Assembly (NCBI GenBank): GCA_000708835.1
Contig: DF237521.1
Span: 1 to 57,470, forward strand
Direction of reading: 5' to 3'
DNA length: 57,470 bases
DNA from: Klebsormidium nitens
Lineage: Eukaryota > Plantae > Klebsormidiophyceae
Both the position numbers and the translations under genes were made by a program. Below the pieces are notes generated by a model, which was not told the origin of the DNA, did no database searches, and saw nothing but the letters and a program-made list of their open reading frames with translations. Below, one piece after another: positions 1 through 57,470 of the stretch; the first letter of the stretch is position 1; each line of letters opens with the position of its first letter.

Positions 1-1305
1 CTACGACTCTAACTACTGGTGGTCTTCATCGTCGCCGTCGACGCCTGAACGCCACCCAAATATCTTCTCGGTCGCCGGCCGCCGCGCGAAACTCCTTCCG
101 CGCGCGCGCGGGCTCGCGTACAGCAGGGGATGACGAAGTGGCACTGTCCGCGAGGGGGTGACTCTTGGGCAGCACACGTAACGCAGTCTGGACGGTCAGT
201 CTGTCTTGTATATTATCTATTATCTTAAAAGCGTTACCTCCGGCCGGGGGGGTTCCGACACTACAGATACAATACATATATACCTGATGTACCTACCGGT
301 AAACAGATCCCGACAGATACTCATAACATTCGGTTCAGCATCAGATCGTCACTGCTAAAATACTGGTTGTTGAACAGAATTGAGAGAAGCTTCCGGAACA
401 GCATGGATAGCGCCTGGCCCCGGCATGAAAAAAATTAGGCCGGCTGCATGCGGCTAGTTACATCGCTCGAGTTACCTTTGATTCGCATCTAGCGCGTATG
501 TAGCGGTTCTGCGGTAACCCCCGGGGGTTGCGTAAGTCAGGATATTGCTTGATTACCTATTGACCAATGGCATGTTGTGAACTTGAACAGACGGACAGGT
601 CACATGGCACGTGATGCTAGTCACGCGGGTCTTGTATTTTACTCTGCATTATGCACCTGCCGTGAGTCGTGGACTCGTGGTCATTTTCGCAGTTCCGCTC
701 CGTCGTTTTCATCAGTCCATGTGCCGGAGCAGAGCAGAACGGAACGCCAAAGGCCAGCGGTGACCTGGCACCAGCTCAAACTTGTCTAACCAACCCGTTT
801 CGAACCGTGTTGGTCAAACCGAGAAGGCAGGTGGCAGGTGCCGCTTTCGAGTACGCGTACGTACGTAGATTTCTTGCAGCGGAGGTGTCATTCACGAGCA
901 TTGATTCACAACCAGTACGCGCAGGCAAAAAGTCACGACTGTGTCAAGACTCAAACCACGAAACGACGTGCCTCTGACGGTTTTCAATCCGTGCCATTGA
1001 CAATCACCGTCAGCATGAAAACCAGGAGTCGGGTTAGCCTAACCGTTAGGTACGTTATCTGCTCTTCTCGTCAGAAGTCAGGCCCAGCAATCCTTGTTTC
1101 TGCGCTACGTTGTTGAAACCATTCACAACTTGCGAGGCGCATTGGAATTTGGGCGCATTGGAATATGGATGCACATGGGTGCAACATTCAAGGTGGCATG
1201 CAGAGATACTAGATAGTACAGGCTTGCGTGGAGCAGAGCAAATAGCAATGCAGCAGCTACTTGTAGGGGCGTAAGAATCTTCAAAGACCTCTGGTTCCAC
1301 AGCAA

Positions 1306-4300
1306 ATGGCGCGCGAAAGGGCTGTCCTGGTGCTCAATGCTGGCAGTTCGTCCCTCAAGTGAGATGCCAATCAATCTCGGCTGTATAGTGGATAGTGCAT
1401 GTCTGGTTCGATTGCAAGGGTGGTTTTGCAGTCTTGTGAATTGGTTCTGTCGTCAAGGATTCAGCAGATTGCCAACTAAATATGGTCACAACCACTCCCC
1501 ATCTGGTTTGGAACAGGCAAACCCTTAGGATCAGGGAGGCATTCAAGTGCTTCCTGAACATGGACAATGACATTTGGCTCCACGATTGAGTGCAGGTATG
1601 CCATATACAATTTCCTGAAGGAAGGGACCATTAAAAGGACAGTGCAGGGTCTGGTAAGAGGTCGCTGACATCCCTGCTCATATTGTACCGGTTGGACAAC
1701 AAGGTTTCTCTGTATCAAATAGCTGCCTGAAAGGAGAATTGAGACATGCATCTGAGAACATTGCTGCTCCTGCCACGCAAATGACGAGGGGCAGGTTCAG
1801 GCATGTTCAGCATTTGCCATATCTACCTATCCCTTGTTAAGAGTCTACAACTTGCAGAGTGGTTATTCTTAGTACAGGCGACTACAAGCTGGCTTCACAA
1901 CTTCACCCCCACTCCTTCAGGAAAACTGGGACTCAGCTCAATGAAATTTCAATGTGTTCCAGCATGCCTTCGCCCAGAGAAAACGACAGAGGAAGAAATT
2001 TGTCAAACAGGTGGAGCAGAATGGCACCAGCAGGCGCTCCGTCAGCGAATGACCTTCAGCTAAACTGGGACTCAGCTCAATGGACTGTCAATGTGTTCCA
2101 GCATGCTTTGTTCCAGAGGAATCGACTGAGGAAGTGATCTGTCAAACAGGTGGAGCAGATTGGCACCAGTAGGAGCTCCATCAGCCACCACTCGCTGACT
2201 GGAGCCCCAATCCCGGGAGCTGATGCTGCTGGCAGTGTCAAGCTGGCTACCGAGCTCGCAGATCACAAGGTTGCGCTGCAGAAGGCCACAGAGTACATGC
2301 ACCATGAAGCGAACCTGTAAGTTCACTTTCTGCGGCCTGGTCTTTGGTGGCGAATGAGATTAAAGCAGAAGAAGCTGAGGAGAAAAGTCTTCCTGTCGTC
2401 TCCTACAGTCTTGGCGAATTTCGATTCAGGGTGCCTGAGTAGGCAAATAAGGTGGGGCAAAGAGTCCATCTTGACCAGCACTCTTTGCAATCCATTCTGC
2501 ATGTACACTCTGTCCCTCAAGCCAAGACTTCATACGATTTCAGTTGAGACACACGTCATGCGCAAACCAGAAGTAATCTTGGACGCACTGGATCGAGCCA
2601 TCGATTATTGTTTTGTCGGAGACATCTGCGCTGGAACCGTAACAGTCTCTCACCTGAGGAAAGTATCACAATAAACTGACACATGGTCTCTTCTGCAGCC
2701 ACATTGCTGGCGTTGGTCATCGCGTTGTGCACGGAGGCGAGTCGCTGACCGCCTCCACTCTGATCGACAAGCGAGTCAAAGGGCTCATCCAGGAACACAG
2801 CGCTCTCGCACCCCTCCACAATCCGCCAAACCTGGTCGGCATCGAAGTCGCCGAGCAGCTGTTTCCAGTTCCCCAGGTCCGCCTCTTGCTCGTCTTCGAA
2901 GGTCTGTGCACAGAGGTGTCAACTGCCGTGCCGAAATGAAAAATGTTAGCTGTGCTTATTCTCTCTTGATCCCGAAGCACGCGTCTCATCTCTCAATTGC
3001 CATGGGCCTAGCCCTTTAAATAAAGTTCTCGAAGTTGCCCACTCGCAGCCTCTTGTGTTCAACAAGCCCTGTGCGAAGCCGCTTGTTGCAGAGACTCGCC
3101 TGCTGGAATTTTAGACCTCGAAAGAGATTAGCCCCCATCTAAGCGGACTGAGGTCTGGGCAAAGGCTTACTTGACACCTGGGCATCATCTCGTGACTGTC
3201 GCTCGACACCTTCCGGACCTCCGTAGCCGATTCTCATTTCGACCAAAGACTTTTTCCACTTCGACCGAAGTGTACAGAGATGTCATCGCTGGCCCCGAAT
3301 CTGATGGTGCGGATTACCGAGGGCCCCCCAGGACTAAAATCGAAAAAGTGGCCGTAAGTTTGAGACTTTCTTGACGCCCCAAAAACGCTTCGATCCCCCA
3401 TCCCCAGGTCGCCGTCTTTGACACCAGCTTCCACTCCACCATGCCTGAAGAGGCCTACACATACGGCCTTCCCTTCTCCCTCTACAAAGAGCTCGGCATC
3501 CGGCGTTACGGTTTCCACGGCACCAGTTACCTGTACCTTACCAGGGAGACCGCGCGACTGCTGAACAAGCCCCCCGAAAAGTTGAACGCCATCATGTTTC
3601 ATATTGGGGCGGGCGCGAGCGTTGCGGCGATCAAGGGCGGCGAGAGCGTGGACACGTCCATGGGGGTGACACCGCTCGAGGGGCTCGTAATGGCAACCAG
3701 GTGAGAGACTTTGATTTGGTGTCAAAGGTCCCTAATCGAGGTCTGCAGAGGGAAGCGAGGATGGGGGGGGAGGTACTTTTGCGACGAGGTTCCTCGTTCT
3801 GGCGTGTCAGAGCAAAAATCTCCGGCTTGGAGATCTTTCTGAGCAGTTGACCCAGTGAAGACGACTCAAGTTTTTCCAAAAGGTCTTTGGGCTTGGAAGC
3901 ACTGCAGAGGTTCGTGATGGTGACCCTTTGGTGCAGTAAGGCCGAGACGCTTATTGACGGAATTTTGCGAGCGCCTTTAAATGTCAATTTACAGGTCAAC
4001 TTAATCCTCGAAGTCATTGCTACTGTGGCTGTGTAGCCGAATGCCAACATCTGCTTCGAGGAGTTACTCTCCACTATCAAGCCTGTTGTAAGAATTCACA
4101 CTTTCTGTCGAACAACGAGCCTCCGACCCTGCCCCAGGTGTGGAGACGTGGACCCCAGTCTGGTGAAGATCCTGAAGGACCACAAAGGGCTCTCCCCGGA
4201 TGACGTCGACACCCTGATGAACAAGAAGAGCGGCCTCTTAGGTAAGCAGAAATGAAGATTCTCCTAGGAGCGGGGAGCGGGATCCTCCTAAATGGACGCC

Positions 4301-6258
4301 GCATCCTGTCGACTCTTGGCCGATGCATTCCCGATTTGTGAGTGCAGAGCAGAGTACAGCAGAGCGTATTCTGCGGTTTAGACCTTCGAACTTGTCTAGA
4401 AACGATGCTCGATATCTTCGAGGAAATCTTTGACTTCTTACCAGAGTCCCGTGTTCCGTACCCTGAAAGATGCCCTTCACTTCTCTATTACCTAAGAAGC
4501 TGCAGGTTTTCTTTTTGTCCGTTTGAAGGGTCCCGAACGGTTCCGAAGCGTTGTCTACCATGACTATCTGCGGGAATCTCCATCGTATCCCAACGGTTGA
4601 CGTCCTTCGGAAGCAAGCACGAGCAGTTCGCAGGTGCCCACTTTTGCCTGTGCTTGCAAATTTCCCGACGTCCCCGTTATTGAAGCAAACCCCCGCAGGA
4701 CTGACCGGGACGAGTGACATGAGAACGGTGGTGGAGAGAGCGGCAGCAGGCGACGCTCAAGCGGGGCTCGGACTCAAGGTTAGAATCACCAACGGCCGTG
4801 CAATCCGTATTCCTACCACAATCATTTGCAATCGCTGCATTGGAATATGTATTGACTGCTGACGAATACTTGCGCTGACCTCTTTAAAGAGAGGGACCGA
4901 ATCTGGCCGCCGTAATCTAGCCTTGACATGCCAGGGCTCTGAGATTCCACTCTACGCCTGCGCTGTCAAGCTTTGGGCGAGAGATTGCAGACTGAAGCGC
5001 AGACGTCAGGATCCGTTCTGGTCATTCTGCTCTCATCAAAGTGGCGGAAGCGACTCTTGTTTTCACTGTCCTTGCCCAGCGTTTCCAAGTTTTTCAAAGA
5101 TCTCGTTACTGTTGCTTGCAAAAGCGTAGACGAAGGGGAGCTCAGCATCCGCCACGTGTGCACAGGTTTGGGTTCACCGGGCAAGGAAGTACCTGGGCGC
5201 ATACCTGGTGCATTTGCGAGGCGACGTAGACGCGATCGTATTCAGCGCTGGGATCGGCGAGCGGTCCGTGGTCGTGCGGCAAATGATCTGCGAGGGGTTG
5301 GAGCGGTTCGGGATTGAGATCGACAACGCCAAGAACGAGGACGTGAAGAAGAAGGGCGGGGACATCTCCAAAGACGGCTCGCGTATCAAGGTAATCGAAG
5401 AAGTTTCTGTTGCGGTGTAAACGAGAAAATGAGCGATCGTGTGGTAGATAGACTGCTGTGGCCGAACCGGATTACGAATCATGCGTTTTGAGGAGATCCA
5501 GTTTGTGAAGATTTGTGTCCCGGTAGTCCCGGACCTCCTGTGTCAACTGTGACCGCTCACAATGGTCTTGTATAGCATTCGCAACCGCAACGAGAAATTT
5601 GGACTGAAGAGTAGCCGCTCACTTTCAGCAATCTTGTGGTCCAAAGGCTCCGAATCAAGAATCGGGGTCTAACAAAGTCCAACATCTATAGTCACAGAAA
5701 GCTTGAATGGTCTCCAGAAATACGGCAATCCATCAGTTCGGGCGATGCACTCTTGTTGAAGAGGCCGGATTGCACTCGTTTGGGCTGTCAAGACGATTGT
5801 GGACTCTAGTCAAGTCGGCCCTTCTGGATATGCGGAATTCGTGTTGTCAGCATTCGCTTCCTCTTTACCTTGCTCTCTGGATGGGCTTTGCATTCCCGAG
5901 GCTGCGAGATTCAAGTCCGGCAGCAACCGTGCATTACTGTGCGTGTTTGTAGAGAGAACACTAGTTGCTGCTTACCTTATATCCGGCTTGGATAAAAAGG
6001 AAGCCCACACCAAGTAAGGGCAAGCATAACGTTCTTGCTTGTATGAGCTTATCTCGAGGTCTGCAGCAAAAGCGAGTTTGGAGTGAGGACTTTAGCAGTT
6101 GATAATGTTTCTGTGAGGCTGTCTCCTTGCAATCAAAGAGTTTCACATCCTCTTTGATGAAGGCATCTTTTTCGCGTTCGCAGGTTCTGGTTGTTCCCAC
6201 TGACGAAGAGTTGTGCATAGCCCAAGAAACAATCAGAGTAATTGACACAGTAGGTTGA
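1306..6258 (+). CDS. ackA: Acetate kinase, 9 exons (1306-1358, 1596-1653, 2150-2316, 2699-2876, 3408-3700, 4138-4241, 4699-4778, 5166-5390, 6184-6258), 410 aa
   Basis: All introns are GT-AG and the exons join in frame (1233 nt). Acetate kinase motifs present: [93 protein letters not shown]. An extra N-terminal exon is possible (acceptor AG at 1265-1266 gives a 13-codon open in-frame extension). Confidence 0.95.
1917..2196 (+). repeat. Tandem duplication (~139 bp) of the intron 2 / exon 3 junction of ackA
   Basis: aaactgggactcagctcaatg...tgtcaaacag|gtggagcaga occurs twice. The upstream copy starts at 2011 and reads [13 protein letters not shown] (TGA 2050-2052). The downstream copy starts at 2150 and is the real exon. 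Confidence 0.9.
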
Positions 6259-7736
6259 TAACGTCGGCGTCAGAAGGGTTGTTAGTCACAGAAATGGTAG
6301 TATACCTGTAAACTATAGCTGTAAACATGGCGACCAGAGGTAGCACGAGGCACGCGTCTGACGATGTTAGATGCACGCGTCTGACGAGTTTAGATGTCAT
6401 GTAGGTTTTCCCAGCCCATCGTCAACTTCGCAGGCCGCCCGCAAAGTATCAGCGGTCCCAGTATGAGAGAACATAGTAATAGTGTGTATGGTTTGGTCCT
6501 GATATCGAAGCGAACCTTCAATTACAGTCAACTAACTGTGCATTCAAACGATAAATGAAGGCATCCGACCACCGTGAATCATCACTAAAAAGCCTTTGAT
6601 TTCTACGTTGGACTTCAGAAACTAGATCCTCGTATCGTGGTTTTTCAAATCAAACACGCGCTGTAGCTAAACAGGCATAATAGGCTCCTTCAATGGCATA
6701 CAAACGTTTAGGAGTAACCGTTAAAGTACGTTATGCGGCGTGACAGCTAATTGAATGTCATCTATTTAAGTTCCTATCAGTTAGTGACCCGGCGGGCTTG
6801 CAAGAGCTATATCCGAGATCATGCATGAAGCTGACTGGCTTCAACTTGTTCCCACATGACGTACTGGCTTCCAATGCATGGCTCGAGTTACTGGCAGGCG
6901 ACCAGGCCAGCTAAGTTCGCTTCAGGGCGGCCTCGATCGTAAAGGACCCGGGGGCGGCTGCACCGTGTAGAGTCCGGATCAAGTCAGTGCAATTAAAACG
7001 GCCTATAAGACGGCCCTAAAATTTCCTGTACAAAAGGTTGATAAATGTAATGATCGCAAGTTGCACATGTATGGCCCAACATGCGCGCTTTGTCGGCTAA
7101 TGACTCGCGGGCCCGGCCAATGATGCGTGCCAGTTAAGAACATGGCGAGAACTCGCTGGCATGCTGCTTGAGCCATTATTTCGATTTAACCTATGCCTAG
7201 ATTTGAAAGAGCTTATATGATGATATGTTGGGATAACAAATACTGCATGCAGCGCGCGTTGCAATCATGTGGCCACAATGAAATGATGTTAAGAGCAGCT
7301 CGACCATCATTGCGAGCAGGATCATTGCGTCCGGACAGGCACGTTGACTTTGTCGAGAGAAGTCAAGAGCTGAATTCAAATTCAGCTTGCCAAAAGATTG
7401 ATATAGATCACTTCCATAATTATACCTTATACCTTTAACACAGCCGATATGCGAGGAAGGGGATATGTCCCTGCCGTTCTCGTCCTCTTCAAAACACGGA
7501 TTTTCGAGAGACCCTGGTATACTTAAGCTGCCAAAGCTCGCCCTAAAACGAAAGCAGAACACCGACCTTACTCACCAACCGCGGTTGAGTACTGCAGTGA
7601 AACATCCGTCAAACATCGAAGAAGAATTGCACTTTCCGGATGAGCTTTGCTTTTGCTCGGACGTTCCCCTACTTTCGACAATCTTTTCCCCCAGAAGCCT
7701 TTGCACCACCTGATGCATTCCACTTTACTCTGCATA

Positions 7737-8825
7737 TCAACCGTTCTCCATACTTTGCAACGCTTCCCCTTCTCGCTGCTCTTGACTCCCGTTCACACAG
7801 CCTTGCCCATTTTCACCCCCTTGCCCATTCACACCCCCTGGCTCTTGCCCATATTTGCCATCGAGCCTGTCAACATCTTCTTGCAGATCGACGTTCTCAT
7901 GCCCGTCTGCTTCTTGCACATTGGTCGAAATCTCAGGCGCGTTCCCCATTTCGTGGTCGTTCGCACCAGTCTGCACATTTAAACTTGCTACCCCAGTCAC
8001 AGGCTCCTGCCTATTCACACCTTCCACAAATGGGGTCCCCACCCCTCCTTCCCCCTCCTTCCGCCTCCCCTCCCCTCCCTCCCCTCCTTCCCCCTCCCTG
8101 TGTGCCACCCCCCCGGTGTTCAGTGTCCACACCTTGGGCGCAATATCCATCCGTCCGGCAGGGGGGTGTAGATCAGGCCTGAAAACCACCCCCCTAAACG
8201 CCTGCCGCTTCTCTCCCACACGCAGCGTCACAAAATACCCCACGTCAAACATGCCGTCGATCATCCCAGAAACGGGGGTCCCGATGAGTGCCGCGGCAGG
8301 GCTTCCATCGCCCCCCGTTGCATCAACGTGCTGCCCCGGTTTACTTCTCTTGGGTTTGACTAATCCCGGCAAGTGCTGTAGCAGTGTCTCCTTGTCTTCC
8401 GGCTTGCTCTGCTTCAGCGCGAGCGCCAACAGGTCCACCTCGTTCTTTCGCTTCTTCTTTTTAGCCTTCCCCTGAGCTTCTTTCACCGCCCCCAGTTGCA
8501 GCAACTCCTCTCGCTCCTTCTGAGCCTGCTGTACGAACTCATTGCGCTCGTCGTCCGCAAGCTTTGCCCACTTCTTCCCAATCAGGCGCTCAATGTCATA
8601 GCCGGTCTTCCCCGGATTCTGGTCCTTCGTCTCCTTTCGCACCTTAGCGGCGTACAGGTTGAATGCACGCAGGTTTACAGACTTGCGACTAACTGGTGGC
8701 TGTGCAGAGTCCGTTGCCCTCTGGTCTGGGGAAGCCGCCTTTGATTTCCTGTCCGCTTGGGACTGAGCAACCCCATTGGCGGCTGCGCCCGCAGAGGGAC
8801 TCACTTCTGGCGGAGAAGAATCCAT
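7737..8825 (-). CDS. Single-exon HMG-box protein (362 aa) carrying the plant GxIDGxFDxGY motif
   Basis: HMG-box-like segment AFNLYAAKVRKETKDQNPG...IERLIGKKWAKLADDERNEFVQQAQKERE, basic KKKKRK stretch, then GTPVSGMIDGMFDVGYFVTLRVGEKRQAFRGVVF. An in-frame TGA lies immediately before the ATG. Confidence 0.85.
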   Translation of the reverse strand: MDSSPPEVSPSAGAAANGVAQSQADRKSKAASPDQRATDSAQPPVSRKSVNLRAFNLYAAKVRKETKDQNPGKTGYDIERLIGKKWAKLADDERNEFVQQAQKEREELLQLGAVKEAQGKAKKKKRKNEVDLLALALKQSKPEDKETLLQHLPGLVKPKRSKPGQHVDATGGDGSPAAALIGTPVSGMIDGMFDVGYFVTLRVGEKRQAFRGVVFRPDLHPPAGRMDIAPKVWTLNTGGVAHREGEGGEGGEGRRKEGEGGVGTPFVEGVNRQEPVTGVASLNVQTGANDHEMGNAPEISTNVQEADGHENVDLQEDVDRLDGKYGQEPGGVNGQGGENGQGCVNGSQEQREGEALQSMENG

Positions 8826-10102
8826 TCAAGCAGCAATGATATCTTGTGAGGCAGTAAAAGCTCTTTTAATATCAGCGCAACGAGGATTACGCTTCTTGCA
8901 TTCTCTGTACAAATTCTGCAGGAAGGCAGTCAGCTGTTCGTGTCAGCCACCATTCACAGTGTCAGCTTTTCTAAGATATGTATCCTAGTACCCAGTAAAA
9001 ACAGTCCTCTTCACTTGTCCCATGTGCTGCATTCAACAAGCTCCAGCTGCTCCACTACGCAGACGACGCGCTCCACTGGCACAGGCAACAGGCCAGCTAG
9101 GGCCCCGGGCAATGGGATACCGTAGCCTGATTTCGTATGGAACCCTAATACTCCAAACCCCAAACCTCGTGAAGGGGGGGCGGGGTCGCGTCGGCCGCGC
9201 GCGGCCGCGCGGGATTGTCAATCGAACCCTCAGTGACTAAAGACGGTTCAGTGACAATTGAGGTGCCGTGGCACTCACATCTACCTATCTTTGAGTTGCC
9301 TTGACCAACGACCATAGATCTTATTGATACTCTTATACTGCTATTCTGATTGAGATATTATATCCTTACCGTACCATGCACGCGCACGGGGCGGCCACCG
9401 ACTCAATTCGTCCGACCGGCGAGATTGATGCTCGCGTTAAATCTGCATGATTCAACGAATTGGACCATTCGATTCAGTACCTAAAAAGGTTTGGAAGATT
9501 CAGCCAGGGATGCAATTTGATCTAGATCTAGCTTTCCAAGCTTTAATAGGCCGTCTGCAGTAATTTGGAAAATGTAGCCGGTGCACTTACGCAGTCATTG
9601 GGACTGCGTGCATTGTCCCAATGACGTAAACGAATCTCATAGCTGGCATACTATATGGTCACTGCGTACAATTCTGATATAGTATCGTCGACCTTATGCG
9701 ATTTGAACATCCAGCTCAATCTGCCATTGGCGGCTGGCTGACCATGATTGAACTTAACTCTGCAGTGGAGATTCGTGAAACCGGAGCTCGCAGCGGTCTT
9801 CAAGGAAAACAATGTTGATTCAAATGTATTTATCTATCGACTGCAGTTTTACGCTATACTCCAATGTCACGTTCAATATTGCTGCAGAAAACATGTCATT
9901 CAAGCCGCTATACAAGCTAAACTCGAGACTGGAAGGTCCAACATCTTTGTGCGATTGAGCGAACCACCACAAAAACCCAGGGAAAACTCACCTGCACCAT
10001 TTAAATCGGCCAAATGTAAACTCTATCCACTATGGAAGTCGGGCATATCAGGTGTCTCCTGGTCAATGTCGCGTTGCTCAATTTCAACTGGAGCTTATCA
10101 CT

Positions 10103-13100
10103 CTATATATTATCAGCGACCGTGGCATAGGGGTTCACAATTGGGGCTCCTCGAGGAGTCCTCGTGATCTCAGCGGACGCATCAAAGTCCACCAGAAACT
10201 CGTCAACCTCTCCCTGCAACACAAACACCTCCTTGTCAGCTCATGTGCTAAAAAATAGCCCCTGGCGCCTGAGCACCCAAGCTGTAGGAAAAGCGTCCAT
10301 CTCTGCATCTGACTTCAAGACATGCAAAGCTTCGCGTTCCAGATCTTCACGTTATTGAACGCTCCTATACAGATTCGGCCAGTCCTACTTACTCAACCCC
10401 TGACATGGGTGCGCTGGATGCGATGACTGGTCACAAGCAGCAAAGTCGCGTTTCCGTATCGAAGCAGCAAGTTGACGTCGGCCACCTACAACAAGGCCGC
10501 AACGTTTGCGCTTCTGTACTTTCACGGCAACGAACATAGAGAGCGTTTTCACACCTTCCCCTGGCGCAGCAGCAACGGTGTAGCCCCCGTCATGTCCACG
10601 ACAGTCGAAGGGGTGGCCATGCGCTGCCCGCCGTCCACCACAAAATCCACACCCTGGACGTCGACAGAAAAGCGGGTTTGATCTGCTTCTCGGGCCTCTT
10701 AACCCCGCACCCAAGATATCATTTTCGGGGGAGTGTTCGAAAATTCGGACACGGGCGGGGAATATAGTGTATCGTCGAGAACCATAGACTTCGAACATGA
10801 TGAACTGCAGACTGGCCGTGCAACATCTCAGATGCGAGGCTAAGCTGCCCAAGCTTGCATACGATACCTCCACGAGCGGTCTCCACAACCCCTGTCCGAC
10901 CTGGCCCTCATACTAGTTGCATTCTGCGGTAGATCATAGCAACTTAGACATTTCGAATTCGACGCCAGAAGACACCGGCTTGATCGATCTGGGGAGTATC
11001 AATTAGAACCCCGCCTTTTAATCTGTGGTATAAGGACGCCCCGCCCCTCGGCACCCCCTAAAGAAACGGATTGCAGCTGCCAGGACGCCTTTCAGACTTG
11101 GGGTCGACGGGAAGATCGGCCACTTGAAGTTCACCGGAACCTCTAGCGTAGCAGCTTTCGAACCGAGTCCGATCCACATATCGGATTTTGAGTGGACTTG
11201 CCACAATGATTGCGAGCTGCCACGATGACAACCTCTTGAATAGTAACGCACTGCGCTTCTTCCTAGAGGTGACCACAGGTGCGCGTACCTTTTCGCCATT
11301 TTTGGTCAGTTTGTACTCGTCGGCTATGTACACGGGGTCCAGCATCCACTCCTCCTCGCTCTTAGTGCGCACGCTGGGAAACGCGGCCCGAGATGTCAAT
11401 AGAAAGGCAAATTGAACGGCATCGCATTTCGTCATTTGACCGGAATTGAAGGCCCGTTTATCTTTGCACCGCTCTCCCTTTATGCAAGATGGTGGCGAAG
11501 GCTCCTTTTTTGAGACTGCTCCAACGCCTCTCATCCGGGCTCATCTTGACTCTACGAACTTGGGATCGAACGGTGATTTTTAAGGCCCTTAAGTGTCGGG
11601 ATTTAAACCTGTCATGGCATGGGCCGCAGTGCGAGCAGAAGGACGGCAAAAACTAGACGCCACCTCGCACCTCTCTCGCTGGTTGCCACGGCTTTCCCAC
11701 CAGAAGCACATACGGATGCACATAGCGAACGAGAGCGGAAGTTGTCTGGTATACCGACGTTACATCAGACAAGCTCATACCAGCCACACAACCTCGGACC
11801 AGAAACGACTTCGCTTTGAGGTCTCGACACGAAACTGAGTAACATATACAGCGCTCCTTCTTTCCACTCTGCCAGCAGGCACATCTTGAACGTCGCCTCT
11901 TTGCAAGGGCAGTAAACGACTGCTTACCTCGTACAGAGAAGAGGCCGATCCAGCCGCTCGAGAAGGGCGGCGCAGATGGGGTCCGCTGGCATACGGACCC
12001 CGACGCTTTTGCGGGGGGCGCAAGAGGCCGCCAGGCTGCCGCCGAAGTTGGCGCACTGCTTCGGGAGGGCCTTGCTGGCCTTGAGGATGAAGGTGTACTG
12101 GGGAGAGCCGGAGCGACGGTCAGCGAAACAGGGCCTAGACAAACACCGGCCATGACGCATCAGTGAACAAGCTCTAGCCGGTCGTGCAATTCTGTAGGCG
12201 CCTACCAGGAGTCGAGTCACAACCTCAACAGCACATCCTTCTACGTTCGCTTAGTCCCTCTTCACTCGCTGTCTTCCACCCGATGTAAACCGCAGTCATT
12301 ACAGATGCTTTACGCCCTTTTGGCCGCTTAACTGTTTTCCCTACGAAATCTCACAAACAGACCAAGGCTTTAGCTGAATGCAACGCAAAGAGTCACCGTC
12401 CATTTCCAGGAAACAGCCTTCTAACGCCTGCCAATCGCAGAGGCGAAACGCTCGTCTCCGGTCGCGAGATCTCCTTTGGTGCCCTGACGCTCTCATGGAA
12501 AATCGGACGAGTTACTGAAGACTCACCGGGCCAGGCAGGTACTGCTTGACGACTTTGAAGACGTTGAAGGAACCCTGGCCGCTGCCTTTGGGAAAGCCCA
12601 GCGTGTATGTGTCGATGTCGGCAAAGTTGCGACACAAAATACTCAGGGGCTGCGGAAATGTACACACGAAGTTGTCTTTATACTTTCAATCGAGATGGTT
12701 GCCTGAAGCGGCACTCACTCAAATGGACGAGATGAGGCGGATTTCGTGGTCAAGCGACAGAGGCTGACCTCAGAAGCTCAAAGGATGAAGAAGGTTATCC
12801 ACTTCGACGTGGAATGTGCTCTCACAAAACCACAAATCCTAGAAGCGCTTGATGGTTGAAAGTGAGATAGATAAATACCGAGACTGGTTAGTACCTAGTA
12901 TGGTGCGCCTCGAAAAACCCCCTCTAACGTGGCAAGTAAGACTTGCGCATTACCATCTGGCAACAGAGCAAACATATGAAGTGTTCGGTTCAACAACCAG
13001 GAGGCGAGTGAAATTATTGCAACACGTGTTTTCTATGCAAGGATAGTATGAGAATGTCTGCTGATATGGCTCCACATGCGACTTACCTTCTTTGGGTCCA

Positions 13101-14617
13101 GGTCTTTTATCCTGCAACAAGAAACTGGCAGGATTCAAAAAGTGTGCCTTTCGACTTCATTAACATGAACGACTCTATATCCCAATTGTTGTCGCCTGCC
13201 TCTACTTTCTGTAAGTCCCCCCTGTCTTGCCCATAGGCAAGGGAGCACGTAATCAACAAGCTTGGGATTGAACAGGAGAATCTCCAATGACTGGTTGCTG
13301 TTACCTGGAGTGGTAGAGAACCCATGCGAGAGCAGAAGAAATTGCTGAAAGCTTCTGTCAAGCTGGATGCACTTCAGATGACAGCACAGTCCAGCTGTTG
13401 AACAGGATAGCTCGACAGAAGACACTGGTGCTGATAGAGGCAGTTCATTCCTTCCAATTTAGATTCATGGCCCGTTTTCTCCACTATATGAAGGCCTGTA
13501 ACTCTCAAATAAAAGGCTGGACGCACCTGTAAAGTCTATCCACCGCTGCCTTGTTCTCTAGGTCACACACGAAAGCATACCTGCAAGATAACAAGGGTGT
13601 AAGACGATATCAGACCAGAACTCCCATGTCTGGACATGCGGCGAAATGTTGCAAAGTCCAATTCACGTCCCAGCGCCTTTTTGAGGAACTGTGCAACTTC
13701 TTGCCTGAACCAAATGAGCGCAATCATAAAACCAATCAGGCAAACCCTTGCACATCAGTAGCAGGACCACTCAAGCAGTTGGCTGCAGCACCAGAAGTAG
13801 AATCACAGAAGTTGAAAGACCCTGCATGTTGCAGTTACACTCACTTTGCCATACACAACAGGCTGAAACTTACATCGTGTCTGTTGGTATAACCCCCACC
13901 CCTCCTCCTTTGATGGCGTCTGCAATCTGGTCCAGCTTCCAGCCATCAGATGCGTCCTGACTGACCTCCACATAGACACAGTCTTCCAACTGCAAGAAAG
14001 TGGAACACAATTTGACAAACCTTTTGCAGCCAAGTGATCAGAAACAGCAGTAATCGTGACTTAAGTGCCCATTGAATCCTCCTGCAGCATCTGAGCAGTT
14101 CACTTCTTTGAAGTTGCAACTTCAGTCTCGAACAGGGCAAGCACGCTCACATCTCAGTGTTCAGGGTGCTGATTCCTTGAAGCTCAAAACGACTTCCAAG
14201 GAAACCAGTGCTTTGTCCAAGATGCATCGGGGCACGCATTAAATCTCAATTCTCCAATTCAGCAGACTGTCCACAACACTTTGAAACTCAAGACGCTGCA
14301 AGCCTCACCTTCTCTCCCCCACCCGACCCAGCATACTTCAACCTCTTGGGATTGCGCTTGGTGACCGCCTCAATTCTGGCTGCTCTGCAAGGTCGCACAC
14401 GCTCCCTTGCATTCAGCCCCAGAAGCCCGTGAACTAGTAGAGCCAAACTCTTGGGAATTCCTAGAAAGTTGCCATGGTCGGGAAGCAGCCTCCCCTGACA
14501 ATGCTGACAGGGCGTCAGGCCAGGACTGAGGGCGCTTGCTTGGCGTCCGTCAGGTGAATGAAGGGGGGAGAGTGAGTGAAGAGGGAGCCGTTGCAGACAC
14601 CTCGCAGAGGCCGCCAT
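10103..14617 (-). CDS. YrdC/Sua5/YciO-family (threonylcarbamoyl-AMP synthase-like) protein with N-terminal transit-peptide-like region, ~9 exons
   Basis: Exons assemble as ...KRNPKRLKY | ...GVGVIPTDT | YAFVCDLENKAAVDRLYR | IKDLDPKK | PLSILCRNFADID...LPGP | YTFILKASKALPKQ...RKSVGVRMPADPICAALLERLDRPLLCTS | VRTKSEEEWMLDPVYIAD | GVDFVVDGGQRMATPSTVVDMTG..LLRQGK | GEVDEF...*. These match the plant YciO-like subgroup as I recall it. Confidence 0.88.
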
Positions 14618-15052
14618 GGTGCTGAATTCTCGGAAGAGGAACCAAAGCTCAAGCAGTTGACGCACCAAGGCCTTCCTTCCTTAGGCTTTAAGTTTGGTGG
14701 CTTCTTCAACTTCAAGTTCTTGAGATCTGCAACTTCCGCAAGCTCAGGACAGCATAGAATTAGGGTTTCAGATTCCAACTTTGCCTCAGCGTCAGATCCA
14801 CGTGGCAATCACGTGAAGGAAAAGATTTGTCAAGCAAACTCTCCTGAGGTCTGGTTTGTCGAATGCTGTCCCCGCTGGCACGTGACTCACTTCCATGTCA
14901 TTCGCGGGGAAAAGGCACCAATGGCAGCAGCGGCTCGCAAGCAGTGCTCGCATTGCACAATGCATTGCAAATTCGTGCAAGGGGGCACCAATGTCGACCT
15001 GCAAAAGCTTCTCATTCTGCAGCTGAAAAGAGAAGTCTGCAGGTAGCCTGCC
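14618..15052. promoter_or_regulatory. Short divergent intergenic region (yrdC-like / pta) with three G-boxes
   Basis: 435 bp separate the head-to-head start codons. CACGTG occurs at 14799-14804, 14810-14815 and 14879-14884. Confidence 0.55.
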
Positions 15053-18000
15053 ATGGCGGGCTTCCCCAGGCACGCAGTGACCGGCGTCTTGAGCTGGTTG
15101 ATGCGCCAGCACACAACCACAAAGCATGCAGAGTTTCGCTGCGCAGCCACACTGATCAGCGCGCATTGGGAATTGGAGCCTCTTAATCCACGCAGCTCAT
15201 ACTCCACATCAACAGCTTTCAACAGACCCGGGGTTTTGAGTGATGTGTTGTGCCGTCCTCAGAATGCATTTTGGAGGCATGCATCAGCAAATGCTGCAAG
15301 TGATCAGCGTCGGGGAATCCAGAGCGAGTGTCTGTACATCCACCACACTGGGGGGTATGGCCGGCACTCAGATGCGGTTCCCATTGGTTTTGCTTACGCT
15401 CTGGAGCGACACGAGCAAGACATTGGCTTCTTCAGGCCAATTGCGACATCGAAAAGTGCCCGGGGGGAGGTGATCAGCCGGGTGAGGAAGTTAGCAACCA
15501 CGGTTGTGCATGCTTTTGGAACCAATCTGGCTGGGCTGATTGCATGGAGCTCAGTGCAGCACATGCGGAAAGCTGGAATACCAGAGGGGAAGGGCAAACC
15601 AGACATAAGCATCAAGACTGCTGGAGATCGCATCAGGAGCCCCATCGCTGCCTAAGGGGTTGACATCCAAATTGCAGCTCCTAACCTTTTCACATCAAAG
15701 ATTTACAGCAGACTTGAGCTTTCCAATCAACTCTTAAAATGGTGGTTGAGAATTTGTTGAATCAGCAGTCTACATGTTCCCTCGGATTCTCCAGGAATTC
15801 GATCAGCCGATGCTATATGCATGCCAAAATGGTTCGTCAGAGGTTGCAGCGTGCACTAACCTCAGGTTGAAGGCACAACAAAGGCCCCTGTCCCAAGGGT
15901 GGTACACGTAGAGAAGTCCCCTTCTCACTTTTTCACTACAATCCTGTGGCCACAGGAGTTTGTGTCTCTGATTGTCGCTGCGACGAACTTGTATCAAGGG
16001 CTTACAAATTAGAATCAACCACATCCTGGGTCTAGAACAAACTGCAAGGTCACAGGAGTTACATTCTATGTATGCAGGTTTTGGAGCTCAAGGACGACAA
16101 CCCAGCAGACACAATTGCATTCCACCAGAGCGAAGCATTTGAGTACCTTGCCACAAACAGATCCGACGAGTTGCTTGAGAAGATACTGCAAGGTGAGCCC
16201 ATTCAAGCTATGACTGAACTGGTTCCAAGCTCTTCTTTTTCCTGACCAAACACTCTTCTCGCTCTTTCCGTGAGCGAGTTTCACGGAAAGGGACTTTTCA
16301 AGGTAAATGATCATCAAGGCAAGTGCCTTAAGTTTTGAAACTCAAATAGCAAACGCTATCGGTGCCCTGTAGACGATGCATTCAAATTCGTTCCAACCGC
16401 TGCAACGTAGCGGGTGGAATGTTGTACCCCTTACCTGCCTCTGTTGCAAGTTGTCCAAGTCAATTCTTTTGGAAGCCAAAGCCCGTTTTTCTAAGCCCTT
16501 TTCCATCCTGCAGCTTACGAGAAGTACAAGAGGCAACACAAGTTTGTACTGTGAGTGTCCTTCCCTACTCCTACAGTTTTGAATTTTCGCCGCGAACAAT
16601 CTTTACCAGAAAGCTTCTCATACGCACAAGCTTCGCCTGCTCGATGATGCAGACAAAGATATAACCCGGATTATTTGTCCACGTTTTCCATTGTCCGACC
16701 TGTAGAGTCGGTCTTGAACAATTCGGCGCTTCATTGTGAATTGCGCTGCCAGTCGGCAAATCCTTAATGCTGTTTTCAACAAGGTCAACTGCTCGTCAGG
16801 AATGACCTTGAGGTTATTCAACTGCTCCCCTCTTGCAAGTCACAGCGTTCGGCTTTCTATGGAAAGCATCTGATAGCTATTTCATGCAGCATCGAAGGCA
16901 CTTCTTTTGAGACAACCAGCTTCCTGTAAAAAGCATCCATTACATGATTCATGCAGCATCGAAGGCACATCTTTCGGGGAAGTCAACGAGCGCGTCGATG
17001 TGGACGCCCTCAATGCGCGCATCTGCTCCATGCTCGGCGCCCCTGCCATCTTTGCCATCAACTGTGCGCGCCTGACGACGCCCTCGGGCGAGTCCGGACC
17101 TGCGAAGCTAGCCCCCCGCCAAGTCCCAAATGTGGAAAAGGAGTTTCAGGAGCATCTGGTAAGGGCCTCCCTCAAGTTTCTAACCTGTTCCCCTTATGTA
17201 TCAATTCTTTCATGGTCTCGGAGGTTCTAGTTTATGATTGTAGGGGGACTGTGTGATGGCCAAGATTATGTTGCTTGTCTATCTCTTGTCGCTGCGAACT
17301 TGACTTGCGGGCTTGTAAGCACATGAGATGCCTTCAAAGACACTCATGCAGGGCACAGCTCGAAACCCCCGTGAAGATAAATGATCAGAGCCGACTCGCA
17401 AGCGCTTGTAGTCTTGTCAGTAGTAGCTGCAGTCGGAGAAACAGTAACAGCTGCAACCGGTTCTTTCCTTCTCAAACGTCCTAATATTTTGGCAAAGACC
17501 TCCTGATAAGCTGTGAAACTTTTTGATACTCTGTCCGGACGTTCTGTTATGTTGTCCAATATGTCCTGATCTGATTCTGCAGTGTCCAAATTATCGTCTG
17601 AGACGTCCAAACAATCCCATGTCTAAAAAAGCCGTCAGCTCGTCCTCACGCTGACAGTCGTGACTAGCTTCAACTCCAATTTGAAACTCCCTCCAACGCA
17701 TCCAATCCGCTGATGCCAGGTGGCGGCCAGTCGGTTGTCCCAGGCGGCCTTCGCCAAGGAGAACGTGGAAGTGGTCGCGGCGTTGGCCCATAGAGTGCCC
17801 GGGGATCTGGTGAACACACGGGTGCAAGGGGCGATGCGCCAACAACTAGGGGAGGCGGGGCTCCTGTACGCGGGCGCCATACCTGATGACGACTACATCA
17901 ACGCTGCGACGGTGAGGGGCCTTCATCGTTGTAAGGTTCTCGAAAAACGGGAAGGAAAGGCAGTGAAGATGAGTGTCCAAAGGGTGCTGGCGGGGTGTCG

Positions 18001-21000
18001 TACTGAGCTCAAGTCAAACGGGAGAGTGCTTGATCATCTCAGGGTAAGTTCGAATCTCCTCACGCAGACCGTCCATCTCGTCTGGTCTGCAGAATGTTTG
18101 TGATGGTTGAACGTAGTGGATCAAGGATCTTGCAGGGTTGCACGGGGCGACATCCAATCGAATTTGCTAGCATGCGCAGTCGGGGAATCTTCTGTTGTCG
18201 GCGTTGACGTGTGACGACCGTCAAAGGCTGACGTCACGCTGACCAAGGGCCGCTTCTTCCCAGGTGGTGGACGTGCAGAAGGCTCTCGACGCCAAGGACA
18301 TGTGACGTCTGTCGAGTGCTGACGTCACTCTGACCAAGAGACAGATCTTTTCAATTTTCAGGTGGTGGACGTGCAGCAGGCTCTCGGCGCCGAGATTCTG
18401 TACGGCGGCCAGTCGCCCCCCCAGATGAACACGGAGGTGACGCAATACGTGGTGGCCACGCTCAACCTCCAGGAGCTGCTGACGTACTTCCCCAAGCACC
18501 TGGAACCCACCAAGGTGCGTGGCTGGCCCAGGATTCCTTCATCGAATCCAAGAAAGATTATAACAAGCCAAAGATGATTTGAGGGTAACCGTTTTGGGAC
18601 GGGTGGCTTTAGTTTGGGGGGGCAGGGTGGCTGGAGGTGCGGAGCAGGTACTTTTTTCGGTTACGGTTCTAGTGTTAGTCGGAGCTCATTGTTATCTTGG
18701 CTTAGCGTTATTCTTTCAAAAAGTATCAAAAAGTCTTAGACCGCTCTTTGCGAATCTTTCGGGATACTCCTGGTGTCCAGTCCTAAGCAGACAGTTTCGT
18801 GGCGTCGCTGGAGTAAGATGCTGGCAGGATTGGACCGGTCAGAATCTGTTGGTGGTCCGACTGCGACCCCAAGCACCATCAGTCCCCATTTTTAAGTCAA
18901 CACTGCAATCAGCCTTACGTGCTACCTGGTCTTTCTCGCTTTCCCTACACAGAAGACGGACTTCGTCGCACAGAGCACAGTAAACCTCAATGTTGTTTCT
19001 CAGAACTTTGACACGTGGCAGCCCTGTAAAATCTTGAGTCCTAACACTTTCTCCGCAGGGCGCTGTCGTCATCACCAACGCGGGCCGGCCTGACGTCATC
19101 CTGGCGATGCAGGCGCTGCAGAAGACGGCGAAGCTGGCCAACTGCGCAGCGCTTGTCCTCACCGGCGGAGGAGAGTAAGTCGATGCCGATCGGTGAAATA
19201 AACAATAGGCTCAAAGTAAAGGACAACGGCAGTACTGAGACGGGCGGGGTTAGCGAGGGGGTTTGCGTGGGTTTGCGTGTGTAGCGCGTGAATTGTCGAT
19301 TCAGGTCTGTAATTAGCTTGAGGCCTCGTTTTTCATCGCCCTTCCCAGAAGTACAGTAAGTCGGCAACAAGCCGAGTGTCTTTTGAGTGTCCAGCGAAGT
19401 CCAGACGGTTATCATGCACGTGCGGGCCCAATTCAACCGGCCGTTCGAAACATTTCAAGAGTCGCTCAGAAGGTTTTTGTGGCAGGGGTCACAAGGACAC
19501 AGACGACTTATCTTTTGCGTCAAGAGGCTGGCTTATTTCTTTATTCATCACGAGCATCACTCACGTGCTTGGTCTCCGGGAACGATACTTTCAAAGACTT
19601 CCCCACCAAGCACCTGCACAACCGCAATCGTTTCTTACCTCGTCAACTAGGCGCCCTTTTCGGCGACCAGGCAGCCCTCTAACCGCGCCTCCCGGTCGCC
19701 GTCGCAGGCCCTCGAAGGAGATAGACCTGGTCCTGCGGTCCCACAAGCAGGAGGACTCGCTCCCTGTCCTGCTCGCGCGGCTGCCCACTTTCGATACCGC
19801 AGCAAAGCTGTACGGACTCGAGGGCAGAATCCTGCCGTCGTCGGATCGCAAGATCGAGCGAGCAAAGGTGGGGGCAGGGACGATTGTCGGGGGATCCCCC
19901 AGATGTCAGTCGTGGATCCAAGGTCGCCTTGGAAGGTCTGAACGAGCTTGTTCTAGGAATGCTTTTGGAGCAGCAGGCTGGATTTGTAAGCTTTGTGGTA
20001 ACTCCATAGATTTTTCCATTGTATCTGCTTGTTGATTGTGCGTCAATCTTGGTTCAGAGTCGTTCCAGCTCTTGCCCAAGTACTATGATTGTCATGGGCT
20101 TTGATCTAGGATTGTCGCGCGTCAAAATACCTGGAATAAAACCGGTCAACTCATAGGTTCAAAACGCACTGCCCCATACTCCGTAAAGCACTGCAAACCT
20201 GGGTTTTCGGATTAGGGTCTTAAAGTTCTAGGCGCTTAGGCTTTTAGGATTTAGAAAAACCGTCGCATCTACGGTATCTTCCGCGGTGCTCATCGCGTGG
20301 CTCTTTTGCAGCACCTCTTCGACTCCAACATCGACTTCGGCCCCGTCGTGAAGGCGCTGCTCAAGGACCAGCCCACGAAACTGAACCCCAAGCTCTTTGT
20401 CTACAATGTAAGCATCCGCGCTCGGTTCTCAACCGTGTCTCCTTCTTGACCGTTCCAAATGCACTCCGAAGCGTCCTTTCTTCCCACCAGAAGCAGCTGT
20501 GCGAACAGGCCCGAAACGCGGTCTCGATATCGGGCCCTCGAACGCAAGTTCTGCCGATGGTTTCGCGGATGATTTTGCGCAAACGGCTCGGCCCTCGACG
20601 GAAGTAAGATGATTACATGCCTTCACCTGGAGGACAGAGTCATTGAGAGATGAAGGCGGGAGTCTTTGAGATTGGAGAAAGTGTGGACCGCCTGTCATCA
20701 TTATTGCTCATTTCCAAATGTACGGGGCAAAGGTTAAGAACAGCCGTAACGTCGCTCTGTTTCAACGGCTGTCCTTGTGGCGTCACGTTGACGTCATCAA
20801 ATGTCTTCAAACACCGATGTGCAAAGCCGCACAGTACGGATCGTTGTAGGGTGCGGTTTGCGCTTCTTCGTAAGACATTGGGTGCGTTGCATGTGCCGCT
20901 TGGACCGGCGCACGCTTTCTATCTGCGAAGCAGTCAGATCAGCGAGACGGCATTAACACAACCGCTTTCCTTTGCAGCTGTACAAGAAGGCCGCCAAAGA

Positions 21001-24000
21001 TAAGCAACGCATCGTGCTTCCAGAGGTGCGTCTTGTTCCGCCGCCTTTGGTCTGGCTTTCCTCATTGCTTCAAAAATTGTCGGAATTGAATGAGTGCCTC
21101 AAACCTCAGGTCTTATCTGGTCATTCGTGTAGGGACTGCCAAATTACAACGAGTGCCCCAAAGCTTAGGTCATACTTCCTACTCGACAGCTAAGATGTTC
21201 GCAGATTAGATCTGACTCCATTGAGTGCAATTTTGTACTGGACCTTGAGTGCATCTCCGTGCTCAAAGATGCCATTCCGAGGTTTTGTTGTGATGGACGT
21301 CTAAGTCGACCTGCTCTCTAGCTCCTAGGCGCTCGAACGTTCAGCCAATCCAACCTTCCGTACGTCTGTAGATTCAGATGTCCAACACTGAGACTGACTC
21401 GATCCCGACGTGCGCACACCTTCTTGCCAAGCACAGCCGCACATTGATCCTCATGCAGGGCTCTGTCATTTCCATCAACGGGCAGAGCAGGATGCCGACG
21501 GCAATGTCATCAACAGAAAGATGCTGACGTCACGATCGGACCCTCGAAACTCAGGTCGCCTTTTTTCTGCAGGGCACCGAGCCGCGCATCATTCTGGCTG
21601 CCGCGGAAGCCCTCCGGCGCGGGCTGTGCCATCCGATTCTGCTGGGGCCGGAAGAGGAGATTCTGACGCAAGCGAAACAGTTGCGGGTGGACCTGAGCGA
21701 GGCGACGATCATCGATCCGGCAAGCTCGCCGGACCTGGAGAAGTACGTGGATCTGGTGGTGCAGCAAAGGAAGCACAAGGTAAGGAAGCTTAGAAGTTTT
21801 GGGTTTCCATTGTTTCAGGGGGTAGGGTTTAGCCAAGCAGCTACGGGTTGACTCGAGCGAAGCGACGATCATACACCGGGCTTCGTCGGTGCAGCAGAGG
21901 AAGCACAAGGCAAGGGAAAGCTGGCGTGGCGATAGACTCTGGGGTTAACAAAATGGTATTTGGAAATTCGACTCTGGTGTTGAAAGTCCGGGGCTACGAA
22001 TCTGGGGTAATACGAGACTAGGGTTATGATTCTGGGGTCCAGAATGCGGGTTTCGAATCAAACTCCACTCGCAATGGCTGGTCAGGCTCGCCGAGAGCAA
22101 ATACATTCTTCACGATGACACCGGAAAGCGAGGCAAACTGCTGACGCTGTCATGACGTCACCTGCAGGGGATGACGCCAGAGCAGGCGCATCAGCAGCTG
22201 ACGCAGGACGTGAACGTGTTCGGCACCGCCATGGTGAAGGCTGGTGACGCCAGCGGCATGGTCTCGGGGGCCATACACACCACGGCTAACACAGTGCGGC
22301 CGGCCCTGCAGATCATCAAGGTGAATGCGCGCAGACCTCTCGAGTCAGACTGCTCTCTTGCCAAACCTTTATGCAACCCTCGCCAGATGGATTCCGCATT
22401 CTCTGCTCCAGATGTTCATTCTGTGCCCCTCCTACCGCATTTGGATTTCGACTCTGTTTCACAAAACGCGGAGCCTGAATCTCCGATCAACCAAAGCGGC
22501 CCAAATGCAGTCTTTTCGGCATCCGGGCCCCTCTTTATCGTTCTTTGTCTTTCTCAAGCTCGCTTCCTGTGCCAACCATGCCCCCAGTCCTAACTAAGTA
22601 ATCAACACATCAGGTAATTCCTCGGACTGTTGCTTGACCCGTTCTTACCTCGGCCTGTAGGGATGGCTAACGAATCCTCGCCAATTGAGCACTCTCTCGT
22701 TTCAATTCCTTTGCCGGAATCCTAGAACGTTTCTGGTCTGGAATCCTAGCCTTACCTCCTGACTTCTGACGCGGCTCAGTTCGTTTCTGTAGCTGGCTGA
22801 CTTACTCGTACACCGCTTTCAGAAGGATGCACGAATCCTCGTTGTTTCCAGCGTCTTCCTCAAGCGCCTCCCCGACCAAAAGCCTTTCTCCGGATCCGTG
22901 GCTACTTCCGTACCTTCTTTTCCTGAGACCCTTTACCAAACCCTTGCGGACCCTCTTACCAAACCCTTTTCAGACGGACCCGAGGATCCTCGTCCTTTCC
23001 AGCGGCTTCTTTACGTGCCTGCCCGTGAAAGCTCAACTCGAAGTCGCGCTCTACAACTCAACCCGCCTATCCCTCTATTTATCCCTTAACCCCTCGCAAA
23101 CCTTCGTTTAACCCTAAGCTCGCTAAACCCTCTTTCAGATGGACCCTGGGATCCCCGTCGTTTCCAGCGTCCTCTTCATGTGCCCGATAAAGCCCAATAA
23201 AGCCCGAGAAAGCCCAATTGGAAGTCACTTCCGATATCTCATCCTGCCTAACCCTCTTTTCTTACCTTAACCCCTCGCAAACCTTCCTCCAACCCTGAGC
23301 TTGCATCTTCACCTTTCTTAAACCTCTTTCATCTAAACCTTTTTAAACCCTCTTTCAGATGGACCCAGGGATCCCCGTCGTTTCCAGCGTATTCTTCATG
23401 TGTCTCCCCGACAAAGTCCTGGTCTACGGCGATTGCGCCATCAACACAAACCCCAACGCCGACGAGCTTGCGTCGATCGCCATGGCTTCGGCGGACTCTG
23501 CAAAAGCGTTCGGATTGGAGCCACGTGTCGCCATGCTGTCGTACGCTACTGGCGACTCGAACCAAGGTGATGGGCGGTCTGTTTACACCGATTTTGTGGC
23601 TTTGGTTACCGATAACCTAAAACACGGTTACCAGCTTTTGCTAAAGCTCTGATGCGCTCGACCGCTGACAAGAAACCCGTTAACCGAGGTAAAACCTTCC
23701 CCTTGGATGCGAGCACGCCTGAAAGCAGTTTCCCAAGCGGAAGCCTCCTCTTCGCCTCAGACATTCGCCTCCGATTTTGCCTTGACGACGCAATTCCCCG
23801 CTTCTTCCCCTTGCCCATCCCCGACAGACGTCGAGATCGGAGCCGATGCCGCTCGAAAGCCTCCTCTTTGCTTCAGACATTAGCAGAAGCTGTCTTCGTG
23901 CCGCAACTCCTCACTTCTTCTTCTCTTTTCCGCCCCGGACACATCCCGAGACCGGAATCCGGTTCCGCTCGCTGGGCTCGCCATCCAGAAGGTCATCGAC

Positions 24001-25108
24001 GCCACCAGAATCGCCCAGCAGCAGCGGCCGGAGCTGGCTATCGAGGGCCCCCTTCAGTACGACGTGTTTCCTTTTCCGCCCCCGACAGATTCCGTTCCGC
24101 TCGCAGGTCCCGCCATCCAGAAGGTCATCGACGCCACACGGATAGCCCAGCAGCAGCGGCCGGAGCTGGCCATTGAGGGACCCCTTCAATACGATGCAGC
24201 GGTGAACCCTCAGACCGCGAAGACCAAGCTCAAGGGGCGGGCCAGCAAGGTGGCCGGGCAGGCGAATGTGCTCATCTTCCCGGATCTCAACACCGGGAAC
24301 AACACGTACAAGGCGGTTCAGCAGGTGGGAATGCACGTACCACTGGGGGATGAACTGGAGATACCGGTTATATATGTAAATTTTGGTTTGCGTTTATAGA
24401 ATATATCCGAAAGATGGTTATTCCTTCGCCTCTTGCGAGCGGCTGCAACGCAACTAAGCGCGGTCTTCCAGCACATGTGGAGGCCGGGCGTTCGGGTAAG
24501 TATGCCCAGAATGGAACGTAACAACTCAAAGCGGAACAAGCAAGCAGAAGGCAGAACGACTTGGACTGCTGCAGCGCCGGGTAGAGCAGTGACTAAGAGC
24601 TGAGAGATTGTAAAGCTGCTAGGTAGGTAGCGTCGCAACCGTCCAACCTGCACAGGGCAATACCAGTGCGGTATCTTACGCGTTTCCTTGGCCTCTCTCC
24701 AAAGATTACCAAGGTAATGGTAGATTTGTAGGGGCGGCGGCCGCATTAAGGCCTGCAAGATCGAGGTCTGTGACAAGCTATCTTGCCTGAGGCTTTCGTC
24801 TTTTAGAGACTTGTTCTGGACGACTCACCTTTTACACTCGCTTCTAAACAGGGTCTGACTTGGGGAGCGAAACCGACAGGATTCTGGTTTCGCTTTTATT
24901 CAGCTGTAGAATCCTGATCCTCAACTGCTTTCTTGGGATTTTGCAGTCGACGGGCGCTCTCGCGATCGGCCCCATGCTGCAGGGGCTCCGCAAGCCGGTG
25001 AATGACCTCAGCAGGGGCTGCACGGTTGCTGACGTCGTCACCACCATATGCCTCACTTCCATCCAAGCACAGGCGCGAGCGAGCGAATCGGGGCAAGCGC
25101 CTCAATAG
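15053..25108 (+). CDS. pta: Phosphate acetyltransferase, long type (N-terminal domain + DRTGG-like + PTA_PTB), with ~90-aa organellar presequence-like N-terminus; >=15 exons
   Basis: N-terminal LYIHHTGG...IGFFRPI; FVLIEGT...DALNARI; [15 protein letters not shown]; [14 protein letters not shown]; [15 protein letters not shown]; [34 protein letters not shown]; [22 protein letters not shown]; [11 protein letters not shown]; [11 protein letters not shown]; [20 protein letters not shown]; [19 protein letters not shown]. One or two small exons between 15480-16078 and 17120-17720 are not resolved. Confidence 0.95.
18229..18400 (+). repeat. 98-bp tandem duplication of a pta acceptor and exon start
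   Basis: ctgacgtcac.ctgaccaag...cag|gtggtggacgtgcag.aggctctcg occurs twice. The copy at 18264 reads [13 protein letters not shown]. The copy at 18362 is the real exon. Confidence 0.9.
18590..18700 (+). repeat. Dispersed intronic repeat family, copy 1
   Basis: Shares tgggacgggt...agggtgg...gcggagcag.t...gttag...gagct with 36010-36180 and 45105-45257. Confidence 0.6.
22790..23410 (+). repeat. Four-copy ladder of a pta acceptor and exon start
   Basis: ttcag|a.gga.cc..ggatcc.cgtc.tttccagcg-like copies begin at 22823, 22974, 23139 and 23359 (real exon). Similarity to the real exon increases toward it. Confidence 0.88.
23950..24200 (+). repeat. Duplicated 30-codon pta exon start with AG changed to TG at the acceptor
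   Basis: 23974-24063 aligns without gaps to the real exon start at 24107-24195. Confidence 0.92.
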
Positions 25109-26399
25109 GAGCCTCGAAGCGTTGGACCTCTGCTGGCTGAACAGGTGTCTCACTGTCCGGGTTACCTTTTTTTTGGACGTTGAGCTTGAAGAGCTTACAA
25201 TGATCTGCAATGAGCTGCACGAGAATCAGGTTCGCCACATGTACATGTATGTTGAGCAACACGCGTTTGACAGTCAAATCACTATAGGCCTGCAATATAG
25301 ATACGGATATAACCAGCAAAAACAATTACAGCAGACTCCTCTTGCTTTAAAACCTGTTTCCCGGCGACGACAGCATGCATTCCTCTCATGTTGCCTGCAT
25401 CATGGCATGGATCAACTTGCATCACTTTCCGTACGTAGTCCAGACATTGAACGTGTTCCGGCGGACTCAACGCGTGATGTGCATGGGCTAAAATTTGGCA
25501 GGGCATTTGCAACAGAAGTGTTCGCGAGCCAAGTTACATGAAAAGCTCTCTCGAGTTCCCCTCCACCCTCATATGGATACTGCCGAGTAGGCGGCCGCGC
25601 GACACGTGTGCATGCATCAGTGGTCGGATCGATCTAGCTGACAAGCTAAGCCCCAATCTCACTCATCAGAGGTTTCAGATGCGATCCCGGCCCGCCGGGC
25701 CATGTCCGCACCTGTTTGAGTACATGTTCGACGGCCTTGCAAAATATTCTGATTGTTAGCTAAAATCACTTTTGAGTCTTTTTTAATCCAAGCATAAGCA
25801 ATCGCGACTCAGGAGATCTGTGCACGCGACAGATTGACCCTGCGCGTGCATTGTATGCATGACTACCGCAAGCTTCCTCTGTTGAAGTGCATAAGCATGG
25901 ACGTCGTCGGCCGGCTCGGCTGGGGTGCAAGCTGTTGGTATGATTTTCGAATTGAACTCGCTACAGGAACCAACTGACCGTTCGCATCTAGCTAGATCTG
26001 ACTCTAGCTTGCATGAGATTTAGTGTGCCAGTCACTCAGATCTTCTGAGGGGTTGGTGGTCCAACTTTTACTGTAGTCGATAGAGAACAGTAAAGCAACG
26101 TCATGTTACCTTTCTAATGCAGCATTTCACTAACACCGACATAAACCTTGGTGACGACCTCCCAGGGTACGTCGGCAAAGGTGGGCTGAGGTACTGTAGA
26201 AAAGGTCTGTGGGCCTTTGGGCACTTCAAACGTAATTTCCCGATCCCCAGATTGCGTGATGCTTCCTGCTTGAACAAGTACGGACGTACGCAATTCGGGG
26301 ACTCTCCCACGCTGCCATACCTCCTGGATTCAGCAGAAAAGCCACTCCGTTTAGCTTCCGCTGGAACTAAAACGGAATCGCCCCCCAGCCTCGTCATGC

Positions 26400-27482
26400 T
26401 CACCGCCTGGCGGCCCTGCCGCTCTCGAACTCTGTTATCCTGCCGTTCTTTTGCAACTTGAGCTTCGTAACGATGTTATCGCCGTCGATCAACGTCACGT
26501 TTATCCGTTCCCCCAGCCGGATTTCCTCCGGCTGTTTCAGCAGTCTCGGCCATGTCCACTTTCTGGCCACGTGACCGTCGGGGGCGAAGAATGTGCAATC
26601 CGTCTTCGTCATAGAGACCCTGCAACCGAAGAGCCTTTGATGAGTCGGCGCGTTTTGCAACAGACAAAGTGCTCCTTTTGGTGCTTTTGAGATGCTAAAA
26701 TGTTGACCATTGAAAAATGTAGAGAAGTGGTCATTGAAAAGTTGTAAACTTTCTGTCCAAGAGTGCATGAACAACGCAACTTGGTTCGTCATCTGATTGG
26801 ATGTCTTCAAAAGTCAGGCTTGCTAATAAAACATGTCAAATTAGGATCTTTTTGAACGATCAAGCAACCGCTGAATGGGTAAGCAATGTAAGTCAAAGAC
26901 CAAGTTACCCCATACATTTTGCGGATCTCAGCAACAAGGATTAGGCAACTAGATGACAGGATGAATTGTCGAATCGAAGTACTCGCTTGTCTCGTATCAG
27001 AAGATGCTCAGCTTGACGTTCAAAGCTCAAGCAAGTGGGAAGCCAGATACTTATAATCTGTCACCACAATTACTCAGACATCAAGCAGCCATGCTTGCTT
27101 TCAACCCTTTCTTGCAAAAGTCTTCTGGATAAACGGTTGAAAACAAAGAGGAGTAACCCAATCATTGGTAGGCCCCTGCGCAGTGTGTTTTCCAAGGTAA
27201 GTATTCAGTGAAACTCATCATAGCTAGGACGAGGTGGTGAAAGATTCCATAGCTAGGCATTGATACCCACCTCACTTGGCCTGTCTCATAGTAGATCTTC
27301 CCTTCCCCCTGACTTGTGAACCAGCACAAGAGCCTTCTCCTGTTTGAGTCCTCGTAGAAAGAAGACATGCTTCCTCCTTGGATCACAGCAGCAACATTCC
27401 CTGAAGGATAGCGATAGATCTCCTCCCCTCTGCTTCCAACTTGCACCTTCGGCCCTTCCTCGCCAAAGCAAAAGCACCCCAT
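26400..27482 (-). CDS. FAM194/ERICH6-like domain protein A (exons 27482-27271, 26619-26400; 143 aa)
   Basis: IYRYPSGNVAA...SFYED...LLCWFTSQGEGKIYYETG...FFAPDG..RKWTW...I.LGERINVTLIDGDNI resembles the FAM194 C-terminal domain as I recall it. It is clearly paralogous to gene B and has the same phase-2 intron. The stop codon overlaps a possible donor (cg|gtgagc), so a further exon (~26330-26101) is possible. Confidence 0.72.
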
Positions 27483-30127
27483 TGGAAATCTGGTCTTCGT
27501 TTATGGTGAAAGTTGCAGAAAACACGGCGTCCACCTTCCGATGCTTGGATTTGCACCTGCGCAGAGTCAATGAATGAAGCGTTGAGGCGAGTGTTGTTTT
27601 GAGGAGAGTAATTTTCATTCGCCTGCAATTGACTTAAGAGTGCTTAGCTCCATTTGCTCCGTGCTAAGGATCGCGTTTGCCTGGGCAATATACACACGGC
27701 AAGAGTTGCTTTGGGTCAATGCAGGGAAAGCATCGGGAGCTGAGATTGGTTCGTGCCTTGCTCAGTGACTTTCTACGAAAAGAAACCTTGTCACAGTCAG
27801 CTTGCTTGCCCTTTGCAAGTGCTGATAAAGCACTCCTGGCAGGCAGGCTTATGTGCGAAGAAACTCAGGGTTCAATCGCAAACATGACCAGGCTAGCCCG
27901 GCTGTGAGCAAACAGACAAAGGAGGAGCAATGTGGAGGGCAAGTGGTAAGAGGGCAAGCTCAGCTTTGTGGCTGGCATTGTTTGGAGCTTGCCTTTCGGG
28001 AAGTTATTTCTGCCTATCTTTGGTGTATTTCCAGATTCTGGTAAGCCAAAGAGTTCCTCAAGCACATCATTGTATTGATGATAGATTGCTGAGAATTGTG
28101 TCGCAAACTCAAATAAGCAATGTGAATATATCAAAGATATATGATACCACAGGCGAACCCCCTCACCTGGCTCGCTTTCTTTGGTGCCCTTCACTTGCTC
28201 TAATCAACCTCAATGTTGCGCCGTTGAGTAGCAGACGTAGACACCTTTGAATCTTCAAATCACAAGATTGAGGTGGCCGCGAATGGCTGGAAGTCGCACA
28301 AGAACTCTTGGTGTTTCAAGCGAGCTCTCAACCAACTTCTTTTGCGTTGCAAGAGCTACTTAAGTTATCTAGACTCTTGCGCAGTTGCCCTATGTCGCAT
28401 ACCCGACAAGCTGATGCTGTGGGTGTGCCACATGACAAATTCGATCAACAAGCGCCAGGACTCATGTTGGCTGAAAAACCCATGACACTTATGCTCAAAC
28501 GTCAAGAAAAACTAGTGGAGGTCCTTTGCACCGGCTCCTTGTCTGAGTTTTCTGAATGCCAACAGTCAAAAGGACATCCGAGACAGCTGGTGGACGAGAG
28601 GCTTTCAAGGTACTCAGCGGATATGCATGTTGCAGTATGCAAGTAAACCAAAATTAGCCGGCCCTTTCAATGTAAGATGCATCTGAGTTCGTGTTGTTGG
28701 CGCGGAGGATGCAGAGAGCTTCCAAGCCTTCTGAGTTCCTTGGCGTCCTTGAGTGCTGAAGCAGTCTTCTTTGCTTCACCTCTCAAAAGCGTACCTGTAT
28801 TATGCACTCGGATGGCCCAGCAATTTCGCGGTGGCCCCAACCCGGGTGATCCCCCTTCTCGCAAAGTCTCTGCCAAGCTGTCCGTGGCTTCATCCATGTG
28901 TGCGGTATGGTACCGGCGGTACCGTTCCAGCTGAGCTTAAGTTGGCATTGGGCGGCCGCGCGGACAAGGAGGGCGGCCGCGTCGACTGCCGCCCCGCAGG
29001 CGGCCGCGCTTCAGCCCCGCGGCGGGCGGGCCACTCAGGCGATGGTGGCTACTAGGCTAGTGACTGCGCGCCTGTACTGACTTCAATCCTCCCATCCAGG
29101 GTCCGATGTGACACACCGAAGCGAGCCTGCCCAGGTAATCAGTCGGATTCGCTAGCTTGCTGTTGTTCGATCCAGGAAGCTCTTTGCAGTTAACGTCGCC
29201 ACGGCGATTATATCAGGCTGTCACGAATGATCTGCATAGTGACAGCGGCTACTACAAGCAACCACTGTGACCCATTTGAAAGCATAGAAAGGGATGCGAG
29301 TTCCGAGTCTCTAACCTCACTCTAACCCTCCTGAATGAAATCACTGGTTGAGCACTGAGGTCTGCACAGAGGTCAGACTTTGAGCTCAAGCTGATGAGCA
29401 TACACATCATGATGACCACCGAGTCAGTTATGGGAGTGTCAAGCCCGCAGATCGACGTGCGCAAAGAACCGAATCGACCAGCAATATCCTCACAACGTAG
29501 TCCGCGCGTTTGTACTTGAATACTGGGGTTATATTTGCCGGCGTCACTGCCAACAATCATTCTCATGATTAGTTCTCGCACCAAATGCACAAATCAGCAC
29601 AGAGATCTTCGAGAGAGACTACGGTCATCCAGTGCGGAAACGGTTGTCTCAAGCAAAACGTGTATGAAGGTCCTTCAATGAAGCGTTTTATTGAACCTCT
29701 CGGCGTGGTACTGAACGTACACGAACGGCGCCTTCAAATACAAGTGAGAGCAAGCCAACAAATAGCTAAACGGCAGGTAGCTGCGCGAGGTTTCTTGGAT
29801 TGCTGACTCGGCACAAGCAATGACAGTCAGCAAAACTAATTTTGCAAGTGTATCACTACTTATCGATTGCTCGATCCTATCAGACGACAACAACGGATGC
29901 GCTTCTCGCAATAATGATGAAACATTTACTCTTCGTAAGCCGACGCTTCGACTTGATTTCACTCAATTCCAAAGTGCAACTAGACTTCTGTCTCCTTGGT
30001 CCCTCATACTCACTGTCGCGTACCTAAGACTCTGCATGGGTGTGTCCATTTTGAAGGACACTTCGAAGTCATGATTTTCATAAATTCCTGATCTTAAGAT
30101 CAAACGCCCTATTCTACTCGACACTCA

Positions 30128-32429
30128 TCAACGCCGCCCCATCGTCCGATGTGGGATCCGTTGCTGCGACCGACGCGGGGTGCCGCCCGCCCTAGATGCC
30201 ACAAACAGCAGCCCCGCGATCGCAATGCCAGCTGCACTACCGATCAAAGGCCCCGCCATTTTCAGGATCGGCCGAAACTGCCCCGGCACCCCCCCTTCGC
30301 TTTGCGACCGGACAAGGCCTCTTTCTGGCGGTACTGCCGGAGGTGCTTTCGGCGGCGCGTGCGGGGTGACGTCAGGTGACACGTCAGCGAGCGTCAGCGG
30401 ACCGGCCGGCAGAGACGTGGTGCGGCGGGGGACGGAGATCGGGGAGAGGTACGGGTCTTCGTCCTCGTTGGCGGGGTAGATGGCCGCGGCCTTGCTCTTC
30501 TTTTGGACGGTCCGGATGCGATTTAAGGCCTGCGGACAAACGAGCGGACAAACTGAATACAAATTGCTTGTTGGCTGCTGCAGATGAATCCTGATCCGTA
30601 GAGGCTTCTGGACAAACGAGCGAACAAACCAAGCACGAAACGCCCGCTGGCTGCTGCGGACGGAGTCCGGATGGTGTGGAGACGAGGACTTTCTTGTGGA
30701 GCTTCACAGGAAAAGCTGAGGCGTTTGGTGCAAGGCCTCTGACAGCAGATAAGACCGCACTAACAACCAGAGCCAAGATTGGACGGTACGGGCCCGAGAA
30801 AGACCTGATAGTCAAACCCCGCTGGAGGTGATTCGAAGCAGATAAATTTTCATAATTGGAACCGGCAGGGGTTGACTGCACGCATGTATCAAGTTGTCGA
30901 ACCCTTCTGCCCGCCCCCCACCTTATTTCCACTGGAAGTTCAGGCTTAGTTGACGAACCGCGCACAGAAACAACTGCAAGCTTATGAGAGGCAGCAGCAC
31001 CGACAACAGACTCACGAGTTCAGGCTCGTTCGTTTGCTTGCGCATCTGCTGCCACTGGTGGCTCTCCCCGCAGTCGAACTCGGTGATCTTTTCGATCTTC
31101 GACGAGAGACGCAGCTTCGCGGTGATGTGCTGGCGGTCGATCAGGGTTACGTGTAACCGCTCCCCTAACCGCAGCTCCACCCGCTCGTTGAGTAACCGGG
31201 GCCAGGTCCACCGCTTCTTCACGTTGCCGTTCATGTCGAAGAACGTGCAGTCTTTCGTGGTTACCGAAACCCTGCGGGTTGGGTTAAGCTCGATTCAGTA
31301 TGGGTCATTGTATGCGAAGAAGGTCGCAGGAATGGGTTGTGGTCAACCTGACCAATCGTTTGCAGTGACCAGAGCTTGCATAGATGGTGTCGTCTGTGTT
31401 ATTTAACTGGCGAACAACGATGGAAGCGAGGATGAAAATCAACATTGACTTCCTGAGTTTTCTCACAACGGATTGTGCATCTTGACTGTGCGTCAGGCAG
31501 AGAGACTCCTCATATCTTGTAGGGCGCATTTTTCTTTTGGAAAATGAAACGAAGCAAGGGAGATTTCGACGATATGCTCCCTCGCAACCATCGTACTTGT
31601 CCAAGTTGCACCTTGAATTTGAGCAGAAGGGTCTTAAGCGTCTGGCCTCAGAAAGAGGAAAGTACACAAATTTGAAGCTTTTTCAATTCCGAGACTGCTT
31701 AAAACTTTATCAAAACCGTCAGGGAGCTTCGAAGGAACAGCTCTCTATCTAGGAAATCCGCAACCGCTGATAGCAGGAAAGAATCAGACGAACTTTAGAC
31801 TTCGTTCATTATCAGCAACTCTCGAGAGAGTCTCATGATCATTGCAGTTTTCGAGTGACATCAGAAGCTCTGTCTGAGACTAGCAGCTGGTTCGTAGCTG
31901 GAAGGAACTTTGTTCAAAAAGCTGGTCAAAACAAAGGTGAACGTGTACACCTATGGCAGGTGCTGCAAGTTTGTTTACTATGCCACCTCTTGGCAAACTC
32001 TAAAGCTCAAATAGGATCCATCAGCATTCTGGCAGGGCTCCTGTGGTACAGTGGAAAGGACTTTGAAAATGACATGAAAAACCAGAAGTAGTTGGTTCAT
32101 TCCTCTCTGATTTTCTGATACTTCTGACCGACCTTTGGTCAACACTCCAGCGGGCTGATCAAACTCAGCAGATCGTCATAAGCAAATCGAGCGCACCTCG
32201 GAACTCCGTTCTCATAGTAGATGTCTCCCACTCCTTGGTGATTGAAGCTGCACAGCAGTCTCCCTTTCACATTGTCCTCGAAGAACGAAGACACCCTGTC
32301 ACTTTCTCCTCCACTCACAATGGCGGCAACGTAGCCTGAAGGGTAGCGATATATCTTCTCCCCATTGTTCCCCAATTCTGCGCTTATCCTCTTCTTGTTC
32401 AGCCCGAAGAGCCCCCGCCAAAACCCCAT
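30128..32429 (-). CDS. FAM194/ERICH6-like domain protein B (exons 32429-32197, 31271-31016, 30529-30128; 296 aa) with C-terminal hydrophobic helix
   Basis: KIYRYPSGYVAA...SFFEDN...LLCSFNHQGVGDIYYENG..R|VSVTTKDCTFFDMNGNVKKRWTWPRLL... Exon phases are consistent. The tail is LIGSAAGIAIAGLLFVAS followed by basic residues. Confidence 0.75.
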
Positions 32430-33765
32430 CTCCGCTCTACTAGCTCCCTTCTGCACTAGCAGCCTTGACTGGCAGTCCTGAATGGTCTTGAACTCAAGCG
32501 CGAAGCTTTCACGGATGCTTTTTGTGCTGCAAGCCTCGTTCTCTGGTGCTCCCAAGATGCCTCTGCTCTCTCAACTCTCTTTTAATCCCTCAGACGCTTG
32601 TTCGGAAACTGCTGATCAAGAGATCTAAAATCAAAAGCCCGAAGCTAGCAGACACTATATTGCTAACCTTACTCTTTCCTCGCAAAAGTTTTGAAGAGGT
32701 TCATCACAAGAAATAGAGCCTGGATAGATTGGTATGCCGAATGCTGGGGCATTGCAACGTTCATTGTTTCATTGTTTGACATTGGTTGACTATGTAGTAT
32801 GACTGTCAACAATGCCGCAGGCTTCGGATTGCGGGACTCAATCAATCGAATGGCGAATTCTTCACATCCCTTTTCAAATCTGCAGAGCATGTAACCTGGA
32901 TTTGCTTTGGTCTTCTTCTGATACTGGACTCACCTAGCCGCCTGGAAAATGAAAGGTTGTGTGCACCGACCGTTCGCCGGCCGGTCAGTCGTCATCGGAC
33001 TGGCTGGGTCAACGTTGGTCAAACCGATGCTGTACCGTCGATACGAAGGCAATGCAGATCGTACGGAGATGAATGTACTAAAAATCACTGCGCGCGCGAC
33101 GTATTGTCTGACGGTACGTGACGTATCGGACCGTCTGGGCCCGGTCCCCGACGGCGCGAGGCAGTCACTTGAACACTGTGAATCAGATGCATGCGAGCCA
33201 GCCTGGCGGAGGGCTCCGAGTCAGCTTTTTCAGTGGCAGCATCGCATCTTGTTCTCTTGCGTTTCAGATCAGATTTGGGTGACGCTAGCTGCTTCGCCTT
33301 GCATGGTAAAGCATCATGAACGGACTTGGGTCTCAGTCTCCCAGATATGCGCCGTGGCCAATAGTGTTGATTTGGATCGAGCAGCACGTTGGAAGATGAG
33401 TCGGCACCTGACTCCTTCCCATGTGACCCTCGTCACGGATGACTTCAGCAACGATGACTTGGCTAGATAAAGGAGATAAGCTGCTGGGGGGACAGTGAGT
33501 AGTACAAGGATGCTGTTCTGCAGGCGGAGTTCCGCCAGAGGAAGTTTTTGATCTTGAGGAAACCGTCAGAAGGCTGCCACAACGACAAGGCAAAGCGCTC
33601 CAATCGCCCCAAAAGCAATTCAGCACACCCCATCAAGGTCTGTAACACCTAGCAAGATGTAGCAATTGGGGCCTTCCCGCTTCCTGCATTGCGCAGCGCC
33701 TCCGTATCAATCGCTTCGATGTACATCTCATTCTCCTGACGTGCCCACGGGCGCAACGATCCACG

Positions 33766-36700
33766 ATGGCCGCACCCCGCGCCGCTGACGTCAGCCCGCC
33801 CCTGGGTGACGTCAGGCTGTACAACATCTTCAAAACGTACGCCACGTTTGTCTCGGAGCTTGCCGACTTTGCTCTGGAGCAGGGCGCGTTCCTCCGGTGC
33901 ATCGCGGCGGAGCGTTTGCTCGATTCCGGGGGCCTCGCGTTCGACGAGGCCGTTTTGCTGTTCAACTTACATGCGGTTGGGCGGGATTCGCCGTGCGTGA
34001 CGTTCAAGCGCTTTGTGCGGGTGCTGCAGCTCGTCCGGGCCAGGTAATTCCCAGCAGGCTGATATGGGACTGCCTGTCTATGTCTTTTTAAAAGTAAACG
34101 GCAAGAGTATTTCGAGTGGTTTTACCCCACCATAATCATTCGTTTGAGGCCTGAAGCTCCATACCGACCAGTCAGCCAGCAGTGTCGACGTGTACTGCTT
34201 CTTCCGAGCAACCTGCTAGTTTTAGTGCAAAACTTAGTGTCGCAGTGTGACTTACTCAGTCTGTTACTGAGTGAAATTAAACTAGATTAGATGACACTAA
34301 AACTGGCAGGTTCAATGATTGGGAGAAGCTGTAAGTGCGCAGAGGACTGCAGACAAGAACAGGTTTGACGTTCTAGTCAGAGGTCAGGTGCTTCAACTTG
34401 GCATGAGAAGCAGAAGCTCACGAGTGTGCCTTGGAAGCTCAACCTTCTGCACAAGGTCACTGACAAAAGCAAATTCGGCTTTCACAAGCTGGTTGATGGG
34501 AGCATCAGCAAGATGCACAAACGAGATGACGTTCTCTTCAAATGTCAAAGCTACTGGTTTCAACCAGTCTCTTTGCCTCCACAGTAATGAGTTCGTGCGG
34601 GTGGCGCGGAAGTCAGTACGCATCATTGCATTTATGATTCGAAAATATGATATTGCCTCAACGGGAGTTCGGTGACTGGTTCCCGAGGTGCACTGAGGGT
34701 CTTGCCCGTGCAGGCACCCCCCCGGCGGAAAACCGGCCCTTCCGGACCTCGCAAGGAGAACTGGTGGCCTAACCAACGCCGCAACTCTTCCCGCCCGCCC
34801 CTCGACCGCACACCCCATCCGGCGAACCCCCGACCCGGCAAAGAGCACCCCGTCGACGACGTCAGCGAACCCGCCGCTGACGTCAGCGAAGTCGTTGAGC
34901 GCACTCGACGGGCGGCCCGCCACCGCGCCGAGCTTCCCCCTCTCCGGCAGCGTCACCGCGCGGAATCTTCAAGCGGAGAGTGTCTTCGAATCGGTGCCAA
35001 ACGGATGGAATGCAATCAGGTGGAAGTTGGTTGTCGGTCGCTGCCGATATCCTGTCATGATGGCACCACGGATTTGCAACAGTCCCGTTGTCAGCTAGAA
35101 AATTACCGGTTCTTTTCCCTGTAACTGAACCCAACAGCTTCTACTTTGGCTCAACGGGCGTTTAAAAACAAGTGATAGTGTTTGGTTCGGACATTCATTC
35201 CCTATCAACCATGCTCGTTTGGTAATGCGGCAGCTAACAAGAAGCACACTCAAACTGGCGCCACACTTCCTTCAGATTAATATCTGCTTACCAACCGGGC
35301 TGTTTGCCAGTCTTGGTCTCAGGTTAGTGCATAAACAGCCGGTGTTTAACCTTGCTCCAAAGCTGGTCACCGTCCAATTCTGCTTAACAGGAAAATTAAC
35401 CACCTTTTGACCAGCTCACAACCATCCATACTTAACGGCCAAAAATTGCTATGCCCTTATCAGAGAGGCGCGGCAAAGGAAGAGAGTCGGGCGGCCTTGG
35501 GTTTGTCGCCCCAAGGACATGCCCGTTTTGCGATATACTTCGTTGGTTTGAACATTCATTCCCTATCAACCATGTCGTCTCGCAATGCGGCAGCTAACAA
35601 GAAGCGAATCCAACTTGGCGCCACTTTTTTCCCGTCATCAGAGAGGCCCGGCAAAGGAAAAGAGTCGGGGGCCCCTGGGTTTGTCGCCCAGGGACATGCC
35701 CGCTTTCTCGATATACTTCGTTGGTTTGGACATTCATTCCTTATCAACCATTCTCTATCAACCATGCTCGACTCACAAAGCGGCAGCTAACAAGAATCTA
35801 ATCAATTTCAGGGAGGCACGGCAAAGGAAAAGGGTCGGGGGCCCTTGGGTGTGTCGCCCCGAGGACATGCCCGTGCTGTTACCAAGGGAGCTGCCGATCC
35901 CGGAGGAGGCCCCCAGAGGGGTGCCGACGCTGCTGGAAAGGTGTGGGCGGCAGTGCGCCGAGGGGAGGTGGGTGAAGAAATGGCAAAAAAGAGAAATAAG
36001 CTGTAGGAATAGTAAGCTTCACAAATAGGCCCCTTTGGAGTAGCAAGATTTCCAACCTGGGACGGGTGGGGTTCATTTGGGTAGGGTGGGTACGGGCGGA
36101 GCAGGTAATTCAACATGTTAGGATTCAGTCTTAGGTTCGAGCTTACTAATCCTAAGCTTTACTTTCCTAAGCTTTACTACTCATGACTTGTCACGATATA
36201 GGTGGGTACTGCTGATCTTCTGACGAGCTGCTACTTGCTAGTGGTTCGGAACGAAACTGGTTGCGAGATGAAAATGGTTTTGAGAGGGAAGAAAAGGTTT
36301 CGAGACGGAAGCAAGAGGAAGCTGCGCAGGGGAATCGAGTAGGCTCGATGGATAGAAAATGTCAGGTTACCAGTTGAAGGGCGGTGCGACTGTCTTCGTC
36401 GGAGGCACAGAGTTCGCAGAGTTAGACGCAAGGGTTATGGATGCATAAGGCGCAGATAGTGAGGCAGACGCCTGGTGACGTCAGCCCGACGCAAGCAGTG
36501 TCCGTATCGTGCATTTCAGAAGTGCTAGTATTCGAAGCTGTTGGCCGCGAATCAGCTATGCAATTCATATTTCATTGGCGGAGAGGGCGCCATATTTCGC
36601 AGCCCTCTGACTGTTGTTGCGAGAGACTTCTTATCATAGCGAGACGCCTCTCTTCACAGCGAATTTCTCTTATATCACACCGAAGCTGCTACGCTGCTGA

Positions 36701-39468
36701 GAATGGTAAAAGAGAATTGCCAAAAGACTTCGCAATCTGTCAAATAGTGTGAGCATAGTTGATTTTCCTCTCAGGCTGAGTTCATATTCTGACAGTGTCG
36801 AACCTGGATTGTAGGTATGGGGAAGCGCGAAAGAGCCTGCGGAAAGCAAAGCAACGATGGGCGGACCATATCAGTGAACTAGAGGCTTCGGCAACCGAGG
36901 GCCAAGCCCAAAGAATCAACGAAAACGACTCAGACTCAGACGAGCCGAGGTCAAAGCGATCGGGAAGCAAAACGGATGGTGCTAAGAGCAATCATCAGCA
37001 GAAGAAAAGTGAGTCAGATTCTTCGGATTACGCCGCTTCGAAGGTCACAAAAGGCTTCGATTCCGACGACGAAGCGAGCGCGTCTGAGGACACGCGCGCG
37101 CTCGAAGCGGCGGCGGAGCGGGCCGCGCGCGCGCGCGAGGAGAGCCTCGATGCGTCGACGTGCGTGTCCACGTGGGCGTGCCACGTGGCGCTCTGCGAGG
37201 GCGACCTTATTGCCGCGGAGGCGGCGCTTCTGCTCGCCGTGGAGAGCGAGGAGGAAAGAACTAGAGCGAGGGCGGAATCCGTCGCAAGGACAGCGACGGG
37301 ATCGGCGGAAGCAGGCCGGGACGTCAGGGTGACGGTCGTGGGGTTTGAATCGTCGTCGGAAACGATCAATGCTGCGGAGATTATTCTACTAGTAACTCAA
37401 AACGAGATCACTCCAGCTCTCCAGAGCGGGAGTCCTGTCGATCCGCAGACTGGACCCCCAGTTCAGCCCCAAACCGGAGAGGTTACGTCTGACCCGGTGG
37501 ATTCAACCGAAGCAAACGGGGCTCCGGTTAGTGTAAACCAAGCACTTTCGGAGAAGGTCCCCGAGGAGAAAGCGGCGAAAGATCAGAAGCGCTTTCCACG
37601 GTCGCCGTTTCTGCTCGATTTGATGGGCACTTTATCTTTCCACAAGATGGAGTATCGAGACGCGCGCGAGTGTTTCGTTCACTCCGCGCGGGGCGACTGC
37701 GAGGCTCTCTTAACGAGTCTCGGCTGCGGGGGGGGTCCGGAACCGGTCGCTTCTGAGTGGAATCAGGCCCCCCCCGCGAAGCCGAAAAGCGCTCTGGGGA
37801 AGTGTACGTCGAAAAAGGCGCTCGGAAAGTCGCCGAGCAAGAAAGCGGTGAAGAAGGAGAAGAAACTAGAGCGAGGGCCCGGGGCTTACTCGTTCCGGGC
37901 GTTTGGAATCGCCAGCCCTAGAAACGAGCCGTCCGAAATGGGGGGTTCCGTGGGCGCGGAAACGGTAGCCCCCCGGAGGGCGGCTTCTAGCCAAATGCGG
38001 GAGAACCCGAGTGGCAATGATGACGTCGGGGGGGTGGCTAAGGAGGTCTCTGTGCTGAACAACGTGGGCGCGTGTTACCATGTGCTAAGAGACAGGTAAG
38101 CTTGTGTTTTGAGGTTAATTCACCCACTAAACCATCTTTTCAGCCGGCTTTTCTAGTTGCATTGGTTTGGTGTTCAAGCGTGAGGCGCTGGGTCATTGCT
38201 TTGGATACGGTGGGAAAAACAGCCGCATCCCACAAGAAACAAACCGGAACCAGTCCTTTGCGTCCGGTTTGGAATAGCTTTCAGCAGGAGAGGATTGGCC
38301 GTTCCTCGTCAGCATCGATCTGTTCACTGTCAAGAATTTGCTCCACGCCTGTCAACATTGTACTTCCCCCAGTATCTACTTCTTCAATGTATTCTCTCGA
38401 GATATCCACGCAAAGTCTTCCGACCAACCAATCGCTTTTTTCTTCCCCTCCCTCCAATTGTACGATTAGGAAACAATCTCTCGTGATATGAGGAATCCTA
38501 TGAATCGCGCTTGGTATGAACCGGTCATCTTCGCTCTACGTTTCAGACACGCGAAATGAAAGAGCAGTCTTAATACAGAACCGCAAAGCACCTGACTCGG
38601 TCCGCCAATCTCGCAGGAAAAAGGCCCTCGCCTGCTACGAGAAAGCGCTCGCGCTGCTCGCGGACTCGGACGACGCGCCCGGCCGCGCCGTCGTCCAGCG
38701 CAACCGCGCACGTGCCGGCCACGTGTCCAGCAGCCGCAAGCCGGCGTGGTTCCACGTGGCGTCCAGCCTGGAGAGCCCGCCCCCGACGCCGCAGTCAGCG
38801 GGCCAACCCGACTATGGGCTCGACTCAGTGCGGGCGGCAGCGGCAGGTGGGCGATCGATTACCGAGCACATTTACCGAACGGCTTTGATGCTGATGTTAA
38901 GGGAAGAAGATGAATTCCAGCATGCATGAATACTTTTTAACGGGCGAAGTTGGAAGAGAGGAGCTACGAACGAAAGAGTAACTTTCGCGCTTGAAACGGT
39001 CCACGAAAATTCAGGAAGAATATCAACCCTCTGAGCGAAGGACTGTAATGCTTCTTTGCGAAACTCCTCTGCACCGGAGCATCTCTGGCCGGCAAAGCAT
39101 TGTCCGACATCACACTTCTCGTTAAATCCCAGGATGTAGCTTGCTTTTGGAATGACACAGCTTTGTTACACAACAAGCAACTGTTGTCCGCAGCTCAGCG
39201 ATCCATGAGCTCCCTTGCTCTGTCTAGCTGCACTATAGTCGAGGCAACCGTCAAGAGGCCCTGTCTCACTGTCGCTCGTTTCCTTGCAGGGGCTCTCGGC
39301 AAGGGAATCGTGAAAACGCTCGGCCTGCGGGGAGCTTTGCGGGATCAGCTTGGGGCTGACACAAAAGCGGGCAAGGGCTTCGACTGGACGAAAATACCTC
39401 CCGACGAAAAGGACAAGAAAACGAGAGGCGCCAAAGGTGCGAAAGGAGCAAAGAAGAGCAAAAAGTAA
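33766..39468 (+). CDS. p25alpha/TPPP-like N-terminal domain + low-complexity linker + dispersed TPR-like helices (6 exons: 33766-34043, 34714-35019, 35812-35940, 36815-38095, 38617-38846, 39290-39468; 800 aa)
   Basis: All exons join in frame (2403 nt). N-terminus: LYNIFKTYA...FLRCIAAERLLD...EAVLLFN...VTFKRFVRVLQLV. TPR-like segments: RYGEARKSLRKA, LLDLMGTLSFHKMEYRDARECF, VLNNVGACYHVLRDRKKALACYEKAL. Lys-rich tail. The domain calls are weaker than the gene model. Confidence 0.7.
35180..35880 (+). repeat. Three-copy tandem repeat including the exon 3 start of the TPR gene
   Basis: cattcattccctatcaaccatg...gcggcagctaacaagaa and cag|.gaggc.cggcaaaggaa...ggacatgcccg recur. Exon-start copies lie at 35464, 35642 and 35812 (real). 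Confidence 0.88.
36010..36180 (+). repeat. Dispersed intronic repeat family, copy 2
   Basis: agtaagcttca...aagat..ca.cctgggacgggt...agggtgggtac...gcggagcag...tttactact aligns with 45105-45257. Confidence 0.7.
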
Positions 39469-40608
39469 GTAGGTGGAGTTGGAGTCGAATGTGCATAAAG
39501 AATGCACCAATATTTGGTCCGGTACAACTTCCAGATCACTAATGAGAATAAACAGTCATCAATAATTGTACAGGCTCTGAGCCCGAATTGCCCGTGCACT
39601 GACTGATGGCTCATGAGCTATGTCATTTACTTGAACAGTTGTACGTCATTTCCCGTCTGGCCAGCAAGTTGGTCAGAAATCTGCACTGCTTCATTTATAC
39701 CATCCTTTTCGTTGTCCTTGTTCAACCAGTATTTGCGTATACTTTCCTGGCCAAGTCTTATATTTTGGCCGGACACAAGTGAATTTTCTGATGGACTCGG
39801 TGATGGTCACATGAGTCCGGATGATTATCAATGCTGATAGCATGGCGTTTCGGTACTGAAGGCAGCTAGGCGTTTGAAACTCAGTCATGTTGAGTCTTAT
39901 ATGTATGCCATTGAAGGCTATGGCCCACACGTGGTTGCGCGTTTGCGCGTACTGTAGGCCCTACCATACTTTGCGTACGTCCAGCACTTGTCCACGGCGG
40001 CTGTGTAGGCTTTCCGACTATAGCTGCCATGCCACATGCGGAGCTGGCATGCCGTACCGTAGTACTACTGGTTCTGCAGAGTGTCTTGCATGTTGTTCTT
40101 CGAGTCACGAGAATATTCTATCGATTCCGAAAACCTGATTGACCCGCCTGAACGCGGCCCACGTTCACGGGCCAGACAATTTAGTTGATCAAGGACCGGG
40201 TCACCACAGCGAGCGTCAAATCCTTAAAGTATAGTCAACGGGGTCATGATGCGTCCGAAAGCTAGCTCGGACAATCACATGAGGATGCATGCAGCTCATA
40301 CGCCGAGGATAACGTTAGGGCGTGCATCAAAAGCGGCGCAGATCACTCGGCATGGGCGTAGCTTGTTGAAAGTCGAAAGACCTGTCTAGCGAGAGACAGG
40401 TGCTCCTTTTGGTTGCTTTGGCTGCGCGCAGTCCGCAATACGCAAAACCGTTACTAGCTGTAATAATGGGGTCCTTTGGCTGGCCTCAACCGTTACGAAT
40501 CAACTTGCAGAAAATTCATAAGGAGATCGCGGCAAAGCAAACACGCTGCCTCCCTGATTTGAATGTCAGTTGGTTGAAGCGTGCTTCACATATCCTCTGC
40601 TGCCTCTA

Positions 40609-43600
40609 TCAGTGTCCTTCCCATGCTTCAAACGCCGCTTCTTTGCGCCGCTTCGCCCGTTCCATCGTCTCCCCCGCCTCTCCCGTGAGCGACATCCGTT
40701 CGGATCGCCGCTTGCCAGACTTTCCCCGCTTCGAGGCCCTGGTTCCAGGCGTCCCTCGTGCCCCCTTTTCCACTTTCTTCCCCGGAGCCTTTTCGCCCGA
40801 CTTTCCACTCACCGGCGACTGCTTTTTGGGCCCCACTTTCGACGGGGAGACTGTTTTCGGTGCACCATCTGCCGGGGACGCCTTTTTCGGCGGATCCGTA
40901 AACCGTGTTCCCTTCCCGGGCGCCGCAGCGACCGGAGACGCAGTCTTTGCATCCCTTCCTCCCGACGACTCGCTTCCCAACCCTTCCTTTGCAGACGACT
41001 TTCTGCGGGCGCCCCGATCAAAGGCCGCCGGATCCTTCCCCAACTCCGGCTCATTCCTCGTCCTCGCTGTTTGCGTTACCTTCGCTGAACGCGTCTTCCC
41101 GGTCGCACCCTCCTCTCCCGGACTCTTTTCGGACGCTCTCGCAACCGTACGCTCCATTCCGGACGCTTTTCCCCCGGGCACAAACCCCGCTCCCCCGGGC
41201 ACTTCGTTTCTGAACACCACCTTCTTTGACGCACTCCCATTCGCAGCCGCTCCCCGCACCGAGCCCCCGTCAGATCTCTCGGACGCTGCCGTTCCGTCTT
41301 CGGAAGTTCGTTTCCGCTTCCGTGCGCTGCTCTGCTTCTCCTCACTGTCCGGCACGAACGCTGACGTCGGCGGCAGTTTCTTCCCGCTCCGCAAAGACGA
41401 GCCGCTCAACTCGCGGGCCTTTGTCTCGGACCGCAAGCCGGGCGCTTTGCCAGGGGTCACCAATCCACGTGTCGCCCCAGCCTCTAACACTTTTCCCTCC
41501 GCTCTCGTTTCCTTCCCAACCGTTGCTGCGTTCCCCTTCTGCACCATTTCCCTCGCTCTCAGTTCCTTGCCATCTGGCGCCACGGTAATGCTCTCCGTTT
41601 TCCTCCCCGCTCTCGTTTCCCCGCCGGTTGATACCGCCTCCGCTTTCCCTTCCGCTCTCGTTCTCCTCTCAACCGGTGTTGCATTGACCTCCTCCTTGTT
41701 CCCTCTCGCTTCTGTCGCCTTGCCAGTCGGTGTCTTCTCCGGTTTCCTCCCCGCCCTCGTTCCCCTCCCAACAGGTGTAGCGGCAGCCCCCTCTGCGTCT
41801 CCCTCCGCTCTCGTTTCCTTTCCAACCGGTGTAGCAGCAGCCTCATCCACTTTCCCCCCCGCTCTCGTTGTTCTCCGGCCCGGTGTAGCGGCAGCCCCCT
41901 CCGCTTCTTCCTCCGCTTTCGTTTCCTTTCCAACAGGTGTAGCAGCAGCCTCCTGGACGTCCGCCCCAGCTCTCGTTTCTCTCGCGCCCGGTGAAGCGGC
42001 GACCTCTTCCACATTTCCCCCCGCTCTCGTTCCACCTCCGCCCGGTATAGCGGCAGAATCCTCCGCTTTCCCGTCCGGTCTCGTTACCCTCCCAGCTGGT
42101 GTACTGGCCGCCTTCTTCGCCTCCCTCCACGCTCTCGTTTCCTTCCTGGCTGGTTCGTTGGCCGTCTCGGCAGCTGTCCCCGTCTCTCGCTCCCCAGCCG
42201 TTCCTTTCCCAGCTGGTGCACTGGCTGCCTCCTTCGCCTTTCCCCCCGCTCTCGTTTCTCTTCTCACGGATGCGCCAGGGGACGGGCTTGCACTCGGAAG
42301 GGTGGGCCTCTTCACGAAGGGTTGCGTTTTCCCAGGGTGAAACTTGCTCCCCTGGTTAGGTGGCAAATCCAAGGAACCCGGAGACTGATCGCCTGAGGTC
42401 AAACTGGGGCTAGCTGCGAACACGTGGCCGGCCTGTGGTTCAGAGCACCCCTCCCCCTTCACGGAGGAAACCTTTCCTGCCCCCAAAATCCCGGACCCTC
42501 TATGCTTCGACTTTCCCATCCCTTTCCCTTCCATCGCACGCTGCTCTCCCGAGGCCTTTTTCCCGAGCGCAACCTTCCCTCCTGGTGCACCTTTCGCGGA
42601 TCCCGCCTTCTCCGAGACAGGCTCCGGCCAGGTCTCATTTCCCACCGACGCCCTTTCCACCGTTCCGGACGCTGCACCCTCTGGCGTTCCGTTTCCGGAC
42701 GGCCGTTTCCGCTTCCGAGCGGACCCGATCGTATCCGACACGCAGGCTGACGTCACCAGCGTTGCCACGCCGCCGGTTCCAACTGCTCCCCCGTCCGTGC
42801 TGTCGGACGCAGCCCCGCCGGGCGTTCCGTTCTCGGACGTCCGTTTCCGCTTCCGGCTGCTGGCGCGCTTCTGGGCGCTGTCCGGCACGCACGCTGACGC
42901 CAGCGGCGATTGCCTCGTGCTCCACCGAGGTTGATCGCCGGTCTCTACTGGCTTGAAACCCTCCCCCTCGTCTTTCGTCGCGTTGCCACGTGTCTCCTCG
43001 TCGGTACCACCGCACTCCGCTTTTCCTCTTGCTCTCGCTGCTTTTCCGTTGCTGTAGCGGCGTAATGGGCTCTCGTCAGGGGGATCCCTTTGGGCGAGAG
43101 GTGTCCTGCTCCGGGGGGGTGGAGTCGCATCTGACGTCGGTGCCGAGCTACCCCCCTGAACCGAGGACGGGCTTGCTTCCGCAGGCTCAGAGGGGCGCTT
43201 CGGGTGTCCATCACCAGGGGAGCTTTCTGCGGAGTCTTTCCCCAGCCCCCGTCTTCTCGTAAGCATTGGTCCCAATCCTCCTCCTGGGGGTTGCTTTTCG
43301 GACGCCACCCCGACCGGACATTCCTCTTCGGACGCCTTTTCCCCAGGCGCAGACCCGCCCACCGGTGTGCATTTCCCGGACGCACCCTTCTTTGACACCA
43401 ACCGCACCCCGACCGAGCCCCCCTCCAATTCCATTGACGCACCCCTGTTCGGCGTTTCCGTTCCGGACGTCCGTCTCTGCTTCCGCTCGCTTGCCCCACT
43501 CTCGCCGCTCTCCGGCGCGCACACCTTTGCGGACGCCTCCACTCCCGGCGATTCCGTTCCGATTGTCGGGTCCCGCTTCCGGTCGCTCGCCCGCTTCTCG

Positions 43601-46600
43601 CCACAGTCCAACTCGCGCGCGGCTTTCGGCGGCGTCTTCCTGGCTTTGAACCAGGTCGGATCCGGCTTTCGGAGCTTCCTTCCCGACCGGAGGCCCCCAT
43701 CGCCTGACGTGCTGGCACGTGTCCGTCTCCCAACGGCGCTGCCCTTCCCTCTCTTCCTCTTCCCGAGGGATCCCTGGCCGCGGCCCCTTTTGCTCGGCGG
43801 GGTGGTCTCCTCGGACGAGGGCTCCTCTTGGCGGGTGAGAGGCGTGTCGCCAGGAGTGTGAATGGGGTCCTGAGACGGAGTCTCAAAACTTGGAGATTGC
43901 TTCTCAGGGGTCGCTTCCGGCTTCGCTTCAGACGTCGGCGCGTCGCCAGCAGCCTCCCGTTTCGGGGGGGGTCTTTCCTCCTGGACTGCCTCGGGGGGGG
44001 CACTGATCACCTCGTGCTTAACCTCTACGTGGCCCCCCGCTTCCGGCACGGCCTCTCCCTCAGGCCCCCCGGACACGTCCTCATCCAAGGGAGCTTCCGG
44101 TAAGCTTGTAGCGACCGCCAGGGGCGCCTTTTCGCTCTCCGCCTGTGCGCCGCTGTCTTCCGCTGGATCCCCCGTGCGCAGGACGCCTTCTTCAGACTCC
44201 CCCTCGAACCCGGTTGTTTCCACCGGGCTCTCTCTCGCACCCGCCCTGTCCAGGACACTCTCCAGATTCAACCCAGTCATTTTTCCTGGGCTCTCCTGGC
44301 TTTCCCGTTCGGAACCATCCTCTTCATCCACGTCACCAGCTTTCCAGGGGGTAGCCTCAACCTCGTCTTCCCACTCCTCTTCCTCCCCCCCGAGCGACGG
44401 TCTCTCCACCCCCTCGAGGGCGAAAAGCTGCCCTGGCGCAAGTGACGTCAGCCCTCGATCCGGGCCCTCGCCTTTGTCAGCCGGCCGGCTTTCCTTGAGC
44501 GTACTCCATAACCGTCGGGACTGGCGCTCCCCAGGTGCTTGTGCGCCTGCCGCCACAGCCACGCCCCCCATCTGCAAAGCTTTCGTAGCATCCATCCCCC
44601 CACCAAAAGCACGGTTGCCCCGCACCGCCGCTCCTAGTTGGCCCTCCGCGGGGGCACGGTCCGCCCGTGAGGGCAGGGGCGCCTCGTCGCTGACGTCAGC
44701 GAAACCTCGTCGAAGCCCGTTGCCGACGTCAGCAGCGGCACTCTCCGGGGGCCCAAGCAGGGCCAAGGCACCGCCGTTGGGCGGCGCTCCTGATGAGGGG
44801 TCCCCTGGCCCGCCACTTCGCTCCCCCCTCGCGGAAAGCCGGGCCCCAACTACTTGTTTCCGCTCCCGCAGGAAGCCGGTGAGGTCCGACGAGGTCTGTG
44901 GCGGCGATCCGCTCTGGTCGGACCGGATTCCGCTGGGTGCGGACCGGAACCCGGCCGGCTCGGAGCTGAACAGGCCTTGGAGCTGCCGGCTGGACTGCCG
45001 CAGCTTGTCTTTGCCGCGGGGGGGCTTCGGAAGGACCAGCTGTTGGGTGATCACCCGCTTCGGATCGACTGCGGGGGAAAGAAAGATGAAGCTTCAGGTC
45101 AAAACAGTAAGCTTCAAGTATAGTAAGATACCAGCCTGGGACGGGTCAGGTTAGCTAGGGGGTTTAGGGTGGGTACCGCAGCGGAGCAGCTGATTTTGAG
45201 GGTTAGGTTTCAAGTGTTAAGGCAGGAGCTTACAATAATCAAGATTTACTACTGCTAAGTTGAAGAGACATGAAAGGTGCGGTGCATGTGAGGGCTCAGT
45301 AGCTGACGTTGAGGTACTCCGTAAAGATGCAAAACTCGATACGCTGATACTGAGGAATCAGTTGGAATGTGCACGCAGGGCTGCCGTCAATGATTGTCTG
45401 CAGAGTGCAGACAAAACGTGCAGTAAACTATGCATCGAGGCATCCACGAAGTGCTAGAGGCTCGTTTTGAGTGGACACAAAGAACGGAAATGGCACTGTT
45501 ATGTGAGCTCTCAATCTTCAAATATACCGCCCGGCTCCAGTCTCGCGCAACCGACTTACTTGGTGCAAACTGGGACTCCCCGTTCGTTCGCGCCCTCCGG
45601 TCCTCCCGTTCTTGCAACAGGAGCGTATTCACATCGGGTTCCAGCGGGGCCAGCGGGGCCCGCTTGAGCTTCCGCTTCCGGAGCCTTTTCACACCCCCTT
45701 CTCGCTTGCGTGCGGCCGGGGGTTTGAGCCACTCAGGGAAAGGGGCGGACAGCTCGTTGTCGAGGTAAACGTGGTTCAGGACGTCCGGGAGTTTGGACCC
45801 GTACCTGGGACGTACAATTGCATGGCTTAGATCTGTTTCTCTTTGAACAACGAGCTAGTCTTTGGTGGAAGGCTGGTGTTTCACCGAAAACCATGCCACC
45901 TTTGACGGTGTGTCTGGTCAGCCGCTTAGCGGAGAAGGATCGGAGCAACGACGGGGGAGTCGACTCGCAAGGTCCGAGCGCTCGTTGAACACGAAGGAGA
46001 GGAGGAAAGAAACGGTACACGCAAGACGACTTATGTAAGCAAACGTGAACCTTGATTCTCGTTCCTCGAGCCCAGGCAAGGCTCCACGGTGCGCCCCATC
46101 AGCACAACCTACACATATCCGTCTCCGATAGAGATAAACTTAAATAGTAACAAGGAACTCAAGGTACAGGAGGACTGGTGGGTTAATTTGTTGGTTAGGG
46201 TGAATTTTGGTGCGTAGCATGTCATTTGTCCTGAGGGTTTTAGTGTTGGTTAACCAAAGACTTTAATTCTTTCATTACCCTAAGATCCTTGTTACGAATA
46301 AAATCAATTGTTATCGTCTCGGTCGTATTCAAGATCCCCACACAAGCCGCACAGCAGCGAAGACCAGTGTTTGTCCAGGGAGGCCCGCTAGGCAGGCGAA
46401 ATGAGTGCGAAACTTGGCGTCAAACGCGTTTCTGCAGCAGGCCTTGTAAGGGAAGCTTTCTTCTCAACAGTCCCGAAATCCTCAACACGTGCTCCGACTC
46501 CTTTCTACACTCCCGTTTGGCAGGCAGGTCGAATTCTTTCGAACCCCAGTCTTTCCTCCCCTTCAGAACCAAGCATTTGAGGTGGACTGCATTAAGCAGC

Positions 46601-49600
46601 ATGGCAGGGCCAAAGTTGACGGATGAAACGACGAGAAAAAAGGCGACGCCTAGCCTCTCCGCTGCGGTTGATCACAACGGAAAAGCAAGAACGGAGAAAT
46701 GCTTCGGCAAGAAAACAAAAAGAGAGCGACAGACTTTCCGTCCTGCACTTTTGCTTGAGGAAGCGTTAACCTCAGGCGCTGAAAACACATGAGACGAACA
46801 CACGAAGTCGTTTCCCAACTGGGACAGTGCTAGGCTCTCGCTGTGCCGGCAAGTTGTTCAACCACAACCACACGATACAAGAAAGGGTCTGACATTCACC
46901 TCGGCTTGACTTCTCGATCGAGGAAGTCTTGCTCGGGACTGCCTGCCGCGAGGTTGGGGGCCACGTTCTTCAAAAGCTCCGTGATCTCCGTCACCAGTGA
47001 CCTTTGGAGCTTTGCCTGAGCGGTTTCAGTGTCAGAGTCCGCGAGGGTGCGCCAGTGGGGGGGATCGGCCCACAGGATCTCCAGTCGGAGGAAGATCTGG
47101 AGCGTGTGCCTGGCGGCAGGGTTAGGAAACAGGTTAGCGGGGAGTGAGAGGGGTCAAGTACTGATGAGGGTGTTCGGAGTTCGGGATCAGAGTCTGCAAG
47201 TGTGCGCTAGTATTAAGGAGAATCGGCCCTCAGGATCTCCAGCCGGAGAAAAGATCTGGAGCGTGTGCCTGGCGGTAGGGTTAGGATACAAGTTAGCGGG
47301 GAGTGAGAGGGTTTCAAAGGGGTTAAGTACTGATGAGAGTGTTCGAAGAGTCGGGGTCAGTGTCCAGAAGTGTGCGCTAGTGAGGAGGATCGGCCCAAAG
47401 GATCTCGAGCAGGAGCAAGAAGATCTGAAACGTGTGCCTGGATGATAAACAGGCGGATTAGTAGGGTTGAGAGGGTTCGACAAGGGGTCAAGGAAAGCAT
47501 AACGAGAAAGGGAGGGTGAGGAACTGAATTAAACCACGGAAACAAGGGTTGATTCAGGTTTGAGAAGCAGAGCTTAGAAAGACACGCAGGAAAGTCGGAG
47601 CGGACTTGACGAGGAGTTAAGCAAATAAGTACAGAAATGGAGCTGGTCCATAGACACGAAGGTCTGACTCAGGTTCAAAAAAGAAAGCTTTGACAAAGGA
47701 GCGGAGAAGTCGGAGACAAATAGAGCAATGACGCCCATCGACCTCTTTGAATTCGTAACTGCCAGGTGAATGTAACAGGACGGGCTGTCATGACGACTGG
47801 GAACAGGACTGCGATGAACACGACTGAGCACAAGCACCAGGTTCAGTCATCATCCATGGTTGTGAACTTCATTCCAGATTGCTTTCTGACCTCTTGGGAA
47901 GCGGATGCGACGCTGTAAGAATGCTCGAGCCCCTTTCTGACGAGGCGAAATATGTTCTTCACAATACTCCGCCCGTCTGCCGTGAGAACACTTCACCAAA
48001 ACAAGACACACAAATCTACTTCCGCCAATGAGCGAGCTCCCATCTTCCGAATGACACAAAATGACTTGCTTCTGCTTTAGACATGGGCGCATCACTTGCA
48101 AAGGGCTCACGCTGAGAGTCACTCACTCCCTGATCTTGTCGTCAACCGAGTATCCTTCCTTGTTTTTCCCGCTGCTCCCTTCCCCTGGCACTCGGCACCC
48201 CACGTACTTCTTCGTCAGCTTTTTGGGGGGCAACAGAAACAACCGTTTCAAATCCTGGCCCACCCTCCCTCCCTCGGATCCAGCCTTCACGACCCCCCCG
48301 TTTGCGAGCGGATCATATACCACAAGCGCCTGCGAGCTGTCTCCGTGGTTCCCACCCCCCCGCCCAGACGGACCTTCCTTCTTGGGGGGTCCACTTGCCC
48401 CTCCCTCCTGCCCCTTCTTTATGAGAACACGTCCTGCTTTCCGGACCACCTGCCTCGCAAAGTCCGCAGCACTTCCTTCCGTTCCCCCCTTTGCAAACTC
48501 TCGGGCCTGTTCCTTCAGACCCTTCAGGACCGCTTCCGGATCTTCCTGCGCTGGCGACAGATGGCCCCTGCCGCTGGCTGCGTGGCCACGACGTCTGCTG
48601 ACGTCAGCGAGCGGCCTGCCCNNNNNNNNNNNNNNNNNNNNNNNNNNNNNNNNNNNNNNNNNNNNNNNNNNNNNNNNNNNNNNNNNNNNNNNNNNNNNNN
48701 NNNNNNNNNNNNNNNNNNNNNNNNNNNNNNNNNNNNNNNNNNNNNNNNNNNNNNNNNNNNNNNNNNNNNNNNNNNNNNNNNNNNNNNNNNNNNNNNNNNN
48801 NNNNNNNNNNNNNNNNNNNNNNNNNNNNNNNNNNNNNNNNNNNNNNNNNNNNNNNNNNNNNNNNNNNNNNNNNNNNNNNNNNNNNNNNNNNNNNNNNNNN
48901 NNNNNNNNNNNNNNNNNNNNNNNNNNNNNNNNNNNNNNNNNNNNNNNNNNNNNNNNNNNNNNNNNNNNNNNNNNNNNNNNNNNNNNNNNNNNNNNNNNNN
49001 NNNNNNNNNNNNNNNNNNNNNNNNNNNNNNNNNNNNNNNNNNNNNNNNNNNNNNNNNNNNNNNNNNNNNNNNNNNNNNNNNNNNNNNNNNNNNNNNNNNN
49101 CGTCTGCTGACGTCAGCGAGCGGCCTGCCCGATCCCGGCTGCCTCGCTTGCAAATCTTCCTGCGCTGCTGAGGGAAGGCCCCTGCCGCTGGCGGGGGGTG
49201 CATGACGCATCCGCTCGTGTGTGCTGACGTCAGCAAGCGGCCTGGTGCCCGATCCGGGCTGCCTCGCTGCGGGACCCGCAGGAAGCCGAGGGGGTCTCGC
49301 CGGGGGGGCCTTGGGCACCTGGGAGGGTGCGGCGGTCCCTCCGACAGCTTGCTGGCCGAGGAGAGCCGCCACCTGGCGCCCGCCGACGCGGGACTTGAAG
49401 CTGCTGGGAACTGGTCTGGCCACCTCTGTGAAGGAAACGAGGAGAAAATCGGACGATGCTGCGCGTAGGAGTGGGGCGACAGGTGGAAGCCTGAGGATGT
49501 CCAGTTGTTCTGGGGGTGTGGACATCAAGAGCATGCGGTTCACAAGGTTTCTACAGACAATTTAAAGTGGACCATGACTCTTTGCAGGCCAAGCACTCTG

Positions 49601-51721
49601 CAAGCTTGGCGGACATGGGGGGCATCCACTGAACGCACTGTATAAAAGGATTTTGTCAACACCGTCATAAAGTTGGCAGCCAAAGCAACCCCCCTCCGCG
49701 TCATGACGTGCAACAGGTAAGAGAACAGGTGATTTTGCCAGGGGAACATTCACCTAGCAAAATCACAATTAAGGACAGTCCCTGCTTGCAATGCAGGACA
49801 CCTCAGCCTTCCACTTACTTTGCCCTGCCGAGGCGCTCTTGTTCTCAGACCTCTGAGGGCCTTCCTTTCGTCCAGACTCCGCCTCCTCTTCCTGAGGCCT
49901 CAGTGCCTCTTCCCCCTTCTCCACTCCTTCCACTTTCTCCGCTCCCTCCACCAACTCACTCTTCCGCCTCCGCTGGGATCTCCCAGCCGTATCCGTACCC
50001 TCCCTCGATCGTCTGTGCGATCCTTTAGACCCCTCTGCACGTTCCTTTGACCGCCTGCGCTGTGAGTGCTTCTTGCCTCCCCCACTCTGCCAGTAGTCTG
50101 CCTCTTTCCCCCCCCACCGATGGCCAGGCAACAAAATTTCCGCAGCAAGCGGCAGCTTCTGAGTCTGGGGGAGCTCTGCCCTGCGCTCCACCACCTGCTC
50201 TCGGGGGGCCTCTTCCGGAGCTTCGGAGCAATCTTTGCCTGGAAGCGCCGCCAACTTCCGCTCTAGCTCAAACTGGGCTTTATAGGCCACATGCATCCTG
50301 CGGATCTTCTCAGCGACCGCGTCGACAAGTTGGCAGGAGTCCGCTTTCCAGGCGCTCTCTGGGAGAAATCCAAGCTGCATCTGCGCCCAGCCCAAGCGCT
50401 TGTCGTGGCGCAGGGTCAACGTTGCACACGAAGGACTGCAGGGCTCCAAAATGGCTTCAAAGGCAAACGCCTCGTCCTCAACCTTGAGGAAGAGGACGCT
50501 GTGGTGATCATTTAGCTGGCAGAGAACGTCTGCAAAGTCAGCAGCAGCTTGGCCTCCACCTACGCTTCTGAGGGCGTATCGCTCCTGCCGATCCAGATCC
50601 TTCCTTGGAGCTTGATACCACTTCTCACAGGAAGCCGACGTGCGGAGGAGAGCAACTGTGGCACTTGGGCCGAAGACCGCAAGAGCGGGGGGTGGCTTCG
50701 GACTGCTGTTTGGAAGCTGCTGAAAGAGCTGGGTTGATATTTCACCAAAGAAAGCATTACAGACTGGGGACTCTGCTACAGGCTTGACTGGAAGGCCAAA
50801 GAGAGCGGGCAGGGTGGCAGAAGCGGGGGCAATGTCACCACCGAAAGCAAGTGCCTGTAGGGGAATCGTCCAGATCCCCGCACCTTGTGTCACCGACTCT
50901 AAGTTGTCTATGCCTGCATCCTCCGCCGTTTTGCCATGCCCCTCTCCATGTGCCACCGCTGTGTTCACAATAAGGAGCTGAATACCGCGCAGCTTCGCAG
51001 CCTCTTTCAAAGCCCCAAGAGTTTTCCGGTACTCTCTTTCTTCCCCTGGGTTATCCGGCGAACCTCCAACGAAAGACTGCGAAGCAGCAGGAGTGGCTGG
51101 CAAAGCTGTGAAGATCAGTATGAGGTCTTCCTTGAGGGACGTCTGCTCTCCTAGACTGACAGTTACAGAAGATTCCCCATCGTGTGTTTGAGGGGGGCTT
51201 TCCGGAAACTCGTCGGTGTCCCATGGGAAGACTAAGAGGGCTTCCCTGATTGGGGCACTGATATGCTTCCACTTCGAAGGCCATGAATGTGATTCGCTCA
51301 CTGCTTGGATTGGTGGTGTAAGCTCTCTAACTGCCTGGTGGAAGCTCTCATAGGGGGCACTAGTATCTTCCTTTACTTGCAAAGACTCTACTAGAACCCT
51401 TCCAGACTCATCCTTCAGAATGGGCTTGGGCTCTGGGATGAGTGGGCGAAATGTGGGTGTTTGTAGAGCTACCCGCTTGAGCTCATTGTTGCATTCCCGT
51501 AGCCTTCGCTCATAGCAGACGGAACTCACGCTGCTGTCAATGAACTTGGACCCCCACCATACTCTCCTGCTCACGTCAGTGAAACCCCACAGGACCCTGT
51601 CTATTGCACTGCTGATCTGGCCAGCAATGCTCGGCGACTGCAGGAGAGCTGCATTGGTGTCGACAAAGAAAAGTACCTTCTGTGCGCGCGTTTCAGTCAG
51701 TGGTCCTGACAGTCCTGCCAT
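40609..51721 (-). CDS. TICRR: Treslin/TICRR (Sld3)-like replication initiation factor, roughly 2500-2800 aa
   Basis: N-terminus KVLFFVDT...VWWGSKFIDS and IREALLVFPWDTDEFPESP resemble the Treslin N-terminal domain. HTLQIFLRLE...VTEITELLK...FLDREVKPR|YGSKLPDVLNHVY (exons 47109-~46900 and ~45800-45548) resembles the Sld3/Treslin domain. A ~4.46-kb terminal exon is disordered and S/T-P rich. An E2F site lies upstream. Small exons at 47750-48000 and the part crossing the N gap are uncertain. Confidence 0.78.
41750..42190 (-). repeat. Coding tandem repeat, exact 54-bp (18-aa) period, at least 8 units
   Basis: Plus-strand anchor g(c/t)(t/c)(c/t)tcgtt at 41753, 41807, 41861, 41915, 41969, 42023, 42077 and 42131. 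Protein consensus is about TPVGKETRAEGxAExAAA. Degenerate units continue on both sides. Confidence 0.92.
45105..45257 (+). repeat. Dispersed intronic repeat family, copy 3
   Basis: Aligns with 36010-36180 and, in the core, with 18590-18700. Confidence 0.7.
47040..47460 (-). repeat. Three-copy tandem repeat (~160 bp) including the start of the LQIFLRLE exon
   Basis: On the minus strand, ccag|gcacacg.t.cagatctt...ctggagatcct copies start at 47437, 47268 and 47109 (real). The upstream copies are frameshifted or stopped. Confidence 0.88.
48622..49100. other. Assembly gap (479 N)
   Basis: Run of N. An identical 30-mer (cgtctgctgacgtcagcgagcggcctgccc) lies on both sides, at 48592-48621 and 49101-49130. 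Confidence 1.
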
Positions 51722-51943
51722 CCTCAACAGTGGGGAAAAGAAACATGGAGGGAAGGACTCAAGGGTGACGCCCTTCCTGCAGATTCAATCTGGCTAAAGC
51801 CCAAGATCATCTGAAGGCTTGCATACCTAAGTACATGGCAGGTTGAGCAAATTGTGTACCTACCACTACGCTACCTACTACCTACCTACCTGCCAGCACA
51901 GCCTGAGGTTGTAGTACTCCAGCCTGAGAGTCCACATGCAGTC

Positions 51944-51955
51944 TTCCCGCCAAAA
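51944..51955 (-). promoter_or_regulatory. E2F-binding site (TTTTGGCGGGAA)
   Basis: Canonical TTTGGCGG-type E2F element about 220 bp upstream of the Treslin-like ATG. E2F sites are typical of replication genes. Confidence 0.6.
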
Positions 51956-52708
51956 AACAAATGCTGGCGCGACGAATCTGCGGCTACGGATATAAGAACC
52001 GTCCGATCGAGCACACGACACCCCAACCGTTCGATTCCCCTTAGCCCGGCAGCAGCCCCCGGTCAAGGCAAACCCGCCAGCTAGAGTCGGTTAGACGCGA
52101 GCTCGCGGCAGGGAGACCGAACGCGTCACGACGCGCCATTGCAGCGGAATCCAGACGCCAGCTGGTGAATACATCCGCTCAGTGCTCACAATTCAACTGG
52201 TTGAAATCTGTTCGGAGGATCAAGCCTCAGCTGGCTGCATCTACCTGTAGGCTCTGCCGCATAGGGAAGCCCCAGGGAGTCACTCACATAATGGCACATT
52301 GAAATATGATTCTGGTCTTGGCAGTCTTGGCAAGCGAGCCACGTCAATGACTCGGCGTCCTCAACAATACTGATACTGATTACGCACGTGTATACAGCCC
52401 AATTGCTCATGCTCTGGAGAAGCGGCTGGACTTCGATGTTCTCTCATACTCTTCAACATTTCAAAAAGAGTAATTGGTAAGCCCTAACGAAGGCATTAAG
52501 CTTGGGGTTTGATGATAACAGCCACGACATGGAATACAACCTTGCTCTCTTCGTGATTCCTGTAAGAGTCTCTACTTTTGCGTTCCCTCCTGAGCCGCGT
52601 GCCTGTATGCGCAAGACAAAGCGACAAGTTTGACCGCTCGCGTACGCATTCTTCTCTCCCTATCTCATCCCAAAGCCCTATTTAATCTACCGACGCCCAT
52701 CCAATTAC

Positions 52709-55572
52709 CTACAAGCTAGGCCTACTCTCCGTTTCCATACGACCTTCTCGCCCCTGCTCTCTACCTCCCGCTACTCCCGTCTTTCCCGCATATTCAGCCG
52801 CCGCAGCAGCGGCATCCCCCCGGTGCTTTGCGAGCAGCTCTTTTCGCGTCGTGTCCCAATCGCTCCCAGCCCAAGGAAACCCGTTGCATGCCGCAAGCAT
52901 CTTCGATTCCGTCCGCGTCTCGGGAGTGGCCCGCCCAACTAATGACAGGACCACTTGCTGCTTCTCCGGCAGGATACCTGTTACGCGAACCTGCACAGAT
53001 CCAGATTCGGACTTTGGATTCAGGAGATTGACAGAGGATCAGCGGCCTGGCCACTTGATGATCGTTTACGAGAAAGAAGCCACTCGCTGATACTTATCGA
53101 AGAACAAACCAAAGAAACCCTGAATCCTTGCCCAGATCCTCACGAGGTGGTGATGAGTCTTTTACCGAGGGCTTATGTCAGCAATTTCTGTTCCTGGCTT
53201 TAGCCGTTTCTCAAGACTTCGTCTTTAAGACTCGCGCTTTTAAGCAAACAAAAAGAAAATAGTGAATTCAAACAGATCTCTTCGGCTCAACAAACTTCGA
53301 GGCCACCAGATTATTAATAGTAGGGTCGCAGGAGGAAAATACAGTGATCTGTTTGTTCACTCAAACAAGGACCGAGAAGAAAAGAGCTGCCGCCGACTGA
53401 TGCGCTATTTCGGCAGCCAAATCCGGTAACCCAAGCGAACTCTCTCTTTTGCTGCACATCTTCTGCCGCTTGCTACTCGTGGCCTCAACTCGCATACGTC
53501 CACAACCGACTCACCTCGAGCGACTTCAAAACTTTACCACCTTCCAAGTCGCAGTTTGCGCAGTACTGACTCACCTTGAGCTTCACAGCATACAGTGTCC
53601 TCTCAAGTTCCTCCCTCGCTCGCGGCGCCTCCCCATCAAACCCTCCCGTCAAACCCTTCCGCTCCGCACTTGCCCCGTTCTTCCCTTCTTCTCGCCCACT
53701 TGTCGAAGGCTCGTCGGATCCCCCCTCGGGAGGAGACCACGAAAACATATGGGCGGGAATGAAGCCCTTCCAGGCCTGTCCGAGATCGACCACTGCGCCG
53801 TCAGGACCAACTTCGGACAGCTTTCCGACCAGTAGGCGTCCGATTTGGCTGACCCGCCGAACCTTGGCCTCGTCCGACTTTTTGGGGGTTGGGGGCGGGC
53901 CCGTCTTGGGCGGCGCCAGTGCCTGCGCAAGAGATTGTGCGTTGAACGTAAAAACGTCTGTGCAGATTCCAAGTCGGTGCTCTGCCTCATAGTCAGTTTC
54001 AGGCTGATGATTCCTTTGCCGGCCATCCTGGAAGTATATCTGTTGTCGCGTTATTGAAGTCGCCTTCGGCCCTCATTCTGCTGTTCTTGTATGGTTCGTT
54101 CTGCCGCAACTGGTAGAGACTCAGCAAAACTAATGTCTTGGCCTCTGTAATGTGTTGGCTACAACCAGAATGACGACTAACATGACCCAGCCGCCCTCCA
54201 TTTCGGGTATCTTGAGTCAGGAAATGGAGGATCATGTTTGCAGACCTTCTGTCGTCCTTTCAAAAACGCATGCCACTCAGAAAGACGCACGCCAACAAGC
54301 GCTTAACAGAGTTCGGCGGACTCCGACGAACAAAGCGGGGCACGACATAGAAAACTTCAGGGTGCAGAAACATGCTGCACGCACAACTGATCTCAAAAAA
54401 CGCCTTACAGCGTGGCCAGTTGTACGCCTGACAATTGACCAGACTACCTGGTTGGGAACCTCGTCGCCCCATTATTTTGCGCACTACGAACTTACAGCCT
54501 CACTCCGCATTGCTCAGCCACTCACTCAGCGACTGAAGGTCACGACCGCATCCAGCCTCTAGACCAACTTCACTCCACATTGCTACAAGAGATCCATTGG
54601 AGCACCACGAAAGATTTGAAACGTAGAAAGATTTTGAGCGCAAGCCAACCTAGATTCGAGTTGAAGGTCAAGATTACACAAAACCGCAACACCGCGCTCC
54701 CTTACCTCACGCCAGGCTTGGGCGACCATCTTGCGCAGGTACTCGTCGCGCTGGGCTGCGTCGGGTATCTCCACTCGTTTCTCCGACGTCGAAAGCCGCT
54801 CCAGGAACGAAAGGTTGACCAGGCCGCAGGCGGGGTCCAGGGATCCCTCTACTCGAACCTGCAATCGAGGAACTTATCATCGGTGCTCTTTGCAGGCCCT
54901 CACAGATTGCTCACCACGAAAACGGTGGAGTTAAGGAGAAGTCCCAGGATCCCCTACTTGAACTTGCATATAACGACTCGTCAGCACTCACTCGGTTTTA
55001 CCAACAGCTAGATGGACCCTGCAGCCGCACCCGCCGAGTTTGTCCCGGCTCGCTTCTGGTTTAGACGAGGTTTCTGCAAAGCTTTTGATGTGGGGGCCCT
55101 GAACCATGTTGCCTCTGGTCAACAGGCTGCATGGGAGTTGCAGAAGCTCAAACGCTCACAGCGCAGGGAGCGGCGTTGAGAAGCAAACGAAAACCATTTC
55201 CAGAGCCTCGAAGGAGACTTAGAGACACCAGACGGAATTGTCGAAGTCCGGACCGGACTCGAGAAACTTTTGGCCTGAAGAAACCTGAAGAACCTAAACT
55301 TGAAGAATCCTCAATCAAACGCATAGCACTGCAGACAAAGACGGGCGACTCCGACCAGACGGGAATAGCAAGCTGCCTCCTACCTTGATCACCTCCCCTT
55401 TGACTGCGCCTTCCATCGCTTTCCACCACCCGTCCGCTGCTTCCGGATTGTCTGGGGGCCTGACAATCCCTGGAAGGCCGATCCCGAGGTCTACCACCGC
55501 ACCCCGCCAGTGCATGCCCCAAAACATGCCCTGTACCTCTGCCCCCCTCGTGAGGAACTCCGTCCGGAAACC
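52709..55572 (-). CDS. Two S1 RNA-binding domains (exons 55572-55384, 54858-54706, 54027-53575, 52990-52709), probably the C-terminal part of the uS17 gene
   Basis: S1-like 1: GAEVQG...GAVVDLGIGLPGIV...GEVIK|VRVEGSLDPACGLVNLSF. S1-like 2: IGRLLVGKLSEVGPDGAVVDLGQAWKGFIP...LK|VRVTGILPEKQQVVLSL. All introns are phase 0 and all exon lengths are multiples of 3. I found no convincing independent start codon. Confidence 0.75.
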
Positions 55573-55950
55573 CTGCACGATCAACGAAGCACATGGTTGA
55601 GATTGACACGCCTTTGAAGAAATCTGCATTCCGGGACAAGGAACTAATATAGAAAGTCTGCAGGAATGATGTGGCGCATGGTCCGAAAACCCTGCACAAT
55701 CTATGGAGCACATGGTTGGATTTGATGCGCCTTCGAGGAGGCTTGCAATCCAAGCATTTGCAAGCGAGGAACTACTCTCGAAAGGCTGCAAGAACAATGT
55801 GGCGCCGTTTTGGTGTTTGGGCCTGCCTGATGATCTTGAGCCACCCTTCAACACAGTTAAGAGGTTCGCTCTTCATATTTTTCAATCTCAAGATCCCCCA
55901 GTCCAGAGGAAGGTTGCTTCGAAGAAGAAAATAAGGTAGCGAGTGCTCAC

Positions 55951-57167
55951 AACGACCGGCTTTGGAGTGAGCGGAAGGGATACCGCCTGCGCGGCCGCCC
56001 GCTCCGCTGCGTAATCAGAAGTGTCGAAGATGCGCTCCTTCTTGAGGATCTCCGAGACCACCCAGGCCTTGTTCTTGCTGATGGGCCGCGACGACTCAAT
56101 CTGGACCTGGAACAGTACAAATCGCCCATGCTTGAGTACAAAATGTGTGATTGGCTCTTATTATGTGTTATGTTTGCTGGTGACTATGTTCAAATGAAAG
56201 TGCAGAGCCTTTGTCCTAAGGATAGGAGTACCTCCCTTGAGCCTCTTGCCCGAAACCGCAGGAGTCTATCGGTCCTAACCACAGAAAGTCCTTGCTTTCT
56301 GGCAACCCCTTGTCTTGCCTTTGACCACCAGCTTTGTGCCCTCAGTCAAAAGAAAGGATACCACTTGAACTTTTCTGATGGAAGGGCGCTTGACCACATT
56401 CACCACTGACAAGGTGCTCATCCGTACCAATCACGACTACTCGACCAAACAGTAAGCAGATTCATTGACACCACCGATTGAACCCAGCAATGTGCACTTC
56501 TCTCCATCAGCAGCAATGACAGAAGGCGAATTGCTCAGAACTGCCTGGATTACCACCGATCGTACTGGTGCTCAATGCAATGTTGTGGTGTAACAATTCG
56601 CAGATATATCACGCCGGCGTTTGCAGCATGGTCTGAGCAACGCTATCCTTTGGAGGAACCACTAACCAGTGCTCCTGGTCAACTGCAATTTTGTAAAGCT
56701 TTGTGCACCTACACTGTAAGGCCACAGCCGCGACGCTAAAACGCATTCACACAATCCAACTCTCCTGCCACTCCACAGAGTACGGAATCACCACATTCTT
56801 CCAGATCCTGGTCGATGGTGAATCTAAAGAAGCCGTGAGCGTAGTGAAAGCCCCGGGGTAGCACCAGACGTGGTGTCTATCAAGCACTTAACCAAGTTTG
56901 GTTGAGCAGGCGGATGCACCACCCTGTCCACCAAATAGAGGGTAATGCCGCGGACGATAAACGCAAGCTGCAGTCGCAAAGGTTCATTCTCTTCACCTGA
57001 TCGCCCTCGTTGCAAGCCTGCAGCTCGTCGTGCGCCATGAACTTCCGGGAGGCGCGCACAAAGCGGTGGTAGCGCGGGTGCCGGAAGAAGTGATCGACCT
57101 TCACCGTCACCGACTTCTGCATCTTGGTGGAGACGACAACCCCGACAAACCTGGACATAGCCCCCAT
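55951..57167 (-). CDS. rps17: Organellar (mitochondrial-type) ribosomal protein uS17 portion (exons 57167-56997, 56106-55951)
   Basis: FVGVVVSTKMQKSVTVKVDHFFRHPRYHRFVRASRKFMAHDE...CNEGDQ|VQIESSRPISKNKAWVVSEILKKERIF is a uS17 signature. There is no transit peptide, as in plant mitochondrial uS17. If the following intron is retained the ORF stops at 55888-55890 (129 aa). Confidence 0.92.
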
Positions 57168-57426
57168 GGCTGAGAGGTGAGGCCTAACAAAGCGCCCCCA
57201 AAGTCTGTGTGTAGGCGACCTTCTACCTAGTAGTAGTACTACTAGTTGAAGGATGAACAATCTGAGGACACCACGCTCATCAGCTGGAGACGTGGGACTC
57301 CTATACCTGGCGATGGTCGCCGGAGCGCGGGTGCCAAACCGCACGGCGGCCCCTGGGAGGCGGCGACGACCTCGACTTACGAGGAATTATACACCCTTTT
57401 TACCCCGCACGCGGCATGACCCGTAG

Positions 57427-57470
57427 TGCGTTTGCGAGGGATCGAACCCAGGTCCCTCGCAGGCATTGAC
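57427..57470 (-). other. 3' half of a tRNA-like sequence (pseudo-tRNA or tRNA-derived SINE), truncated by the window edge
   Basis: Minus strand reads GCGAG GGAC CTGGG TTCGATC CCTCG CAAACGC A: B-box GGTTCGATCCC with tRNA-Gly-like spacing. The T-stem is imperfect and no oligo-T terminator follows. Confidence 0.35.

Follow-up and report, generated by a model that had tools for sequence, protein, structure and literature searches.

A single spliced gene joining a mitochondrial-type uS17 to two predicted S1-like domains in Klebsormidium nitens

In Klebsormidium, an early-diverging streptophyte alga, the exons of a gene for uS17, a core primary rRNA-binding protein, are followed on the same strand by exons that resemble S1 RNA-binding domains. 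The locus lies on the minus strand of contig DF237521.1 of Klebsormidium nitens, the whole analysed stretch of which (57,470 nt) is called here the window. It raises the question of whether these exons belong to one gene and one protein and, if so, whether the intron located between the two parts (hereafter the fusion intron) can be retained to give a free uS17, as the original prediction proposed. It also raises the question of what a uS17 carrying S1-like domains could do in a mitochondrial ribosome.

Gene structure and transcripts

The uS17–S1-like fusion is a single spliced gene of six exons, all of phase 0, and its coding sequence of 1299 nt specifies a basic protein of 432 aa (47 kDa, pI 9.3). 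The original prediction of one open reading frame after splicing holds as regards the frame but not as regards the length, which had been put at 467 aa. Exon 1 (56997..57167, minus strand, as for all features below) carries the ATG (57167-57165) and the first 57 codons of uS17; a second in-frame ATG is found at codon 4, which is the only one present in a relative, L001. Exon 2 (55951..56106) provides the remaining 52 uS17 codons, including the C-terminal helix region and a Pro-rich linker (...LPLTPKPVV), with the GT donor of the fusion intron immediately after it. Up to the junction, the protein thus has 109 aa derived from uS17, and not ~95 aa as first estimated. Beyond the fusion intron (55573..55950, 378 nt, phase 0, GT..AG), exon 3 (55384..55572) encodes the first two thirds of S1-like domain a (S1a), i.e. 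strands 1-3, the helix and the start of strand 4, and exon 4 (54706..54858) encodes strands 4-5 of the same domain and a conserved helical spacer. Exon 5 (53575..53922) encodes a Pro/Lys-rich linker, strands 1-3 of S1-like domain b (S1b) and an acidic, Gly-rich insertion of ~40-50 aa, whereas strands 4-5 of S1b, a conserved tail (...GFPWAGSDWD...) and the stop codon TAG (52711-52709) are found in exon 6 (52709..52990).

In the resulting protein, residues 1-100 correspond to a complete uS17, S1a covers residues ~113-192 and S1b residues ~249-358. The linker between uS17 and S1a, LPLTPKPVVGFR, is short, conserved, Pro-rich and basic; the spacer between S1a and S1b is also basic and rich in Pro and Lys, and a conserved tail of 70 aa follows S1b. 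The 5' UTR (57168..57278) is delimited by transcript contigs that reach 57226 and 57278. The 3' UTR (52400..52708) is at least ~310 nt long, the X1 and X9 contigs extending from the stop codon past 52400. Upstream of the gene, a tRNA-like element gave no match in tRNA and Rfam scans, because it is cut by the end of the window.

All five GT..AG junctions of the gene are present in transcript contigs obtained from four runs of four different studies. These runs carry the guessed label 'RNA?', their RNA nature being inferred from the spliced contigs. The junction between exons 1 and 2 (56995/56104) is confirmed by contigs in the four runs, and individual contigs, 1521 nt (X10) and 1700 nt (X9) long, join uS17 to the downstream exons. 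The splice sites proposed for the fusion intron, the donor CCG GTC GTT|gtgagc (exon end 55951) and the acceptor gatcgtgcag|GGT TTC CGG (exon start 55572), are exact and both of phase 0. The junction that they define (55951–55572), which the original prediction suggested looking for, is found in contigs of all four runs. These contigs pass from 55571 to 55950 and skip 378 nt, bounded by CT..AC on the plus strand, i.e. GT..AG on the minus strand. Furthermore, in each of the four runs, this joint sits in the same high-depth contig as the neighbouring exons. The idea that a mitochondrial-type uS17 and two S1-like domains are encoded in frame by one gene and one mRNA is thus borne out.

Such contigs could also be read as conjoined (read-through) transcripts of two adjacent genes, without any functional fusion protein. 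Indeed, the families to which the two halves belong are normally encoded by separate genes and, since all exons are of phase 0, a frame-preserving join could arise easily. However, the joined form is the only one assembled in the four studies and is found there at the main depth. Nothing points to a separate S1 gene, either: no contig starts or ends in the fusion intron and, in two relatives, L001 and L002, the stretch from the last stop of the intron to exon 3 contains no in-frame ATG, which leaves their S1 part without an independent start codon. Moreover, lineages at dS ~1 share the frame, the two splice sites and the residues at the junction, and selection is purifying across the whole S1 part (see below). 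Such a conjoined transcript is very unlikely.

The proposal that the gene produces two isoforms, i.e. the fusion when the 378-nt intron is spliced and a free uS17 of 129 aa with a hydrophobic tail when it is retained, calls for a different type of evidence. The length calculated for the second product is correct, since the reading frame would meet a stop 20 codons into the intron (109 + 20 aa), and a minor isoform could have escaped detection, rare variants being dropped during contig assembly. However, the contig depth inside the fusion intron is zero in the four runs, whereas introns 3, 4 and 5 are represented in the same runs by unspliced contigs at depth 3-9. The intron itself is not conserved: its length is 378 nt here versus 748, 946 and 964 nt in relatives, and only its last 21 nt can be aligned to the closest relative. 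The read-through tails that it would encode in three taxa (20, 27 and 44 aa) have no similarity to each other, and the lack of AATAAA and TGTAA motifs in the three introns examined also argues against a retained form. The fusion intron of the window additionally holds a degenerate tandem duplication of ~110 nt, with a second, unused acceptor-like site near 55692. Globally, splicing of the fusion gene appears constitutive; the data speak against an intron-retention switch, and a two-isoform gene is very unlikely.

Nature of the uS17 part and of the C-terminal part

The N-terminal part of the protein matches the complete Pfam profile Ribosomal_S17 (PF00366, profile positions 1-68 of 68, residues 9-76), with 101.5 bits for a cut-off of 25.9 (E 2.7e-29). 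In a search of the PDB, its best solved relatives are chain 6xyw_Bp (E 3.3e-28), from a structure that we take to be the Arabidopsis mitoribosome, and the uS17m chain 9evs_P (E 5.6e-28). Bacterial S17 chains reach E 1e-16 to 1e-19 and plastid chains E 9.6e-14 (28jw_q) and 1.2e-11 (4v61_AQ), so that this part is closer to plant mitoribosomal uS17m than to plastid or bacterial uS17. Judging from these score differences and from the missing transit peptide, it is a mitochondrial-type uS17 devoid of any cleavable-looking presequence, as is Arabidopsis uS17m; according to a preprint, the plastid uS17 of the green lineage branches with uS17m.

Comparison with the Arabidopsis protein (6xyw chain Bp, 116 aa) indicates that the S17 OB domain is complete, residues 6-100 aligning with positions 3-98 of the chain at the E-value given above, and that it begins, as in Arabidopsis, a few residues from the N-terminus, without a long presequence. 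However, Arabidopsis uS17m (AT1G49400 in a table of PMC6953067) is a stand-alone protein, whereas here the same C-terminal region is followed by ~320 more residues that include the two S1-like domains. Enlarged uS17m that combine a conserved core with a lineage-specific enlargement are found in yeast (237 aa), Chlamydomonas (7pkq_q, 220 aa) and trypanosomatids (chains of 307-336 aa). In the trypanosomatid proteins, unlike in the fusion, at least some of the extension precedes the S17 core (positions 94-166 of the chain), and none of the yeast, Chlamydomonas and trypanosomatid chains matches the C-terminal part of the fusion in PDB sequence searches.

The two domains of this C-terminal part do not reach the gathering score of the Pfam S1 family (PF00575): the N-terminal half of S1b (exon 5) obtains 18.3 bits versus 22 (E 0.0031), and S1a gives no match at E up to 1. 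Therefore, they are called here S1-like and divergent. A phmmer search of the PDB with the C-terminal part returns nothing meaningful (E > 1). When phmmer is run over 1.84e9 proteins, the only convincing distant match is P0014 (E 2.1e-5, 11 stretches), an S1-repeat protein with 14 Pfam S1 stretches and 14-16 S1 repeats. Aligned by hhalign with 16 S1 repeats of P0014, S1a (exons 3-4) gives P 1.2e-4 over columns 2-72 of 75 and S1b gives P 5.8e-6 over columns 3-73 of 75; both are thus significantly related to true S1 repeats across the whole domain. With a profile of the C-terminal part, S1 proteins represent 10 of the 11 best PDB matches (best E 2.5e-4), bS1 being found at E 2.5e-4 to 0.3. Language-model features give S1 as the top family for two separate exons, and the family-bearing matches listed for exon 3 are S1 (best score 0.88).

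The AF2 model of S1a has a pLDDT of 90 and displays the topology strand 1-2-3, helix, strand 4-5 (strands at 8-17, 20-24, 31-33, 57-66 and 73-80, helix at 39-50), but it is not independent evidence, since its input alignment, a trimmed construct, included 16 true S1 repeats. Among the Foldseek matches listed for this model, most are S1-domain or S1-like OB proteins, bS1 being one of them, and the top ones are S1 domains with TM 0.6-0.7. Modelling of the whole C-terminal part from an alignment of orthologues only, in which MAFFT set one S1a fragment onto S1b, led to a pLDDT of 34. Profile, language-model and fold evidence agree in predicting that the C-terminal part is composed of two divergent S1-like OB domains. 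S1a is acidic (pI 4.8), which is not expected of a simple RNA-binding surface.

S1a and S1b are encoded by two exons each, and the intron preceding exon 6, within S1b, is located at the same aligned position and in the same phase as the intron inside S1a (K|VRV). As the two units are split in the same way, a tandem duplication of a unit with two exons is the most likely origin of the two domains.

Conservation and distribution of the fusion

Three related genomic contigs (L001, L002 and L003) also contain the fused gene in six exons, with unchanged boundaries and canonical GT..AG introns. In all three, the donor and the acceptor of the fusion intron are conserved, as is the junction peptide PKPVV|GFR.EFLTRGAEVQG, which is one of the best conserved stretches of the protein. 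Every part of the fusion is under purifying selection (dN/dS 0.03-0.27, dS ~1). Between the window and L001, dN/dS is 0.095 for uS17, 0.15 for S1a and 0.27 for S1b (dS 0.8-1.2). Exon 4 has a dN/dS of 0.05-0.16.

Outside this algal group, the exhaustive search of 1.84 billion proteins revealed no relative of the C-terminal part, apart from the distant S1-repeat protein P0014. Otherwise, a word search with the C-terminal part and the exhaustive phmmer search returned just single-exon ORFs that are pieces of this gene in close relatives, and P0015, a beta-propeller repeat protein (phmmer E 6e-4), whose match is regarded as spurious. A word search of proteins with the full-length sequence retrieved no fusion, all its matches being S17-domain proteins extended at the N-terminus, and a scan of metagenome_contigs with the exon-5 alignment gave no relative. 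No description of a uS17–S1 architecture was found in the papers and databases searched. The covalent fusion of uS17 to tandem S1-like OB domains is unusual.

Relation to bS1 and place in the mitoribosome

The fusion has in common with bS1, bS1m and plastid bS1c the presence of repeated S1-type OB domains tied to a bacterial-type small subunit, a tie that is predicted here from the sequence. However, bS1 is a separate polypeptide that binds non-covalently close to uS2, at the mRNA exit, whereas here only two, highly divergent domains are covalently joined to uS17, a protein of the body. No rps1 or bS1m protein was found at E 1e-3 in the exhaustive search, and the similarity to bS1 chains is at the level of generic S1 repeats, which does not indicate orthology to rps1/bS1m. 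In the 30S subunit, the position of uS17, on the body, is remote from the mRNA exit, where bS1 is located; therefore, a bS1-like role is not obvious.

The S1 module could nevertheless be a separate mitochondrial protein, possibly bS1m or the product of a transferred rps1, which would have been spliced onto the uS17m gene for its expression and import; once imported, the 47-kDa precursor would be split into separate uS17m and S1 proteins. Among solved structures, the C-terminal part is closest in sequence to bS1 proteins, and the linker is short, Pro-rich and basic. In addition, the mitochondrial DNA of Klebsormidiales is unusually prone to the loss of ribosomal protein genes, having lost rps8, rps10, rpl2 and rps19 (PMC3814193, the text of which is silent on rps1). 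A similar situation is that of rps14 in sdh2 of grasses (PMC1543663), where a ribosome-related coding unit is expressed only through splicing onto a nuclear gene for a mitochondrial protein. However, alternative splicing leads in grasses to two products and the targeting peptide of sdh2 alone is borrowed, whereas the fusion appears to be spliced constitutively and keeps the complete host protein. A second isoform of the rps14/sdh2 type, encoding the host protein alone, is absent from the contigs of the four runs, where the fusion intron has zero depth, contigs being liable to miss rare isoforms. The preservation of an entire uS17 upstream, and not of a mere targeting peptide, argues against a precursor of this kind, as does the lack of specific similarity to any mitochondrial rps1 or bS1m among 1.84e9 proteins. 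Furthermore, the strong conservation of the junction peptide is no less compatible with a structural linker than with a cleavage site, and the intron position shared by S1a and S1b implies a long nuclear history. Cleavage of the protein into two free products is thus unlikely.

In our opinion, the locus is probably a single, constitutively spliced six-exon nuclear gene that encodes a mitoribosomal uS17m of 432 aa with an S1-like module anchored to the small subunit, without any regulated intron-retention isoform. The uS17 part would occupy its usual place in the body of the small subunit of the mitoribosome, and the S1 module would therefore be permanently anchored to the surface of the ribosome. 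There, it may provide an additional element for RNA binding or scaffolding, in contact with an rRNA expansion or the mRNA, its putative function being that of a ribosome-anchored RNA-binding module. A bolder version, in which every mitoribosome of Klebsormidium-type algae would bear two S1 domains tethered by uS17m that replace or supplement bS1m in mRNA recruitment, possibly after the loss of rps1 from mitochondrial DNA, is doubtful.

Lineage-specific accretion of proteins is a known trait of mitoribosomes, and most of the cases described so far consist of new subunits or unstructured extensions. The fusion is a lineage-specific accretion on a mitoribosomal protein, and the uS17m gene model in genome annotation must here take in four further exons. 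The literature search found no mitoribosome structure or proteome for the group of Klebsormidium, and the junction peptide and the 47-kDa size offer a simple handle for proteomics and cryo-EM. An intact fusion protein in the small subunit would point to the site at which the mitoribosome of this lineage was remodelled; if, in addition, the S1 module took over or supplements the recruitment of mRNA by bS1m, it would represent a new physical route of mRNA to an organellar small subunit.

One gene and its transcripts

A single mRNA carries one conserved and constrained ORF, in which a mitochondrial-type uS17 is joined to a C-terminal part bearing S1-like domains. The gene, as rebuilt from the sequence, lies on the minus strand and comprises six exons: exons 1 (57167-56997) and 2 (56106-55951) encode uS17, exons 3 (55572-55384) and 4 (54858-54706) the S1-like domain a (S1a), and exons 5 (53922-53575) and 6 (52990-52709) the S1-like domain b (S1b). 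All five introns display GT..AG ends and, as the lengths of all six exons are divisible by three, all five are in phase 0. The 378-nt fusion intron (intron 2, 55573..55950) separates the uS17 exons from the S1 exons; its donor after CCG GTC GTT (exon end 55951) and its acceptor before GGT TTC CGG (exon start 55572) are exactly where the original prediction placed them. The rebuilt CDS (1299 nt) encodes 432 aa (computed 47.2 kDa, pI 9.3) instead of the 467 aa proposed. The start codon is slightly ambiguous: Met is found at codons 1 and 4 in the window (57167-57156) and in the related locus L002, and the related locus L001 (2582-2593) has TTG in first position and ATG solely at the fourth. Codon 4 may therefore be the conserved start (429 aa).

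Part of the stretch is present in 20 sequencing runs from seven studies; the contigs of four of them, each from a different study, were placed on 52400-57470. All five joints are found in each of these four runs, with CT..AC on the plus strand, i.e. GT..AG on the gene strand; these canonical intron ends of the spliced contigs identify as RNA runs that had been tagged 'RNA?' by guess. The anticipated junction across the fusion intron ('from 55571 to 55950, skips 378') occurs in contigs of all four and shares, in each, one high-depth contig with the neighbouring exons. Single contigs even extend from the 3' UTR to the 5' UTR (1521 nt in run X10, 1700 nt in run X9), and no transcript start or end was seen inside the fusion intron in contigs of the four runs.

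Retention of the fusion intron had been proposed as an isoform switch. As predicted, the retained form would add 20 codons and yield a product of 129 aa (computed 14.7 kDa), but it was not seen in the contigs of the four runs, which can miss rare isoforms. Contig depth is 0 within the intron in all four (bin 55630-55799), and the flanking bins have the depth predicted from their exon portions alone. Unspliced low-depth contigs resembling ordinary precursor extend over a large share of introns 3, 4 and 5 (52963-55290; two to four runs; depth 3-9 versus about 95 for exons). Such contigs are limited to one of 230 nt in one run for intron 1 and are absent from all four runs for intron 2, which looks like the most efficiently removed intron.

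Two other features of the locus can be mentioned. On the minus strand at 55790-55555, some 110 nt are duplicated in tandem, in degenerate form, inside the fusion intron and past its end; the duplication copies the acceptor region together with 11 nt from the start of exon 3 and produces a second acceptor-like site near 55692 (attgtgcag followed by GGTTTTCGGAC), in frame and open up to exon 3 (+120 nt, +40 aa), whose use appears in no contig of the four runs. Just upstream of the 5' UTR, an element at 57254-57470 (minus strand) runs past the window end; it carries a tRNA-like B box (GGGACCTGGGTTCGATCCCTCGC, 57456-57434), and its end, near 57254, is a short simple repeat of the TAC/TAG type. Contig depth over it rises to about 1000 in one of the runs, and at 57249-57254 the contigs branch into at least four different sequences, a pattern to be expected if the element is a multi-copy, expressed SINE-like repeat. 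Scans with ARAGORN and Rfam gave no match because the element is cut by the window end.

Conservation in related organisms

Single-exon ORF fragments of relatives were collected by word search and exhaustive search, and their contigs gave four loci: L002 (SRR23617307), L001 (JGI 3300060284) and L003 (JGI 3300060285), which have all six exons, and L004 (SRR14092360), which is truncated in exon 3. Their exon-5 nucleotide identities to the window are 88%, 79%, 78% and 79%, respectively. The six exons, their order and their strand are common to the window and the first three loci. Each boundary, phase and GT..AG site of the window recurs in L001 and L002; for L003, the fusion-intron donor and acceptor were compared. 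In relatives, the fusion intron begins after PKPVV and ends before GFR(T/K)EF, and few segments of the protein are as well conserved as this junction peptide; the intron itself measures 748, 946 and 964 nt, with only its last 21 nt alignable to the window.

Every part of the protein is under purifying selection, as shown by Nei-Gojobori dN/dS values for uS17, S1a and S1b of 0.027, 0.053 and 0.151 against L002 (dS about 0.4) and of 0.095, 0.152 and 0.270 against L001 (dS 0.8-1.2). Furthermore, in L002 and L001 the stretch from the last intronic stop to exon 3 contains no in-frame ATG, so the S1 part is not translatable there from an intronic start. Conservation, selection and this missing ATG all oppose a conjoined-transcript artefact. 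The tails that read-through would add (20, 27 and 44 aa) bear no relation to one another, which opposes a conserved retention isoform; with the zero depth in the intron in four runs, the proposed switch is not upheld. Altogether, conserved sites, selection, lack of an intronic start and unrelated tails argue for one functional polypeptide. The proposal of a single uS17-S1 fusion gene thus holds, from the spliced contigs of four runs, the same exons in L001-L003 and purifying selection.

Nature of the two parts

Pfam Ribosomal_S17 matches residues 9-76 (101.5 bits, cut-off 25.9). The best solved chain is 6xyw_Bp (116 aa; E 3.3e-28, residues 6-100 versus 3-98), from the Arabidopsis mitoribosome, closely followed by the uS17m chain 9evs_P (E 5.6e-28); bacterial S17 chains give 1e-16 to 1e-19 and plastid ones 1e-11 to 1e-13. 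As the domain starts at residue 6-9, there is no long transit peptide. Because the scores lie so far apart and a presequence is missing, we take this part to be, most probably, the mitochondrial protein; according to a 2026 preprint, green-lineage plastid uS17 branches with uS17m.

The two predicted S1 domains are related to S1 but do not reach the Pfam S1 threshold: exon 5 scores 18.3 bits (E 0.0031) against 22, and S1a has no match in the Pfam S1 scan. Other evidence converges on S1, hence the name divergent S1-like OB domains. phmmer against 1.84 billion cluster representatives returned 11 proteins, nine of which are exon fragments of the same gene from close relatives; a beta-propeller protein is regarded as spurious, and P0014, an S1-repeat protein (1986 aa, 14 Pfam S1 stretches), matches over 11 stretches (E 2.1e-5). 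Profile-profile comparison of 16 P0014 repeats with a three-taxon alignment of each domain aligned columns 2-72 of 75 for S1a (P 1.2e-4) and 3-73 for S1b (P 5.8e-6), in which about 40 aa are inserted after strand 3 and before strand 4. A profile of the C-terminal part found ribosomal protein S1 in 10 of its 11 best PDB matches (best E 2.5e-4). Language-model features of exons 3 and 5, queried apart, gave S1 for nearly all family-bearing matches listed (scores 0.88 and 0.85; leads only). Given orthologues alone, AF2 failed on the complete C-terminal part (pLDDT 34). It reached 90 for the 82-aa S1a core (strands 1-2-3, helix, strands 4-5), but the alignment used there combined pieces of orthologous exons with the 16 P0014 repeats, so this model is not independent of it. 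The Foldseek matches listed for it are predominantly S1-domain or S1-like OB proteins (TM 0.6-0.7), including MJ1198, Tex, bS1 domains, RpsA, aIF2-alpha, exosome caps and mammalian mitoribosome chains. Two divergent S1-like OB domains are thus supported.

Introns 3 (55384/54858) and 5 (53575/52990) split S1a and S1b at the same aligned residue (K/VRV) and phase, with similar flanks (AAG/GTTCG.GTA). This agreement points to an S1 unit of two exons having been duplicated in tandem.

Possible role and distribution

Bound where uS17 normally sits, in the body of the small subunit of the mitochondrial ribosome, the uS17 core would tether the S1 module through a basic, Pro-rich linker of 12 residues. 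S1a is acidic (pI 4.8), S1b has an acidic, Gly-rich loop, and the spacer between them is basic and Pro/Lys-rich (pI 10.1). In the 30S architecture, uS17 does not adjoin the bS1 site at the mRNA exit. Because of this distance, mRNA capture is no likelier than a role in keeping an rRNA expansion or a neighbouring protein in place, and an mRNA-tethering function is unproven. The fusion could instead be a carrier precursor that is cut once imported, in an arrangement analogous to that of grasses, where rps14 is expressed by way of sdh2 (PMC1543663). This seems unlikely to us; as Klebsormidiales tend to lose ribosomal protein genes from their mitochondrial DNA (PMC3814193), the idea gains slightly in appeal, and no specific similarity of the S1 part to mitochondrial rps1 was found.

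Exhaustive phmmer (1.84 billion) detected no relative of the C-terminal module at E 1e-3 outside a few Klebsormidium-like contigs. The search with the full-length protein gave no S17-S1 fusion; as it gave no full-length model of this very gene either, the collections searched apparently lack the annotated proteome of the alga itself. A fusion of this kind is mentioned neither in papers on mitoribosomes that refer to uS17m, nor in those on plant and Chlamydomonas mitoribosomes, nor in a 2026 pan-eukaryotic survey, in agreement with the suggestion that the architecture had not been described. The data support a lineage-specific accretion on a mitoribosomal protein, a kind of change already known, of which the uS17-S1 form is a new variant.
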